Counted from the stretch's first letter, positions 1-64,000 are shown. The stretch is DNA of 64,000 nucleotides from an uncultured Phycisphaerales bacterium (GCA_963758525.1 CAVWVQ010000003.1:1472001-1536000); one strand, 5' to 3'. The notes: generated from the sequence alone by a model not told the origin. Made by a program: numbers and translations.

Positions 1-321
1 ACGATAAAAATAGCCTCCGAGTACTCCGACACGCCTTTGGGGCGGTTCCCTTCGGACGGAGACTACAACGGTACGCGATTTCGCGAAGAGTTTCTGCGGC
101 CGGCCCTCCAAGTGGAGGACAGGGTTGTTGTAGACATTGACGAGGTCGAAGGCTACGGCTCTTCGTTTCTGGAGGAGGCGTTTGGCGGACTCGTGCGAGG
201 CGGCGATTTCTCGGCGGATGGATTGCGAAAGAAGCTTGAGATTGCTTACAAAGACCCAGATTTCAAGATCTATGGGGATCTGATTTGGCGCTACATCGAG
301 GAAGCGAAGAAAGATAAGTGA
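1..321 (+). CDS. STAS-like (DUF4325-type) protein, 5' partial
   Basis: Frame open from base 1 (TIKIASEYSDTPLGRF..DGDYNGTRFRE..VVVDIDEVEGYGSSFLEEAFGGL); GRxxxDG, FRE and SSFLEEAFGGL motifs are typical of this family. Confidence 0.75.
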   Translation, partial: TIKIASEYSDTPLGRFPSDGDYNGTRFREEFLRPALQVEDRVVVDIDEVEGYGSSFLEEAFGGLVRGGDFSADGLRKKLEIAYKDPDFKIYGDLIWRYIEEAKKDK

Positions 322-334
322 GGGTGTTCGCTCA

Positions 335-817
335 ATGCACATACCACTGGAACTTCTGCGGGCCTTCGGGAACTATCTGGTTTATCTGTCGCCTTCTGTC
401 GTGGGCGTGTTCGTTGGCGGCATGTTCGTTCAGCGATACTGGATCAGTAAAGCGAATGAGTCAGCAATAATTGAGTATTTAACAAAGGAGTTGACTGACC
501 TGGTTGATGAGACGCTGGAGTATTGGAGCTTGGATTGCAGCGGCGAAACCAAGGAGGCGAAGGAGAATCGCAAGCAGGCAAAAAAGCTTGAGCAGAAAAT
601 TAAAGGGGCAATCAAGAATGCGAATTCCCTCCTCGTCCAGTACTCAAAACGATACTGCAAAAAGGTGGACTTCAGTTCGATAATGGGCGAGGTCAACGAC
701 GCATGCACCGGCGGGAAATTCGAAGTGGTCGACCGGGGTCCAGACACAGACCGCTTCCTGTCAGTGGTGAATGCAACGCATCGGGTGAGGTGGGAACTTT
801 TAAGTCGTCGCGTGTGA
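335..817 (+). CDS. Hypothetical protein with N-terminal transmembrane helix
   Basis: 160-aa ORF 13 nt after the STAS-like gene; hydrophobic segment YLVYLSPSVVGVFVGGMFV. Confidence 0.65.
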   Translation: MHIPLELLRAFGNYLVYLSPSVVGVFVGGMFVQRYWISKANESAIIEYLTKELTDLVDETLEYWSLDCSGETKEAKENRKQAKKLEQKIKGAIKNANSLLVQYSKRYCKKVDFSSIMGEVNDACTGGKFEVVDRGPDTDRFLSVVNATHRVRWELLSRRV

Positions 818-831
818 ACGCGCCCGCCGCC

Positions 832-1640
832 TCAACAAGAGCGGAAGTACGCCATCCGCTCATGCATCTTCTTGCAGTACGGCACGAAGAGTTGCAGCAG
901 CGTGTAGACGGTCTCCCGGCCGACGATCTCGCCTGTCGGATGACCTGAATCATTCCGAACCTTCCGAATCGTTTCCAGCACTCCGGCAAAACGGGTGTCC
1001 AACCCCTCCTTCACGTCGGGCGGAAATCCCCGATGTGCTGCTCGACGAGCCGCTTGAACTTGATCACCCGCTGCAGAATGGTCCGCTCCTTTGACACGGG
1101 CGCGAAGTTGGCTTTGAACTTCTGGCTGGCATCGGCGCTCTCCACTACCAGGAGGAAGACGTGCTCTGTCGCGACGCCGAGCATCACGGCCGCCGCCAGC
1201 ATGCAATTGGCACTGAAGGCGCGCATTGCCTCCCCGAGATACCTCATCGCCACGTCGTCGATCGCCGACACGTTCTCGCGGATGACCTTCTCGTAGGTCT
1301 GGACGTCGTGGAAGTGGTACGGTGGCGTACCAGCCAGCCGCTCGGCCGCAAAGCGTGTGAGTCGGAAGAATGGATAGCGCTCATTGCCCCCATCGACGCC
1401 GAGCGTAATGATGCCGTCGCGGAAAAGATCCCAGAACACTTCGCCCAGCAGAGTTAGATCGTCGTTCTGAAGCGTGGGCTGTGGATACGGATTCTGGCCC
1501 CGCAGAACGTTGTTTAGCGCGTATGCGACGCAAATGACGAGATGACCGAACTGGTTTGGCGGATAAGGTTGGACGGCGGGCGAGCGGTTCAGTAATACAT
1601 CGACCGCTGTCTGTCTCAGTTCTTCGTAGTTGTGGCTCAT
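832..1640 (-). CDS. HEPN-motif (Abi/DUF4145-like) protein, split by one frameshift near 1025
   Basis: MSHNYEELRQ.. frame continues in the 832 frame (DVKEGLDTRF..IRKVRNDSGHPTG); AAAVMLGVATE helix plus Rx4H motif RNDSGH. Confidence 0.6.
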
Positions 1641-1747
1641 CTCGTTTCCTGGTTGCCCGCAGTGTACACCGGCGAGCACCAATGCCGAGAAGCCCGCGAG
1701 GCGATCGTGGGTAGTTTACGCTGGAGCGACCAGCAGGAGTTTCCGCC

Positions 1748-2632
1748 ATGAGCAGCCACATGGATCGATTGCCGCTCGACGTGGCCAACGCCCTTCGTAA
1801 AGACAACGATGAGGTGATAGAGCTGTTTCGGATGTTGAACGCTCGGGAGGCCGGACTGAACCTACTGCCGCCCGCCGACGAGCCGGCCGCCCTCGCGATC
1901 GTTTGCCTCTGCGATCTTTCGCACATCCTGCAGTCGGCGGGGCAATCCATCCACGTCGCGACCACAGAATGGACGCTGCAGACGCAGTCTGGAGCTTTGG
2001 ATAGTCGTGAGGGTACAGCAATGGCCGTCTCGTCCTCGCGTCAGCATCTGGATCGGTCGATAGTTGCTCTGTCCGCTGCGTCAAATCACTTAGCGTCCGC
2101 GATGTGGCACCTTCACGAGAAGATATTTGAGCCCCTTGGGAGGGGCTACAAGAGCGCGGCGCAAGTGCGTCGCGAGTGGGCTGCGCGGACCGGTGTTGCA
2201 CCATCATCGCAAGCCACGCTCGACATCTTGCTGAATCATCCGGACTGGGTGACCGTGAGTACATACCGTGACGACTGGATTCACCGTGGCCTGCCGGTTC
2301 TGGTGGGAGAACTGCGGCAAGCGCGTCGCCGGATCTGGATGCTGCCGACGGACCCGCCGCCAGGAGAGTTTTTCCTGACGATCACTGCGCCAGACGGCCG
2401 AGTGGCGTATGCCGTCCAAGGCGACACTGGCACGCATGAGTTTCAAAAGCTGCTCAAGACAACGCGCGCTGCAATGTTCCTATTGATGAACGCCGTACGT
2501 TCGTTTCTGCCGCTGATCGACGAACGACTGACGGCCAGCGGCGCGCAGATCCACGAGAACGGCGTACGAATTACTCTGCGGGGACCATTCCGCCTCGACG
2601 TTTCGGTGAACCAGCCAGCGCCACCGCAATGA
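1748..2632 (+). CDS. Putative HEPN-domain protein (Cthe_2314-like)
   Basis: 294-aa ORF with AGGAG RBS; Rx4H motif YRDDWIHRG in a helical context. Confidence 0.55.
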   Translation: MSSHMDRLPLDVANALRKDNDEVIELFRMLNAREAGLNLLPPADEPAALAIVCLCDLSHILQSAGQSIHVATTEWTLQTQSGALDSREGTAMAVSSSRQHLDRSIVALSAASNHLASAMWHLHEKIFEPLGRGYKSAAQVRREWAARTGVAPSSQATLDILLNHPDWVTVSTYRDDWIHRGLPVLVGELRQARRRIWMLPTDPPPGEFFLTITAPDGRVAYAVQGDTGTHEFQKLLKTTRAAMFLLMNAVRSFLPLIDERLTASGAQIHENGVRITLRGPFRLDVSVNQPAPPQ

Positions 2633-2666
2633 CCTTGCCTGCTCACGCGATCGGATACTGTTGCAC

Positions 2667-2951
2667 ATGCCATTCCTCACCGAGAAACAGCACGCCGCAT
2701 ACTGCCTTGTGGATAAACGAGGGATCAAGCAGAAGACGCCGGAGATGATGGGGATCACGCGCGTGTCGCTCGCTCGCCTGCTCAATCGGGCCAGGAAGGC
2801 CGTGGCTGAAATCCGGCTGCAACTGGAATCGGTGGGATGCGATCCGAAGGTGACTGAGGGGATAATACAGAACCTTCACGTTCAGGATTCGTCGCGACGT
2901 CCAAAGAATCGGCTGGCACTCCAGCTCCGTTCGCTCGCTTCCATCCCATAG
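2667..2951 (+). CDS. Small sigma-70 region 4-like HTH protein
   Basis: LTEKQHAAYCL..EMMGITRVSLARLLNRARKAV matches the sigma region 4 HTH pattern. Confidence 0.5.
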   Translation: MPFLTEKQHAAYCLVDKRGIKQKTPEMMGITRVSLARLLNRARKAVAEIRLQLESVGCDPKVTEGIIQNLHVQDSSRRPKNRLALQLRSLASIP

Positions 2952-3103
2952 GCTCGAAGTGGCGGGAATGGTGGTTTTCCCGATGGTAGTAGTGCTGGAG
3001 CATTATGATCTTCGCATGCGGCGCCGAATGGCGGCAAATCGTTCTGCTTGAACCCTCAGGGTGTCGCGAATAGCGGCCATTGCCGGTATTACGGTCGGCT
3101 GAG

Positions 3104-3970
3104 ATGTCTTCAACACCGAAACAGAGCAGCATGGGGGCTGGCGTTGACCAGTCCGCCGCGAGAGAAAGCGCGGTTCGCTGGTTTCGAGAGCTGGCGCGGC
3201 GATTCGATCAATGCTTGGAATTCGCGAAGCAAGAAATTGGCAACATCCAGTATTTTGTTGACTCCAGCAGTACCGCAGATGACCTCCAGTCGCTTCTGAA
3301 GCCGAAAATTCTCATCGGGGTCGCGGGGCACTCAGAGTCATATCGCGATCTCTTGCGCGAGCTTGTTCCCGGCCAGCCCCTTGCGGAAGGGACTCTCGCT
3401 CGACTCTGCGGCTTCTATCTGATTCCCAGCGCCGCTCACCACGTAATCGATGCAGTTCATGTTCGGTTGCTCACGGAGCCGCTGGCACTCTGCCGCCCGC
3501 TGGAGTTGCCAGGTTCCGGGCCTTCCCTCGATGACTGGCTGCGACTCCGGGTGTTCTGGCGGGAGACTGTCCTGCCTGCGCTGAAAGAATCCGATCCTGC
3601 CAAGTTTCCGACAAGCCCGGACGATCCATGGACCGTTGCGTCGGAAAATGCCGCTGCGTGCCGGCTCTTGGCCGATTTGGTTCAGCGAGAACACCAACCG
3701 GTCCAGGGGCATTCTGAGTCAAGATCGGATCCTGTAGTCACCGAGTCAGACGACCGATTTCCTGCAGATCATTTCAGGTTGAAGTGGGGACTTAAACCAG
3801 ACACCCTCGCCAAGGCACAGAAGGATGGCCGTATGAAGCGAAGCGAGAAACGCGATGGGCGGTGGTTCCACTCTCTTTCGGAGGTGAAATCGCGTTATCC
3901 CGATGTGTTCTCCGGCAATGAGCTCCCGACAACGGCCGACGAAACAGGACGAAACACGAAACAGGAATGA
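3104..3970 (+). CDS. Hypothetical protein, possible C-terminal HTH
   Basis: Long ORF; C-terminal WGLKPDTLAKAQKDGRMKRSEKRDGRWFHSLSEV resembles a winged HTH. Confidence 0.55.
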   Translation: MSSTPKQSSMGAGVDQSAARESAVRWFRELARRFDQCLEFAKQEIGNIQYFVDSSSTADDLQSLLKPKILIGVAGHSESYRDLLRELVPGQPLAEGTLARLCGFYLIPSAAHHVIDAVHVRLLTEPLALCRPLELPGSGPSLDDWLRLRVFWRETVLPALKESDPAKFPTSPDDPWTVASENAAACRLLADLVQREHQPVQGHSESRSDPVVTESDDRFPADHFRLKWGLKPDTLAKAQKDGRMKRSEKRDGRWFHSLSEVKSRYPDVFSGNELPTTADETGRNTKQE

Positions 3971-4107
3971 TTCTGGTGGCCAATGAAAATCTTTGGCGGT
4001 CGAATGCGGACATGAAAAACTCGACGGCTTACAATGGAATGATTCGTCCGGGAGGGCAAGAAGGTTACAGGCTACCTGCGGCGCCCGCTGCAATCAGAGA
4101 GGAGGCG

Positions 4108-4344
4108 GTGAAAGGCTTGCCTGAATCACGCGATCCGGATCGGCAAACGATTCCGGCCTTACTGACGCTGGCACTGATCCGCTGCCACTATGTTCCCAGC
4201 GCCGAGCGAACAATTCGCCGGTGGATTTCAAGCGGCATCTTCCCCCGGCCGGATATTTCGATCGGCGGGAAAGTGCGATACTGGCGACGGGAGACGGTCG
4301 AGGGGTGGATACAGACGCTGGCAGCAGAAGAGAAACCACAATGA
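4108..4344 (+). CDS. AlpA/excisionase-like HTH protein
   Basis: GGAGG RBS then GTG; SAERTIRRWISSGIFPRPDISIGGKVRYWRRETVEGWI; directly upstream of the integrase. Confidence 0.75.
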   Translation: MKGLPESRDPDRQTIPALLTLALIRCHYVPSAERTIRRWISSGIFPRPDISIGGKVRYWRRETVEGWIQTLAAEEKPQ

Positions 4345-4412
4345 GAGCAAATCTCCGATGCGCCTCGCTGGGGGAAGGGGTGATGGGAGTTGGGACTGAA
4401 AGCTGGTGACAC

Positions 4413-5819
4413 ATGGCAAGCATCTTCAAACGCGGTCGATGGGTGGACAAACACGGGCGCAAGGTCCGCAAGGGAACTCCCGGCGCGGAGTGGCAGAAAT
4501 CCCGCTACTACACCGTGCAGGTTTTCGTCGACGGCAAGGCAAGGCTCTTCAAGGGATACACTGACAAGGGAGCATCCGAGCAACTGGGCGCGAAGCTAGA
4601 CCGCGACAAGGCCCGTGGGGAGCGAGGGCTGATCGATCCGTACAAGGCGCATCGCAAGCGGCATCTATCGGAGCATGTTGCCGATTGGATTACCGAGCTG
4701 CACCAACTTGGCCGTGATGATATCTACGTTGGATTGTGTGAGGCTCGCATGGCCCGACTGATTGCCGACTGTGGATGGAAAACACTTGCGGGCATCAATC
4801 CCGAAAACTTTATCGCCTGGCGAGAGACGGCGCAAGTAACGGTGGGGACAGCGAAGAAAAAGGGGAGCAACGTCAAGTCAATGGGAGCGCGCACGCAAAA
4901 TCACTATCTGGAAACGGCGCGAGCGTTCTGTCTGTGGGCGATCAAACGCAAGCGCATGGCCAGCAATCCGCTGGCCGATGTGCAAGGTGTCGAAACCGCC
5001 GGGCAGCTGCGCAGAGAACGTCGGGCGCTGCACGATGAAGAGATAACCGCTCTGCTCTCTGCGGTGCATCCGCGACATCAACTCGCCTACCGGATCATTC
5101 TCTCAACCGGCCTGAGGCGGGATGAATTGAAGCAACTGCGATGGGGTGACGTGAAACTCAATGCACCGATGCCCTGTATCGAACTGCGAGCCGAGACGAC
5201 GAAAGCCAAGCGTGCCGACGTGCTGCCCGTGCGGGCCGATCTGGCGGAGCTGCTGAAAGACGCCCGGGGAGAAGCCGGCGACGACGAGCGGGTCTGCCGG
5301 ACGCTGCCGTCGATGGAAACTCACAAGCGTTATCTCATGGCGGCGGGCATCGCCTACGAAGATGAGCAAGGCCGTCGGGTCGATTTCCATTCGCTGCGTC
5401 ACACCTATGGCACTCTGCTGGCCAAAGCGGGCATTGCGCCCCGCGTGGCCATGAGCATGATGCGGCATTCGGATATGAAACTCACGATGAACGTCTACAC
5501 CGATCCGCGTGTGTTTGATATGGCCGGCGCTGTGGAAAAACTGCCCGCACTGGCGGCGCACCAAGTCGTGACAGGGTCGGCAACAGGCACAGATGGACAA
5601 GCCGGGCGCAGCGAAAGCGTCAGTAGTTCATCGGCTGGGTTAGGGATGCGTTCAACAGAAACCGGCCGAGTTGAGTGGAAAGGCGAAACGGCATTAACTC
5701 TTGAAAGTGGCAGAGATAGGCAACAAAAGAGCCCGTCCGGCAGGGACGGGCAAAAAGAGCGGGCGAAGGGAGTTGAACCCTCAACATTCGGCTTGGAAAG
5801 CCGACACTCTGCCAATTGA
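4413..5819 (+). CDS. Tyrosine recombinase/integrase
   Basis: Catalytic motifs TGLRRDEL (R), TKAK (K), HSLRHT (HxxR), MRHS (H) and NVYT (Y). Confidence 0.95.
   Translation: MASIFKRGRWVDKHGRKVRKGTPGAEWQKSRYYTVQVFVDGKARLFKGYTDKGASEQLGAKLDRDKARGERGLIDPYKAHRKRHLSEHVADWITELHQLGRDDIYVGLCEARMARLIADCGWKTLAGINPENFIAWRETAQVTVGTAKKKGSNVKSMGARTQNHYLETARAFCLWAIKRKRMASNPLADVQGVETAGQLRRERRALHDEEITALLSAVHPRHQLAYRIILSTGLRRDELKQLRWGDVKLNAPMPCIELRAETTKAKRADVLPVRADLAELLKDARGEAGDDERVCRTLPSMETHKRYLMAAGIAYEDEQGRRVDFHSLRHTYGTLLAKAGIAPRVAMSMMRHSDMKLTMNVYTDPRVFDMAGAVEKLPALAAHQVVTGSATGTDGQAGRSESVSSSSAGLGMRSTETGRVEWKGETALTLESGRDRQQKSPSGRDGQKERAKGVEPSTFGLESRHSAN
5725..5751 (-). terminator. Intrinsic terminator downstream of tRNA-Gly
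   Basis: Minus strand GCCCGTCC-CTGCC-GGACGGGC followed by TCTTTT. Confidence 0.65.
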
Positions 5820-5830
5820 GTTACGCCCGC
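5758..5830 (-). tRNA. tRNA-Gly (anticodon TCC), no encoded CCA
   Basis: GCGGGCG/CGCCCGC acceptor stem, ACTC/GAGT D stem, TCGGC-TT-TCC-AA-GCCGA anticodon arm, GAGGG-TTCAACT-CCCTT T arm; 73 nt. Confidence 0.95.
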
Positions 5831-5846
5831 GAAAAGCGTCTGCAAA

Positions 5847-5876
5847 AGCGTACCGCACGGACCGCGGCAAGGTCAA
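5847..5876 (-). promoter_or_regulatory. Putative sigma70 promoter of tRNA-Gly
   Basis: TTGACC-18 nt-TACGCT on the minus strand, 16 nt before the tRNA. Confidence 0.5.
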
Positions 5877-5889
5877 CTCCGGAGCATCG

Positions 5890-7248
5890 CTACCGCACCC
5901 ACACGGTCTTCGCATTCACGAATTCGCGGATTCCGAGAGCGGCCAGCTCGCGGCCATGACCGCTGTTTTTGATGCCGCCGAAGGGGAGAGCCGGATCGGA
6001 TTTGACCGGGCCGTTCACGAAGACTGCCCCGGCTTCCAGCCGTGGAACGATCGTCTTTTCCGCGTGCGCGGCGTCATCCGTCCAGATGCTGGCGCCCAGG
6101 CCGAATCGCGACTGGTTGGCCAGGTGAATCGCGTGGTCGATTCCATCGGCGTGAATCAACGCCGCCACGGGGCCAAAAGTTTCTTCGTCGAACGCGGGCA
6201 TGCCGGGCGTGACGCCAGTCAGCAGCGTCGGCGGGTAGAAAAAACCGGTGCGCGGCAGCCGCTGGCCCCCCACGACCAGCCGCGCCCCGTCGGCGATCGA
6301 CCGCTGAACCTGGTCGTGAAGATGTTCGAGCAGATCGAGCCGCGCCAGCGGACCGATGCTGGTCTGGCGATCCATCGGATCGCCGATCTTCAGCGCACAG
6401 AGCGCCTCGACGAACGCGGCCTCAAACAGCTCGTTATCTCCGACAACGATGAACCGCTTGGAGGCGATGCAGCTCTGACCCGAATTGATGCAGCGCGCCG
6501 CCGCCGCGGCCTTCGCGGTCGCGCGGGGGTCGGCATCGGGAAGAACGATAAACGGATCGGAGCCGCCAAGCTCCAGCACGACTTTCTTCAGTGCCGCGCC
6601 CGCGATCGCGGCGACCGATCGCCCCGCCCGCTCGCTGCCGGTCAGCGTGACGGCTCGCACCACCGGGTCATGAATGATCGCTTCCACCGCCGGCGTGTCG
6701 ATCAGCAGCGACGTAAAAGCGCCGCGCGGAAACCCCGCATCGCGAAAAATGGATTCGATCGCCAGCGAGCAGCCCGACACATTGGGAGCGTGTTTCAGCA
6801 GCCCCACGTTGCCGGCCATCAGCGCCGGCGCGGCAAACCGAAAAACCTGCCAGAACGGGAAATTCCACGGCATGATCGCCAGCACCGCGCCGAGCGGCTC
6901 GTAGCGCACGCCGCTGCGCGTCGCGTCGCTTGCGATCGATTCCCGCGCGAGATACTCCGCCGCGTGTTGGGCGAAGTGTTCGCAACAGACGGCGCATTTC
7001 TCGATCTCCCCTTCGCCGGCAACGATCGGCTTTCCCATCTCCAGGGTCATCAGCTCCGCAAGCCCTTGCTTCCGCTCGCGCAAGATCGCCGCTGTCCTCC
7101 GCATGCCCGCGGCGCGATCGCTCATCCCCATCGCTGCGCATTGCAGCGCCGCAACGCCGGCAGCATCCAGCGCCTCCCGGACCTGCGACGGCGTGTGGTC
7201 GGCGTATTCGCGAAGCAGTTGCTCGGTGAATGGATTGACGCTGCGCAC
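5890..7248 (-). CDS. NAD(P)-dependent succinate-semialdehyde dehydrogenase-like aldehyde dehydrogenase
   Basis: IMPWNFP, TLTGSERAG, LELGGSDP, NSGQSCIA, EETFGP and PFGGIKNSGHGRE motifs. Confidence 0.9.
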   Translation of the reverse strand: MRSVNPFTEQLLREYADHTPSQVREALDAAGVAALQCAAMGMSDRAAGMRRTAAILRERKQGLAELMTLEMGKPIVAGEGEIEKCAVCCEHFAQHAAEYLARESIASDATRSGVRYEPLGAVLAIMPWNFPFWQVFRFAAPALMAGNVGLLKHAPNVSGCSLAIESIFRDAGFPRGAFTSLLIDTPAVEAIIHDPVVRAVTLTGSERAGRSVAAIAGAALKKVVLELGGSDPFIVLPDADPRATAKAAAAARCINSGQSCIASKRFIVVGDNELFEAAFVEALCALKIGDPMDRQTSIGPLARLDLLEHLHDQVQRSIADGARLVVGGQRLPRTGFFYPPTLLTGVTPGMPAFDEETFGPVAALIHADGIDHAIHLANQSRFGLGASIWTDDAAHAEKTIVPRLEAGAVFVNGPVKSDPALPFGGIKNSGHGRELAALGIREFVNAKTVWVR

Positions 7249-7313
7249 GAGAGAATTGTAGCGCCACTACCGCGCAAAAATCCGATCGCCGGACGGCCCC
7301 AATCTCCCCAATC

Positions 7314-7577
7314 GTGGCATGGGCGTCCCGCCCATGCGGGTCGCGCACAGCTTTACCAGGGACTCCCAATATCAAGAGCTTGTCTTGCTTCCGCGCCGCT
7401 AACGGGCGTGGCGCTCGAAAGTGGCGATCGGCTCCGAGTAGGGCGGGATTCATCCCGCCGATTTGTTGGCCGGCTGAGAAAACGGCGGGATGAATCCCGC
7501 CCTACGATCGCAAAATCTGCAATCGCCACAAATAAAAGTTACACCCGCCGCTAACACGGGCAGGATGCCCGCGTCAC
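7314..7577. repeat. Nested REP doublets: outer GTG(G/A)-type pair enclosing a GTAG-type REPIN
   Basis: GTGGCATGGGCGTCCCGCCCATG (7314-7336) inverted against CACGGGCAGGATGCCCGCGTCAC (7555-7577); inner GTAGGGCGGGATTCATCCCGCC ... GGCGGGATGAATCCCGCCCTAC (7438-7505). Confidence 0.8.
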
Positions 7578-7591
7578 GATCAAAGAAATTC

Positions 7592-8611
7592 TCACGGCTG
7601 CTGTCCGCCGGGAGCCGGCCGTGTGGCGGGCTGGTTGCCGTCATCCTGCAGCTCCGCCCTGCGCCGCTCCTGGAGTCGCTTGCGAACTTCGTCGGGCGAA
7701 CGTCCGCCGGACGTCCGTCCGTCCCTGCCCTCAGGACCACCGCCCGGACCGCCTGGACCACCAGGTCCGTCCCCGTCTGGCGGACCATCCGGACCGCCCC
7801 GGGGACCGTGGCGCATCCCAAATCCCTGGCGTCCGCCCATCGGGCCGCCCGGCCCGCGTTCTTCTCCGTCGCCCGGACCGAACCGTCCGCGCGGACCTTC
7901 CGGTCCTCCCATTTCATCGTCGCCCCTCGGCCCGCCGCGGTGCATTCCAAACCCGCCCATCGGCCCGTGCATCCAGCCGCCAGGTCTGTGCATTCCCATC
8001 GGACCCATTCCGAAGCGATGCATTCCACCCATCATCCCCGGCATGCCATGCATCCCGCGCATTCCTTCCGGCCCTCCGCGCCCCGGCCCACCGCCATCCA
8101 TCGGCGGAAGATCCTTCTCCACCAGCGTGACGGCGACCGTCGCCGGCGCTGCTTCATGGATGATCCCCAGTTTCACCTGGTCATTGGCCTTGTGCATGCG
8201 GATGAGCACCGCAAGCTGCTCTGGATTCACGATCAACTGATCGTCAACTTTGGTCAGCACGTCGAATTTCTGCACCCCCGCCTTGGCAGCCGGGCTGTCC
8301 GGAGCAACCTCATCGATCAGGAGTGCCGTCCCCTCCGCCAGCTTGAACTGCGCGCGAATCTCCGGTGACGCCGGCCGGGCGCCGATTCCCAGAAACGTCC
8401 CTTTGACCATCGGCCGCTCGTGAGGACGCATCCCCTCATGCCGAGGCCGCGTCGTCGGCCCGCCATCGCCCGGCTGCTTGTCGGCGGCGACCTGCGCATC
8501 AGCGTTATCCGGCGACGGGTGAGCGGGTGTGGAGTTCTCCGCCAGCACGAAACAAGGGATTCCCACCGCCGCGGCCGTGGTCAAAATGAGCTTCCAGCGA
8601 AAAACCTTCAT
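7592..8611 (-). CDS. Exported PDZ-domain protein with Gly/Pro/Met-rich low-complexity tail
   Basis: GGAGA RBS, signal peptide MKVFRWKLILTTAAAVG, PDZ signature FLGI..VAPDSPAAKAGVQKFDVLTKVDD. Confidence 0.85.
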   Translation of the reverse strand: MKVFRWKLILTTAAAVGIPCFVLAENSTPAHPSPDNADAQVAADKQPGDGGPTTRPRHEGMRPHERPMVKGTFLGIGARPASPEIRAQFKLAEGTALLIDEVAPDSPAAKAGVQKFDVLTKVDDQLIVNPEQLAVLIRMHKANDQVKLGIIHEAAPATVAVTLVEKDLPPMDGGGPGRGGPEGMRGMHGMPGMMGGMHRFGMGPMGMHRPGGWMHGPMGGFGMHRGGPRGDDEMGGPEGPRGRFGPGDGEERGPGGPMGGRQGFGMRHGPRGGPDGPPDGDGPGGPGGPGGGPEGRDGRTSGGRSPDEVRKRLQERRRAELQDDGNQPATRPAPGGQQP

Positions 8612-8987
8612 ACGGTCTCCAAAAAGGACGTGCTGCAATCAGCACAGCGATATGCGATCGGCTTCAGTCGCATCCGCGAGTGCCTGCCCTGTCGTGAAAA
8701 ACAGCGATTCATCATCGCCGACTTGTCTCTGCGAGGATAATGCACCGACTCGCGATCCAGTAACCGCGAAAAGACGAAATTCCGCCCTGCGACGCCAAAA
8801 TGCCCGGCGACAGAGTCGCTCGGCTCCGCGCTGGCGCGACCTCGGCACGCCTTTGGGGGAGTTGCGAATTTCCGTCATTGAAGGAACACGCGACCCCTTC
8901 CAGATTTTTTCATCCGGCTGCTGACCGGGCACGACGACAACCATAGCGCGAGAGCGACATTTGTGCGTCAGATTTCTTGCTTCGCGG

Positions 8988-10150
8988 CTATTGCGAAAGC
9001 TCGATCGTGTTCACGCTCATCGGGGGAAGCTCAATGGCAAATCGCGACGAATCGGGTAAAGGCAACCGGCCTGCGGACGTCGGACGCGAAGATAGCGCCG
9101 TCAATTGATAAATGTCAGCGTGGCCATAGCGATGCGCGTGCCTGAGCTGAACGGTGGCACTAATGGCTTGATCGAGTTTGTTGATGCAGACGAGAACCAT
9201 CCTTTGGCGGTGCTCCGAGTCCAAACTCGCGTAGATTGAGGTGGCTTCGACACTGTCGGTGGATGCACCGACGGAGATGTTGCCAAAAGTGCTGCGGTTG
9301 CCGTCATAGTCGCGAAACATCTGGAAGCCGGCGGCGATGTAACTTTCGTCGGGATCGAAAGACCATTCATTAGCGGCGAAGACGCCCTCGCGGCCGAAGA
9401 TCCCCAGCACGTCAGCCTCGGCGATGCCGCCGGAGATGTGTTTGGCGCCGCCGAAATGATACTCGCTGATCGAAATTTTCATGCCTGGATCATGGCGGGC
9501 GATCTTTTCCTTCACGGTGGGCAGGAGCTTGAGGGGGCCGTGGAGAATGTCGCGACAGATCCAACTGTCTTCGACAAAGGTCGGATCCCACAGCGAACGC
9601 GGCGCTTGAATGCGAGCCGCCACGCTGGCGCGGGAGTTGTCCTGACCGGTGATGCGATGACCCTCCACGCGAATCTCCGGATACCAGTGGAAGTCCAGCA
9701 CATCGACCAGGCGCACGCCATCAATATTGCGCGCCTCGGCGAGCTTCTGAAGGTAGAACTCCTGGAAATCCCGGCGCCCGGCATCCGATGCATTTTGCAG
9801 GCTCACCATTCCCAGCCATCCGGCATTGCATGGACCGAAAATCACCGCGCCTGGCAAGACGTGCTTGATCGCACGGGCGTAATCGACCGTCTTCTGAATC
9901 AGTTCCGCGTACGTCACCTGCGCCGGATGCACTTCCGGATGCGTTGCGGGCCACAGTTCCGGTTCATTATCGAGTGAGAAATAAATCGGACGGGACGGGT
10001 CGCGTTGCCCATAGGGGAAATTGACGTTGACCCAATTGGCAAATTCGTCCTGGAAGACGTTCGGAGCAGCCGGATCGGGCGCGAGCGTAAACTTCGATCC
10101 TTTCCGCGGCAGGCTCTCGCGGAGGCGCGATTTGAGATAGTCTGCGCCGC
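8988..10150 (-). pseudogene. Glycoside hydrolase family 44, N-terminus deleted
   Basis: FQDEF, SLDNEPELW..THPEVHP, RLVDVLDFHWYPE, RIQAPRSLWDPTF, ISISEY, ADVLGIFGREGV; no start codon or signal peptide before the junction. Confidence 0.8.
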
Positions 10151-10479
10151 TGCGCATCGCCCATGTCGGCCGAGGAGGTTGGGTCCTGTTTCGCCCACTC
10201 ATCTTCCAACTGCTGCAGTGCCGCATCATCCAGCGCCGCAGGCCGTCTGTTTCGCGCTTCCAGCGCCTTGAGGGCCTTGTGCCGCGCCACGCTCCGAAGC
10301 CATGGCAGCACCTGGTCCGGGCCAAGGATCTCCCCCTTTTTCCGCAACGCCACGAGACAGAGCTCCTGAAAGATGTCTTCCGCCCCATGTGAGTCACGAA
10401 CGATGCACCAGATGTACGCGATGACTTTGCTGCGTTCTCGAAGGAGCACTGTGAGAAGTGTCTGTTCATCAACGGGCAT
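10151..10479 (-). pseudogene. ECF sigma-70 factor, region 4 lost
   Basis: IAYIWCIVRDSHGAEDIFQE..WLRSVARHKAL region 2; sequence switches to GH44 after ..ADMGDA. Confidence 0.75.
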
Positions 10480-10630
10480 ACAATCGCTCCTGCCATCACT
10501 GAATCCCCCAACCCCAAAGAAAGTGGACAACCCACATTTTTTATGGCAATAATATACTTGACGCACTCCCATGAAACTCCGTACAGATTGCCAGATTTCG
10601 CCAGCCCTCGCAATGATTATGCTTTGAGCC

Positions 10631-10819
10631 GTGCGAGCCGAAGTTCCGAAAGACGCCAGCCTTGAAGAGTTGTACAAAATCAGCCAACGGCTAAAAACCG
10701 ATGGCGCTCGTCTCGACAGGAAATTGCAGGCGTTAGCCGATCGGGTCGAAGCTGCAATCGCCAGGTCCCGCAAGGCCGTGGATCGTGACGCAAGGCTGCG
10801 CGGCAAGGGGAAATCCTGA
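10631..10819 (+). CDS. Small hypothetical coiled-coil protein (IS passenger)
   Basis: 62-aa ORF converging on the passenger operon. Confidence 0.35.
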   Translation: MRAEVPKDASLEELYKISQRLKTDGARLDRKLQALADRVEAAIARSRKAVDRDARLRGKGKS

Positions 10820-10825
10820 TCGTGT

Positions 10826-10963
10826 CTACTTCCGCTTTTTTGGTTTGGATGATTTCTTCGGCGCGTCCTTCATCAGATCTGCCTTCGGCGTGGTGAGTAT
10901 CCGGCGCATCAGCGCCTCGAATTTTTGAAATGGCGTGGGGCCGTCATGTGATTGTGTTGCCAT
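10826..10963 (-). CDS. 45-aa basic small protein (IS passenger; not in ORF track)
   Basis: GGGAGA RBS; MATQSHDGPTPFQKFEALMRRILTTPKADLMKDAPKKSSKPKKRK. Confidence 0.6.
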   Translation of the reverse strand: MATQSHDGPTPFQKFEALMRRILTTPKADLMKDAPKKSSKPKKRK

Positions 10964-10975
10964 AATGTCTCCCTT

Positions 10976-12597
10976 CTACTCTTCCTCGAACATTTTTGCT
11001 TGCTCTGTTTTCTTGCCCCTCACCTTCGGCGCGGCCTTGAACGTGGATGCCTCATGCCAGCCCGGCATATCAACTCGCTTGCCTTCCAGCAATTCAGCAA
11101 TCGTGAGTAATTGCAACTTGGGGAACTGCGCCCGACAACTGAACTCGACTTGTAGAACCCTGCCGACGCAGCTTCCGTTCTCATTGGCTGCGTGGTGTCC
11201 TGTATGCAGATCAGGACGCCGATAGCAGCTTTCTCGCGGTCCAGAACGCCCCGCAGGTCGCGAACATGCGCGACGTTCGTATGGCCCGCTTTCACCGAGA
11301 AGATGACTTGTTTCGTATCTCCGTTTTGTTCGTCGTGGAAGTAGAGGCGTCCGTCAATTCCCTTATCCGCGCCTTTCTTCTGCTCTGCTGGCCGTGCGTG
11401 AACCAGCGACAGCGCCCACCACTGAAATTGATACGGATCATCGGCGGCAAGCTGCGCCGCGCCGCCAATATCTTCCGGTTCGCCGACTACCTTATAGGTC
11501 TTGCTGATGGCCTCTCCGAACGCAGTAAAAAGGCGATGCTTAATCAGGCTTATCGCAAGGTGCGTAATGTCAATCCCGATCCATCGCCGATTCAATTTTT
11601 GGGCGGCAGTGACAGCGGTCCCACAGCCGCAGAAAGGATCGAGCACAACGCCATTTTCCGGACAACTAGCGTTGATGATTCTCTCCAGCAGCGATTCGGG
11701 TTTTTGCGTTGGATAACCCAACCGTTCCTGCGCCTGAGAATTGATCGGGAAGATATCCGTCCAGACATTGGATATCGGCTTCCCATCTGTCGCGTTCAGA
11801 TAACGCTTGAATCGAGGCATTCCGGATTTCGTAAAAACGATTAGCCCCATCTTCATCTGGCGGTCGATTACTTCCTGACTCATCCAGTGCCGCCCTACGG
11901 GGGGCTCAATCAGTCTGTCTCCGAATTTTCGTGCGGGGCCGTCGCCTCGCCCGTGCGCCGAGACAAGCTGAAACTTGCCGCCTTCATCGGAGCTGCTGTA
12001 ATGAGACTCGATATACGAGTCATCCTGCGGAAGCCGTGGCGACGTCCAGGCGAACTCTTCGGAGCGAACGAAATAGAGAATCGTATCGTGAACGTCGTGG
12101 TAGTTTTGTGCGCCGCCATGCGATGCAGATCGCTTCCAGATGATTTCGCTGCGGAAAAACTTCGGGCCGAACACGGCGTCCATCAGCAGTTTGAGGTAGT
12201 GGCTTGCGGTCGGATCGCAGTGCAGATAAATGCTGCCCGATGTTTTCATCTTCCGCCGCAATTCGGCAAGTCGTGGTGCCATCATTGCGAGATAGGCAAG
12301 CATATCGTTCTCGCCCATGAACGTGCGGAAAGCCTGCATTACCTGCGAAACCTTGCCGCCGGATTCTACTACATCTTGGAATGCGATGGCTGCTGATTGA
12401 TCCCAATGCCAAGTGTCGCCGAACGCCTTGATCTGTGACGCGGCCTGCGCGCCGTTCTTTTCTGAGAACAGCACGTTGTAATCAGCATTGGAATTGAACG
12501 GCGGATCGAGGTAGACCAGATCAACCGATTCGTCGGCGACGTGCTCGCGCAGCACCTTGAGGTTGTCGCCGTAGTAGAGTGTGTTGGTCGATGCCAT
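10976..12597 (-). CDS. N4/N6 DNA methyltransferase (beta class) with C-terminal Mrr-like PD-(D/E)xK domain; frameshift near 11130
   Basis: DPPF, GYPTQKP and DPFCGCGT motifs; C-terminal FQWWAL..GADKGIDG..SVKAG; natural end QFPKLQLLTIAELLEGK..MFEEE lies in the shifted frame. Confidence 0.85.
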
Positions 12598-13131
12598 TTA
12601 TTCCCCTCGATTCATCAAGGGATTTACTTCTAATCTCCGCATTTCGTCAAACGCTTTTGGCGTCAAAATTCTCAGGGGCTGTCCGCCCGACGTGAGCAGC
12701 TTATCCAGCGGCAAGAGCGGCGTTGGGTTTTTCTTCTTGTTGCGTTGCCGTTTAGAGTCGCCATCATTTGTCAGAATGATTGAAACGCCTGCAAATACAG
12801 CCGTCGCGAGGTGTATCGAGTCCGCCCCGTCAATTTCATGCTTGCATCGGATGTCGCGGGCGATCTCGGAAATTGCGCGATCGGCAGCGTATAGGGCAAT
12901 GTATTCCCTGTCGAAGAAGTCCCTCACCACCTCATCGGCAATTGCAACGTCCTTCCCATCGATCCTGCACGTCTCCGCGATAGCGATGGACGATACGACC
13001 AAGATCAACTTCTTTTTTTCCGCGTCGTCCAGCAGCGGCTTCACCCATTCATAGCGCGCGGATTTTTCCTTTTCCAAGCTGTCGATAACGATGTTTGAGT
13101 CCCACGCCAGCCTCAAGGGATCAGTATCCAC
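12598..13131 (-). CDS. PIN-domain (VapC-like) toxin
   Basis: WDSNIVI, SSIAIAE, ADSIHLATA and LTND acidic PIN motifs. Confidence 0.85.
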   Translation of the reverse strand: MDTDPLRLAWDSNIVIDSLEKEKSARYEWVKPLLDDAEKKKLILVVSSIAIAETCRIDGKDVAIADEVVRDFFDREYIALYAADRAISEIARDIRCKHEIDGADSIHLATAVFAGVSIILTNDGDSKRQRNKKKNPTPLLPLDKLLTSGGQPLRILTPKAFDEMRRLEVNPLMNRGE

Positions 13132-13882
13132 CCCGCACCCTTTCGATATGTTCTACGGTGCTTAAGCCGCCTGTTATATCAATGCTCGGCATTTCCGTGA
13201 ACGGCTTCGGATTATCGGCCAATACTCTGAAACGAACGTTGTCGATAGATTTGATTTCGCCGTGTCCTGAACACTTCGCAAGGCCACTAACCTCTACCCG
13301 ATGCTTCATCGCCTCTCGCACTTTATGGAACTCGTCTGTCGGAAAGTTGCATGGGATGCGAACCCCGTTACTGGCGTTTACAATCTTGAACCTATGGGTG
13401 CCGCCTTCCATCGCCGTAACCTCATAAAGCGTTCCGCGAATAGTGGTGTGCTCATAATAAAAACGCTTCGTCGTCTTCGCGAGATGTTCCACCCTCTCGA
13501 TTAGAGCAGGTGTAAATCGCACTGTGGGCTCGTGCGATGACGAAATCTTCAAAGAGCTGAACTGTTCATCTAGCACACTGGACAGTTCAATAGTCGCGTC
13601 AATGTCATCGTCGGTTAGTCGCGGCATCGTTTTAGGCGCTCGCTTGTTTTGCATACTGTGCAAGTGCGTCATGCGAGCAGATAGGGGTCCGTTTGCCGTC
13701 TCGCTTCTGAATGTCAAGCTGATGGGGTTGCCCAGCGCGACGCGGATTACCTCCCAGTCAACAGTTTCGTCTTCGTCGCGGCCGCGTAACCATTTTAGCG
13801 CCTTCTCCAAGACGCCAATCAATGTGCGCACCGCTACCGCATCGCCCTTGCGATTTCCGGTAAAGGTGACTTCTTTCGGCAT
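13121..13882 (-). CDS. Hypothetical protein, probable antitoxin partner of the PIN toxin
   Basis: 253-aa ORF overlapping the PIN start by 11 nt; beta-rich C-terminal half and tail DITGGLSTVEHIERVR. Confidence 0.6.
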   Translation of the reverse strand: MPKEVTFTGNRKGDAVAVRTLIGVLEKALKWLRGRDEDETVDWEVIRVALGNPISLTFRSETANGPLSARMTHLHSMQNKRAPKTMPRLTDDDIDATIELSSVLDEQFSSLKISSSHEPTVRFTPALIERVEHLAKTTKRFYYEHTTIRGTLYEVTAMEGGTHRFKIVNASNGVRIPCNFPTDEFHKVREAMKHRVEVSGLAKCSGHGEIKSIDNVRFRVLADNPKPFTEMPSIDITGGLSTVEHIERVRGGY

Positions 13883-13908
13883 ATTTTCGTTTTCCCCTCT
13901 TCTGCCGT

Positions 13909-14883
13909 CTATGCGGCAGGCACCGTATCAACCGAATCGTCTCCGATCAGTCCCTTGTACGTCAACCGCTTTCCTTCAACCGATCCTAGCACTTTCAGAA
14001 AGCGATTCCCATCGTCGGTCTTCCGGTTATTGAACCGGAAGCACTCCGCGTCCAGATAGCGGAAAAGGTGGAACGGCTCGACCGAAATGTGAGTGCCCTT
14101 GATGCACCGCTTGAACAGGCTCCAGAAGTTTTCCAGACCGTTCGTGTGGACGTTCCCTTTCGCGTAGCACTCCGCATGGTCGATCACCTGATGGACATAG
14201 GACGGAGTGAGTCCGGCATAGCTGGCGAGTGCGTCCGTGAAAACCTGGGTGCCTTTCTCAACATGCGCGTGAATGTGTGGCTGTAACGTCCGCCGTTTGG
14301 TGTTATCGACAACAAGGGTACGAACTTCTCCATGCCTTTGCAGAAGTCCCATAACAACGGCCTTGCCCGCAGCGCCGCGACCTTTCGCCTTGCGCTTGCC
14401 GGGGTGCATGTTGCGGGCCTTGCCGCCGATGAAGGTTTCATCGACTTCAACCTCGCCGGTTAGCTTCTGGAAGAAATCCCCGTTCTGCATGGCGAGCCGG
14501 ATACGCTGCTGCATGAACCATCCGGTTTTCTGAGTGACGCCCAGAGACCGCATGACCTCATAGCTGCTGATGGAATTCTTGGCGTTGGCTTCCAGCCAGA
14601 TCGCAACTAGCCAAGTGCTGAGGGGCAATGGCGAATCTTCCATGATGGTACGGGTCTTGAGCGTGAACCGTTTGGCTTCATGATCCTCGCGGCATTCCCA
14701 CTGGAGCCGGGTCTGAATGAACCGGACGCGGGCCGATCCGCAGCGCGGGCAGCAGACTTCACCGGGCCAGCGGAGCGCCTTCATGAAGCTGAAGGCGACT
14801 TTCTCATCTGCGAACATCCGAACCGCTTCAACGAGAGTTTCGGGGTTGGTCATTTCGTTCGCGTTGTTATGCTTGGCGCTCAT
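13909..14883 (-). CDS. IS1595-family DDE transposase
   Basis: Zn ribbon CPRC..WEC, VEVDETFIGGK, VFTD, HTNGLENFWS, YLDAECFRFN. Confidence 0.95.
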   Translation of the reverse strand: MSAKHNNANEMTNPETLVEAVRMFADEKVAFSFMKALRWPGEVCCPRCGSARVRFIQTRLQWECREDHEAKRFTLKTRTIMEDSPLPLSTWLVAIWLEANAKNSISSYEVMRSLGVTQKTGWFMQQRIRLAMQNGDFFQKLTGEVEVDETFIGGKARNMHPGKRKAKGRGAAGKAVVMGLLQRHGEVRTLVVDNTKRRTLQPHIHAHVEKGTQVFTDALASYAGLTPSYVHQVIDHAECYAKGNVHTNGLENFWSLFKRCIKGTHISVEPFHLFRYLDAECFRFNNRKTDDGNRFLKVLGSVEGKRLTYKGLIGDDSVDTVPAA

Positions 14884-14889
14884 GCCCGC

Positions 14890-14918
14890 ATTGTAGCGGG
14901 GCTATGGGAGTGCGTCAA
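14890..14918 (-). promoter_or_regulatory. Transposase promoter with its -35 inside the IR
   Basis: TTGACG-17 nt-TACAAT, with ATG 6 nt after the -10. Confidence 0.7.
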
Positions 14919-15039
14919 GTATATTATTGCCTTTTTTATTGTGGCGCAGATGTCAACCAGACTTTCAGTTGGCGCGAAGAGTGCACCGCGTCAGCGGTAA
15001 GGTGGAGCGTTCCTGGAGTGTCCGCCTTCGGATTCACCC

Positions 15040-15136
15040 TTTTAGCCGGTTCGCTTGACCTCCATGAGCAGTGTCGGATGGCGAGCCGGGCCCTTTCGGA
15101 TTCGCGGAGACCGGCTCGCGAGCAAGCCGGCTAAAA
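15040..15136. repeat. REP-like inverted repeat
   Basis: TTTTAGCCGGTTCGCT ... AGCAAGCCGGCTAAAA with inner GCGAGCCGG/CCGGCTCGC. Confidence 0.55.
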
Positions 15137-15160
15137 TGATTCTCTCGTGTTTTGTTCTCT

Positions 15161-15223
15161 TACTTCTTACTACTTACTCCTGGCTCCTGGCTCCTGGCTC
15201 CTGGCTCCTAGCTCCTGCTTTCT
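15161..15223. repeat. Heptamer tandem repeat
   Basis: TACTTCT/TACTACT/TACTCCT units grading into four GGCTCCT units and AGCTCCT. Confidence 0.8.
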
Positions 15224-15237
15224 GCCCTCCCTCCCCC

Positions 15238-15536
15238 CTACCGATCAATCGCCTTCATATTTGCCTCTGCGTATCGCTCGCCGGCGATTTCGGATTGGGG
15301 CACGGCGGCTTCCAACTCCGCGACTTCCGCAGCGCTGAGCTTGAGCTCCGCGGCAGCCAGGTTTTCTTCCAGATACTTGCGGCGCTTGGTGCCGGGAATC
15401 GGAACGATGTCGTTTCCCTTGGCCAGCACCCATGCCAGAGCGAGCTGGCCGGGGGAAACCTTCCGTCGCTGGGCGATGGCGCGGACGCGATCCACCAGTG
15501 CCTGATTCTTGTCGAAGTTCTCGCCCGCGAAGCGGC
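15238..15536 (-). pseudogene. Aldo/keto reductase C-terminal fragment
   Basis: RFAGENFDKN..PGQLALAWVL..IVPIPGTKRRKYLEENLAA..GERY; N-terminal two thirds absent. Confidence 0.85.
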
Positions 15537-16382
15537 GTTGAAGGAAGTCGAAGAGCTTGCCACATCGTTCGGGCACCCCGACATATACCGCGAATTGCTG
15601 CACTTCTACGAAGTGCGGAATGTCGGAGGAATCCCTGCTCTTAAGAGACGCAGCAGCTCTGGGACCTCAGCCGCAATTCGCATGACCTATTTCTGTGGAA
15701 GATCGTAAAGCGGTCATTTGATCCGGCCGCTGGGGCGCGATACGGACAGCGAGAAGGCTGGTCACCGAGCATGGATTTTATCGAAGCGGTCTGGAGGGAT
15801 GGGGGGCAACTTGATCCAACTTTCGCAATGAAGATCGTGTCTCAGTATGTCAGAGACGATGAGGAGTCGAAGGCAGCGGACGCTCTGCTGGACGTGATAA
15901 AGGCTTTCGGCCCCTTGGCGGAAGTGGTTGCCCGCTGTATCTCGCTTCTCGACACGGCAGATCGAACGAAAGACGCAGACGCGCTCGTTGCACGCGTGAA
16001 GGGCGAGCTTGTTGGCGAACATCAGTTCATCGAATCGTGGGCTAGGCACGCACTGCGCGATCCGAATCCAGATGGCGCAACTGAGATCGCTGGGTCCCCG
16101 GCGATAGATATACTGAGGGAAATTGCTCCTATATTGGCCGCGAGCATTTTTTTTATTGCTGGGATGATTGAGGAGTCGGGGTCCGCTGCGGACAGGGCTC
16201 TGCAAATCGGAAGGCGTGGGGCGCCATCAAGTGACATGGTGGAGTTGGGAGAAATTTTCAATGCATTGGGGCGCTTCGAGGAATTCGAGCAAGTCGTTCG
16301 CGGCAGCGATAACTGGCCACCGGACATGATTGAACGGATTCTCGAAGATGCGCGAACGAAACGCAGAAGACGACGCCGTTAG
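15537..16382 (+). pseudogene. C-terminal part of a helical hypothetical protein (5' deleted; frameshift near 15648)
   Basis: LKEVEELATSFGHPDIYRELL.. joins the frame QQLWDLSRN..SPSMDFIEAVW, which is continuous with ORF 15771-16382. Confidence 0.5.
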
Positions 16383-16870
16383 TGAATCGACTAACGGGAC
16401 ACGTCCAAACATTTCTATCGCAATGCTCCGGGCATTTCCTCTGAGCCTGCTCACCGTTGGCGTACCGATCCCGCATTGAAGCTCTTTCGAATGCTGCTTC
16501 CTACGTCGCAAGGCAGCAGTTCGCGTAAGCATGTTTGCAACCGCCGGGACCCGCGCGAGCAGAGAGACGGACGGCTATGCCGCCGGGCAGCGGATGCGCT
16601 CGACCCGACCCTTCACCGCAGCGGGAGAGAGCCCGCCGGGCGGCGGAGCCGCTCGGCTCTCTGCTGGCGCGGGAATCGGGGCGGGTGCTCGCATTAGTAA
16701 AGAGGTTTTCGGTTTTCAGTTTTCGGTTTTCAGCTTGAGAACGACTAACGGGACGCGTCCAGAACGGCCGGGCGTGATGATCGAAAACATCCACCTCGCC
16801 AGTCACGCCCGGACAGAGTGGACTCGCGCGTCCCGGACGCCGTGCAGACTAGAATCCCACGGCAGCCCGC

Positions 16871-16999
16871 GCCGCTGGACACGCCCCGCAAGCGAGGCGG
16901 CTAAAGGGTAAGGATCCGGGGGAGTTTATGTCGACGTTCCCGCGTGCGAAGCACTTCCAAATCCGTTAGCCGCCTTGCTCGCGAGGCGTGTCCAGCGGC
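16871..16999. repeat. 37-bp inverted repeat pair (REP/MITE-like)
   Basis: GCCGCTGGACACGCCCCGCAAGCGAGGCGGCTAAAGG against CCGTTAGCCGCCTTGCTCGCGAGGCGTGTCCAGCGGC, 4 mismatches. Confidence 0.75.
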
Positions 17000-17146
17000 A
17001 TATCGACTCGGCCCGCGCTGACCGTCTGGAAAACGACTCGCGGGGGCGTCAATTATTTCTATTGCAATGCTCCGGGCGTTTCCTCTGAGAAGTGGAAAGG
17101 GGATGCCCGCGCCTTACCGGCAGCCACGCCGTTTCACGGAGCGTGA

Positions 17147-18707
17147 TCAACGATTGGAACGAAGTCTCCGGAAAAGCACCGCGACGCAGGTGACTGAGAG
17201 AACAGCGATACCTACAAAGATGCCGACTCGGATGAAAGACTCAGACTTCGACCTGATGCTGGCTCGCAATTTGTTGTGCCAACTGGCGAGGGGCTTAAAG
17301 TTCTGCTCGTCTAATTCCTCGTGTCCGCGTGCGGTTTGAAGGTCTTCTTCGGACACGATCGAGTTCCCAGCCCAATGGCTTACGATTCGCAGCAGAGCGG
17401 AAGTCGAATCGGGACCAGTCTTGTCGAGGCGCGGATCGCGGATAATTCGGATGACCAGTCCATGAAACTCGGTGCGCGGATGTTCCGAAGCTGCCTCAAG
17501 AAAGGCGGTTCGTTCAGTGGGGAATGAACCGGGATCAGGCGGATCTTCGAAATAGTGATCGACAATAAACTCGGCGTCGGCGGGCCCACAAATGCGCCAC
17601 AGCGAAGCGAGCAGCCTGGCTCTCTCCCATCCCTGAAATTGCCCCGACTTCCTCAAGACCTCCTCCCGAAGCCATTTGGATGCCTCTGCCGGACGCAGTT
17701 CCGCGGCGGCGATGACATTGCCCGCAGCAAGGACATCTCCGGCATCGCGTTCTGAAAGCAGATCCTTCGCGTGATCGTAAATGAACCAGCAGAGTGGTCC
17801 CAGGTCCAGATCGGGATCATCCGGGACGTCAGGGTCTCGTGGGGCCGCCGCGGGTCGTGCGAGATATTTGATGGTGCTTCGTAAAGTCGCCGCGCCTATG
17901 TCATGGCAGAGGCGCGAGAGTTCGTCGTTACCAACCAGATAAGATTGCCCGTATTCATCGCACTCATACTTGGCCAATTGAAGGAGAATCCAGCGGCGGT
18001 CGACAATAGGAATCTGATCTATTTCCTTTCTCACTTGCGCAATCTGCGCCGGACTGTCATCGGGCAATGGCGAAGTGCCATGGTTGGCGCGACTGAGCCG
18101 GACCATGAACCAGCCCGCGCAATACTTCCGCTCCTTATGCGCGTTCCAATATTGGAGAAAGTCGTAGCGTTGAAATTTACCGACCCACCCTGCGTTCTCG
18201 TAAAAAGTGAATGACATTCGTCGCGGCTTCGCCGACAGTTTGAGATTCTTGTGGCGGTCCGATGCCGGAGAATCTCAGTCCCTGTTGATCGTACGGAGGG
18301 TTTGTGAATGCCGGATGCTCATCGTCGACGAGTTGATTGATTTCCGGAAGGGCGTGATCGGCTCCGCCGGCATAGAGGGCCATGATTGCCAGCACGCGAA
18401 CCTTGGGATTGGGGTTGTGAAGAAGGGGAATGAGATCTTCAACGGCATCGTGCCTCCCCATGAATTCTTTCAGTATTGGTCGGTAGCTTCGCATTGCCGC
18501 GGGGTCGGCGAGGTAAATCTCGGTGCGGCCGAAAAGGAACTCATGATCGCCGAAGAATTTGAATTCCGTTGCATATCGTTCGAATGCATCGACTGTAGAT
18601 TCTGTGCCCTGTGAGATTCGGCACAACACGCTTAAGAATATCACAGCGACAATGGTGATTTGATCGGGTTTGCGCCGCCTGATTCCGTTTGAATATCGGA
18701 AATTCAT
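17147..18707 (-). CDS. Exported/membrane-anchored helical (HEAT-like) hypothetical protein; frameshift near 18205
   Basis: GGAGG RBS; N-terminal hydrophobic segment; LIPLLHNPNPKVRVLAIMAL HEAT-like repeat; C-terminal TM plus RRLR; two ORFs overlap at a T run. Confidence 0.6.
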
Positions 18708-18805
18708 TGTCGCCCTCCAAAGTGCCTTAGTGCATCCGAATCCGGAATCCGCATGATCCATCATTCTACAGAAAAGCGACGCTCGAAGTTCACGCTACGA
18801 CTACG

Positions 18806-18917
18806 CTCTCTCTGGTCGAATCCGGGCGGCGCTGAAGCTCTGCCCCGGCGTGATGGTCGGTAACATTCACCTCGCCAACCGCGCCGGGACAGAGCGTACC
18901 CGCGCCGTCCCGGATTC
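18806..18917. repeat. About 112-bp imperfect hairpin repeat, copy 2 (partial copy 1 at about 16762-16850)
   Basis: GAATCCGGG..CTCTGCCCCGGCGTG - loop - CGCGCCGGGACAGAG..CCCGGATTC. Confidence 0.75.
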
Positions 18918-19138
18918 CGTCGGCGGAGGGGGAGCAAAGGTGAGCAAAAGGGGTCATCGGGTCATCGGCCAATGCCGGCCGTCCTCCTCGTTTTGTTTGC
19001 TGCCGGTTCCTGCCTTCACTCTGCAATGTCAATTCACTAGCTAGATGCTAACCCGTCATTTGCGACAGACCAAACCACCGCCGGCGCTGCGGGCGTCGTC
19101 GTTGGAATTGCCGCGGCTCTGGCGCTCGCGCTGACTGC

Positions 19139-19216
19139 CTGCAGGAAGTAGCCGGGATTAAGTCTGAAGTGTTCCGCGAGTTTGGCGATCGCCTTTTTGC
19201 TCAGCGAGCGCTTCCC
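19139..19216 (-). pseudogene. HigA-like antitoxin C-terminal HTH fragment
   Basis: GKRSLSKKAIAKLAEHFRLNPGYFL, truncated at the hairpin repeat. Confidence 0.7.
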
Positions 19217-19332
19217 TCTCTCTGGCCGAATCCGGGGCGGCGCTGAAGCTCTGCCCCGGCGTGATGGCCGGAAACATCAGTTCGCCAGTCACGCCGGGAC
19301 AGAGCGTACTCGCGGCGTCGCGGATTCTAGAG
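19216..19332. repeat. About 115-bp imperfect hairpin repeat, copy 3
   Basis: CTCTGCCCCGGCGTGA / TCACGCCGGGACAGAG stem; direct repeat of 18806-18917. Confidence 0.75.
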
Positions 19333-19385
19333 CAGCAGAGACGTAATTTGTTTGCCGACCGCGCTGACTCGGCTATTATTCAGCG

Positions 19386-19583
19386 ATGTCAACTCTGGCA
19401 GAAATTGAGGCGGCCGCGGCCAAATTGCTGCATGCTGAGCAGAGGAACCTTTTCGAATGGCTCGCCAACAAGGGACCAAGGGGGAAGGCACATACGCACG
19501 TAGGCACGAAGGGAATGACGCGGCTGAGGCCGCGAGCATCTGGGTTGTGGGACAGTGAAAGCGCGGTCTGCGAGACTATATGA
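19386..19583 (+). CDS. Small antitoxin-like protein (orphan, possibly degenerate)
   Basis: MSTLAEIEAAAAKLLHAEQRNLFEWL; preceded by TTGCCG-16-TATTAT. Confidence 0.5.
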   Translation: MSTLAEIEAAAAKLLHAEQRNLFEWLANKGPRGKAHTHVGTKGMTRLRPRASGLWDSESAVCETI

Positions 19584-19947
19584 CCTTGCGCGATTACGCG
19601 CATCCAAAAACCGTTAAGCGGCTGCCCTAAGGGCAGCATTCTGCTGGCAAGTGCGCGTAATCGCGCACGTTCATTTAGATCGCCAGCAAGACGGGAGGGG
19701 CGAATGAACATTTACTTTGAAGGAACTCCAGCACCGAATCAGCGGGCAACACGCGTTCCTTTATTGTCGTAACGCAAGCTATTTTTTGTTATTTACGCAC
19801 CACTCGAATGCGTAAAATTCCGTAAAGTGGTGTAAAGCGAACGGCGGATTCCAAGCCAAAAATGAGGTTTGGCCGCCCGGCGGTCACTCGCATTGCCACG
19901 GATTGTAAAGCTGCGTGTATCCTATGTATATCTTTCGAGAAGGCGCC

Positions 19948-20191
19948 ATGGCGGTTGGAAAAATCGACAAGATCAGCAAAGTCGCCCGGTGGGGGAACAG
20001 CCTGGGCGTTCGGATCCCGCAGGAGGGGGTGGAAGCTGTCCGCTGAAGGGTGGCTCCACCCGCACCAGCTCAAGTCGCTCGACTACCGCAACCGGGACCT
20101 CTCATTTGTCGCAAAGTTGGACGACGACGATTTTCTCATCGACATCATGGATCGGGTTCGCGCCCTGATCGATCCAGACTCGACGATTTGA
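19948..20191 (+). pseudogene. mazEF remnant: AbrB/MazE N-terminus joined to MazF C-terminus
   Basis: KVARWGNSLGVRIP (MazE/AbrB), then LHPHQLKSLDYRNRDLSFVAKL..VRALI (MazF QxKSLD motif). Confidence 0.75.
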
Positions 20192-20335
20192 TCGATCGAT
20201 CTGTCCAGGGAGTTTTCGTAGAGCTCCGGGGCTCCGCCGGCCAGGAGCACGCCCATCCGAGTCGGCGCGGCGGCTGGCGCTTGGCCCTCGGATTTCTATC
20301 GACGCACCCGGCCTGGGGAGCTATGATTATCTCCG

Positions 20336-20593
20336 ATGGCAAAGCGGTATCATATTTCCGACGGCAGTTTGTTGCTGACAGTTGAGCCGGACGCCGACGG
20401 TTGGTTTACCGTAACTTCGCCAATCGACCCGGCGATGATCACGCAGGCTCGTACGATCGAAGAAGCGTTCGCGCAAGCGCGTGACGCCTTCGCTGCCTTG
20501 GCCGACTCTCGCTCGGATCCCGCTCGCTGGCGCCCGGCCAAAAGGTCTTCCGCCCGCTTCCCGCGTCAACCGAAAGTCGGTGCCGGAATTTGA
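20336..20593 (+). CDS. hicB: HicB-family antitoxin (short)
   Basis: LTVEPDADGWFTVTSP..ITQARTIEEAFAQARDA. Confidence 0.75.
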   Translation: MAKRYHISDGSLLLTVEPDADGWFTVTSPIDPAMITQARTIEEAFAQARDAFAALADSRSDPARWRPAKRSSARFPRQPKVGAGI

Positions 20594-20759
20594 AGCTGCT
20601 TGCAGATCGCCCTGGCTGTCCCGAATCGGATTTCGCGGTGCCGCGGCACCGCTGATTCGCGCTTCGCTTGCGGATTAAGCCAGATGTCGTGGCTGCGCCC
20701 GTGCCGATGCAATCTGCAACCGTGAGAACGAAGGTGCGTTCTAGATCGCTGCGTTTCAT
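20566..20759 (-). CDS. hicA: HicA-family mRNA interferase; frameshift near 20735
   Basis: MKRSDLER + HLRSHGCRLHRHGRSHDIWLNP..VPRHREI..TARAICKQLQIP. Confidence 0.8.
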
Positions 20760-20798
20760 GGAGCGTCTGCGGAAGGCCTTCTTGGGTAGTGTCGTCAG

Positions 20799-20959
20799 GA
20801 TCCCCTGCTCCCAATGTTAGTGGCGGCACCCCAGCCTTGCCAGCACTGTGGCTGTCACGGTATTGGGAGTTGAGCCTTTGTTGGCCATTGGGCCTTGGGC
20901 ATTCTGCTTTTCTGCTGCAAGAGCTTGGGTTCGACGGTATTGAGCGTCGGCAGGGTTTT
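20799..20959 (+). ncRNA. ssrS: Probable 6S RNA
   Basis: Rod-like fold: CCCTGC/GCAGGG closing stem, CAATGTT/GGTATTG with G-U pairs, CCAGCCTTGC..AGCA/TGCTGCAAGAGCTTGG; 6S-like words TGTTAG, GGGAG, GGGTTC, ACGG; TAGTGT -10 upstream and T run downstream. Confidence 0.55.
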
Positions 20960-21136
20960 ATCCACACGTTGCAGTAACAATTGTTCCGTCCAACGGTTTA
21001 TCCGGTGTCTGCTGTTTACCGCTCTCAGGCTCGTTGTTCCCGCCCAGCGCCCCCCGGGGGGAGTGTAAGGATTTGTCAGGCCGGGTCAGGTTGTGTGTGA
21101 CGCGCAGTCGAAGGGAGAAGCCCATTACGTCTGGAG

Positions 21137-21286
21137 TCCGGCGACAAGTTGCTCGGCTCCGCGCTGGCGCGACTCCGGGACGCCTCGCGGTGACAATGCA
21201 TCTTAGCGCTCGCGCGATAGAGAGGGATATTTCACCAGGCAGCTTGGTAGTCGCGACAGCGCACAGCCGAGCGACTTGTCGCCGGA
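21137..21286. repeat. 150-bp palindromic element (related partial copy at 8804-8851)
   Basis: TCCGGCGACAAGTTGCTCGGCT against AGCCGAGCGACTTGTCGCCGGA; GCTCGGCTCCGCGCTGGCGCGAC shared with 8818-8840. Confidence 0.65.
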
Positions 21287-21350
21287 TTGGGCGTGTTGCG
21301 GTATCAACCCCGCTTGACGCATGCGCGATCCACGGCTAGCTTGCGGCCCG

Positions 21351-22442
21351 ATGCTCAAACGTACGCCGTTCTACGATTTTCACGTGTCCGCGGGCGCGAA
21401 ACTGGTCGATTTTGCGGGGTGGGAGATGCCGCTGCATTATCGCGGGATCATCGACGAGCACGAGCACACTCGCCGCAGCGCGTCGATGTTCGATGTCTCG
21501 CATATGGGCCGGCTGCATTTCAGCGGGAAAGACGTGGTGCGGTTTCTCGATCGCGTGCTGACGCGGAATGTGTCGGTGCAGAAGGTGGGGCAGAGCCGAT
21601 ACAGCCTGGTTTGCAACGAGCGCGGCGGGGTGATGGATGACATCATCATCAGCCGGGATGAGAAGAACTGGATTCTGGTCTGCAACGCGAGCAATCGCGA
21701 TAAGATCGTGAAACATCTGGGCGAGGTGCGGCGGGCCGAGTCGTTTGATCTGGAGATGGCCGATCAGACGGAAAGCACGGCGATGGTGGCGATTCAGGGG
21801 CCGATGGTGATTGAGAAGCTGGCGGACGTGCTGCCGGTCGATGTGCGGGCGATGAAACGATATCAGTTTGAAACCGGCTCGCTGATGATGACCAAGTTCA
21901 CCGTCTTTCGCAGCGGGTACACTGGGGAAGATGGCGTCGAAGTCATTCTCCCGGCGCGCATGGCCGGCATGGCGATGAAGATGCTGGGCGGGAAGCTCGA
22001 CAAAGTCGACGCAACGATTCGCCCGGCGGGTTTGGGCGCGCGGGATACGCTGCGGCTGGAAGCGGGAATGCCGTTGTACGGGCATGAATTAAGTGAGACC
22101 ATCGATCCGCTGTCGGCTGGGCTTGAATGGGCGGTCGATCTGACCAAGAATTTCATCGGCGTCGAGCCATTGCGCGAGATCGCCAAGATCGGGCCGAAGC
22201 GGAAGCTTGTCGGGATCGAGGTAGAGGGCCGGCGCATTGCGCGACAGGGAGCGGCGCTGCAATCTGAAGGCGCGGTTGTCGGCGAAGTGACCAGCGGGAC
22301 GTGGAGCCCGACATTGCAGAAGAGCATCGCGATGGCGTATGTCGATACGGCCCTCACGTCCGAGGGCACCGCGCTGATGGCAGATTTGAAGGGAACACTG
22401 ACGCCGGCCAAGGTCGTCAAACTTCCGTTCTACAAGAGATAA
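21351..22442 (+). CDS. gcvT: Glycine cleavage system aminomethyltransferase T
   Basis: LKRTPFY, FAGWEMPLHY, FDVSHMG, RSGYTGEDG, GLGARDTLRLEAG. Confidence 0.97.
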   Translation: MLKRTPFYDFHVSAGAKLVDFAGWEMPLHYRGIIDEHEHTRRSASMFDVSHMGRLHFSGKDVVRFLDRVLTRNVSVQKVGQSRYSLVCNERGGVMDDIIISRDEKNWILVCNASNRDKIVKHLGEVRRAESFDLEMADQTESTAMVAIQGPMVIEKLADVLPVDVRAMKRYQFETGSLMMTKFTVFRSGYTGEDGVEVILPARMAGMAMKMLGGKLDKVDATIRPAGLGARDTLRLEAGMPLYGHELSETIDPLSAGLEWAVDLTKNFIGVEPLREIAKIGPKRKLVGIEVEGRRIARQGAALQSEGAVVGEVTSGTWSPTLQKSIAMAYVDTALTSEGTALMADLKGTLTPAKVVKLPFYKR

Positions 22443-22446
22443 TCCT

Positions 22447-22830
22447 ATGGCTAATGTTCCTGCCAACTATCGTTTTCTGGAAACGCACGAGTGGCACCGC
22501 CTGGACGGCGACATTGTGAGCATCGGGATCACGCAGATCGCTGCCGACGAGCTGACGGACGTGACGTTTGTCGCGCTGCCGAAGATCGGCACCAAGATCA
22601 CCGCCAACCAGAAGTTCGGCGAGATCGACTCCGTGAAAGCCAACAGCGATCTGTACAGCGGGGTGAGCGGCGTCGTCACCGAAATCAACCACCAGCTCGC
22701 GGACAATCCGGGACTGGTCAACAACGACCCTTACGAGGCCGGGTGGATGATCAAGGTGCAGGTGAGCGATCCCAAGGCGTTTGAAGCGCTGCTGGGCGCG
22801 GACGAATACGAGAAAAAGACGGCGCATTAG
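22447..22830 (+). CDS. gcvH: Glycine cleavage system H protein
   Basis: THEW, lipoyl motif IDSVKA, NNDPYEAGW. Confidence 0.97.
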   Translation: MANVPANYRFLETHEWHRLDGDIVSIGITQIAADELTDVTFVALPKIGTKITANQKFGEIDSVKANSDLYSGVSGVVTEINHQLADNPGLVNNDPYEAGWMIKVQVSDPKAFEALLGADEYEKKTAH

Positions 22831-22897
22831 AAAGCGATCGGATCGGGTGGCTCGAAGAGCATTGGGACTCGCATGAAACGCTGAGTGCCGCCATCGA

Positions 22898-22968
22898 GTA
22901 GCACAGCCGTCTCGGCTGTGGCGATGGTGATTACAGCCGGGAAATCACAGCCGGGACGGCTGTGCTAC
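22898..22968. repeat. GTAG-type REP doublet (second family)
   Basis: GTAGCACAGCCGTCTCGGCTGTG ... CACAGCCGGGACGGCTGTGCTAC. Confidence 0.8.
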
Positions 22969-23130
22969 GGGGAATGGCGATGGGGCGCTGGTTCGAGATC
23001 TCGCGGGCACAAGCCGGAATGGGTTTGTGATCGGCGGCTCTCGGAGCGCTCGCTGCGGCCGGGCGTACGATAGCGACTGACCTCTTTCGGCCGCGCTTTT
23101 TGATTTGAGACCAACGACCGCCGGATCGGA

Positions 23131-26115
23131 ATGCATATGAACTCGAGCAGCACACCTTTAATTGATTCGCCGCGACCCCCAAAAGCTGGTGCCGGAGCGG
23201 CTTCACCTTTGGCGGTCGTTGACGGGTTTGTCCCACGGCATATCGGACCCAATGAAAAAGACATCGCGGAGATGCTCGAGTTAATCGGGTATGACTCGCT
23301 GGAGGCGCTGGTTGCCGCGACGGTGCCGGTGGCGATTCGGATGCGCCGGCCTCTCAACATCGGGGAGCCGCGCGGCGAGTTCGAACTGCTCGAAGAACTT
23401 CGGCAGATCGCTTCGCAGAACAAAGTGCTTCGTTCGTTCATCGGCATGGGCTATTACGATTGCGTCACCCCCCCGGTCATTCAACGCAACATTCTGGAAA
23501 ACCCGGGCTGGTATACGCAATACACCCCCTACCAGGCGGAGATCGCCCAGGGCCGACTGGAAGCGCTGCTGAACTTTCAAACCATGGTCAGCGACCTGAC
23601 CGGCCTTCCGCTGGCAAACGCCTCGTTGCTGGACGAAGCGACCGCCGCCGGGGAAGCGATGGCGATGTGCCGGTCGATCGCGACGGATGGCTCCGAGCCT
23701 TGCGCGTTTTTTGTGGCTGATGATTGTCACCCGCAGACGATTGCCGTCGTGCGGACGCGGGCGGAGGCGCTGGGAATCGAGATCGTCTGCGGCCCGGCAG
23801 CATCAGCCGAGCTGACGGCGAAAAAGTTTTGCGGCATTCTTCTGCAATATCCGACGACGCACGGACGCATCATTGATTACACCGCGCTGGCGGCCCGCGC
23901 TCATGCGGCGGGGGCACTGGTCGTTGTCGCGGCTGACATTCTTGCCTTGGCGTTGATCAAGCCACCGGGGGAGTTCGGCGCGGACATCGCCGTCGGCTCG
24001 ACGCAGCGCTTCGGCGTGCCGATGGGTTTTGGCGGACCGCATGCCGCCTACATGGCAACGAAGAGCGATTACGCCCGCAAGATGCCCGGGCGTCTGGTCG
24101 GTGTTTCGAAAGACGTGCACGGCAACCCCGCGATGCGGCTCGCGATTCAAACGCGCGAGCAGCACATTCGCCGCGAAAAAGCCACCAGCAACATCTGCAC
24201 CGCCCAGGTGCTGCTTGCCGTGATGGCAAGCATGTATGCGGTGTATCACGGTCCGAAAGGGTTGAAGCGGATCGCGCAGCGCGTGCACGATTTTGCAGTC
24301 CGGCTTGCCGATGGTCTGGCGCGGCTGGGGTATGAGCTGGGCGAGGGAGAATTTTTCGACACGCTGCACGTGCCCGTCGGCGCCGGGCGCGTGAAAACGA
24401 TCGGCGCGGCGGCGGTCGCGCGGGGAATGAACCTGCGGCTGAACGAATCGGAAAACGCCATCGGCATCGCGCTCGATGAAACGACTACGCAACGAGATGT
24501 GAAGCAGCTTCTGGAGGTCTTCGCGCCGAGCGGGCGGATCGATTTTGACGTCGCGTCGCTGGGTGGAAATGGGGACACGCACAAGGTGGCGGCTGAGTCA
24601 CGCGCCGGCTCCGAGATCGTGTCCCGATATTCCCAAGCGGTTGGCCGCACCAGCGAATACCTCACGCATCCGGTTTTCAACACGCATCACAGCGAAACGG
24701 AAATGCTGCGTTACATCCGCACGCTGGAATCGCGCGACCTGTCGCTTACGCATTCGATGATCCCGCTGGGCTCCTGCACGATGAAGCTGAACGGCACCAG
24801 CGAGATGCTGCCCGTGACCTGGCCGCAGTTTGGCCGGCTGCATCCGTTTGCTCCCGAGGATCAGACCGGAGGGTATCGCGTCCTCTTTTCCCAGCTCGAG
24901 CAATGGCTGGCGGAAATCACCGGTTTCGCGGGCGTTTCGCTGCAGCCCAATGCCGGATCGCAGGGAGAATACGCCGGGCTGCTGGCGATTCGCGGGTATC
25001 ACGTTTCGCGCGGCGAGGGAGGCCGGGACATCTGTTTGATTCCGGTTTCGGCGCACGGGACCAATCCGTCCAGCGCGGTCGTCGCGGGATTCAAGGTGAT
25101 CCCCGTCGAATGCGATGCCCGCGGCAATGTCGATGTCGAGGACCTGCGCAAAAAGGCGAGCGAGCATGCCGACGAACTCGGCGCGCTGATGATCACGTAT
25201 CCTTCAACGCACGGCGTGTTTGAGGAGGAAGTCGCGGAAATCTGCCGGATCGTTCACGAGCACGGCGGGCAGGTTTATATGGACGGGGCGAACATGAACG
25301 CGCAGGTCGGCTTGTGCCGGCCCGGCGACATCGGCGCGGACGTCTGCCATCTCAATCTGCACAAGACCTTCTGCATCCCCCACGGCGGCGGAGGCCCCGG
25401 CATGGGGCCGATCGCAGTCGCGAAGCAACTGGTCCCGTTTCTTCCGGGAAGTCCCCTGGCGCATGATTCCGCGGTCGGTCCAGTGTCAGCGGCGGCGCAT
25501 GGGAGCGCGAGCATTCTGGTCATTCCGTGGGTCTACATCGCGCTGATGGGCGGTCCGGGTCTCACCCGCGCGACACAGGTTGCGATCCTTGGCGCCAACT
25601 ACATGGCCAAGCGTCTGGGGCCGCACTATCCGATTCTGTTTAAGGGCCAGAACGGACGCGTGGCGCACGAATTTGTCATCGACGCGCGGCAGTTTGAAAC
25701 GCGCAGCGGCATTAAAGTGGAGGACATCGCCAAGCGCCTCATGGACTACGGCTTCCACGCCCCCACGATGAGTTGGCCGGTGCCCGGCACGTTGATGATC
25801 GAGCCGACCGAGAGCGAGCCCAAGGCTGAGCTGGATCGATTCTGCGATGCGATGATCGCGATCCGCGAAGAGATTCGCGCCATCGAGCAGGGCAAGGCGC
25901 ACCGAACCGACAACGTGCTGAAGAACGCCCCGCACACGGTGGCCGCGCTGCTGGCAAGCGATTGGAAACATCCTTACACGCGTGAGGAGGCGGCCTTTCC
26001 GGCGCCGTGGGTCAAGGCGCACAAGTTCTGGCCGTTTGTGGGGCGGATCGATAATCCGTTTGGCGATCGCAATCTCGTTTGCACGTGTCCGCCGATGGAG
26101 AGCTATGGCAGCTGA
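23131..26115 (+). CDS. gcvP: Glycine dehydrogenase (decarboxylating), single-chain P protein
   Basis: [29 protein letters not shown] site [18 protein letters not shown]. Confidence 0.97.
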
Positions 26116-26154
26116 TCGACAGACCGTTTGTGCCCTGGGATTTCGTCCTTACAA

Positions 26155-27488
26155 ATGAATCGCGCCGTTCGAACGATCCGCTGGCGATCTGCGTTCATCA
26201 CGCTCGCATTGTGCTTTCTGCTCGCGAGATGCAATCGCGCCGAGCGGACGGTGCATCATTGAATTCCTGGCACTTTCATTTTGGGACGAAGCAGGGAAGC
26301 GGAAGTTCTGTCCGGGTTCCAGCATCAGTCGTCTACTCGTCACAGCAAGGTTATGGCTTTGAGCCGGGGTCAACGCCGGTCGATCAACCGGACTGCTGCA
26401 CGAGCGATCATCCCTTCTTTTTTTCCGTGGCAGTGCCGGCGGGAAATTACCGCGTCACCGTCACGATGGGCGACGCGGCCGCCGGGTCGGACAACACCAT
26501 TCGCGCTGAAGCACGCCGGCTGATGGTGGAACACGTGGTGACGAAAAAGGGGGAGGTCGTTGCCCGCACATTCACGGTTCACGTTCACCGTCCGAAGATC
26601 GAGGGCAGCGGCAATTCCGTGCAGCTGCGAGGTTCTCCCGGTCTCGATTGGGACGACAAGCTCACTCTCGAATTCAATGGCACACGACCGGCCATCGATG
26701 CCGTCGCGATCGAGCCGGTTCAGGGTGCGACTGTCGTTTTCATCGCCGGCGATTCGACCGTGACTGACCAGGCGGCTGAGCCGTACACTGGCTGGGGGCA
26801 GGTTTTGCCGTGCTTCTTTGATGCGACGGTGAGCGTGGCAAATTACGCCGAATCGGGCCGTGCGCTTTACAGCTTCAAGAGCGAGCATCGGCTCGACAAG
26901 ATTCTCGGCGAAGCCAAAAAAGGGGACTACGTGCTGATTCAATTCGGGCACAACGATCAGAAGGACAAGCGGCCCGGCGCCGGCGCGTTCACGACCTACA
27001 AGAAAGAGCTTGAGGAGTACGTCGTTGCCATTCGGGAGCGCGGCGCGACGCCGATCGTGGTCACTCCGATGTATCGCCGACGGTTTGATGGCGCGGGCAA
27101 GCTGGAGGAATCACTGGGCGACTACCCGGCCGCCGCGCGGCAGGTGGCGACGGAGCAGAAAGTGCTGCTGGTCGATCTGCATGAGATGAGCGGCAGACTA
27201 TTTCAGGCGCTGGGTCCTCAAGGGACGCTCCAGGCGTTCGTGCATTACCCGGCAAATACGTTTCCCGGCCAGACCGCGCCGCTGGCGGATAACACGCACT
27301 TCAATTCTTATGGAGCTTTTGAGCTGGCGCGCTGTGTTGTCGAAGCGATTCGAGGGAGTGGTTGTCCGCTGTCGAAGCACGTTGCCGCGGACGTGACGCC
27401 GTTTGACCCGTCACATCCCGACCCGGTTGAGCAGTGGAAGCTGCCTCCAAGTCCTGCAGTCGCTGCACAGCGGCCGGAGGGAAGCTGA
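26155..27488 (+). CDS. Rhamnogalacturonan acetylesterase-like SGNH hydrolase with N-terminal beta-sandwich; probable frameshift near 26240 after the signal peptide
   Basis: AGDSTV, GWGQ, NYAESGR, IQFGHND, DNTH; signal peptide MNRAVRTIRWRSAFITLALCFLLA in an alternate frame. Confidence 0.85.
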
Positions 27489-27522
27489 GTGGCGCCGCAG
27501 GCGCCAGCGTCTGGAAACGGAA

Positions 27523-27836
27523 CTACTCAAAGCGCCGGGGCTGGCGTCTGCTCCCCCGGCGAACGTTCAGAATATAGACTGTCTCGGAAGGTTGCTCTAT
27601 CCGGTAGTAGACGATGAAGGGACGTACGACCATCGCATGTACGGCGTCCCACGTCTTCTGCTGCTCCCCACCTGCCTGAATCGGTTCGGCATCGAAGTCA
27701 GAGAATTGACTGCCTCCAGAATTGTCTCGGCGACGCTGGCCGCATTTTGCGGCGACTGCTGATGGATGCAGGTTGCTATGCCTTCCAAGTCGGACACGGC
27801 ATCAACCGTCAGAACGATTCGGTAATGACCGAGCAT
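27523..27836 (-). CDS. RelE/ParE toxin; frameshift near 27640
   Basis: YRIVLTVDAVSDLEGI..SLTSMPNRF, then shifted VVRPFIVYYRIE..VYILNVRRGSR. Confidence 0.75.
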
Positions 27837-27842
27837 CGAGCG

Positions 27843-28091
27843 TCATTTCCCCAGAAATTTCGCTCGCAACTGCTCCCGCACGTCCGTCCAGTCATGTACC
27901 TCTCCGTGTTCGATTTGGTCCTCGGCACGGTCAATAGCATCGAGTGTTTCATCGTCCAAAGCATGTTCTTCTGCGATGTTGAGGGCCTCCAACGCCGCAT
28001 GGACAACCTCATCCGCGGATTGGTAGCCGCCACCTTTTAGTAGCTTCTCCTCCAGAAGCTTCTGAGTTTCAGCACTCAATAAAATTGTCAT
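27843..28091 (-). CDS. ParD-like ribbon-helix-helix antitoxin
   Basis: MTILLSAE..GGYQSADEVVHAAL..IDRAEDQIEHGEV. Confidence 0.8.
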   Translation of the reverse strand: MTILLSAETQKLLEEKLLKGGGYQSADEVVHAALEALNIAEEHALDDETLDAIDRAEDQIEHGEVHDWTDVREQLRAKFLGK

Positions 28092-28191
28092 GGATGTTCT
28101 CCGTGAAATCCCATCATACCAAATCCGCTTGGCTATCACAGTTTCGGATTGTTATTGTTGAGGCGGATGGTGAGGACACTTTTGCCGAACG

Positions 28192-29161
28192 TTACATCTT
28201 CCCTTTCAACTCCGAGCTCACGCTGGTCCCGTGCTGGTCCGGACCATCCGGTCGCGAAATCGCTTCGGGCGGAAGCGGTATCTTCGGAGCCCAGGTGAGC
28301 CATTCCTTTTGCGGCTCGGGATGCAGCGTGAAGTCGGCGCCGTCCTGTGCGGGCTGGTTCGCTTCAACCTCCGGCGTTGCGAACTCAACTCCGCCGGAAA
28401 GGAGCGTACGCAACGAGTCGAGCTTGACGCTGATGCCCGAGAAGATTCCGCCTTTCACGTCGGCTCCGCTGATGCTCCAGAATTCCGAGCGCTTGGTCAC
28501 CAGCGGCGCAAAGCGCTGCCAGATGACGGCGTTGATGTTCACGTGGGTCGCGTCAGGGCTGAGATGCGCGCTGGCGACCGCGCCGACCTGGATGCCGCGA
28601 TAGATAATTGGAGAATCCTGCTGCAGATGTTCGAGATGATCGGCGCAGGATCAGGATCAGTCCCTCGCCCAATGATGTCGGCTGCTTTTCCAGGCCGACG
28701 AACTGTGACGCCGGTGAACCGACGCCGGGCACCGCCTCGACGTACGGACCACTGACAATGGTGCTCAGCCCGCTGATGCTTCCCCCAGAGATGTCAGGCT
28801 GCACGATCCAGAAGAGCGCTCCCTCGCTGGCGATCGAGGCATACCGCTTCTGCAGCGCGATGTGCATCAGGACGCGATCGCGATCCTCGCCGAGTTCAAG
28901 TGACGTCACCTTCCCGACCTCGACGCCATGAACCGTCACCATCGTCTGGCCGACCCTCACTCCGCTGACGTTCTTGAACGTTACTGTAATGTCGGTGCCG
29001 AGCTGCTGATGATGGAGATGCAGGTAATATCCCGCGCCCGCCGCCGCGCAAAGCGGGACCAGCCAGATCAGCGGAAGCGACCAGCGCATCTTCGACACTT
29101 TGGGACGCGGCGGCGCCTGGACGGGCGACATTTCATCCTGGCTCATGTTCACGCGGTGCAT
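28192..29161 (-). CDS. PqiB/MlaD (MCE) family protein with two MCE domains; frameshift near 28645
   Basis: IWLVP TM, GVEVGKV, LSTIVSGPYVE; second domain DSPIIYRGIQVG..LRTLLSGGVEFATP. Confidence 0.85.
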
Positions 29162-29757
29162 TGCTCTTTCTCCCAGATGAGCTGCGGATCGAAGCTCGCG
29201 GATGCCAGCAGCGTAAAGACAACGACTCCCGCGAACGCGATTGCGCCCGGCCCGGCGATGATCGTCGCCAGCTGGTGCAATTTGACGATCGACACCAGAA
29301 CCGCCAGAACAAATACGTCGAGCATTGCCCAGCGTCCGATGGATTCGATGAACTGGTACATGCGCGTCCGCACGAGCCGCAGGCGCGGCCAATGCAGGCG
29401 CACCGTCACGACCAGGAAGAATAGTCCGATCAGCTTAATTAGCGGAATTGCGATGCTGGCCAGAAATACGATCACTGCAATGACCACGTCGCCGTCTTCA
29501 TAGAGCCGCTGGCAGCCTTGCCATACCGTGTTGTCAGTTGTCGCCCCATACAAATCCATGTGAAGAATTGGGAAGACATTGGCCGGCAGATACAGGATCA
29601 AAGCCGCCAGGGAAAATGCCGCAGTCCGATGAAGGCTCTCCAGGCTGCGCCGTTCAATCACGCTTCCGCAGCGGCGACATTTCGCAACGGTGCCGGGCGA
29701 CAACACCTCCTCAGCGTGAACCAGTCCGCAGATTCTGCACGCAATTGTCTGGGTCAT
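29149..29757 (-). CDS. pqiA: Paraquat-inducible protein A family
   Basis: CxxC..CRRC, LPANVFP, IGRWAMLDVF, FDPQLIW. Confidence 0.9.
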   Translation of the reverse strand: MTQTIACRICGLVHAEEVLSPGTVAKCRRCGSVIERRSLESLHRTAAFSLAALILYLPANVFPILHMDLYGATTDNTVWQGCQRLYEDGDVVIAVIVFLASIAIPLIKLIGLFFLVVTVRLHWPRLRLVRTRMYQFIESIGRWAMLDVFVLAVLVSIVKLHQLATIIAGPGAIAFAGVVVFTLLASASFDPQLIWEKEQCTA

Positions 29758-29909
29758 CGCAGTGGCACCGCCTCCGACGATGCTATGCGCACCGCTGCTA
29801 AGGCTCTACCGGCAGATTCCCCGGCAGCGAGCTGAGCAAGCCGCGACACGCAGGAGAGCACGACATCACGCAGGGTAAACACCCATCCAGTCGTCTGGCC
29901 CCCGTTTCG

Positions 29910-31442
29910 ATGATGAACGCGCTGATGTCACAGATACGCACGCTGCAGCGAGTACCGGATGATGCGTTGCGACGGTCAGAATCGCTGGATGCTTTGGCAG
30001 CCCGCGATGCGGGCGGCAAGGCGCTGCGCGCGGCCGTCTCGCGAGCAGACGTCGCCGACCACAAGCTCGCCGCGACTCAGCTTCGTCGCGACGCGCTGCA
30101 TGATACGTTGACCGGCCTAACGCACTGCGCCCTTTTGATGGACCGGATCCATCAATGTCTGCATCGTCTGAAGCGATCTCCCGAACAGAGTTTTGCTGTG
30201 ATGCTTCTGGAGCTGGACCGGGTCAAGGTCATCGATGATCGCCCGGGACAAGCAGCGGTGGACCAGCTGCTGGTCGACCTGGTCAATCGGCTGGAGATCA
30301 CCCTTCGCATCGGCGATACCCTGGCGCGCCGAGCACCCGATCATCCGGCCGGCCTTGGGGGAGACGAGTTCGTGGCGCTCCTGGAAAACATTCGCACTTC
30401 CGCCGACGCCGTTCGTGTCGTCGATCGTCTGCAGCGCGCGATAGCTCGGCCGTTCGATATCGACGGATACGAGGTGTGCGCCTCGGTGAGCTTCGGCATC
30501 GCCCTAAGCACCGGAATCTATGACACGCCGGAGGAAATACTGCGCGACGCCGAAACCGCTCTACACGATGCCAAGAGCGCCGGACGCGGAGGCTATCGTC
30601 TCTTCGATCAGCAAATGCATGCCTCGGCGATGCAGCGGCTTTTGATGGAAAGCGAGCTGCGCGGGGCAATCGAACACGGCGAGCTTCGCCTTCATTACCA
30701 GCCGGTGCAGTCGCTCCAGAGCGGGCAACTCATCGAGGTCGAGGCCCTGGTGCGATGGGAGCATCCGCTGCGCGGCCTCCTTTCCCCGGCCGACTTCGCC
30801 CCTCTGGCGGAAGAGACTGGCCTGATCATCCCGCTGGGCCGGTGGGTGCTCCGCGAAGCATGCCGGCAAATGAGAGAGTGGCGGACGCAACGGCCACAAC
30901 TGCGTGACGTGGCTGTGGCTGTGAACGTGTCTGGGCGGCAGTTTGCGCGGGCGGAGTTGCCAGCCGAAGTCGCCAGGGCGCTAGCCGAAAGCGGCCTCGA
31001 TTCGCGGCATCTGAAACTGGAAATCACCGAAACCGCCATCATGGAAAGCGGCGATCCGGCGCTGGCCGAGTTGAACGCCATCTGTGACATGGGGGTTGCA
31101 TTTCACCTGGATGATTTCGGCGCGGGCTGCTCGTCGCTCGCCTGTCTGCGGCGCATGCCGATCGCGGCGCTCAAGATCGACCGCTCATTCATCGCCGCCT
31201 TGGGCAATGACCGCTCCGACACATCCATGGTGGAGGCGATCCTGGCGCTCTCCCGCGCGATGCACCTTCGGGTGGTCGCCGAGGGAGTGGAGCACCAGTC
31301 GCAGGCGGAGTTCCTGCGTCAGCTGGGTTGCGATTTTGCCCAGGGATATTTGTTCGCCCGCCCGCTCACGCCCGAGCAGTTTGTGCGATTTGCCAATAGT
31401 GTTTCAAGCCCCGACAACGCCACGAAGGTTGCCGCGGCATAA
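29910..31442 (+). CDS. GGDEF-EAL protein (degenerate GGDEF N-terminal motifs)
   Basis: HDTLTGL, LGGDEF, EALVRW, DDFGAG, KIDRSF, VAEGVE. Confidence 0.9.
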   Translation: MMNALMSQIRTLQRVPDDALRRSESLDALAARDAGGKALRAAVSRADVADHKLAATQLRRDALHDTLTGLTHCALLMDRIHQCLHRLKRSPEQSFAVMLLELDRVKVIDDRPGQAAVDQLLVDLVNRLEITLRIGDTLARRAPDHPAGLGGDEFVALLENIRTSADAVRVVDRLQRAIARPFDIDGYEVCASVSFGIALSTGIYDTPEEILRDAETALHDAKSAGRGGYRLFDQQMHASAMQRLLMESELRGAIEHGELRLHYQPVQSLQSGQLIEVEALVRWEHPLRGLLSPADFAPLAEETGLIIPLGRWVLREACRQMREWRTQRPQLRDVAVAVNVSGRQFARAELPAEVARALAESGLDSRHLKLEITETAIMESGDPALAELNAICDMGVAFHLDDFGAGCSSLACLRRMPIAALKIDRSFIAALGNDRSDTSMVEAILALSRAMHLRVVAEGVEHQSQAEFLRQLGCDFAQGYLFARPLTPEQFVRFANSVSSPDNATKVAAA

Positions 31443-31743
31443 TGCGGCACCGCTGAAAGCTGAACTATGGAACGAGCGCACCGAATTGTCGGAAATACGG
31501 CCGGCTCTGCGCAGTCGGTCGCGCCAGCGGACCTGCTCATCGCGGCAAGCACGCTTCGCATCGCCAACATATCGCGACGCCCGCCAAGCAATCGCCACGA
31601 CTGCGGCAGTCGTAGGGGTTTACACCCATCCCATTGGTAATGCTCAAGTTAACGCAGCCTCTTCCCCGATGCATGCTCTGTAGAGCATTCCCGCCGGAGC
31701 CACGGATTCAGGCGACAGCTCAGTTTTAACATGGAGGTTTCTA

Positions 31744-34700
31744 ATGAAGCGCGGATTTCAACATTTCGGAAGCAATACTTTTCTGAAGTATGGCACTCAA
31801 TGCGCAAAAGCGCCTGCGCGAACGCTCGCTGAAGTTCTGGAGCCGCGGTTATTTTTATCCGGGAGCGTGCTGGCCTCCGTTGTTCATGGGCGGTTAACCA
31901 TCCGCGGCGACGACGCGGCAAGCGCGATCGTTCTGGATCAGGTCGGATTGAATGCCGGCCAGATTCGCATCGCCGGGAGCGACAACACGATCATCAACGG
32001 CCAGACTGGCGCGATCATCGTGAGCGGCATCACGCGCAGTGTCGCCGTGGAAATGGGAGGCGGCAGTGACAGCGTAACGATGAGCGGCGTTAGCCTGCCG
32101 GGAGACCTCTCCATTGGCGGGAGGGGCACCGATACGCTTGCTCTGGGCGACGTGCACGTGGCGGGTACTCTCAATATCCAAAATAATTCAGCATTCGGCA
32201 TTACTGGCTCCATTGCGGGAACGACGGTTGGAAAGAGCCTGATCATCCACGGCGGTGCGGGCGGAAATACAATCGCCATGGAGTCGATAGTCGTTCAGCG
32301 ACAAACCCACATCACCGGCGGAAGGGGAATCGATCATCTGACGATCGATGACGCGGTTTTCCACGGCGGGGTGTTCATCTGCACCGGGCGGAGCGCCGAC
32401 GTCGTCCAGATCAGCGCACACGGCGCGACCCCGGCTTCCGCCGCGTCTTTCGATGGGCCCGTGTCAATGTTCCTGGGCGCCGGCAATGATATTCTCCAGC
32501 TCGGCGTCAACAGCAACGCCGGCGATCGTTCCATATTTTCCGGCGCCGTCCACTTCCACGGCGGAGCGGGATTCAACACCCTGGCGGACTTCGCGGCCAG
32601 CTCGTACATCGGAAAGTCGCGATATCAGATCAAAAACTTCGAGTCGCGCACGCCGGCCCCCGACACCACGGATCCGGCCGTGAGTGCCACCACTCCCGCG
32701 GTCAATGCAACCGGCGCGGCGTTGAACCGGGGCATTGCAGCGGTTTTCAGCGAACCAATGGATCCGCTGACGATCACCACCGCGAACTTCACCCTTACCG
32801 CAACTGGAGGCATGGCTGTCACCGGAACCGTTCTCTATCTCGGGACCACAGCTACCTTCAGCCCCACCGGCGTTCTTTCCCCCGATACAACCTATACCGC
32901 TACGATCACCACCGGCGTCAAAGATCTCGCCGGAAATTCGCTGGCTCGCAACTTCGTCTGGAGCTTCACAACAGGAGCGACCCCGGACACGACGGACCCG
33001 ACCGTGAGTTCGATCAATCCCGCAAATAACGCCACCGGCGTGGCGCTCAATCGGAGCATCGCCGCGACGTTCAGCGAGCCTATGAACCCGCTGACGATCA
33101 CGTCAGCAAACGTCTCCGTGACAGCCCCTGGCGGGGTGGCCGTGCTGGGAACCGTTGCCTATGCCGGCAACACGTTGACTTTCACACCAACCATCCCCCT
33201 CGCGGCCAGCACCACGTTCACCGGCACGATCACCACCGGCGCCGAAGACCTGGCGGGGAACCCGCTGGCTCACGACTTCGTCTGGAGTTTCACCACCGGG
33301 GCTGCCCCGGACACCACCGATCCGACGGTGAGTTCCACCAACCCGGCCAATAACGCAACGGGCGTCGCCTTCAATCAAAGCGTCGCCGCGACGTTCAGCG
33401 AAGCGATGGATCCCCTGACGATCACCTCGGCTAACGTCAGCGTGACAGCCCCTGGCGGGGTGGCCGTGCTGGGAACCGTTGCCTATGCCGGCACCACGCT
33501 GACATTCACACCGACAAGCCCCCTTGCGGCGAGCACCACGTTCACCGGCACGATCTCCACGGACGCCACCGATCTGGCGGGGAATCCGCTAGCCAACAGC
33601 TACGTCTGGACATTCACCACTGGAGCGACCCCGGACACCACCGATCCGACGGTGAGTTCCACCAACCCGGCCAATAACGCAACGGGCGTCGCCTTCAATC
33701 AAAGCGTCGCCGCGACGTTCAGCGAAGCGATGGATCCCCTGACGATCACCTCGGCAAACGTGACTGTGACAGGGCCCGGCGCAGTTGCTGTGCCGGGAAC
33801 CTTGAATTACACCGGCACCACCCTGACATTCACACCGACAAACCCCCTTGCCGCCAGCACCACGTTCACCGGCACGATCACCACGGACGCCACCGATCTG
33901 GCGGGGAATCCGCTGGCTCACGACTTTGTCTGGAGTTTCACCACCGGAGCGACCCCGGATACCACCGATCCGACGGTGAGTTCCACCAACCCGGCCAATA
34001 ACGCAACGGGCGTCGCCTTCAATCAAAGCGTCGCCGCGACGTTCAGCGAAGCGATGGATCCCCTGACGATCACCTCGGCAAACGTGACCCTGACAGGGCC
34101 CGGCGCAGTTGCTGTGCCGGGAACCTTGAATTACGCCGGCACCACCCTGACATTCACACCGACAAGCCCCCTTGCGGCGAGCACCACGTTCACCGGCACG
34201 ATCACCACAGGCGCCACCGATCTGGCGGGGAATCCGCTGGCCAACAGCTATGTCTGGACATTCACCACTGGAGCGACCCCGGATACCACTCCTCCGACCG
34301 TCATCTCCACCAATCCTGCCAATCTCCAAGGCAACGTGTTTATCAATGAAGCAATCGCAGCGACTTTCAGCGAGGCCATCGATCCGACGACGATCACGGC
34401 CGCGACATTCGCGGTCACATCCCCCGGCGCCATAGCCGTTGCGGGAACGGTGAATTATGACGCCCAAAGCGACATCGCAACCTTCACGCCATCCAGCAAT
34501 TTCGCAGCCAACACCACGTTTACCGCAACCATCACCGGCGGTGCAAACGGGGTGAGAGACCTGGCGGGGAACCCACTAACCGGCGACCAGACATGGACCT
34601 TCACGACCGGGGCGCAGATCGCACAAGCCCCGATCAATCTGGGGTCCGCCGCCGCTTTCGCGGTGATGGCCACCACCGCAGTTACCGGCACCGATCCCAC

Positions 34701-35262
34701 CACCATCAACGGAGATGTGGGGCTGAACCCCGGAAGTGCACAAGGGATCCCGCCTGGAGACGTGAACGGGTCAATTCATGTCGACGATCAGGCCGTCATT
34801 GATGCGCAGGCCGATCTATTGTCCGCGTACAACGACGCGGTGAGTCGCTCGACGACTTCCGTGGCTCTGCCCGGCAATATGGGCGGGTTGACGTTCACTC
34901 CCGGCCTCTACACAAACTCGAGTTCCGTAATGATTTCAGGGTCGGGACCGAACAACAACGTCACCCTGGATGCCCAGGGAAACCCCAACGCGATCTTTAT
35001 TTTCAAGATCGGAAGCACGCTCACCACCGGGACGGGCGCCCAGGTGATCCTGGCCGGCGGCGCGAAAGCCAGCAATGTCTTCTGGCAGGTCGGGACGTCA
35101 GCAACCCTGAATACAACCACTATTTTCAAGGGCAATCTTCTCGCCGCCGTAACCATCACGGTGAACAACGGATCTGCGGTGGAAGGCCGGCTCCTGGCAG
35201 GATCGGATTCAGCCGGCGCGGTAACAATCAACCAAAGCATCGTCTCCGTGCCCACCACGTGA
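31744..35262 (+). CDS. Extracellular adhesin: LEPRxLL motif, six Ig-like (SbsA/Big_5) repeats and C-terminal DUF3494 ice-binding domain
   Basis: EVLEPRLFLS; 108-aa repeats with ATFSEAMDP and DLAGNPL; C-terminal LGSAAAFAV, GLTFTPGLY, TLDAQGNPNAIFIF, NVFWQVG. Confidence 0.9.
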   Translation: MKRGFQHFGSNTFLKYGTQCAKAPARTLAEVLEPRLFLSGSVLASVVHGRLTIRGDDAASAIVLDQVGLNAGQIRIAGSDNTIINGQTGAIIVSGITRSVAVEMGGGSDSVTMSGVSLPGDLSIGGRGTDTLALGDVHVAGTLNIQNNSAFGITGSIAGTTVGKSLIIHGGAGGNTIAMESIVVQRQTHITGGRGIDHLTIDDAVFHGGVFICTGRSADVVQISAHGATPASAASFDGPVSMFLGAGNDILQLGVNSNAGDRSIFSGAVHFHGGAGFNTLADFAASSYIGKSRYQIKNFESRTPAPDTTDPAVSATTPAVNATGAALNRGIAAVFSEPMDPLTITTANFTLTATGGMAVTGTVLYLGTTATFSPTGVLSPDTTYTATITTGVKDLAGNSLARNFVWSFTTGATPDTTDPTVSSINPANNATGVALNRSIAATFSEPMNPLTITSANVSVTAPGGVAVLGTVAYAGNTLTFTPTIPLAASTTFTGTITTGAEDLAGNPLAHDFVWSFTTGAAPDTTDPTVSSTNPANNATGVAFNQSVAATFSEAMDPLTITSANVSVTAPGGVAVLGTVAYAGTTLTFTPTSPLAASTTFTGTISTDATDLAGNPLANSYVWTFTTGATPDTTDPTVSSTNPANNATGVAFNQSVAATFSEAMDPLTITSANVTVTGPGAVAVPGTLNYTGTTLTFTPTNPLAASTTFTGTITTDATDLAGNPLAHDFVWSFTTGATPDTTDPTVSSTNPANNATGVAFNQSVAATFSEAMDPLTITSANVTLTGPGAVAVPGTLNYAGTTLTFTPTSPLAASTTFTGTITTGATDLAGNPLANSYVWTFTTGATPDTTPPTVISTNPANLQGNVFINEAIAATFSEAIDPTTITAATFAVTSPGAIAVAGTVNYDAQSDIATFTPSSNFAANTTFTATITGGANGVRDLAGNPLTGDQTWTFTTGAQIAQAPINLGSAAAFAVMATTAVTGTDPTTINGDVGLNPGSAQGIPPGDVNGSIHVDDQAVIDAQADLLSAYNDAVSRSTTSVALPGNMGGLTFTPGLYTNSSSVMISGSGPNNNVTLDAQGNPNAIFIFKIGSTLTTGTGAQVILAGGAKASNVFWQVGTSATLNTTTIFKGNLLAAVTITVNNGSAVEGRLLAGSDSAGAVTINQSIVSVPTT
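32662..34611 (+). repeat. Six intragenic 324-bp tandem repeats
   Basis: Units begin at 32662, 32986, 33310, 33634, 33958 and 34282. Confidence 0.9.
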
Positions 35263-35419
35263 GGTCTGCTGAGGTCACCGAGCACAAACGCGGAAGGCGT
35301 ATCCTCACTTGGTCGAAGTCTTCCTGCAAAACGAATTCCGCTCTATACTGATTCGGGCTCAGTTCGCTGAAGCCGAGGCATTGGCGGCTTGATACAGATC
35401 AACAACCCAGAGAACCTCG

Positions 35420-35725
35420 ATGGGACGCTTCGTGGTCATCAGCAAATTCACCGTTGCCAACGGGATGACTCCCCAAGTGAAGGAAGCATTCCGAAACCGC
35501 CCTCACAAAGTCGACGACGCCGAGGGTTTCCTGTGCATGGAAGTCATCAGTCCAGTTGAGGAACCCAACGAAATCTGGTTGATCACTTTTTGGCGCGACG
35601 AGAGCAGCTTCAAAACCTGGCATCACAGCCACCTTTACCGTGAATCTCACGCGGGGATCCCCAGGGGTCTTAAGCTTGTTCCCAAGAGCGCCGGCGTCCG
35701 TTGCTTTGAAGGCGTCTCGAGCTGA
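35420..35725 (+). CDS. ABM-family (IsdG/HmoA-like) monooxygenase
   Basis: FVVISKFTV, AFRNR, EGF, TFWRDESSFKTW..SH pattern. Confidence 0.85.
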   Translation: MGRFVVISKFTVANGMTPQVKEAFRNRPHKVDDAEGFLCMEVISPVEEPNEIWLITFWRDESSFKTWHHSHLYRESHAGIPRGLKLVPKSAGVRCFEGVSS

Positions 35726-35737
35726 ACAACACGCGTT

Positions 35738-36811
35738 ATGGCACAACGCACAATAGACATCGGACGAAAGCTGAGCCCCGCCTCCGAAGCCATCGCCGAT
35801 GCGGTCGTCGCGCGGCACTACCAGCTACGCCCGGAACTTGAGTCGCGGTATGGTCAGCGCGGCCGACAGAAGTGCCGCGAGGATGCCTCGTGCCACCTCA
35901 CGTATCTTGCGCAGGCGCTTGTGGCATGTCATCCCGCGCTGTTCCGAGACTACGTCGCCTGGGCCAAGGTGATGCTTGCCGGGCGCGGAATTCCGGCAAG
36001 CGACCTGGCGGATAATCTGCAAGTGACCATGGACGTGTTGAAAGATCGTCTGCCGCCCGAAGATGCAGCCATCGCTTGCCGATATATTCAGGACGCGATC
36101 GCGGATCTCCCCGCGATGGCGTCCGTCCTGCCAAATTGCATCGCGCCGGATCTGCCGCTGGCCCAATTGGCCGAGTCGTACCTCGCGGCACTCATCGCGT
36201 GCGACCGGCGCAAGGCGAGCAGCCTGATTCTCGACGCGGTTGAGCGCGGGGCGTCCATCAAGCAGATATATATCCACGTTTTCCAACAATCGCAGCTGGA
36301 GATCGGCCGCCGCTGGCAGATGAATCAGATAACGGTCGCGCAGGAACACTATTGCACGGCGGCCACCCAGATGATCATGTCCCAGCTGTACCCGAAGATC
36401 TTCGCGGAGCCAAGAAACGGACGCCGCTTCGTGGGGGCGTGCGTCGACGGCGATCTCCACGAGATTGGGATGCGCATCGTGGCGGACTTCTTTGAGATGG
36501 CCGGCTGGGATACGGTCTTTCTGGGCGCCAGCGTTCCCGGGGCGGCCCTGGTCCGAACTCTTGAGGACCGTAAACCCGACGTGGTCGGCATCTCCGCGGC
36601 ACTGACGCCTCACGTCGCCGCGGTGTCGCACATGATCGCGGAGATTCGCGCCGCGCCCGGCTGCCGGAAGATCAAGATTCTCGTCGGCGGCTATCCGTTC
36701 CACATCGCGCCGGAGCTCTGGAAGCAGGTTGATGCTGACGGGACCGCTGAGGACGCGCAGGCTGTCGTTGAGTTGGCCAATCGGCTGCTACGGATTGAAG
36801 GAGCAGCATGA
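35738..36811 (+). CDS. Globin-like + cobalamin-binding protein (photocobilin-like)
   Basis: N-terminal helical domain YGQRGRQKCREDASCHLTYL; CarH-type W-x9-EH (WQMNQITVAQEH); DxHxxG (DLHEIG); VGG. Confidence 0.85.
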   Translation: MAQRTIDIGRKLSPASEAIADAVVARHYQLRPELESRYGQRGRQKCREDASCHLTYLAQALVACHPALFRDYVAWAKVMLAGRGIPASDLADNLQVTMDVLKDRLPPEDAAIACRYIQDAIADLPAMASVLPNCIAPDLPLAQLAESYLAALIACDRRKASSLILDAVERGASIKQIYIHVFQQSQLEIGRRWQMNQITVAQEHYCTAATQMIMSQLYPKIFAEPRNGRRFVGACVDGDLHEIGMRIVADFFEMAGWDTVFLGASVPGAALVRTLEDRKPDVVGISAALTPHVAAVSHMIAEIRAAPGCRKIKILVGGYPFHIAPELWKQVDADGTAEDAQAVVELANRLLRIEGAA

Positions 36812-37890
36812 GCGTTCAATCCGAAATCGGTGGCTCAGCCCTGGTGTGTGATCTCAAGGGATCGATTATCCGCGTCGCCCACGACCAGCTCGGCATTGCC
36901 GAACGATGCTCCGCAGGGACGCCGTTCGCCGAAGTGGTCGATGCCGCCAGCATGGAGAAGGCTGCGGCTTTTCTCGCCGCCGTGCGGAACGACGGCGGAG
37001 CCTTCGACTGGCAATTGTGCATGGCCGCCCAGGGGCGGATGGCGCTGCTTCATTGCATGGGCTTCAGCGATGGGAAGCAGCTATGGATCATCCTCGCCCG
37101 GACGCAAGCCGCCGCCGCGCGCGTTCTGGAGGAAATGAGTCTGGTCCAGAACGAGCAGACAGGGATGTTGCGCGCCGCGTTGAAATACGCGAGCCAAATT
37201 TCCAGCTCCGACAGGAGCAAAGCGCAATTTGAAGAATTGACCGGCTTGTGCAACGATCTTGGGAGAACGCAGCGCGAACTCGCCCAGAGAAACGCCGAAC
37301 TGGAGGCGTTGAAGGTGAAGCTGGAAATCAAGCAGGCGGAGCTGATCGCTGCCAATGCCCGACTAGACGCGCTTGCCACGATGGACGTTCTGACGGGCAT
37401 CGCCAATCGGCGCGCGTTCGGGGCCAGGCTCGAGAGTGAGTGTGCGCGCTCGAAGCGTGAGCATTCCCCCCTTTCGCTGATCATGCTTGACGTGGACCAT
37501 TTCAAGAGCCTCAATGACACATACGGTCATCAAGCCGGCGATGAAATTCTGAAGTTGATGGGCGCGTTGCTGTCCAGCACTTCGCGCACCACGGACCTCG
37601 TTGCCCGCTATGGCGGCGAGGAGTTCGCGGTCATTCTTGCCAATGCCGATCAGACCGCCGCAAAAGAAGCCGCGGAACGGCTCCGCGGCCGGATCGAGGC
37701 TGCCCGCTGGCCGCATCGGGCCGTGACCGTCAGTGCCGGCATCGCTTCCTGGGGAAGCGGCGGGGACAGCGCCTCCGAACTGGTCCGCCGGGCGGATCAG
37801 GCCCTTTACTTTTCCAAGGAACACGGACGAAACCGGGCGACGCATTCTCTGGATGTCAGTTCCGCAGACCGATCCGTCATCCGCGTTTAA
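36808..37890 (+). CDS. Diguanylate cyclase with PAS-like N-terminus and coiled coil
   Basis: DVLTGIANRR, DVDHFKSLNDTYGH, I-site RTTD, RYGGEEF; ATGA overlap with the upstream gene. Confidence 0.92.
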   Translation: MSVQSEIGGSALVCDLKGSIIRVAHDQLGIAERCSAGTPFAEVVDAASMEKAAAFLAAVRNDGGAFDWQLCMAAQGRMALLHCMGFSDGKQLWIILARTQAAAARVLEEMSLVQNEQTGMLRAALKYASQISSSDRSKAQFEELTGLCNDLGRTQRELAQRNAELEALKVKLEIKQAELIAANARLDALATMDVLTGIANRRAFGARLESECARSKREHSPLSLIMLDVDHFKSLNDTYGHQAGDEILKLMGALLSSTSRTTDLVARYGGEEFAVILANADQTAAKEAAERLRGRIEAARWPHRAVTVSAGIASWGSGGDSASELVRRADQALYFSKEHGRNRATHSLDVSSADRSVIRV

Positions 37891-37930
37891 ACTGATCGGA
37901 GGCGGTCGACACCCACGCTGTAAGACTTGA

Positions 37931-40288
37931 TTATGCCGCCTGCTTCCCCGCCTCCTGGTCGTACCCTTCGATGCGGCTGAGGTTTTGAATGAGCGAGTCG
38001 ATCTTGGTATTGATCGATTCGCCCCCCTTCCCTGCCTTGATCGCGGATTCCGCGGCGGTGGCTAACTCGGTAATCGATTCAAATCCATAACCGCCGCCGG
38101 CTCCGCGCAACTGATGGACGACGCGCCGCAGGGAGTCCATCTCACCCGCGTCGAGGAACGCCTGCAGCTTCTGGACTTCTCCGGGAAGATCGTGAACAAA
38201 TTCATCGATGATTTTCGCCATTCCAGGTTGATCGGTCAGCGTGCTTTTAATCGTGCCGTCGGGTTCGAGCTTGGGTTGCGGCTTGGGCGGCGGGGCTGCC
38301 GGGGCAGTGCCCTGGCCGAGATGATATTTGACGGTTTGCAAAAGAACCTCCCTTTCGACGGGTTTGGTGAGATAATCGGTGCATCCGCTGGCGATGCATT
38401 TGGCGCGGTCCTCGGACATGGCATACGCAGTCAACGCGATGATTGGCAGTTTGATTTCCCGCCGTCGCAGTTCCCTCGTTGCGGAGTACCCGTCAAGCAC
38501 GGGCATCTGCATGTCCATCAAAACGAGATCAAAAACCTCGGAATCGAAAAGGTCCACGGCGATCTGCCCGTTCTCGGCGATGACGACATCCGCCCCGGCC
38601 ATCTTCAAATGCGTGGACAGTAACCGCTGGTTGTCCCGACCATCCTCGACCAGCAAAATTCGGCCTCGAATCGGGATTTCCCCGGAGTTATGCGCCGAAG
38701 TGACTGCCGGCAGTTTTGCTTCGGTGAGACCCGCCACCATGTCTGAGTCTTTGAGGGGTCCTCCGTCGATCCAAACTCCAAAGTCGCTGCCGGAACCGAG
38801 CGCAGAGCTGACGCTGATGTCCCCGCCCAGCAATCGGGCCAATTTTCGGCTGATCGTCAGGCCAAGGCCCGTCCCCCCGAACTTGCGTGTCGTGGATTGT
38901 TCGCCCTGCGTGAAGGGTTCGAAGATTCTGCCCAACTGCTGAGGATTCATTCCGATGCCGGTGTCGCGCACGTTGATTCGCACCACGCTGGACTCTACGG
39001 TCCGGTCGCAGGAGACGCTCATGTCAACGCCCCCGCTGATCGTGAACTTGATGGCGTTGCCGAGCAGGTTCACCAGGATCTGCCGAAGACGCATGGGGTC
39101 GGTGCAGATGCATTGCGGGATGCTGCCGTCGAACGACAGTTTGAATTTCAATGCACGTTCCGCTGCTCGAGATCGCATGAGCGTCGTTACTTCCGCAAGC
39201 AGTTGGGGAAGCTCGCAGCGAATTCGCTCGATACTCATCTGGCCGGCCTCGATTTTCGAGAGATCGAGAATCTCATTGATCAATTCCAGCAGATGACCGG
39301 CATTGCGACGGATGGTCTGGACGCATTCCGCATGGTCAGGGGCATTAGGGTGATGCCGCAGCATCATGTCCGCGAAGCCGACGATCGCCGTCATGGGAGT
39401 TCGGATCTCGTGGCTCATGTTCGCGAGAAACTCGCTCTTGGCGATGTTGGCGGCTTCGGCGAACTCCTTGGCCTGCTGCAATTGGGCGTCGACCAGTTGG
39501 CGCTCGGTGATGTCCTGGATCATCCCGGTTGCTGCGATCACCTTCCTATTTTCATCGCGGATGATTTCGCCGCGAATGTGGATGAACTGAGCGGCCGCGT
39601 CCGGATTGATAATCCGGCAGTCCTGAGCGATGAGCGTTTGATCGGATGATTCGACGCAGGCATTGATCAATCTCCGGTCATCGGGATGAAGACATTCGAG
39701 AAATTGCTGAAACGTCAGGCCTGCGCCCCCAGCCGCACGGCCCAGAATTCGGCAGGCCTCCTCGGACCAGACCGCGACGTTGGTTGGAACATCCACGTGC
39801 CACGTTCCCAAATGGGCGAACCGCTGGGCATCGGCGAGTTGTCGTTCGCCCTTGTGCAACTCCTTCTCGATCTGTTCGGCGTTGCGCCGCCCCTCCCGAT
39901 CGCGCAATTCGCGCTCCACCGCCGGCACCAACCGCTTCAGATCGCCCTTGAACAAGTAGTCATTGGCGCCCGCCTTCATCGCCTGGACGGCGGTTTCCTC
40001 ACCGACCTCTCCGGAGACGAGAATGAATGGAATGTCCCCCGCTCGTTCGCGCGCCATGGTCAGCGCGGCGGGTCCGCTGAAATACGGCATCGAGTAGTCC
40101 GCAATGATCAGATCCCATGGATGCGCAGCCAGCGCGTCAGTCATCCGCTGCGGAGTGTCCACGCGTTCGTGCGAGATGTCCCATCGCCCGCGCCGAAGTT
40201 CCACGAGCAGGAGAGCCGCGTCGTCTTCGCAGTCTTCCACGATCAGAACGCGCAGTTGGCCGGATGAATTGTCATCGGTGTGATCTAT
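37931..40288 (-). CDS. Hybrid histidine kinase REC-PAS-HisKA-HATPase-REC-Hpt
   Basis: [38 protein letters not shown]; start uncertain (ATA at 40288 after GAGG, or GTG at 40240). Confidence 0.9.
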   Translation of the reverse strand: MDHTDDNSSGQLRVLIVEDCEDDAALLLVELRRGRWDISHERVDTPQRMTDALAAHPWDLIIADYSMPYFSGPAALTMARERAGDIPFILVSGEVGEETAVQAMKAGANDYLFKGDLKRLVPAVERELRDREGRRNAEQIEKELHKGERQLADAQRFAHLGTWHVDVPTNVAVWSEEACRILGRAAGGAGLTFQQFLECLHPDDRRLINACVESSDQTLIAQDCRIINPDAAAQFIHIRGEIIRDENRKVIAATGMIQDITERQLVDAQLQQAKEFAEAANIAKSEFLANMSHEIRTPMTAIVGFADMMLRHHPNAPDHAECVQTIRRNAGHLLELINEILDLSKIEAGQMSIERIRCELPQLLAEVTTLMRSRAAERALKFKLSFDGSIPQCICTDPMRLRQILVNLLGNAIKFTISGGVDMSVSCDRTVESSVVRINVRDTGIGMNPQQLGRIFEPFTQGEQSTTRKFGGTGLGLTISRKLARLLGGDISVSSALGSGSDFGVWIDGGPLKDSDMVAGLTEAKLPAVTSAHNSGEIPIRGRILLVEDGRDNQRLLSTHLKMAGADVVIAENGQIAVDLFDSEVFDLVLMDMQMPVLDGYSATRELRRREIKLPIIALTAYAMSEDRAKCIASGCTDYLTKPVEREVLLQTVKYHLGQGTAPAAPPPKPQPKLEPDGTIKSTLTDQPGMAKIIDEFVHDLPGEVQKLQAFLDAGEMDSLRRVVHQLRGAGGGYGFESITELATAAESAIKAGKGGESINTKIDSLIQNLSRIEGYDQEAGKQAA

Positions 40289-40722
40289 GATGGCGGCACC
40301 TCATTCAGTATGAGCCAATAGATTCCCAATTGCCGAACAGCTTCGGCGAATGCACTGAAGTCCACCGGTTTGCGGATGTAACTGTTGGCGCCCAGGTTGT
40401 AACTCTTGATCAGATCCTGCTCCTCCTTGGAACTGGTCAGCACCACCACTGGCAATCGCCGGGTCCGCTCGTCGGCTCGAAGGTGCCGAAGCACCTCAAG
40501 GCCATCGAGCTTCGGCAGCTTCAAATCAAGGAGCACCAGCCCGGGAAGCCGCGTGATGTCCCGGCCAACGTAGGCTCCGGTTCCGAAGAGGTAATCGATC
40601 GCCTCAACTCCATCGCGCACAACCACCAGTCCGTTCGCGACGTTGTGCTTCTTCAGCGCTCTGACCGTCAGCACTTCGTCATCAGGATTGTCTTCCACAA
40701 GGAGAATCGTCTTATCGAACAT
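40285..40722 (-). CDS. Single-domain response regulator (Rcp1-like)
   Basis: LLVEDNPDD, LLDLKLP, SYNLGANSYIRKP, YWL. Confidence 0.92.
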   Translation of the reverse strand: MFDKTILLVEDNPDDEVLTVRALKKHNVANGLVVVRDGVEAIDYLFGTGAYVGRDITRLPGLVLLDLKLPKLDGLEVLRHLRADERTRRLPVVVLTSSKEEQDLIKSYNLGANSYIRKPVDFSAFAEAVRQLGIYWLILNEVPPS

Positions 40723-40788
40723 GTGGTTTTCCCTTCTGTCGCAATCGCCGTCTAAAACTCAACGCCCGCTGCGTGATCGCCGCATGTT

Positions 40789-42927
<2,139 letters not shown>

Positions 42928-43263
42928 TGCTTCACCTAGCTAATCGACTCTTGGAACGCGAACTGGTCATCGTATCCTTCGCTACTCGCCGCTCGTGAAG
43001 TGCGCGCCCGGTCTTGATCCTGCTCGCCGGGAAGTGCAACACTCTGTACAAGCGATATCGAATCACCGCACCAGCGACTGCATGGGTGCTTCCCCTCAGG
43101 CCGTTTACGTCTCCGTCATACATGCAGATGCGCCGCGGCATGTAAACCTTCAGCAGGTCCCCGGCACAATGGAAGGCCTGCAACGGACTGATCTGTCATC
43201 GATGATTGCACAATCTGTCGATCGACGGATGACGCGCTTTCCGGCACGCCAACCCCGCACCCG

Positions 43264-45978
43264 TTATTTCGCGCGCTCGCATGCGATGAGTTTCACCCTG
43301 TTGTCATCGTACCCTTCGATCCGACGAATCACGCTTATCACAGACGTAATCTCCGCGCCGATGGACTCAAGAGTGCCTGACGCGTCGATGGCTTCTTCTG
43401 CGCTGCTCACCGGCCGGACGAGAGGCGCAAAGCCATATCCGCCGCCGGCGCCCCCGAGCTGGTGGACGACGCGGCGGAGGGCAACCATATCGTTCTGCTG
43501 CAGCAAATCGGTCATTCTTCGAACGTCGTTGGGGAGACCGTCGACGAACTCAGCGATGAGCGACATCATCCCGGGAAAGTCGGCGAGATTGCTCTTGATC
43601 GTCGCGGCCGAGTCCACGATGGCGGTCGCTGCAGGAACTCGCGGGTGTTCTGTCGGCGGACGCTCTTTCAGGTATTTGCCAACGGTCTTCAGGAGGACGT
43701 CCCGGTCAATTGGCTTGCTGAGATAGTCGGTGCATCCGCTGTCCATGCATTTTTTTCGATCCTCGGCCATGGCATGCGCCGTCAGTGCGATGATTGGAGT
43801 CTTTGATCCGCGCTGCCGCAGTTCCGCAGCCGCACTGTACCCGTCCATGACCGGCATCTGCATGTCCATCAGAATCAGGTCAAACGAGCTCTTGGTGACC
43901 AGGTCCATGGCAATCTGCCCGTTATCCGCGACGATCACCTCCGCGCCGCACGCTCGCAGGTGCATGGAGAGCAGGCGCTGATTATCTCGCCCGTCCTCGG
44001 CAAGAAGGATTCGGCCGCGGAGCGGAACGCTCTGCCAGGCAGTGCTTGCCGCAGGTGGTGGTGACAGGACGGCCTCACTTAAATCCGCAAGCATTTCGAC
44101 TCCCGCAAAAGATCCGCCGTCGACGCGAAGCCTGAACGTGCTTCCGACGCCGAGCTCGGACTGGACTTCAATTTCTCCGCCCAACAGATGCGCCAACTGC
44201 CGGCTGATCGTCAGCCCCAGGCCCGTGCCTCCGAATTTTCGGGTGATGGATTCGTCAGCCTGGCTGAAGGGACGGAACAGCCGCGCGAGCTGGTCAGAGG
44301 TCATCCCGATTCCAGTGTCGCTCACCTCGGCGCACAACACATGACCAGGCGGGGGTCCTTCGGCACTGAGCGACAGCGTGATTTTGCCCTCCGAGGTGAA
44401 CTTGATCGCGTTGCCCAGCAGGTTCAGCAGAATTTGCTGCAGCCGCATCGGGTCTGTCAGGATGAACCGCGGGATCGGACTCTTGACGGTGATGACGAAA
44501 TCAAGTCCCTTTTCCACTGTGCGGGGGCGCACGACCGCGACCAGATCCGTCAGTAGTTTGGAGACTTCACAGGGAAGGCTCTCGAGGGCCATCTGGCCTT
44601 GCTCAATCTTGGACAAGTCGAGAATGCCGTTGATCAGTTCCAGCAGGTAAATGCCGTTTCTTCGGATGACCGCGACGCATTCGATGCGGCCCGCCTCGTT
44701 CTGGCCGGGCTGGAGGATCAAGTCTGCAAAGCCCATGATGGCGGTCATCGGCGTGCGAATTTCATGACTCATGTTCGCCAGGAATTCGCTCTTGGCTTTG
44801 TTCGCCGCCTCGGCCTGAGCCTTGGCCTTCTGGAGCTCCTTTTCAACGCGCCGCCGCTCGGTAATGTCTCGAATGTTGCATTGAATGACGTTGTGGCCGC
44901 CTTCGCGATAGACGTTGCTGACGAATTCCACGGGAATGCATTTGCCGTGCTTGTCCTGAAGCGGAAGATGTTCGTAGCGGATGCTGCCGCGCGCCTGCAG
45001 CTCTGCCATCGCGGCCTTGCTGGCGGCGGCGTCGTGGAAAACGCCGATCTCCCAAAGCTCCTTCCCCAGAAAATGCTCGACGGGGTACTGCAGCAGTTCG
45101 AGCATGAAGCGATTGACGTCCAGCACGCGGCCCGTCAGTGCGTCGAGAATAAGGATGCCGTCATGGGCGGCCTCGAACAACCGCCGATAGCGGACCTCTG
45201 AAACTTCCAGTCGCCGGGCGGTGCGCATGCGGTTTGTGACGGCGCGAAACGTGACCACCACACCGAGGATTTTCTCCGTGTCGTCTCGGATCGGCGTTGC
45301 GCTGTCGTCGATGGGGCGATGGCTGCCGTCACGCGCCAGCAGCGTTGTGAGCCCGGCAAGGCCGACAATCGGGCCCTCCCGAATGGCCCGCGCCACCGGC
45401 TCTTCCACCGGTTTGCGCAGGTGCTCGTCAACGATGTTGAACACTTCCCCCAGCGGCATGTTCATCGCCTCCCTCTGCGTCCATCCCGTGAGTTTCTCAG
45501 CGATCGGATTCATGAATGTCACATGCGCCTCGGCATCGGTGACGATCACGGCCTCGCCAACACTGGAGAGCGCCGTTTGAAACCGGAAGCGTTCTTCGAG
45601 GAGCCGGGCATCGGCATTTCGATCGCGGGTGACATCGTCGATGGCAAGCACGACAGCCCCGCTCCTGTTCCCATTGCTCGACAAGCGGCGGGCGCTGAGC
45701 TGCATCGTCCTGGGACCCAGCCGCGGAAAGTCATGCTGCACCTCGAACCCGTCGAATGCTTCGTCTCCCGGAGCCAGATCGTTCAGTCGCTTCAGCAGCG
45801 CGGGGGAATTCCATTGGCCGTTGCCCAGTTCTCCCAATTGACGGCCGATCGTCTCGGCCGGTCCGACATGGAACGCTTTGTAGAAAGCAGGACTGGCATT
45901 GACCACGCGCATGTCCATGTCGAAAACGAGAAGTTTTTCGTTCACGGCGTAGGTGATGTCTTGGTGCGATTCCTGCAT
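43264..45978 (-). CDS. Hybrid histidine kinase PAS x3-HisKA-HATPase-REC-Hpt
   Basis: [33 protein letters not shown] 45978 lies just after the leader terminator. Confidence 0.92.
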
Positions 45979-46012
45979 GGAGGTTCCCTTTGTGACGATC
46001 CCGGCCCTACCG

Positions 46013-46131
46013 AAAAAAAAACCGACGTGATCGACCCGCCATGGCGGGCATTCGATCACGTCGGTTTACTCATCAACGGGCTTCTCGGCCGAGGCCGGGC
46101 CGCCCTTCACTCAGTCTTCCGACGATGAACT
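46013..46131 (-). promoter_or_regulatory. Structured leader RNA with intrinsic terminator (candidate riboswitch/attenuator), copy A
   Basis: TTCATCGTCGGAAGACTGAGTGAAGGGC..GCCCGTTGATGAGTAAACCGACG; terminator CCGACGTGATCGA/TCGATCACGTCGG + 9 T. Confidence 0.75.
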
Positions 46132-46163
46132 ATTTTTTTTCGGGGTCAGTTCTGGATTCATAC

Positions 46164-46192
46164 AGCGTATTCTAAACTGCCGGAAAAGGCAA
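46164..46192 (-). promoter_or_regulatory. Putative sigma70 promoter for leader A
   Basis: TTGCCT-17 nt-TACGCT. Confidence 0.5.
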
Positions 46193-46648
46193 TATTTTAG
46201 TTCTCGCCATTCATAGGGCGTGTGCGAACTTCATCCGGAGACATTGATCGTCCGCGCACGAGATTGCAGATGGCGGGAATACGCCTTGTCTGCCTGACAA
46301 GGGACGACGGTCAACAACTTGCATTCTGAGCGGCGATAATCGGGCCACTGGGGCAATGGCGGTTGCGCGGTCATGTGGGAGGGCTTTGAATCACGATGAC
46401 CAATGCATCCGCCGGCAGCTGCGCCTCGGCCGCGAAATAGCCGCGCCCTCCCAGAGAAAACATTGAGGCGCTGATGGATCGATCGAATGGCTTCATCACG
46501 TGCCGTCGTGAGGCGAACTTCCCGGCGGCGCCCGCGAGTGAACGGTTGTAATGCCGGGCGCTGCGCTCTGACAGTAATATCGAAATACAGCAGCGCCGGC
46601 TGCATAGGTGCTTCCCCCCAGCAGAGATACAGGCTGACGAGCGCTGGG

Positions 46649-47269
46649 TCACACGCGAGCGGAGGCGGAGGCGGCAATCATCTTCATGCGCACAAGGCTC
46701 GCCACATTCACCGCGCGGGTCTTCGCCAGGACATGAGAGCGATGATTCTCAACTGTTTTTACGGCGATCCCCACCCTTGCGGCAATCTGCTTGCTCGACA
46801 GTCCGCCGGCCAGCAGCTCAACGAGCTCATTTTCCCGTTCGGTCAGCGTCAGAAAGCGGTCACGGATCTCTTCTACGATCGCGCGTGCGTCAAGTCGCAT
46901 TGCTTCCAGGCGCAATAGCTCGCGCACCCGGTTTACGAGCATCTGAACGTCAGCGGGCTTCTCGAAGAACTCCACGGCACCCAGTTTTATGCTCTCGACG
47001 ACCGCGGGAATGTCGCCATGTCCACTGAGCATGATCACCGGCATTTGGACATGCTGGGCTCTCAACCATTCAATGAGTTTCATCCCTTGCATCCCGGGCA
47101 TTCGCAAATCCAGGATGAGGCACGCGGTAGCGAGTGAACAGTAATCCAAAATGAAATCTTCAGCAGAGCAATAGGTGGAAACACCTATCCCGGCGGAGCG
47201 AAAGCCGCTTCGCACCGACTCCAAAAGGGCTTTATCGTCATCGACCATGTAAACTGTTGTATCGTTCAT
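46649..47269 (-). CDS. FixJ-like REC-LuxR response regulator
   Basis: VDDD, LDLRMPG, SGHGD, LTERE..KTVENHR. Confidence 0.92.
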   Translation of the reverse strand: MNDTTVYMVDDDKALLESVRSGFRSAGIGVSTYCSAEDFILDYCSLATACLILDLRMPGMQGMKLIEWLRAQHVQMPVIMLSGHGDIPAVVESIKLGAVEFFEKPADVQMLVNRVRELLRLEAMRLDARAIVEEIRDRFLTLTERENELVELLAGGLSSKQIAARVGIAVKTVENHRSHVLAKTRAVNVASLVRMKMIAASASARV

Positions 47270-47474
47270 TCCGCTAATCCCTCCCCCGTCGAATAAGTTT
47301 GAATTGTATGCAGACGTGAACCTATTCTATAATGTATGGAAGTTAAAAGCTCCATAAAAATGATTTTATTTATCGCAACTGCCTTTACATTCATAAGACT
47401 CGGCTGGCTCCCCAGTTGAAGGCGGCGAGAGACGTTGCCGTCGCGACAATTCGTGCCGGCGTGATAATCCGTTG

Positions 47475-47503
47475 TTGAAGCAATGCATTCCTTTTAGTAG
47501 AAT
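47475..47503 (+). promoter_or_regulatory. Putative sigma70 promoter for leader B
   Basis: TTGAAG-17 nt-TAGAAT. Confidence 0.6.
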
Positions 47504-47544
47504 CGTGCTTCGTCAGTTCGTAAGGGTGCCTTGGATCGCCAGCA

Positions 47545-47661
47545 AAATTTTCGTCGGATGGCTAACTGAACGGCATCTCGGCTGCGGCCGGGCGGCCGGT
47601 TTGATAAGTAAGCCGACGCGGACAAACGCCTCAGGGTGTTTTTCCGCGTCGGCTTTTTTTT
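47545..47661 (+). promoter_or_regulatory. Structured leader RNA with intrinsic terminator (candidate riboswitch/attenuator), copy B
   Basis: TCGTCGGATGGCTAACTGAACGGC..GCCGGTTTGATAAGTAAGCCGACG; terminator AGCCGACGCGGA/TCCGCGTCGGCT + T run. Confidence 0.75.
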
Positions 47662-47860
47662 GTCGAAGCGAAACCGTCAGCGCGATGGCTGCAGTCTTGT
47701 TGCGCTGGTCACTCAAAGAGGGAGAGCACTTTCCGACGTTGAAGGAAGCCATCGTGCGGATGAGCGCGTAGACCGCTATAATCTTGCGGTCACATTTTGT
47801 AGACTATGTTTGATTCAATCCGGTGCAGACTCGGGGGAAAGGCGGGCGTCTCTGAAACCA

Positions 47861-50215
47861 ATGACCCATTTCCAAGAAGAGCAGCACATGGGCCGGGGTT
47901 CCATCGTGCCTCTGAAAGCGGTTGGGATGGTGCTGCAGCCAAAGCGTCATTCACGAAAGCGCCAGCGATCGATCAAGCTGACCGCCGGTGACCCTGCGCT
48001 ACTGAAAATCAATCAGGTCCAGCGCGAGCGCGATGAACTGTGCAACCGCCTGCAACTCCAGTTCGAGCGCATGCCCGTTGCGTGCATTATTTCGGACCCG
48101 AAAATGCGCATTATCGACTGGAACCCGGCGGCAGTGCGCATGTTCGGCTATGAGCGCGACGAAGTCCTGGACAAGGACGTGCTGCTGGTCGCCCCCGCCA
48201 GCCGTGCGTTCACGCAGGAGATCAACCACCGCCTCGCGCAGGGAGACATGAGTGCCCATGCGGTTGGTGAAAACGTCACCAAGGATGGTCGCACGATCAT
48301 TTGTGACTGGTGCAACACCCCGCTTCGCAACGCCGCTGGCGAAGTCATCGCCATCCTCGCCATGGCGCAGGATGTCACCGAGCGCCATCTGAGCGAGGAA
48401 AGATTGAAGCGAAGTGAGTCGCTGCTGGCCGACGCGCAGGAGATCGCGCACCTCGGCAGCTGGAGCTGGAACATTCGCAGCGGGCGGCTGACGTGGTCCG
48501 ATGAGCTGTATCGCCTGTTCGGGCTCCAGCGGGGCGCCTCGCCGCCGACGCATGAGGATTTTCTCGCCGCGCTGCATCCGGATGACCGCGCCCGGATGAC
48601 GGAGCTGATAGACGCCGCCTGCCGCGGGACCGCCACCTATGACTGCGAGTTCCGCATTATTCGTTCCGACGGCCAACTTCGCGTGATTTATTCACGCGGG
48701 AAAGTGATCCGCAACAAAGCTGGCGAAGCGACCGAGATGATCGGCACCGGCCAGGACATCACTGAACGCACGGACGGGGAAGTGAAGCTCAGACGGAGCG
48801 AGGCGATGCTCGCTGAAGCCCAGCGCGTTGCCCACCTCGGCAACTGGAGCCGGGACCTTCGCAGCGGGGAATTGATCTGGTCGGACGAATGCTACCGCAT
48901 CTTCGGATTGCGGCCGCAAGAGTTTCCCATGACCTTTGAGTTGTTCCTCGGCCTCCTTCACCCCGAGGACCATGGGCGGGTGCGGACAATCGTCGATCGG
49001 GCCGTGCGTGAGCGTCAATCCTTCGAGTTCCACGCGCGTGTGCCGCTTCCCGATGGAGCGGTGCGGGATGTGTACGTCCGGGGTCTGGTTGCGTCAGACG
49101 AGACCACGGGTCCGGTCCGAACTTTCGGCATCGTTCAAGACCTCACGGAACGCAAGCGAGCCGAAGAAGCGCTGCTGCGGAGCGAGCGGCGGCTGCAACT
49201 GGCCGCCGATTTGGTCGGCCTGTGCCACTACGAGTGGGACATGGCCAAAGGGCAGCCGATCTGGGGTGCGCGTCTGAAACAGATGTGGGGTCTGCCGCCC
49301 GATGGGTATGTCGATCGCGAGATTCTCTTGTCGGCCATCCACCCCGACGACCGCCCCGTCGTCGCGGCGGCACACGAGCGGGCATTCGATCCGAACGGCG
49401 ACGGACAATACGCCGCAGAATACCGTGTCATCGGAATCCAGGACGGCGTGGAGCGATGGATGACGGCGCGCGGCTGTACGTTCTTCGAGAATGGTAAAGC
49501 CGTCGAGTACCTGGGGACCGTCATGGAGATTACCGAGCGCAAACGGCTGGAGAGGGAGATCCTCGAGATCAGCGAGAGGGAGCGGCTGCGGATCGGCCAG
49601 GACCTGCACGACGACCTGTGCCAGCAACTCACCGGCATCGCGTTCACCAGCCGGCTTTTGCAGCAGCGGCTGGCGACGCAGTCGCCGGTTGATGCCGCGG
49701 TTGCGGGGGAAATTATGCAGGCCGTGCAGCACGCAACCGCCCGGGCGCGCGATCTGGCCAGAGGACTTCATCCCGTGCGATTGGAAACTGACGGGCTTGA
49801 CGCGGCGTTGCGCGAGCTCGCCACAAAGATCGAGTCAGTCTTTCGCGTCAGTTGTCGTTTTCGCCACCGTCCGGGTGGCAATACGGCGCCGATCCTGGAC
49901 TCGGCCATCACTATTCAGCTCTACCGCATCGCTCAGGAGGCTGCAACCAACGCGGTCAAGCATGGCGAAGCGAAGCACATCTCCGTCACGTTGGGCACCG
50001 TCAAGGGAAGGATGGAGTTGTCCATTAGCGACGACGGGGTGGGCATTGGAATCGCGCCCAAGTGCCAGGGGATGGGTCTGCAAATCATGCATCAGCGCGC
50101 CTGCGCCATCGGGGCAACGTTGAGCATCACGCGAAGGCGGCAGGGAGGCACTCTCGCGACCTGCTCGCTCGGACACATTTCGCCCGCCCCGACCAACCGG
50201 AGAGTCAAGCGCTGA
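47861..50215 (+). CDS. Cytoplasmic PAS x4 histidine kinase (HisKA_3, NarX-like)
   Basis: Four PAS/PAC units, ERLRIGQDLHDDLCQ, QEAATNAVKH, DDGVG; start uncertain. Confidence 0.9.
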   Translation: MTHFQEEQHMGRGSIVPLKAVGMVLQPKRHSRKRQRSIKLTAGDPALLKINQVQRERDELCNRLQLQFERMPVACIISDPKMRIIDWNPAAVRMFGYERDEVLDKDVLLVAPASRAFTQEINHRLAQGDMSAHAVGENVTKDGRTIICDWCNTPLRNAAGEVIAILAMAQDVTERHLSEERLKRSESLLADAQEIAHLGSWSWNIRSGRLTWSDELYRLFGLQRGASPPTHEDFLAALHPDDRARMTELIDAACRGTATYDCEFRIIRSDGQLRVIYSRGKVIRNKAGEATEMIGTGQDITERTDGEVKLRRSEAMLAEAQRVAHLGNWSRDLRSGELIWSDECYRIFGLRPQEFPMTFELFLGLLHPEDHGRVRTIVDRAVRERQSFEFHARVPLPDGAVRDVYVRGLVASDETTGPVRTFGIVQDLTERKRAEEALLRSERRLQLAADLVGLCHYEWDMAKGQPIWGARLKQMWGLPPDGYVDREILLSAIHPDDRPVVAAAHERAFDPNGDGQYAAEYRVIGIQDGVERWMTARGCTFFENGKAVEYLGTVMEITERKRLEREILEISERERLRIGQDLHDDLCQQLTGIAFTSRLLQQRLATQSPVDAAVAGEIMQAVQHATARARDLARGLHPVRLETDGLDAALRELATKIESVFRVSCRFRHRPGGNTAPILDSAITIQLYRIAQEAATNAVKHGEAKHISVTLGTVKGRMELSISDDGVGIGIAPKCQGMGLQIMHQRACAIGATLSITRRRQGGTLATCSLGHISPAPTNRRVKR

Positions 50216-50223
50216 GAATTGGT

Positions 50224-50887
50224 ATGCACCCAGCGAAGAAAAATGAAAAAACGCGTGTGCTGCTTGTCGACGATCACCCGATGATCCGCCGCGGCCTCTC
50301 CGGGCTGATCAACGAGGAGCCGGACACCATCGTCTGCGGGGAAACCGGCAGCGCCCGGGAGTGCCTCGAATCGATCGCCCTCACGAAGCCAGGCATCGCG
50401 ATCGTTGACATCTCGCTCAAGGACGAGGATGGGCTTGAGCTGATCAAGGAGATCCGCCGCCGCTATCCCCGCCTCTGCGTACTTGTCCTCTCGATGCACG
50501 ACGAAATCGTTTATGCAGAACGCGCCCTGCGCGGGAGCGAGTGGTTACGTGATGAAGGCGGAGGCCGCCGAAAAGGTGAACGCGGCGATCCGAAAGGTGT
50601 TGTCAGGCGGCATCTATATCAGCGAGAGCGTCGCCGACCGGCTGCTGCACCAGATAGGCCCCCACCGTCCCAGCCCGGACTTCTCCATCGAACAACTCAC
50701 TAATCGCGAGCTGCAAATTCTCCGGCTGTTGGGCAACGGTGTGAAAGCGCGGGAAATCGCCGCTCAGCTCTACCTCAGCATCAAGACCATCGAAAGCCAC
50801 CGCCAGAACATCAAACGGAAGCTCGGGCTGAAGAGCAGCGGGGAATTGCTGCGTTACGCGATCCAATTTTCCCGCAAGGATCAGTGA
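50224..50887 (+). CDS. NarL/LuxR response regulator; frameshift near 50533
   Basis: LVDDHPMIRRG, VDISL, LSMH..AERALR + GASGYVMK..LTNRE..KTIESHR. Confidence 0.88.
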
Positions 50888-51087
50888 GAATTCGCGGGGC
50901 GGCGTAGGACGTTTGTCCTACTCCAAAATCATACTCGATGCGGATTGATACGTCTGGACGAGTTTCGATGATTGTCGATGAGGCTGCGTTGACATCTTTG
51001 GGACAGAGAAATCGATACGGACAAGCATGCATCGAACAGTCACAAAGCATTTTTCGATGTAATGGCCCATGCGGAGACAAACATTCG

Positions 51088-51486
51088 ATGAAGACTCAAG
51101 GGGAAATTGAGGCCGCTATTTCGGAAGGAATGAGCCAGTTCGAACGAGAGTACATGGGGCGGGGTCCCCAGGACGTTCGCGCATATCTCATCGACGATTT
51201 GATCGTCGTTCGTCTTGAAGGCGTGTTGACGGCAGCCGAGCAGCATCTGGTCAAGCAACTCGCCGCGCAGAAGGGGCGGACCCTGCTCAAGCAGGTGCGC
51301 AAGCATCTGATCGAGACGGCGCGGCCGAGCATGGAGGCGATGGTGGAGGCGATCGCCGGGGTTAAGGTCGTGAGCCTGCATCACGACATCAGCACCGTCA
51401 CCGGCGAGGAACTCGTGCTCTTCACACTGGCAAAATCACCGTCCCTCCGTGCGACGAACAAACGTCATCGATTGCCGGACGCCTAA
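51088..51486 (+). CDS. DUF2294 (MpsC-like) protein
   Basis: GEIEAAIS..EYMGRGP..GVLTAAEQHL..SLHHDISTVTGE. Confidence 0.88.
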   Translation: MKTQGEIEAAISEGMSQFEREYMGRGPQDVRAYLIDDLIVVRLEGVLTAAEQHLVKQLAAQKGRTLLKQVRKHLIETARPSMEAMVEAIAGVKVVSLHHDISTVTGEELVLFTLAKSPSLRATNKRHRLPDA

Positions 51487-51725
51487 GCACGCCTCAGCAG
51501 CGTTTCAAACATCCCGAATCTAAACGAGCACCAGGCGCCGTCGGGCAGCACATCTGGGTGCTAACCCCCATCTATCCCGTTGACGCTGTGGACGATCAAT
51601 ACAGGCGGCACGACCGATCCATCTTCTTCAGCGTGAAGCGCGGGATCAACGGCTCGAACCAGCCGCGGGTTGTTGGCGATCGGTTCAGCGATGCCATACC
51701 TGAAGCGTCGTTATCGGGAGATGCG

Positions 51726-53814
51726 ATGAAGCGTAGCTTGACGAAATGGGCCTTTACCGTTGGCGCGTTCTCGGCACCCGTCGCACTCTTCGCCCAACCG
51801 CCGGCCCCGCCCCCGGCGATCACCCAGCCATCGACTGCAGTCTTGCAGTCTCCCGGCGCGCCGTCTCCATCGACGCAACCTGCAACGCGCCCCGCGATCA
51901 CGGAACACGTTCAAAATGGACGCACGAATCTCTCGCACCCCGGCAGCAACGAACTGGCGGATCTCAGCTTGGACGACCTGATGAACGTGGAAGTGACCAG
52001 CGTCTCCAAACAACCTCAGAGAATCGCAGATGCACCGGCCAGCGTCACGGTGATCGGGCAGAACGATATTCAGCGATCGGGGCTCAACAGCATTCCTGAA
52101 CTGCTGCGCCTCGCTCCGGGGATGGACGTTGCGCGGGTCAATGCCAACACATGGGCGATCTCCGCGCGCGGGTTCAACAACGAGCTGGCCGACGACCAGC
52201 TCGTGCTGATGGACGGCCGGTCCATCTACACGCCTGCATTCGGCGGCGTGTTTTGGAACACGATCGACTATCCGCTGGACGACCTGGATCGAATCGAAGT
52301 CATTCGTGGGCCGGGGGCGACGCTATGGGGTTCCAACGCCGTCAACGGTGTCGTGAACATCATCACCAAGCCGGCGGACCGCACCCAGGGATATTCGCTG
52401 CAGTCCCGCATCGGCACCGACGAATCAGATGCCTCGGCACGGTACGGCGGGCAGATCGATGATCTCACGTTCTTTCGCGTCTATGCCAAATACGGATATA
52501 CCGGTTCGCAAACCGCTGTCGACGGCGACCCCGGCCACGACCAATATTCGACGCTGCATAGCGGCTTCCGCATCGACCGCTACACCTCGCCCACCGACAC
52601 CCTGACGCTCCAGGGTGATGTCAATGAACAGCAAATCCAGGACACCTACCTGGGAATTCTCGGCGGCGATTCGCAGGGAGACTCTTACGGCCACGGCGGA
52701 AACATCCTGGCGCGGTGGACGCACACTCCCTCAGAACAGGAAAGCACGTCGCTGCAGATGTATTACACTCGCCAGGATGAGATTCTGACGCCTTCGGGAT
52801 TTAACGAAGCAGACTACAGCCTGGAGTTCCAAAACCGTTTTCCCCTCGGCGACCGGCAGGAGATCACCTGGGGGACGGGCGCGAGGGAAAGCCAGATCAG
52901 TTGGGATGCGGTAGCGCCGGCAGACTTCGAGCCGAAATCGCGCTCGCTCTATTTAATCAACGGCTTCATCCAGGATCAGGTGAGCCTCGTCCCCGACCGG
53001 CTTCAATGGTCGGTGGGAACCAAGTTGGAATACAACAACCTGACGCAATTCGAGTTTGATCCGAGCGTGCGGCTCGCATGGACTCCGGACAAACAAAATA
53101 CGGTTTGGGGGGCCATATCGCGTTCGACCCGTATTCCCTCCCTTTATCAGGATTCTCGAGATACCTTCGGCATCCTCACTATCAATCCGGAAAATCCGTC
53201 TTCGGAAAAGACGATCTCCTATGAGTTGGGCTACAAGGTGCAGCCGAGCAAAACCGTTACCCTGGATGCGACGGGATTCTTCAACACCTACGACGGGCTC
53301 ATTCTGGCCGTCCCGTCGGCAGCATCGCCGCTGCGGGAATCCTGGACCAACGCCGCAACCGCGGAGCGCCGGCGCCGAATTGGCGGCAAGCTGGCAGGCC
53401 ACGCCGCAGTGGAAGCTGGCGGGGAGTTATTCGCTTCTGAAAGTCACTGCCGAAAGGGCAACTGCGCGTATCCCAAATTCTGCGATCGAGACGATCGAGG
53501 GCAATAGTCCTGAAAATCAATTCCAGATCCACTCGTATTACGACCTGACCCGATCGCTGCAACTCAATGGATCCGCCTATTACACGCAGGGCCTGCCCAG
53601 AATCAAGGGCGACGCGTTCAGAAGTCAGAACGTTGGGTCATACGTTCGGTTGGATCTCGGAATGACCTGGAAACCGCGGGACAACGTGTCGTTCTCCGTC
53701 GGCGTGCAAAATCTGCTGCAAAATCGCCACGCGGAAAGTGGAAACCTGGGCATCAGCTTGGTTCCCAGCGAGGTGCCGCGCTCGGCATACGCGCAATTCC
53801 AATTGACATTCTGA
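51726..53814 (+). CDS. TonB-dependent receptor; frameshift near 53365
   Basis: LSLDDLMNVEVTSVSK, ISARGFN, RIEVIRGPGATLWGSNAVNGVVNIITK; C-terminal QNLL..FQLTF. Confidence 0.9.
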
Positions 53815-53869
53815 TCGCACGGAGCCAGCGCGGTCGGATCGGCAGCCTCAATTTTCGGCGGGATGCAGA

Positions 53870-54415
53870 GTGAGTAAGTCCAAAGCGAACATGATCGCAG
53901 TCCGTTGGGTTTTCGTGTTCGCGGCGATCGTTGCGCCGCGCCCGGCCCATGCACTTCCTGAACCGGAGATCAAGGCGGCATTCATTTACCGCTTCACACA
54001 ATTTGTGACATGGCCGGATGATGCGTTCGCCGGAAGCGACGCGCCCTTCGTCATCGCGACGGCTGGCGATGATTCATTGTCGGCATCGCTCAAGCGTGTC
54101 ATGGCCGGGAGGGTCGTGAACGGTCATCCGATCGTCGTGACTCATTTTGCCTCGGTCGATCGGATCGACCATTGCCATGTCCTGTTTGTGCCGGCGTCCC
54201 AACAGGGCACGGTGCCCGCCATTCTCGCCAAGGTTGGGAGCGCGCCGGTGCTGACCGTCGGCGACGGCGATGCCTTCATGAGCCAGGGCGGCGCGATTCG
54301 ACTGTTTGTGGAAGACGGCCGGATGCGGTTCGAGCTGAACCCCGACGTCGTGACAGCAGCGCGGCTGAAGCCCGGCGCGCAGCTGATGAAAGTCGGGCGG
54401 GTTTATCAGAAATGA
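53870..54415 (+). CDS. YfiR (DUF4154) family periplasmic protein
   Basis: IKAAFIYRFTQFVTWP, CHVLF, VLTVGD, RFELN. Confidence 0.88.
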   Translation: MSKSKANMIAVRWVFVFAAIVAPRPAHALPEPEIKAAFIYRFTQFVTWPDDAFAGSDAPFVIATAGDDSLSASLKRVMAGRVVNGHPIVVTHFASVDRIDHCHVLFVPASQQGTVPAILAKVGSAPVLTVGDGDAFMSQGGAIRLFVEDGRMRFELNPDVVTAARLKPGAQLMKVGRVYQK

Positions 54416-54421
54416 TTGTAT

Positions 54422-56768
54422 ATGTTGATGCTGCGTACGCTGAAATCGAAATTATTTGCCATGTCGGTCGTTTCCACCGGCGCCGCCCTTGTGGCGGTTT
54501 GCGGCCTGCTGGGGTGGTACGACTATCACACGTTCCGCAAAGCGATGGTCACGCAAGCCCAGACCATCGCGCATCTCGTGGCCCACAACAGCATCGCCGC
54601 CCTCTCCTTCGCGGATAGCAATGATGCCGCTCAAACTTTGGCGTCGTTGCGCAGCGAGCCCCATATCGTGGCAGCCTGCGTTTACGACCACACGGGAAAA
54701 AGTCTCGCGTCGTATTTTCGCGACGATCCCGTGCCGTTGCCGAGTCCCGGCGAACTGGCTCCGGGCACGTCCCAATTCAAAGAAGACCGGCTGGAAGTCA
54801 CCTGCCCGATTCAGCTCACCGGCGAGGAACTCGGCTCTGCCTACATCAGAATGGACCTGGGCGCTCTTCACGAGCGGACGAACCGATACGTGATGGTGTT
54901 CGGCAGCGCGATTCTTGCGGCGATGGCGGTCGCATTGGGGTTCACCACCCGGCTCAGCCGCTACATCATCGGCCCGATCGAGCACCTCAGCCGGACGGCC
55001 ACCGACGTCTGGACGAACCAGAATTATTCGGTGCGCGCGATGAAGACCACCAGCGATGAGCTGGGCGCGCTGGTCGACTGCTTCAATATCATGCTGAATC
55101 AGATCCAGGAGCGCGACCATCAGCTCACGCAGCATCGCGAACACCTGGAGGATCTGGTGGCGGTGCGCACCACGGAATTATCCAATGCCCGCGACAAGGC
55201 CGAGGAGGCCAGCCGCGCCAAGAGCAATTTTCTGGCAAACATGAGCCACGAGATCCGCACCCCCATGACCGCGATCCTGGGATACGCCGATCTCATGCTG
55301 TCGCCGGTGCAGACAATGTCGGACCGGATCAACTCTCTCCAGGTGGTTCGGCGGAACGCGCGGCATTTGATGGAGCTGATCAACGACATCCTCGACATCA
55401 GCAAGATTGAAGCCGGGAAGATGACCGTGGAGGCTATCGCCTGCGACCCCGCCCGGGTCGCGATGGAAGTCGCTTCGATGCTCCGGCCGCGAGCCATCGC
55501 CAAATCCCTTCCCCTCTCCGTGGAATTCGTGGGAGACATTCCCGCGGAGGTCAACACCGACCCGCTGCGGCTCAAGCAAATCCTCATGAACCTCACGGGC
55601 AATGCCATCAAATTCACTGAGCGGGGGAACATCTGTGTCAGGCTGTCCGTTGAAAAGCGGGCGGACGCAAGCCGGGTGCGGTTCGACATCATCGATTCGG
55701 GAATCGGCATGTCGCCGGACCAGGTGGGACGTCTCTTTCAACCCTTCGTGCAGGCCGATGATTCGATGACTCGCAAGTATGGCGGCACCGGCCTGGGATT
55801 GGCGATCAGCAAGCGGCTTGCGAAATTCATGGGCGGGGACATCTCCGTTTGCTCCGAGCCGGGACATGGGAGCACGTTCAGCTTCTGGCTCGACGGCGGA
55901 CCGCTGCACAACGTCCCGATGCGGCAAGGGCTCACGGAATCGATGCTCGCGATCAGTCCTGATACTTCCGAAATCGAGCAGATCGTGCTGCGCGGGAAAA
56001 TCCTGCTGGCGGAAGATGGAATCGACAACCAGCAATTGCTGACGCTGCACCTGGTCACGGCCGGAGCGGTGGTGGTCATTGCCGAGAACGGGCGTGTTGC
56101 AGTCCAGCGGGTGTGCGGGGAGCCGTTTGATCTGGTGTTGATGGACATGCAGATGCCCGAACTGGACGGATACGGAGCGACCAGCGAATTGCGGCGGCTG
56201 GGATTCACGCTGCCGATCGTCGCACTGACCGCCCATGCCATGGGCGGCGACCGGGCACGGTGTATCGAGGCGGGATGCACGGACTACCTGACCAAACCGA
56301 TCGACAATGAGCTGTTGCTCCGCACGGTGGCCAGCTATCTCAAGCCGATCGTCATGCCGTCGCAACCGCCGCCATTGCCGGCACCAGTTGGAAGACTCGC
56401 GCGAGCTTGAGCCGCCAGCGGCCTCGCCCGCACGGCAGAACGCTCACTCGAAGGACCGCGCCGGCGAGGCGATGCGCCGCGCGGTCGAGGGATTTGTCGG
56501 ACGTCTTCCCGGTCGAGTCAACGAACTTGACAGTCTCTGCACGGGGCATGAGTTGGGGAAACTCGGCCGGCTGATTCACCAGCTCAAAGGTGCTGGCACC
56601 GGCTACGGGTTCCCGGCGATCACCCAGACTGCCGCCAGAATCGAATCAGTCGTGAAGAGCGACGCGGAATTCGATGCGGTTCGTGCCGCCGTGGATGAAC
56701 TGATTGCATTAATCCGGCGGACGGCCGGCTACGACCCGGCCAGAGAGCGACAAACCCGCCATGCCTGA
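54422..56768 (+). CDS. Membrane hybrid kinase CHASE8-like-HAMP-HisKA-HATPase-REC-Hpt; frameshift near 56385
   Basis: [31 protein letters not shown]; Hpt HQLKGAGTGYG in the shifted frame. Confidence 0.88.
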
Positions 56769-58514
56769 TCAAATGATTCTCATCATCGATGATTCGCCCG
56801 ACATTCACGAGCTGGTGGAACTGGGGCTTTTCGGCGAACCCATCGAGCTGATCTCCTGCTTCGGCGGCGAGGCCGGATTGGCGATGGCGGTGATGCGCCG
56901 GCCGGACCTCATTCTTCTTGACGTTGAGATGACCGGGCTTGACGGATTTGAGGTCTGTCGCCAGCTCAAGGCCAATCCCCTGACCGCTGACGTGCCGATC
57001 ATCTTCATCTCCGGCGCATCATCCACAGCAGAGAAACTCCGAGGCCTCGAGCTCGGCGCGATCGATTACGTCACCAAGCCGTTCGACCCCGCCGAGCTGC
57101 GCCGCGCGTCCGCACGTCTTTGAACACCAGGCGGCTGATGGGTCTGCTGGCTGATAAAGCCGACCAGCTTTCATTTCAGGCAACTCACGATTTCCTCACG
57201 CGGCTCCCCAACCGGGCGATGTTCTCCGAGCACCTCCAAAAGGCGCTGGCTGCATCAGTACGAACCGGAAAGTCCGTGGGCGTGCTGCTGGTGGATGTGG
57301 ATCGGTTCAAGCACGTGAATGATACATACGGCCATCAGGCCGGCGACGAGATGCTCTGCCAGATCACGCACCGGCTGCGCGCGCGCCTGCGCGCCTCCGA
57401 TGTGCTGGCGCGCATGGGGGGCGATGAATTTGCCGCAATTCTCCCAGATCTGGCAAGCCCCGGCGATGCAATTCGCGTTGCAGTCTCCTTATCGCAGGAG
57501 TTGCAGGAACCGATCGATTTGATGGGACGCCAGCAATTCGTCACCATCAGCGTCGGCTCGGCAGCCTTTCCCCGCGACGCGATTGACATGAGAACGCTGG
57601 TGAAGAATGCCGACCTGGCGCTCTATCAGGCCAAGGATGCGGGTCGAAACACCGCCCGGGAATTCACTACCGCCATGAATGATGGGACTGCGGGCCTGTT
57701 GGAACTCGAGGGCGAGCTGCGGCTTGCAATCAAGAACAGGGAATTCCGGCTGCATTACCAGCCCAAGGTGGATCGGAACGATCGCATCACGGGCTTGGAA
57801 GCATTGATTCGATGGCAGCATCCGCGCCTGGGAATGGTCCCGCCCGGGCGCTTCATTACCCTCGCGGAAGAAACAGGGCTCATCATTCCGATCGGCGCGT
57901 GGGTGATCGAAGAGGCTGCCCGCCAGAGTTTGGCCTGGATCGCGGCGGGTCTGGGAAGAACGCCCATCGCCGTCAATGTTTCCGCGCTGCAATTCGCCCA
58001 ACCCGATTTCATCCGCGTCATCTCCAACGTCATTGCGCTCCCCGGCTCGCCACGGCCGTGCCTCGAAATCGAACTGACTGAAACATTGCTGATGCGCAAC
58101 ATCCGCGACGCCGGAGACAAGCTGGCGCAATTGCGGAAGATGAACGTGTCGATCGCCATCGACGACTTCGGCATCGGTTACTCGTCGCTGGCTTATTTGC
58201 AGCGGCTTCCGCTGGACACGCTGAAGATCGATCGCTCGTTTGTCAGCACGATCAAGGCGGATGATGACCCGACGCACGATAACGGAAGCGGGCGGAGCAT
58301 CGTCAAAGCAATCGTGGCGCTCGCAAAAAGCCTCGGCCTGCAACTGGTCGCCGAGGGCGTCGAAACCGCCCTGCAGCGTGAATTTCTGCTGCAGATTGGC
58401 TGCGATCAACTTCAGGGTTTTTTGTTCTGCCCGCCCAATACGCCCGAGCACATTGAATTGCTGCTCCGACAGCAGACGAAGATGGATGCGTCGCGGCTGA
58501 CCCGCTGCGCGTAG
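56761..58514 (+). CDS. REC-GGDEF-EAL protein; frameshift near 57103
   Basis: IIDDS, LLDVEM, DYVTKPF; HDFLTRLPNR, MGGDEF, EALIRW, DDFGIGYSSL. Confidence 0.9.
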
Positions 58515-58574
58515 CCGAAACTTGCAGCAACGAAATCCACGCGATGTCCCCAAACCCTCGGTGACGCCTTCCCG

Positions 58575-58713
58575 GGGTGTAACTTTTATTTGTGGCGATT
58601 GCAGATTTTGCGATCGTAGGGCGGGATTCATCCCGCCGTTTTCTCAGCCGGCCAACAAATCGGCGGGATGAATCCCGCCCTACTCGGAGCCGATCGCCAC
58701 TTTCGAGCGCCAC
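58575..58713. repeat. Inverted copy of the 139-bp REPIN-containing element at 7408-7546
   Basis: Reverse complement matches 7408-7546 across its length by eye. Confidence 0.9.
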
Positions 58714-58831
58714 ACCCCCTTCCCGCAGCCACCCGCGGTTCTTCTCGAACTATAATGGCGAGCAGAATATACTGCTCGTAAAGCCAAAATCGAGACTTAT
58801 ATGCATGCGTACTCGATTGGAGACCTGCAAC

Positions 58832-59683
58832 ATGCCAATTCATGACTGGAGCCGCGTGGATGCCGGGATTTTTCATCATTTCCACCAGGCTTGGACAATC
58901 GAGATCACCTATGCACTCAACGGAGGCGGACTCCCGCCCGGTTACTTCGCATTGGCCGAGCAGATCGTCAGCGGTCCGATCCCCGACGTTGTCACATTGC
59001 AGCGGCGTCCGGATTCGGCACGTCCACCGATCGAGGCTGGCGGGATTGCGCTTGCCGATGCCCCGCCGCGAGCGCGTTTTACCACAACCGCGGAAGTTGA
59101 CCCCTACGTCGCCAAGGCGAACCACATCGCGATCAAGCACCGACTGGGCCGCGTTGCGGCTGTCATTGAAATCGTATCGCCCGGCAATAAGGGGAGTCAG
59201 CACGCGCTGCGGTCATTTGTGGAAAAGTCATATGACCTGCTGAACAGCGGCGTCAATTTGCTCGTGGTGGATCTGTTTCCGCCGTCGCGGCGTGACCCGC
59301 AGGGAATTCACAAGGCCATCTGGGACACCATTCACGATGAGCCGTTTGACCTCCCGTTGGATAAGCCGTTGACTGTCGCCGCATACATGGGCGGCGAGTT
59401 GAAGAGGGCTTACATCGAGCCCGTTGCCGTCGGCGACCTGCTGCCTGAACTGCCGATCTTTCTGGATGATCGCACGTATGTTCCGGCACCGCTGGAATCG
59501 ACCTACCAATCGACATGGTCCAAATGCCCCGAACCGGTGCGCAAATGGTTGAGCATCCGGCCGATTGAGCACAAGAGCCCCGATCGCAGCCCGTCATCCT
59601 CCTGCAACGGTTTCCCACACGAGTTGGCGAGCCGTCGATCCCCGCTTCGCTGGCGCAATGCGCCGAGCATGCTCGGCGGCTAA
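58832..59683 (+). CDS. DUF4058 (Uma2-like nuclease fold) protein; true stop may be near 59568 if frameshifted
   Basis: MPIHDWSRVDAGIFHHFH, PDV, VIEIVSPGNK, LPELPIFL. Confidence 0.8.
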   Translation: MPIHDWSRVDAGIFHHFHQAWTIEITYALNGGGLPPGYFALAEQIVSGPIPDVVTLQRRPDSARPPIEAGGIALADAPPRARFTTTAEVDPYVAKANHIAIKHRLGRVAAVIEIVSPGNKGSQHALRSFVEKSYDLLNSGVNLLVVDLFPPSRRDPQGIHKAIWDTIHDEPFDLPLDKPLTVAAYMGGELKRAYIEPVAVGDLLPELPIFLDDRTYVPAPLESTYQSTWSKCPEPVRKWLSIRPIEHKSPDRSPSSSCNGFPHELASRRSPLRWRNAPSMLGG

Positions 59684-59702
59684 CCGAGGACCGCGCACCG
59701 TG

Positions 59703-60446
59703 TCACGGCAAATCACGGCGAATCAGAACATGCGTTGCAATGGTCAGAACCACGGCGGCCCATCCGGCGGTGTAGAGGAAGAGGTTTGCGAGATAGGCGA
59801 GAAATCGCCCTTTTTCAGGCTCCCATCGATAGTGCAGAAGATTCGGAACCAGGTAGTAGGCGCTGATCCAACCGGCCGAGGGCGTCCGGTCGAACGCCGC
59901 CCAGGCCATGACGGGAAGGGCGAACATCACGGTGCTGAGCAGCATCACGACCGAGGCGGCGACGATGGCGCGCATCTCGCTGAATACCACCGACGCGGCG
60001 GTGCAGAGCGCGTTGAGAAAGATCAGCAGCAAGGCCGTGCGGGCGGCAGCGAAAAACAGCCAGGTGTTGGGCCGTTGCCCCTTGATCAGCAGACAGACCG
60101 CAAAAATTCCCAGGAGGATCAATTCGGAGCCGACGACCATGCCGGCCATGCCGAGAAATTTTCCCAGCAGGTACTGCAGCCGGGTGATCGGCTTGGACAG
60201 ATAGAGCTGGGTTTCCTTTCGGTTGATCTCGCGTGGAATCTCCAGCGTTGTCCAGAACATGGTGAACGCGGCAAGGAACGTCAATGTCACGAAGATGCCG
60301 CTTTGCTCCGTGCCGGCTTCGTCATTCAGCATGATTGCCTGCAGGCCCAGGGCGACGTAGACCAGCACCAGCGTGAGAATGGCCAGTTGGATGAGCACTG
60401 CTCTTTCGGCGATCCGTCGAAGGGTGATCCAGGCGATGGAAAGCAT
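59703..60446 (-). CDS. ABC-2 type transporter permease
   Basis: IAWITLR, EIPREI..LSKPITRLQYLLGKFLG, multiple TMs. Confidence 0.85.
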   Translation of the reverse strand: MLSIAWITLRRIAERAVLIQLAILTLVLVYVALGLQAIMLNDEAGTEQSGIFVTLTFLAAFTMFWTTLEIPREINRKETQLYLSKPITRLQYLLGKFLGMAGMVVGSELILLGIFAVCLLIKGQRPNTWLFFAAARTALLLIFLNALCTAASVVFSEMRAIVAASVVMLLSTVMFALPVMAWAAFDRTPSAGWISAYYLVPNLLHYRWEPEKGRFLAYLANLFLYTAGWAAVVLTIATHVLIRRDLP

Positions 60447-60567
60447 GTTGCGTCTGTTCGCTCCGTGACCTTGCGCGGCCATGCGCTTCCAAAAAGCTGA
60501 GCGGCTGTCCCGAGGGGCAGCCAGGAGCCTCGCACCCGCGCAAGTTCATTTACAGCGAAGCGGTTCC

Positions 60568-62424
60568 TTACGGTTCGAAACTCGTCTGGTCTTGCGTTTC
60601 CGATCCTGGCACGATCAGCCAGCCCCACCGCTCGGGCTGACGATCCCCGGAATTGGTCGGGCTCCAGGAATAAATCTGCCTGATGGACTGGCCATGTTCC
60701 TGAACATATCTGAAGCGTCTGGCGTTAAAGCGAAGCAGCGACGGGCCGGGACGAATCAGCAGCTTCCGCTGCAGGACCATCCGCACCTTCCACCCGCTGG
60801 GGGTCTTTGCGGCAGTTGCTTTGGCGCCGATCTCGGGAAGCACATGCGTCTGGGTTTTTGAGCCCGTCATGTCCATCCTCGCGGCCCAGACCACCCCCGC
60901 GGAGTTGGCGTCGATCTGGTAGTCAAAGTCGAACCAGCGGTCGGGATTGAACGAGAGCTCAAACGATTCGTCACGCGAAACCGGGCCGTTGGGCTTCTTT
61001 GTGGTTGCCGGCGGCAACGGGTTGCGCGGCTCGTCGGCCGTGCACTCGGCGACGATCAGATCGGATGAAATCCAGAGTTCCACATGGGAGTGAATGTCGG
61101 CGGGGATCGCCTTGCCGGTCGGCACCAGTGCGAAGGTGCCGCCATATACGTTCGATGCCCCGCGCATCTCCGGAGGAAGATCGCCGCTGCGCGGGCGAAG
61201 GGTTGCGACCGGGGACAGCCGGGTAAAATTACCCTGCGAGACGGCCAGCATCTCATCGGAGCCCCTTCTCAATAAGCGGGAGGTGGTGGGAAACGCGATC
61301 TTGGCCAGAGCCGCGGCTTCGGCAAACCGACCCGACAGCAGCAATCCGCGCCAACGTTGCGCGTAGATACCAAGCGAATCGATGCCCATCAGCGATTGCG
61401 ATCGTTTGACCGGCGCCGTGGTGGGCGGCATCAGGATGTTGGAGACAAGCGCGGCGACGTCGTCGAGCCCGCCGAGGTCATCGTCGGCGAGGGATTTGCG
61501 CAGCCGGTCGGCATCGGCATAGCGGCCGGCGCGGGCGTAGGTCACAGCCAGCGCGGCATCGGCGGCGGCGCTGAACGTCGGAAGCAGAGAGGGAGGCGCA
61601 GAGGCGCGCACTGACTCGGCCGCCGCGAGCGAACCTTTGTTGATTGCCTCCTGAAACTTGCGATACCACTCCAGGTCAGCGGCGACCTGCTCCGTCCAGG
61701 TCTGATATTTCGCCAGGGCCGCCTGCAACGCGGGCCGGTCCGGATCGGAGGGCGTCATCAGGGCCAGAAGCTGCTTCATTGCATCGGCCGTGAAGCTTCC
61801 GACCGGGTAAAGCCTGTATACCTGCCGCAGCGCCTCCAACTGCAGCCCCGGCTGCTTGTCTGCTTCCAATTGCGACGCCAGCCCCATATCGATGCCCATG
61901 TTGTCGGTGCTGGGGGAATTCGTCAGCGACAGAACCTTATGGGCATACGCGGGGTAATTGGGGGCAAGCTGCGCGCGCCATTCGGAGGAGAGCAATTCCA
62001 TGTACGCTGGAATCGTCTCGGGAGAGTCGCCGTACCGGGCGATCAGGTTTGTCAGCACCTTGCGGCGACGCTCGTCGGTCGGGGAAAGATGCTGGGAAAC
62101 GAATTTGGAAATTTCGTATGTGGCGGAGGTGAACAACTTCTGGTTGTTCTTGGCATCTGCCGAATCCAGCGTTGCCTGAAGCGAATTCCAGGAAGACTTC
62201 AGGGCGACCTCATCGCGGAGATATTCCGAGAAAGGGAGAAAGACCGGGGCCTCTTCTTTTTTGAACACCGCCAGCAGATCTTCGTCGCGGCGAAGAAGCC
62301 GATCGCCCCAACCGATCAGGACCGCCGCAAAAGCGATCGTGACGAACGTCGCGACGCCCCCGAAAGCAGACCGTTTAGATACCGGCGGCGCTGCGGCCGA
62401 GTTGACGGTTTGCGTGGATTGCAC
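60568..62424 (-). CDS. Membrane-anchored TPR-like protein with C-terminal CBM9/DOMON-like domain
   Basis: N-terminal TM; helical repeats; DESFELSFNP, GWKVRM, FNARR, WSP..PERWGWL. Confidence 0.6.
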   Translation of the reverse strand: MQSTQTVNSAAAPPVSKRSAFGGVATFVTIAFAAVLIGWGDRLLRRDEDLLAVFKKEEAPVFLPFSEYLRDEVALKSSWNSLQATLDSADAKNNQKLFTSATYEISKFVSQHLSPTDERRRKVLTNLIARYGDSPETIPAYMELLSSEWRAQLAPNYPAYAHKVLSLTNSPSTDNMGIDMGLASQLEADKQPGLQLEALRQVYRLYPVGSFTADAMKQLLALMTPSDPDRPALQAALAKYQTWTEQVAADLEWYRKFQEAINKGSLAAAESVRASAPPSLLPTFSAAADAALAVTYARAGRYADADRLRKSLADDDLGGLDDVAALVSNILMPPTTAPVKRSQSLMGIDSLGIYAQRWRGLLLSGRFAEAAALAKIAFPTTSRLLRRGSDEMLAVSQGNFTRLSPVATLRPRSGDLPPEMRGASNVYGGTFALVPTGKAIPADIHSHVELWISSDLIVAECTADEPRNPLPPATTKKPNGPVSRDESFELSFNPDRWFDFDYQIDANSAGVVWAARMDMTGSKTQTHVLPEIGAKATAAKTPSGWKVRMVLQRKLLIRPGPSLLRFNARRFRYVQEHGQSIRQIYSWSPTNSGDRQPERWGWLIVPGSETQDQTSFEP

Positions 62425-62454
62425 GGTGCATGCGACGGGAGCGAGACGCGAACT

Positions 62455-63249
62455 TCAAGCCGACGGCTGATCCGAAGGCCTGGTCGCGGGATTGACCTTC
62501 ACCTTTTCGACCATCGCCTGGGCCTTGGCGCGATCCTCCAGAAGGTGGGTCCGCGCTGCGGGCTCGCTCACGGAGTTGAGCTTTGAGTCACAGTCAGTCA
62601 CGAACTGATCGCCAATGTCAGAGATATACGATGCCGCGATTCCCCGCTCCAGGCGCTGGTTGTTGTCAGCGTCATTGAGGCCGTTATAGAAGGAGTACCA
62701 CAGATCCATCACCGCCAGCCGGTCGTTGCCCAATTGATCGCTGCGCGACCGGACCCAGGACGTCTGCACGAAAAACGGCGCATTCGGCAAATCTTTCGCG
62801 ATGGCCCAATGCTCTTCGGCCTTTTTGGGATCGTGCGTGTACTGCAATTGCGCGACGCCGGCATAGAACTGCAGCTTCCAATTATCCTGCAGTCCCAGCG
62901 TAACGCCCTTGTCGAGCAGCGCCACCGCCAGGTCGGGCCTCCGCGGCATGATCGAGAGGGCGCCATCGAGATAGGCGTCGGCGAACAAGGGATCCAGATT
63001 CGTCAGCGAATTGAGCTTGTTATACAGCGCTTCGGCCTGCTGCGTGTCGATGTCCGTCCTGGCCTCCCACTGAATCAACGTCATCCATCCGATGTTGGAC
63101 AAAAACTTGTCCATGCCGGCGTAAAACTGAACCGGGGCTTTCGTTTCATAGGGAACCATCATCGCTTTATCGCTGTACACCTTGTTCGCGACCAGCGAGC
63201 ACAGCACCAGGCCGACCAATACCACCACGAGCAAAATTCCAGGTTTCAC
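62455..63249 (-). CDS. Membrane-anchored TPR-like hypothetical protein
   Basis: N-terminal TM; LTNLDPLF..AY..AVALLDKG helical repeat. Confidence 0.6.
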   Translation of the reverse strand: MKPGILLVVVLVGLVLCSLVANKVYSDKAMMVPYETKAPVQFYAGMDKFLSNIGWMTLIQWEARTDIDTQQAEALYNKLNSLTNLDPLFADAYLDGALSIMPRRPDLAVALLDKGVTLGLQDNWKLQFYAGVAQLQYTHDPKKAEEHWAIAKDLPNAPFFVQTSWVRSRSDQLGNDRLAVMDLWYSFYNGLNDADNNQRLERGIAASYISDIGDQFVTDCDSKLNSVSEPAARTHLLEDRAKAQAMVEKVKVNPATRPSDQPSA

Positions 63250-63286
63250 AGTACGGGCTCCTTTGTTGAGCAGTGGTCATCCAGAA

Positions 63287-64000
63287 TTACAGGTCCCGCT
63301 GACGGAAGACCAGCAATGCCAGCGCCATGGTCACCGCCGAGAAGAGCAGTGCATATCCAAGGCTTTCCGCCGCGTAGCCCCAATTGACCGCCGGCGCCGA
63401 CGCAAAAAGGGATTGGCTGGCTTCGCTGCGAGTATTGAGCAGGCTGAGATTCGGCAGCAAGCCATAGATGAACCGCAAAACAAACCGCGCCGTCGCCCCC
63501 GACTGGTCTGCCATCTGCCGGATGATCTGAGTTGAATGGCCGAGCCAGAAGATGAGGAAGGTGGCGACAACCGCGGGCACCTCTCCAAGGAACGCGCCGA
63601 ACAGCGCTCCCACGGACGCCAGCATCAATACCATCCCCAGCACACCGACGACCGGCATGAACATTTCCGGCGGAAGCGAGCCCTCGCTGACACGCACCAC
63701 GACGCAAAACCCGGCGCCGACGATCAGCACATTGGCGAAAGCGAAGAGCAGCGTGCCGAAAAATTTGCCCAGGAGATACTGATCGCGGCCGACGGGTTTG
63801 CTGAGCAGGTTCTCGGCTTCCCGCTGGCGAATCTCGCGCGGCACCTCGAAGCCAAGAATCAGCACCGACCCTCCCCCCACCAGGGAGATCAACACCAATC
63901 CCATATCCACCAGCAGGATTTGCCCGCGCCCGATCGATAAGACATTGTATCGATTTGCCAGGGCAATCAGGATGATCAGCAGCCCCCAGAGAATATATAG
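63287..64000 (-). CDS. ABC-2 type transporter permease, 5' partial
   Basis: Frame open to the window end; EVPREI..LLSKPVGRDQYLLGKF, LLPNL, FRQRDL. Confidence 0.85.
   Translation of the reverse strand, partial: LYILWGLLIILIALANRYNVLSIGRGQILLVDMGLVLISLVGGGSVLILGFEVPREIRQREAENLLSKPVGRDQYLLGKFFGTLLFAFANVLIVGAGFCVVVRVSEGSLPPEMFMPVVGVLGMVLMLASVGALFGAFLGEVPAVVATFLIFWLGHSTQIIRQMADQSGATARFVLRFIYGLLPNLSLLNTRSEASQSLFASAPAVNWGYAAESLGYALLFSAVTMALALLVFRQRDL

Follow-up and report, generated by a model that had tools for sequence, protein, structure and literature searches.

An uncatalogued family of leader RNAs, in which a rod-shaped element and an intrinsic terminator exclude one another, is tied to genes for DUF2294/MpsC proteins across bacterial lineages. 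Judging from sequence patterns and predicted folds, DUF2294 is probably an RNA-binding antiterminator with this RNA as its site, the canonical type 2 form of the protein binding the core loop, protecting the basal helix P1 and giving read-through into the gene behind. Two copies lie in the window, the 64,000-nucleotide stretch of DNA from an uncultured Phycisphaerales bacterium analyzed here, where a sequence-only reading had described an unrecognized riboswitch or attenuator motif in front of divergent PAS kinase genes. The regulatory class proposed there stands in its general form, as a terminator/antiterminator leader absent from current catalogs, and now leans toward the protein-dependent side because DUF2294/MpsC genes accompany the RNA in different lineages.

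Two leaders with overlapping terminators

Both copies lie where the sequence-only reading had placed them, copy A at 46013-46131 on the minus strand and copy B at 47545-47661 on the plus strand, and their likeness is far above chance: the local alignment of A with B scores 114, as against a mean of 38 and a maximum of 62 in 2000 shuffles. Each copy contains a rod of about 65 nt closed at its base by helix P1, and a long intrinsic terminator begins with the 3′ strand of that helix. The rods alone fold more stably than shuffled sequences (z of −4.4 for A and −2.9 for B), and that of copy A scores 68.7 bits with covariance model R1. Several features are present as first described: the swap of GGGC/GCCC for CGGC/GCCG in one stem; the terminator stems of both copies, with U-runs of 9 T in A and 8 T in B; and a 5′ GTCGG that can pair with CCGAC at the start of the terminator. 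Whole-leader folding predicts that the terminator form is favored over the P1-closed form by 6.3 kcal/mol in A and 8.9 kcal/mol in B, and that P1 forms in transcripts ending ahead of the terminator’s 3′ strand. A 5′ leader element that is mutually exclusive with an intrinsic terminator is a general feature of protein-dependent antitermination.

Table 1 Leader elements and neighboring genes in the window
Feature	Positions	Strand	Details
Hybrid histidine kinase, behind leader A	43264..45978	-	PAS-PAS-HisKA-HATPase-REC-Hpt, 904 aa; start 34 nt past U-run
Copy A intrinsic terminator	46013..46064	-	9-U run; first 5 nt are the P1 3′ strand
Copy A rod	46060..46123	-	P1 (5 bp), conserved 3×3 internal loop, P2, purine-rich loop, P2b, P3, tandem A·G, P4, variable terminal loop
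Possible sigma70-type promoter, leader A	46164..46192	-	17-bp spacing, weak; uncalled by consensus scan; promoter pattern seen family-wide
FixJ/LuxR-type response regulator (REC-GerE)	46649..47269	-	Between copies A and B; Pfam
Sigma70-type promoter, leader B	47475..47503	+	9/12 consensus, 17-bp spacer
Copy B rod	47553..47617	+	Architecture as copy A; 66.6 bits with model R1
Copy B intrinsic terminator	47612..47661	+	8-U run; overlaps P1 3′ strand
Multi-PAS HisKA_3 kinase, behind leader B	47861..50215	+	784 aa from this ATG; frame open from 47636
NarL-type response regulator (REC + GerE)	50224..50887	+	Frameshift near 50530; both halves match Pfam
Perfect 7-4-7 inverted repeat	50904..50921	.	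170 nt upstream of the DUF2294 gene; sequence
DUF2294/MpsC gene, canonical type 2	51088..51486	+	132 aa; PF10057 E 4e-37; proposed RNA-binding antiterminator

A sigma70-like promoter with 17-bp spacing had been proposed upstream of each copy. A promoter consensus scan, which returned 2 sites where 1.0 ± 0.9 are expected by chance, called the promoter of leader B and left that of leader A uncalled; the simple terminator rule of the same scan missed both long terminators. A perfect TATAAT occurs near 47779 (+), between terminator B and the kinase start, and a second promoter at this point could bypass leader B.

A kinase gene does follow each copy, and the distance from the U-run grows from 34 nt behind A to about 200 nt behind B. 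The divergent arrangement is looser than first described: the copies do not flank a single shared promoter region, and a FixJ/LuxR-type regulator gene intervenes. Nor are the copies confined to the pair originally noticed, as model R1 finds 4 in the source genome, two of them outside the window. The type 2 DUF2294 gene of the window lies 3.4 kb behind copy B. The frameshifted NarL-type regulator gene that precedes it may be a pseudogene or may reflect a (long-read) sequencing error. The inverted repeat in front of the DUF2294 gene is a possible response-regulator site by its sequence, resembling NarL/DosR-type boxes; it is not seen upstream of other type 2 DUF2294 genes among the upstream regions displayed. 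The whole neighborhood, 37931-56410, is a dense two-component cluster with at least five histidine kinases (PAS, CHASE3, CHASE8, and Hpt hybrids), several receivers, and a TonB-plug protein.

An unbranched rod with a nearly invariant core

The rod is unbranched, contains several A·G oppositions, and has neither a junction nor a pseudoknot. Its most conserved part is the 3×3 internal loop between P1 and P2, with the core consensus GG-NN-GAY / R-UA-RR-CC, whose nucleotides hardly vary from one lineage to another. Among planctomycete copies, each of the 10 base pairs in the distal helices has double changes, a level reached by 0 of 500 shuffles; P1 and P2 are largely fixed by the search pattern in this test, and such columns are uninformative on covariation because the pattern fixed them. 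The register is kept in a cross-lineage alignment of 32 sequences, which contains 68 cells with double changes (0/500 shuffles) and 9 covarying pairs, a count that 24 of 500 shuffles reach and to which the descriptor contributes by partly imposing two pairs. Both P1 and P2b change in covarying fashion across lineages.

The succession of the words GGA..UGAA..UGA..CCGAC had made a c-di-GMP-II-like or kink-turn RNA the starting guess, which we rejected. A kink-turn has conserved tandem sheared G·A / A·G pairs after a 3-nt bulge; here the would-be tandem G·A is kept in only 23 and the A·G in only 41 of 86 model-found copies, and the columns in question pair in a symmetric helix (U-R in 78 of the 86 with 4 further C-G, R-Y in 83, and A-U in 73). 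The c-di-GMP-II class is defined by the pseudoknot P4, which runs from the P3 loop to the 3′ joining strand and forms a pocket with P1 and P2 (PMC13715770). Our RNA shares with it similar short words and the layout of a transcriptional switch, but has no P4, no three-helix junction, and no pseudoknot-forming loop, the terminal loop being variable in length and sequence and free of long-range covariation. The model RF01786 and its variants have no match on the leader region at E ≤ 10, and the 4 weak RF01786 matches genome-wide include none of the 4 copies. A variant of this riboswitch, or another kink-turn RNA, would account for the superficial word order and for the signaling genes downstream; we give it hardly any credence. 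A CsrA/RsmA site, a conserved GGA in a loop, was also considered and rejected: only 16 of the 32 sequences in the cross-lineage set have GGA, and both of its G residues take part in P1 pairing.

The description of the motif as unrecognized has held. Searched at gathering thresholds, the whole window matches no Rfam family besides a tRNA (gene at 5758-5830, minus strand); the leader region yields three irrelevant sub-threshold matches and nothing else, and none of 20 homologous DUF2294-linked loci matches. Among the open-access papers listed by literature searches, none ties DUF2294/MpsC/YbcI to RNA or describes the motif, and a term search of bioRxiv 10.64898/2026.09.08.750065 gave no occurrences; a prior description may exist, for instance in the supplements of PMC11109978 and PMC5737381, which tabulate uncatalogued motifs.

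A multi-copy leader family in Planctomycetota

Pattern and covariance-model scans uncovered hundreds of homologs in 5′ leaders, as the sequence-only reading had anticipated for a genuine class. The pattern scan gave 127 GTDB loci from 26 of the 64 parts of the collection, from which about 300 are estimated overall; because the first patterns fixed the UGAA/UGA words, these scans undercounted the family. Planctomycetota titles stand on 120 of the 127 loci. Planctomycete-type copies also appear in records titled delta proteobacterium (L064), proteobacterium (L126), Alcaligenaceae (L155), and Victivallales (L081), which may reflect transfer, binning error, or loose labels. One GTDB match (L079) was dropped as a chance match, and alignment A1 excludes two copies that carry long insertions. 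Model R1, trained on 130 near-all-planctomycete copies, finds the RNA in 48 of 141 genomes of the family, with up to 14 matches per genome, and gives strong matches in 5 of 151 genomes of the phylum. The distribution is patchy, multi-copy, and island-like, often with divergent pairs as in the window. Viral contigs gave 6 pattern matches, and none of the 5 distinct ones has a rod or terminator.

The leader architecture recurs through most of the set. The overlapping terminator is present in 120 of 130 distinct homologs, and of 129 complete leaders folded, 124 take the terminator form. Upstream of the copies TATAAT and TTGCTT are about tenfold enriched (27 and 25 versus 2.6 each), and an open reading frame with a ribosome-binding site and ATG begins at most 120 nt downstream in 78 of 127 copies; the corresponding count for random positions is 56 of 561. 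In about one-quarter of copies (for example L049, L054, L056, and L070) an optional hairpin, GGAGCC ... GGCTCC, stands between promoter and rod. The fourth copy in the source genome, L167 (G000:C5:280896-280964, minus strand), has no clear terminator and is possibly a degenerate or rearranged leader.

The RNA travels with DUF2294/MpsC genes

The protein linked to the RNA matches only PF10057 (MpsC/DUF2294) in Pfam. Across the 141 family genomes, which as kin are not independent, 41 carry both the RNA and the protein (one of these, G062, is an unpublished genome), 7 the RNA only, 1 the protein only, and 92 neither; at genus level, the RNA occurs in 27 of 76 genera and the protein in 24, with 23 having both. 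The seven RNA-only genomes, in which no DUF2294 was detected, are drafts of 69-95% completeness. Joint transfer on one island could also produce such co-occurrence.

Two types of DUF2294 gene are found, type 1 lying under the RNA and type 2 being the canonical form. At 62 copies with enough flank, type 1 is the first gene in 12 cases, and a type 2 gene within 1.2 kb is upstream and divergent in 16, downstream on the opposite strand in 2, and downstream on the same strand in 0. Since type 2 is never found on the same strand downstream within this distance, its placement fits a trans regulator. Type 2 also occurs upstream on the same strand, as at the third copy in the source genome. Among held-out planctomycete DUF2294 loci, model R2 matches 13 of 29, 10 of them at E ≤ 0.01, and because some of the matched loci precede PEPCK, SbtA, or DUF4914, single-copy and multi-copy forms both exist within the phylum.

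Outside Planctomycetota, co-occurrence rests on loci picked by the protein. When R1 was run on five loci, the top rank went to a site beginning at the DUF2294 stop codon of Acetoanaerobium noterae (E 0.012), where P1 carries a compensatory change and a terminator overlaps the element. A further 83 loci were picked by protein alone, 80 metagenomic and three from a plasmid collection; 74 have enough flank and 9 have less than 150 nt downstream. A descriptor of core plus terminator matches within −40 to +250 nt of the DUF2294 stop at 28 of the 83 (about 20 distinct) and at 0 in antisense, and 10 of 12 descriptor matches elsewhere are planctomycete-type copies on the other strand. The remaining 55 loci have no descriptor match in the tested stretch, with about 8 showing a looser core by eye. 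A genome-wide R2 contrast of 20 DUF2294-positive with 20 negative genomes (4 versus 1 with matches) is not significant. P1 overlaps the terminator in Planctomycetota and Bacillota alike, even though the sequence itself has turned over.

A small domain fused to receivers

Over 53 type 2 proteins R25, K68, and R71 are invariant and R/K31, R42, and R79 nearly so. Five planctomycete type 1 proteins compared with them have lost K68, R71, R42, and R79, and have mostly lost R25 and R31. Type 2 is not net basic, with a mean charge of −1, which speaks against the RNA-binding antiterminator reading. A receiver domain is present in 69 of 120 longer DUF2294 homologs, in every case on the N-terminal side of DUF2294, and 66 of these 69 keep the Asp and Lys-Pro motifs; fusions with PAS and kinase domains also occur, and a few fusions look like read-through artifacts. 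By analogy this architecture looks like that of a signaling output domain. In a quick tree, with 10 of 76 rows left out, the receiver-fused domains group with the window’s protein (SH-aLRT 99), a grouping that is biased because the fusions were collected using that protein as query. In a sample of 401 genomes two have a receiver-DUF2294 fusion, and both of them also have the RNA; no receiver-fused copy was found in the source genome.

The predicted fold of type 2 is a confident α-β-β-α-α-β-β domain (pLDDT 90), for which sequence searches yield no solved relative. Foldseek with the type 1 model gives no match at E ≤ 0.001, an Atlas search none outside PF10057, and NCBIfam holds no model for either type. 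A VIA structural search with the type 2 model reveals no clear relative, its best hit being FtsK (Z 6.9); KH-II candidates are weak and tied with unrelated rows (RbfA, Z 5.9, rmsd 3.8 over 88 aligned residues; KhpB, Z 5.1, rmsd 3.4 over 79). These fold searches show neither a new fold nor RNA binding.

The same family includes MpsC of the Staphylococcus aureus mpsABC locus and YbcI, and DUF2294 adjoins bicarbonate transporters in Bacillota. According to the available portion of PMC6689103, the S. aureus mpsC deletion grows normally in air although mpsAB is needed, mpsA falls in 5% CO2, and mpsC has no assigned function and no RNA partner described there. Because the deletion has no phenotype in that portion of the source, an obligatory-activator role does not fit S. 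aureus (PMC6689103), and neither R1 nor R2 finds a site before mpsA on a staphylococcal plasmid.

Targets change while the RNA core and partner gene stay

In the multi-copy form the commonest first gene is DUF2294/MpsC itself, at 24 of 126 heuristic first open reading frames and at 16 of 83 in a partly overlapping set; 20 further second-pick frames contain no DUF2294. The other named targets are CsbD, YflT, transglycosylase-associated, BON/OsmY, Hsp20, GroEL, ferritin, DUF892, DksA, CsrA, KaiC, ice-binding, and kinase genes, so named stress, dormancy, and signaling functions make up this set. No carboxylase or bicarbonate transporter is named among the 126 and 83 first genes, many of which have no Pfam match. 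Cross-lineage single copies lie in front of genes for PEP carboxylase, PEPCK, PurE, PurC, SbtA, DUF4914, a monocarboxylate MFS protein, and DedA, with bicarbonate transporters among them. Targets thus differ completely between lineages, and the RNA core and the partner gene stay. A position before PAS kinase genes, as first noted, holds for both window copies; PAS kinases are only a minority of the family’s targets, and the kinase link is therefore local and not a family theme.

A proposed mechanism

We propose that the rod folds first and that the terminator then displaces P1, which would leave the leader OFF by default, since the terminator is predicted to be favored over the P1-closed form by the energies given above. 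Type 2 DUF2294, encoded in the window and again beside the third copy elsewhere, would bind the core through its invariant Arg/Lys residues and block this displacement, allowing RNA polymerase to read into the kinase genes. The leaders would then likely be ON switches held open by DUF2294/MpsC bound at the conserved internal loop. With less support, the signal in single-copy systems is likely CO2 or bicarbonate, the multi-copy planctomycete form may have been rewired to stress and phosphorelay input, and the type 1 paralog, RNA-controlled and without the basic residues, may serve as a feedback damper. As the source genome has no receiver fusion, control there may run, as a guess in either case, via the amount of type 2 or via the type 1 damper; the former is perhaps set through the NarL-type regulator and the inverted repeat before the type 2 gene.

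The most far-reaching version of this proposal seems to us possible and rather doubtful. Under it, DUF2294/MpsC would form a new class of antiterminators that act by binding RNA and would also be a new type of output domain for response regulators, with a single-copy form that senses CO2/bicarbonate and opens carboxylase and bicarbonate-transporter operons. The Planctomycetota form would be an amplified one, a post-initiation master switch of a general stress/dormancy regulon that receives phosphorelay input, acts on as many as 14 or more leaders in one genome, and is kept in check by an RNA-binding-dead paralog of its own. If the antiterminator proposal is true, a widespread domain of unknown function gains a function as a new antiterminator family with its own RNA site, carboxylase and bicarbonate-uptake tuning in heterotrophic and anaerobic bacteria becomes directly testable, and control of a planctomycete stress regulon comes into view.

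Alternative explanations

The internal loop might instead bind a small ligand or ion, such as bicarbonate or a carboxylation-related metabolite, as a protein-free riboswitch to which DUF2294 is merely a linked neighbor. Overlap of P1 with a terminator is the usual layout of an ON riboswitch, the single-copy targets from PEP carboxylase to the monocarboxylate MFS protein are of one theme, and near-invariance of the core suits this reading too. We nevertheless regard it as unlikely, given an unbranched rod with no junction or pseudoknot, a type 2 gene that is usually upstream of or divergent from the RNA and not under its control, receiver fusions that mark the protein as a signaling output, and multi-copy first genes among which, many having no Pfam match, neither a carboxylase nor a bicarbonate transporter is named. 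Were the RNA protein-independent, it would be a new riboswitch class with an inorganic-carbon theme, and equally interesting.

Protein dependence could also take another form, with DUF2294 promoting termination or sequestering another factor, such as CsrA or an ANTAR protein, that is the actual antiterminator. A repressor would fit the S. aureus observations, namely the normal growth of the mpsC deletion and the fall of mpsA in 5% CO2 in the available part of PMC6689103, and CsrA genes are among the targets while one ANTAR gene exists in the source genome. These variants appear improbable: what is conserved is the rod, the competitor of the terminator, and a protein bound to it should favor read-through; the GGA expected by CsrA is paired and present in only half of the cross-lineage copies; and the ANTAR gene is 2 Mb away, with no dual hexaloop hairpins in the RNA. 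More improbable again is a stand-alone small RNA or a mobile repeat of promoter, rod, and terminator that spreads in gene islands and leaves the next gene unregulated. The clustering on islands, the patchy spread (5 strong of 151 phylum genomes), and the unusual conservation of the terminator sequence itself in planctomycetes would suit such an element, but same-strand genes follow closely, single copies sit between DUF2294 and metabolic genes, and the P1/terminator overlap has outlasted sequence turnover from Planctomycetota to Bacillota.

Comparison with known antiterminators

The known families of RNA-binding antiterminators are few, among them CAT, ANTAR, and HutP, and the RAT elements of the CAT-domain antiterminators BglG, SacY, and LicT are hairpins with internal loops. 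Compared with RAT, our RNA has no Rfam match and is twice as long, and its system has no PRD domains and different targets; no CAT domain (PF03123) is found in the source genome (91% complete), whereas 4 control genomes match. The likeness is a hairpin that overlaps a terminator with default OFF and a regulator gene that adjoins the site; the CAT-domain antiterminators are tabulated in PMC12591593. ANTAR proteins (AmiR, NasR, EutV) resemble DUF2294 in being small C-terminal output domains fused to receiver, PAS, or kinase domains, with RNA sites overlapping intrinsic terminators and multi-site regulons (PMC12591593). Their site as given there is a pair of hexaloop hairpins (A1, G4), unlike the one long irregular rod with a variable loop seen here (PMC12591593). 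DUF2294 is a predicted α/β domain without an ANTAR match, its RNA binding is putative, and no ANTAR protein (PF03861) is linked to the RNA in the source genome; the shared receiver/sensor architecture is an analogy and not membership. HutP of Bacillus subtilis, in the accessible part of PMC12591593, is a small stand-alone α/β protein whose gene lies immediately before the hutP-hutH terminator that is under its control, as at single-copy DUF2294 loci; it binds single-stranded RNA in the terminator region, whereas the conserved element here is the competing rod (PMC12591593). DUF2294 has no sequence or fold match to HutP, and Pfam names only MpsC. By analogy, then, the RNA probably works like the sites of ANTAR, BglG, or HutP antitermination without their defining features.

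Variant leaders at other DUF2294 loci

Several DUF2294 loci carry related arrangements. At L266, L270, and L291 a different, longer conserved leader with a terminator lies just past the DUF2294 stop, before purC in two of them. At L272, L305, L308, and L311 two tandem terminator-ending units with a variant core follow DUF2294, and in L305 they precede an ABC transporter permease gene. An Anoxybacillus locus (L231:8746-9001) has a second structured leader with a terminator upstream of its DUF2294 gene, so that terminators stand on both sides. Degenerate DUF2294 paralogs are found behind the RNA outside the multi-copy clade as well (L283:707-1057 and L329:2085-2414), which suggests that the layout of type 2, RNA, and type 1 is old or has arisen more than once.
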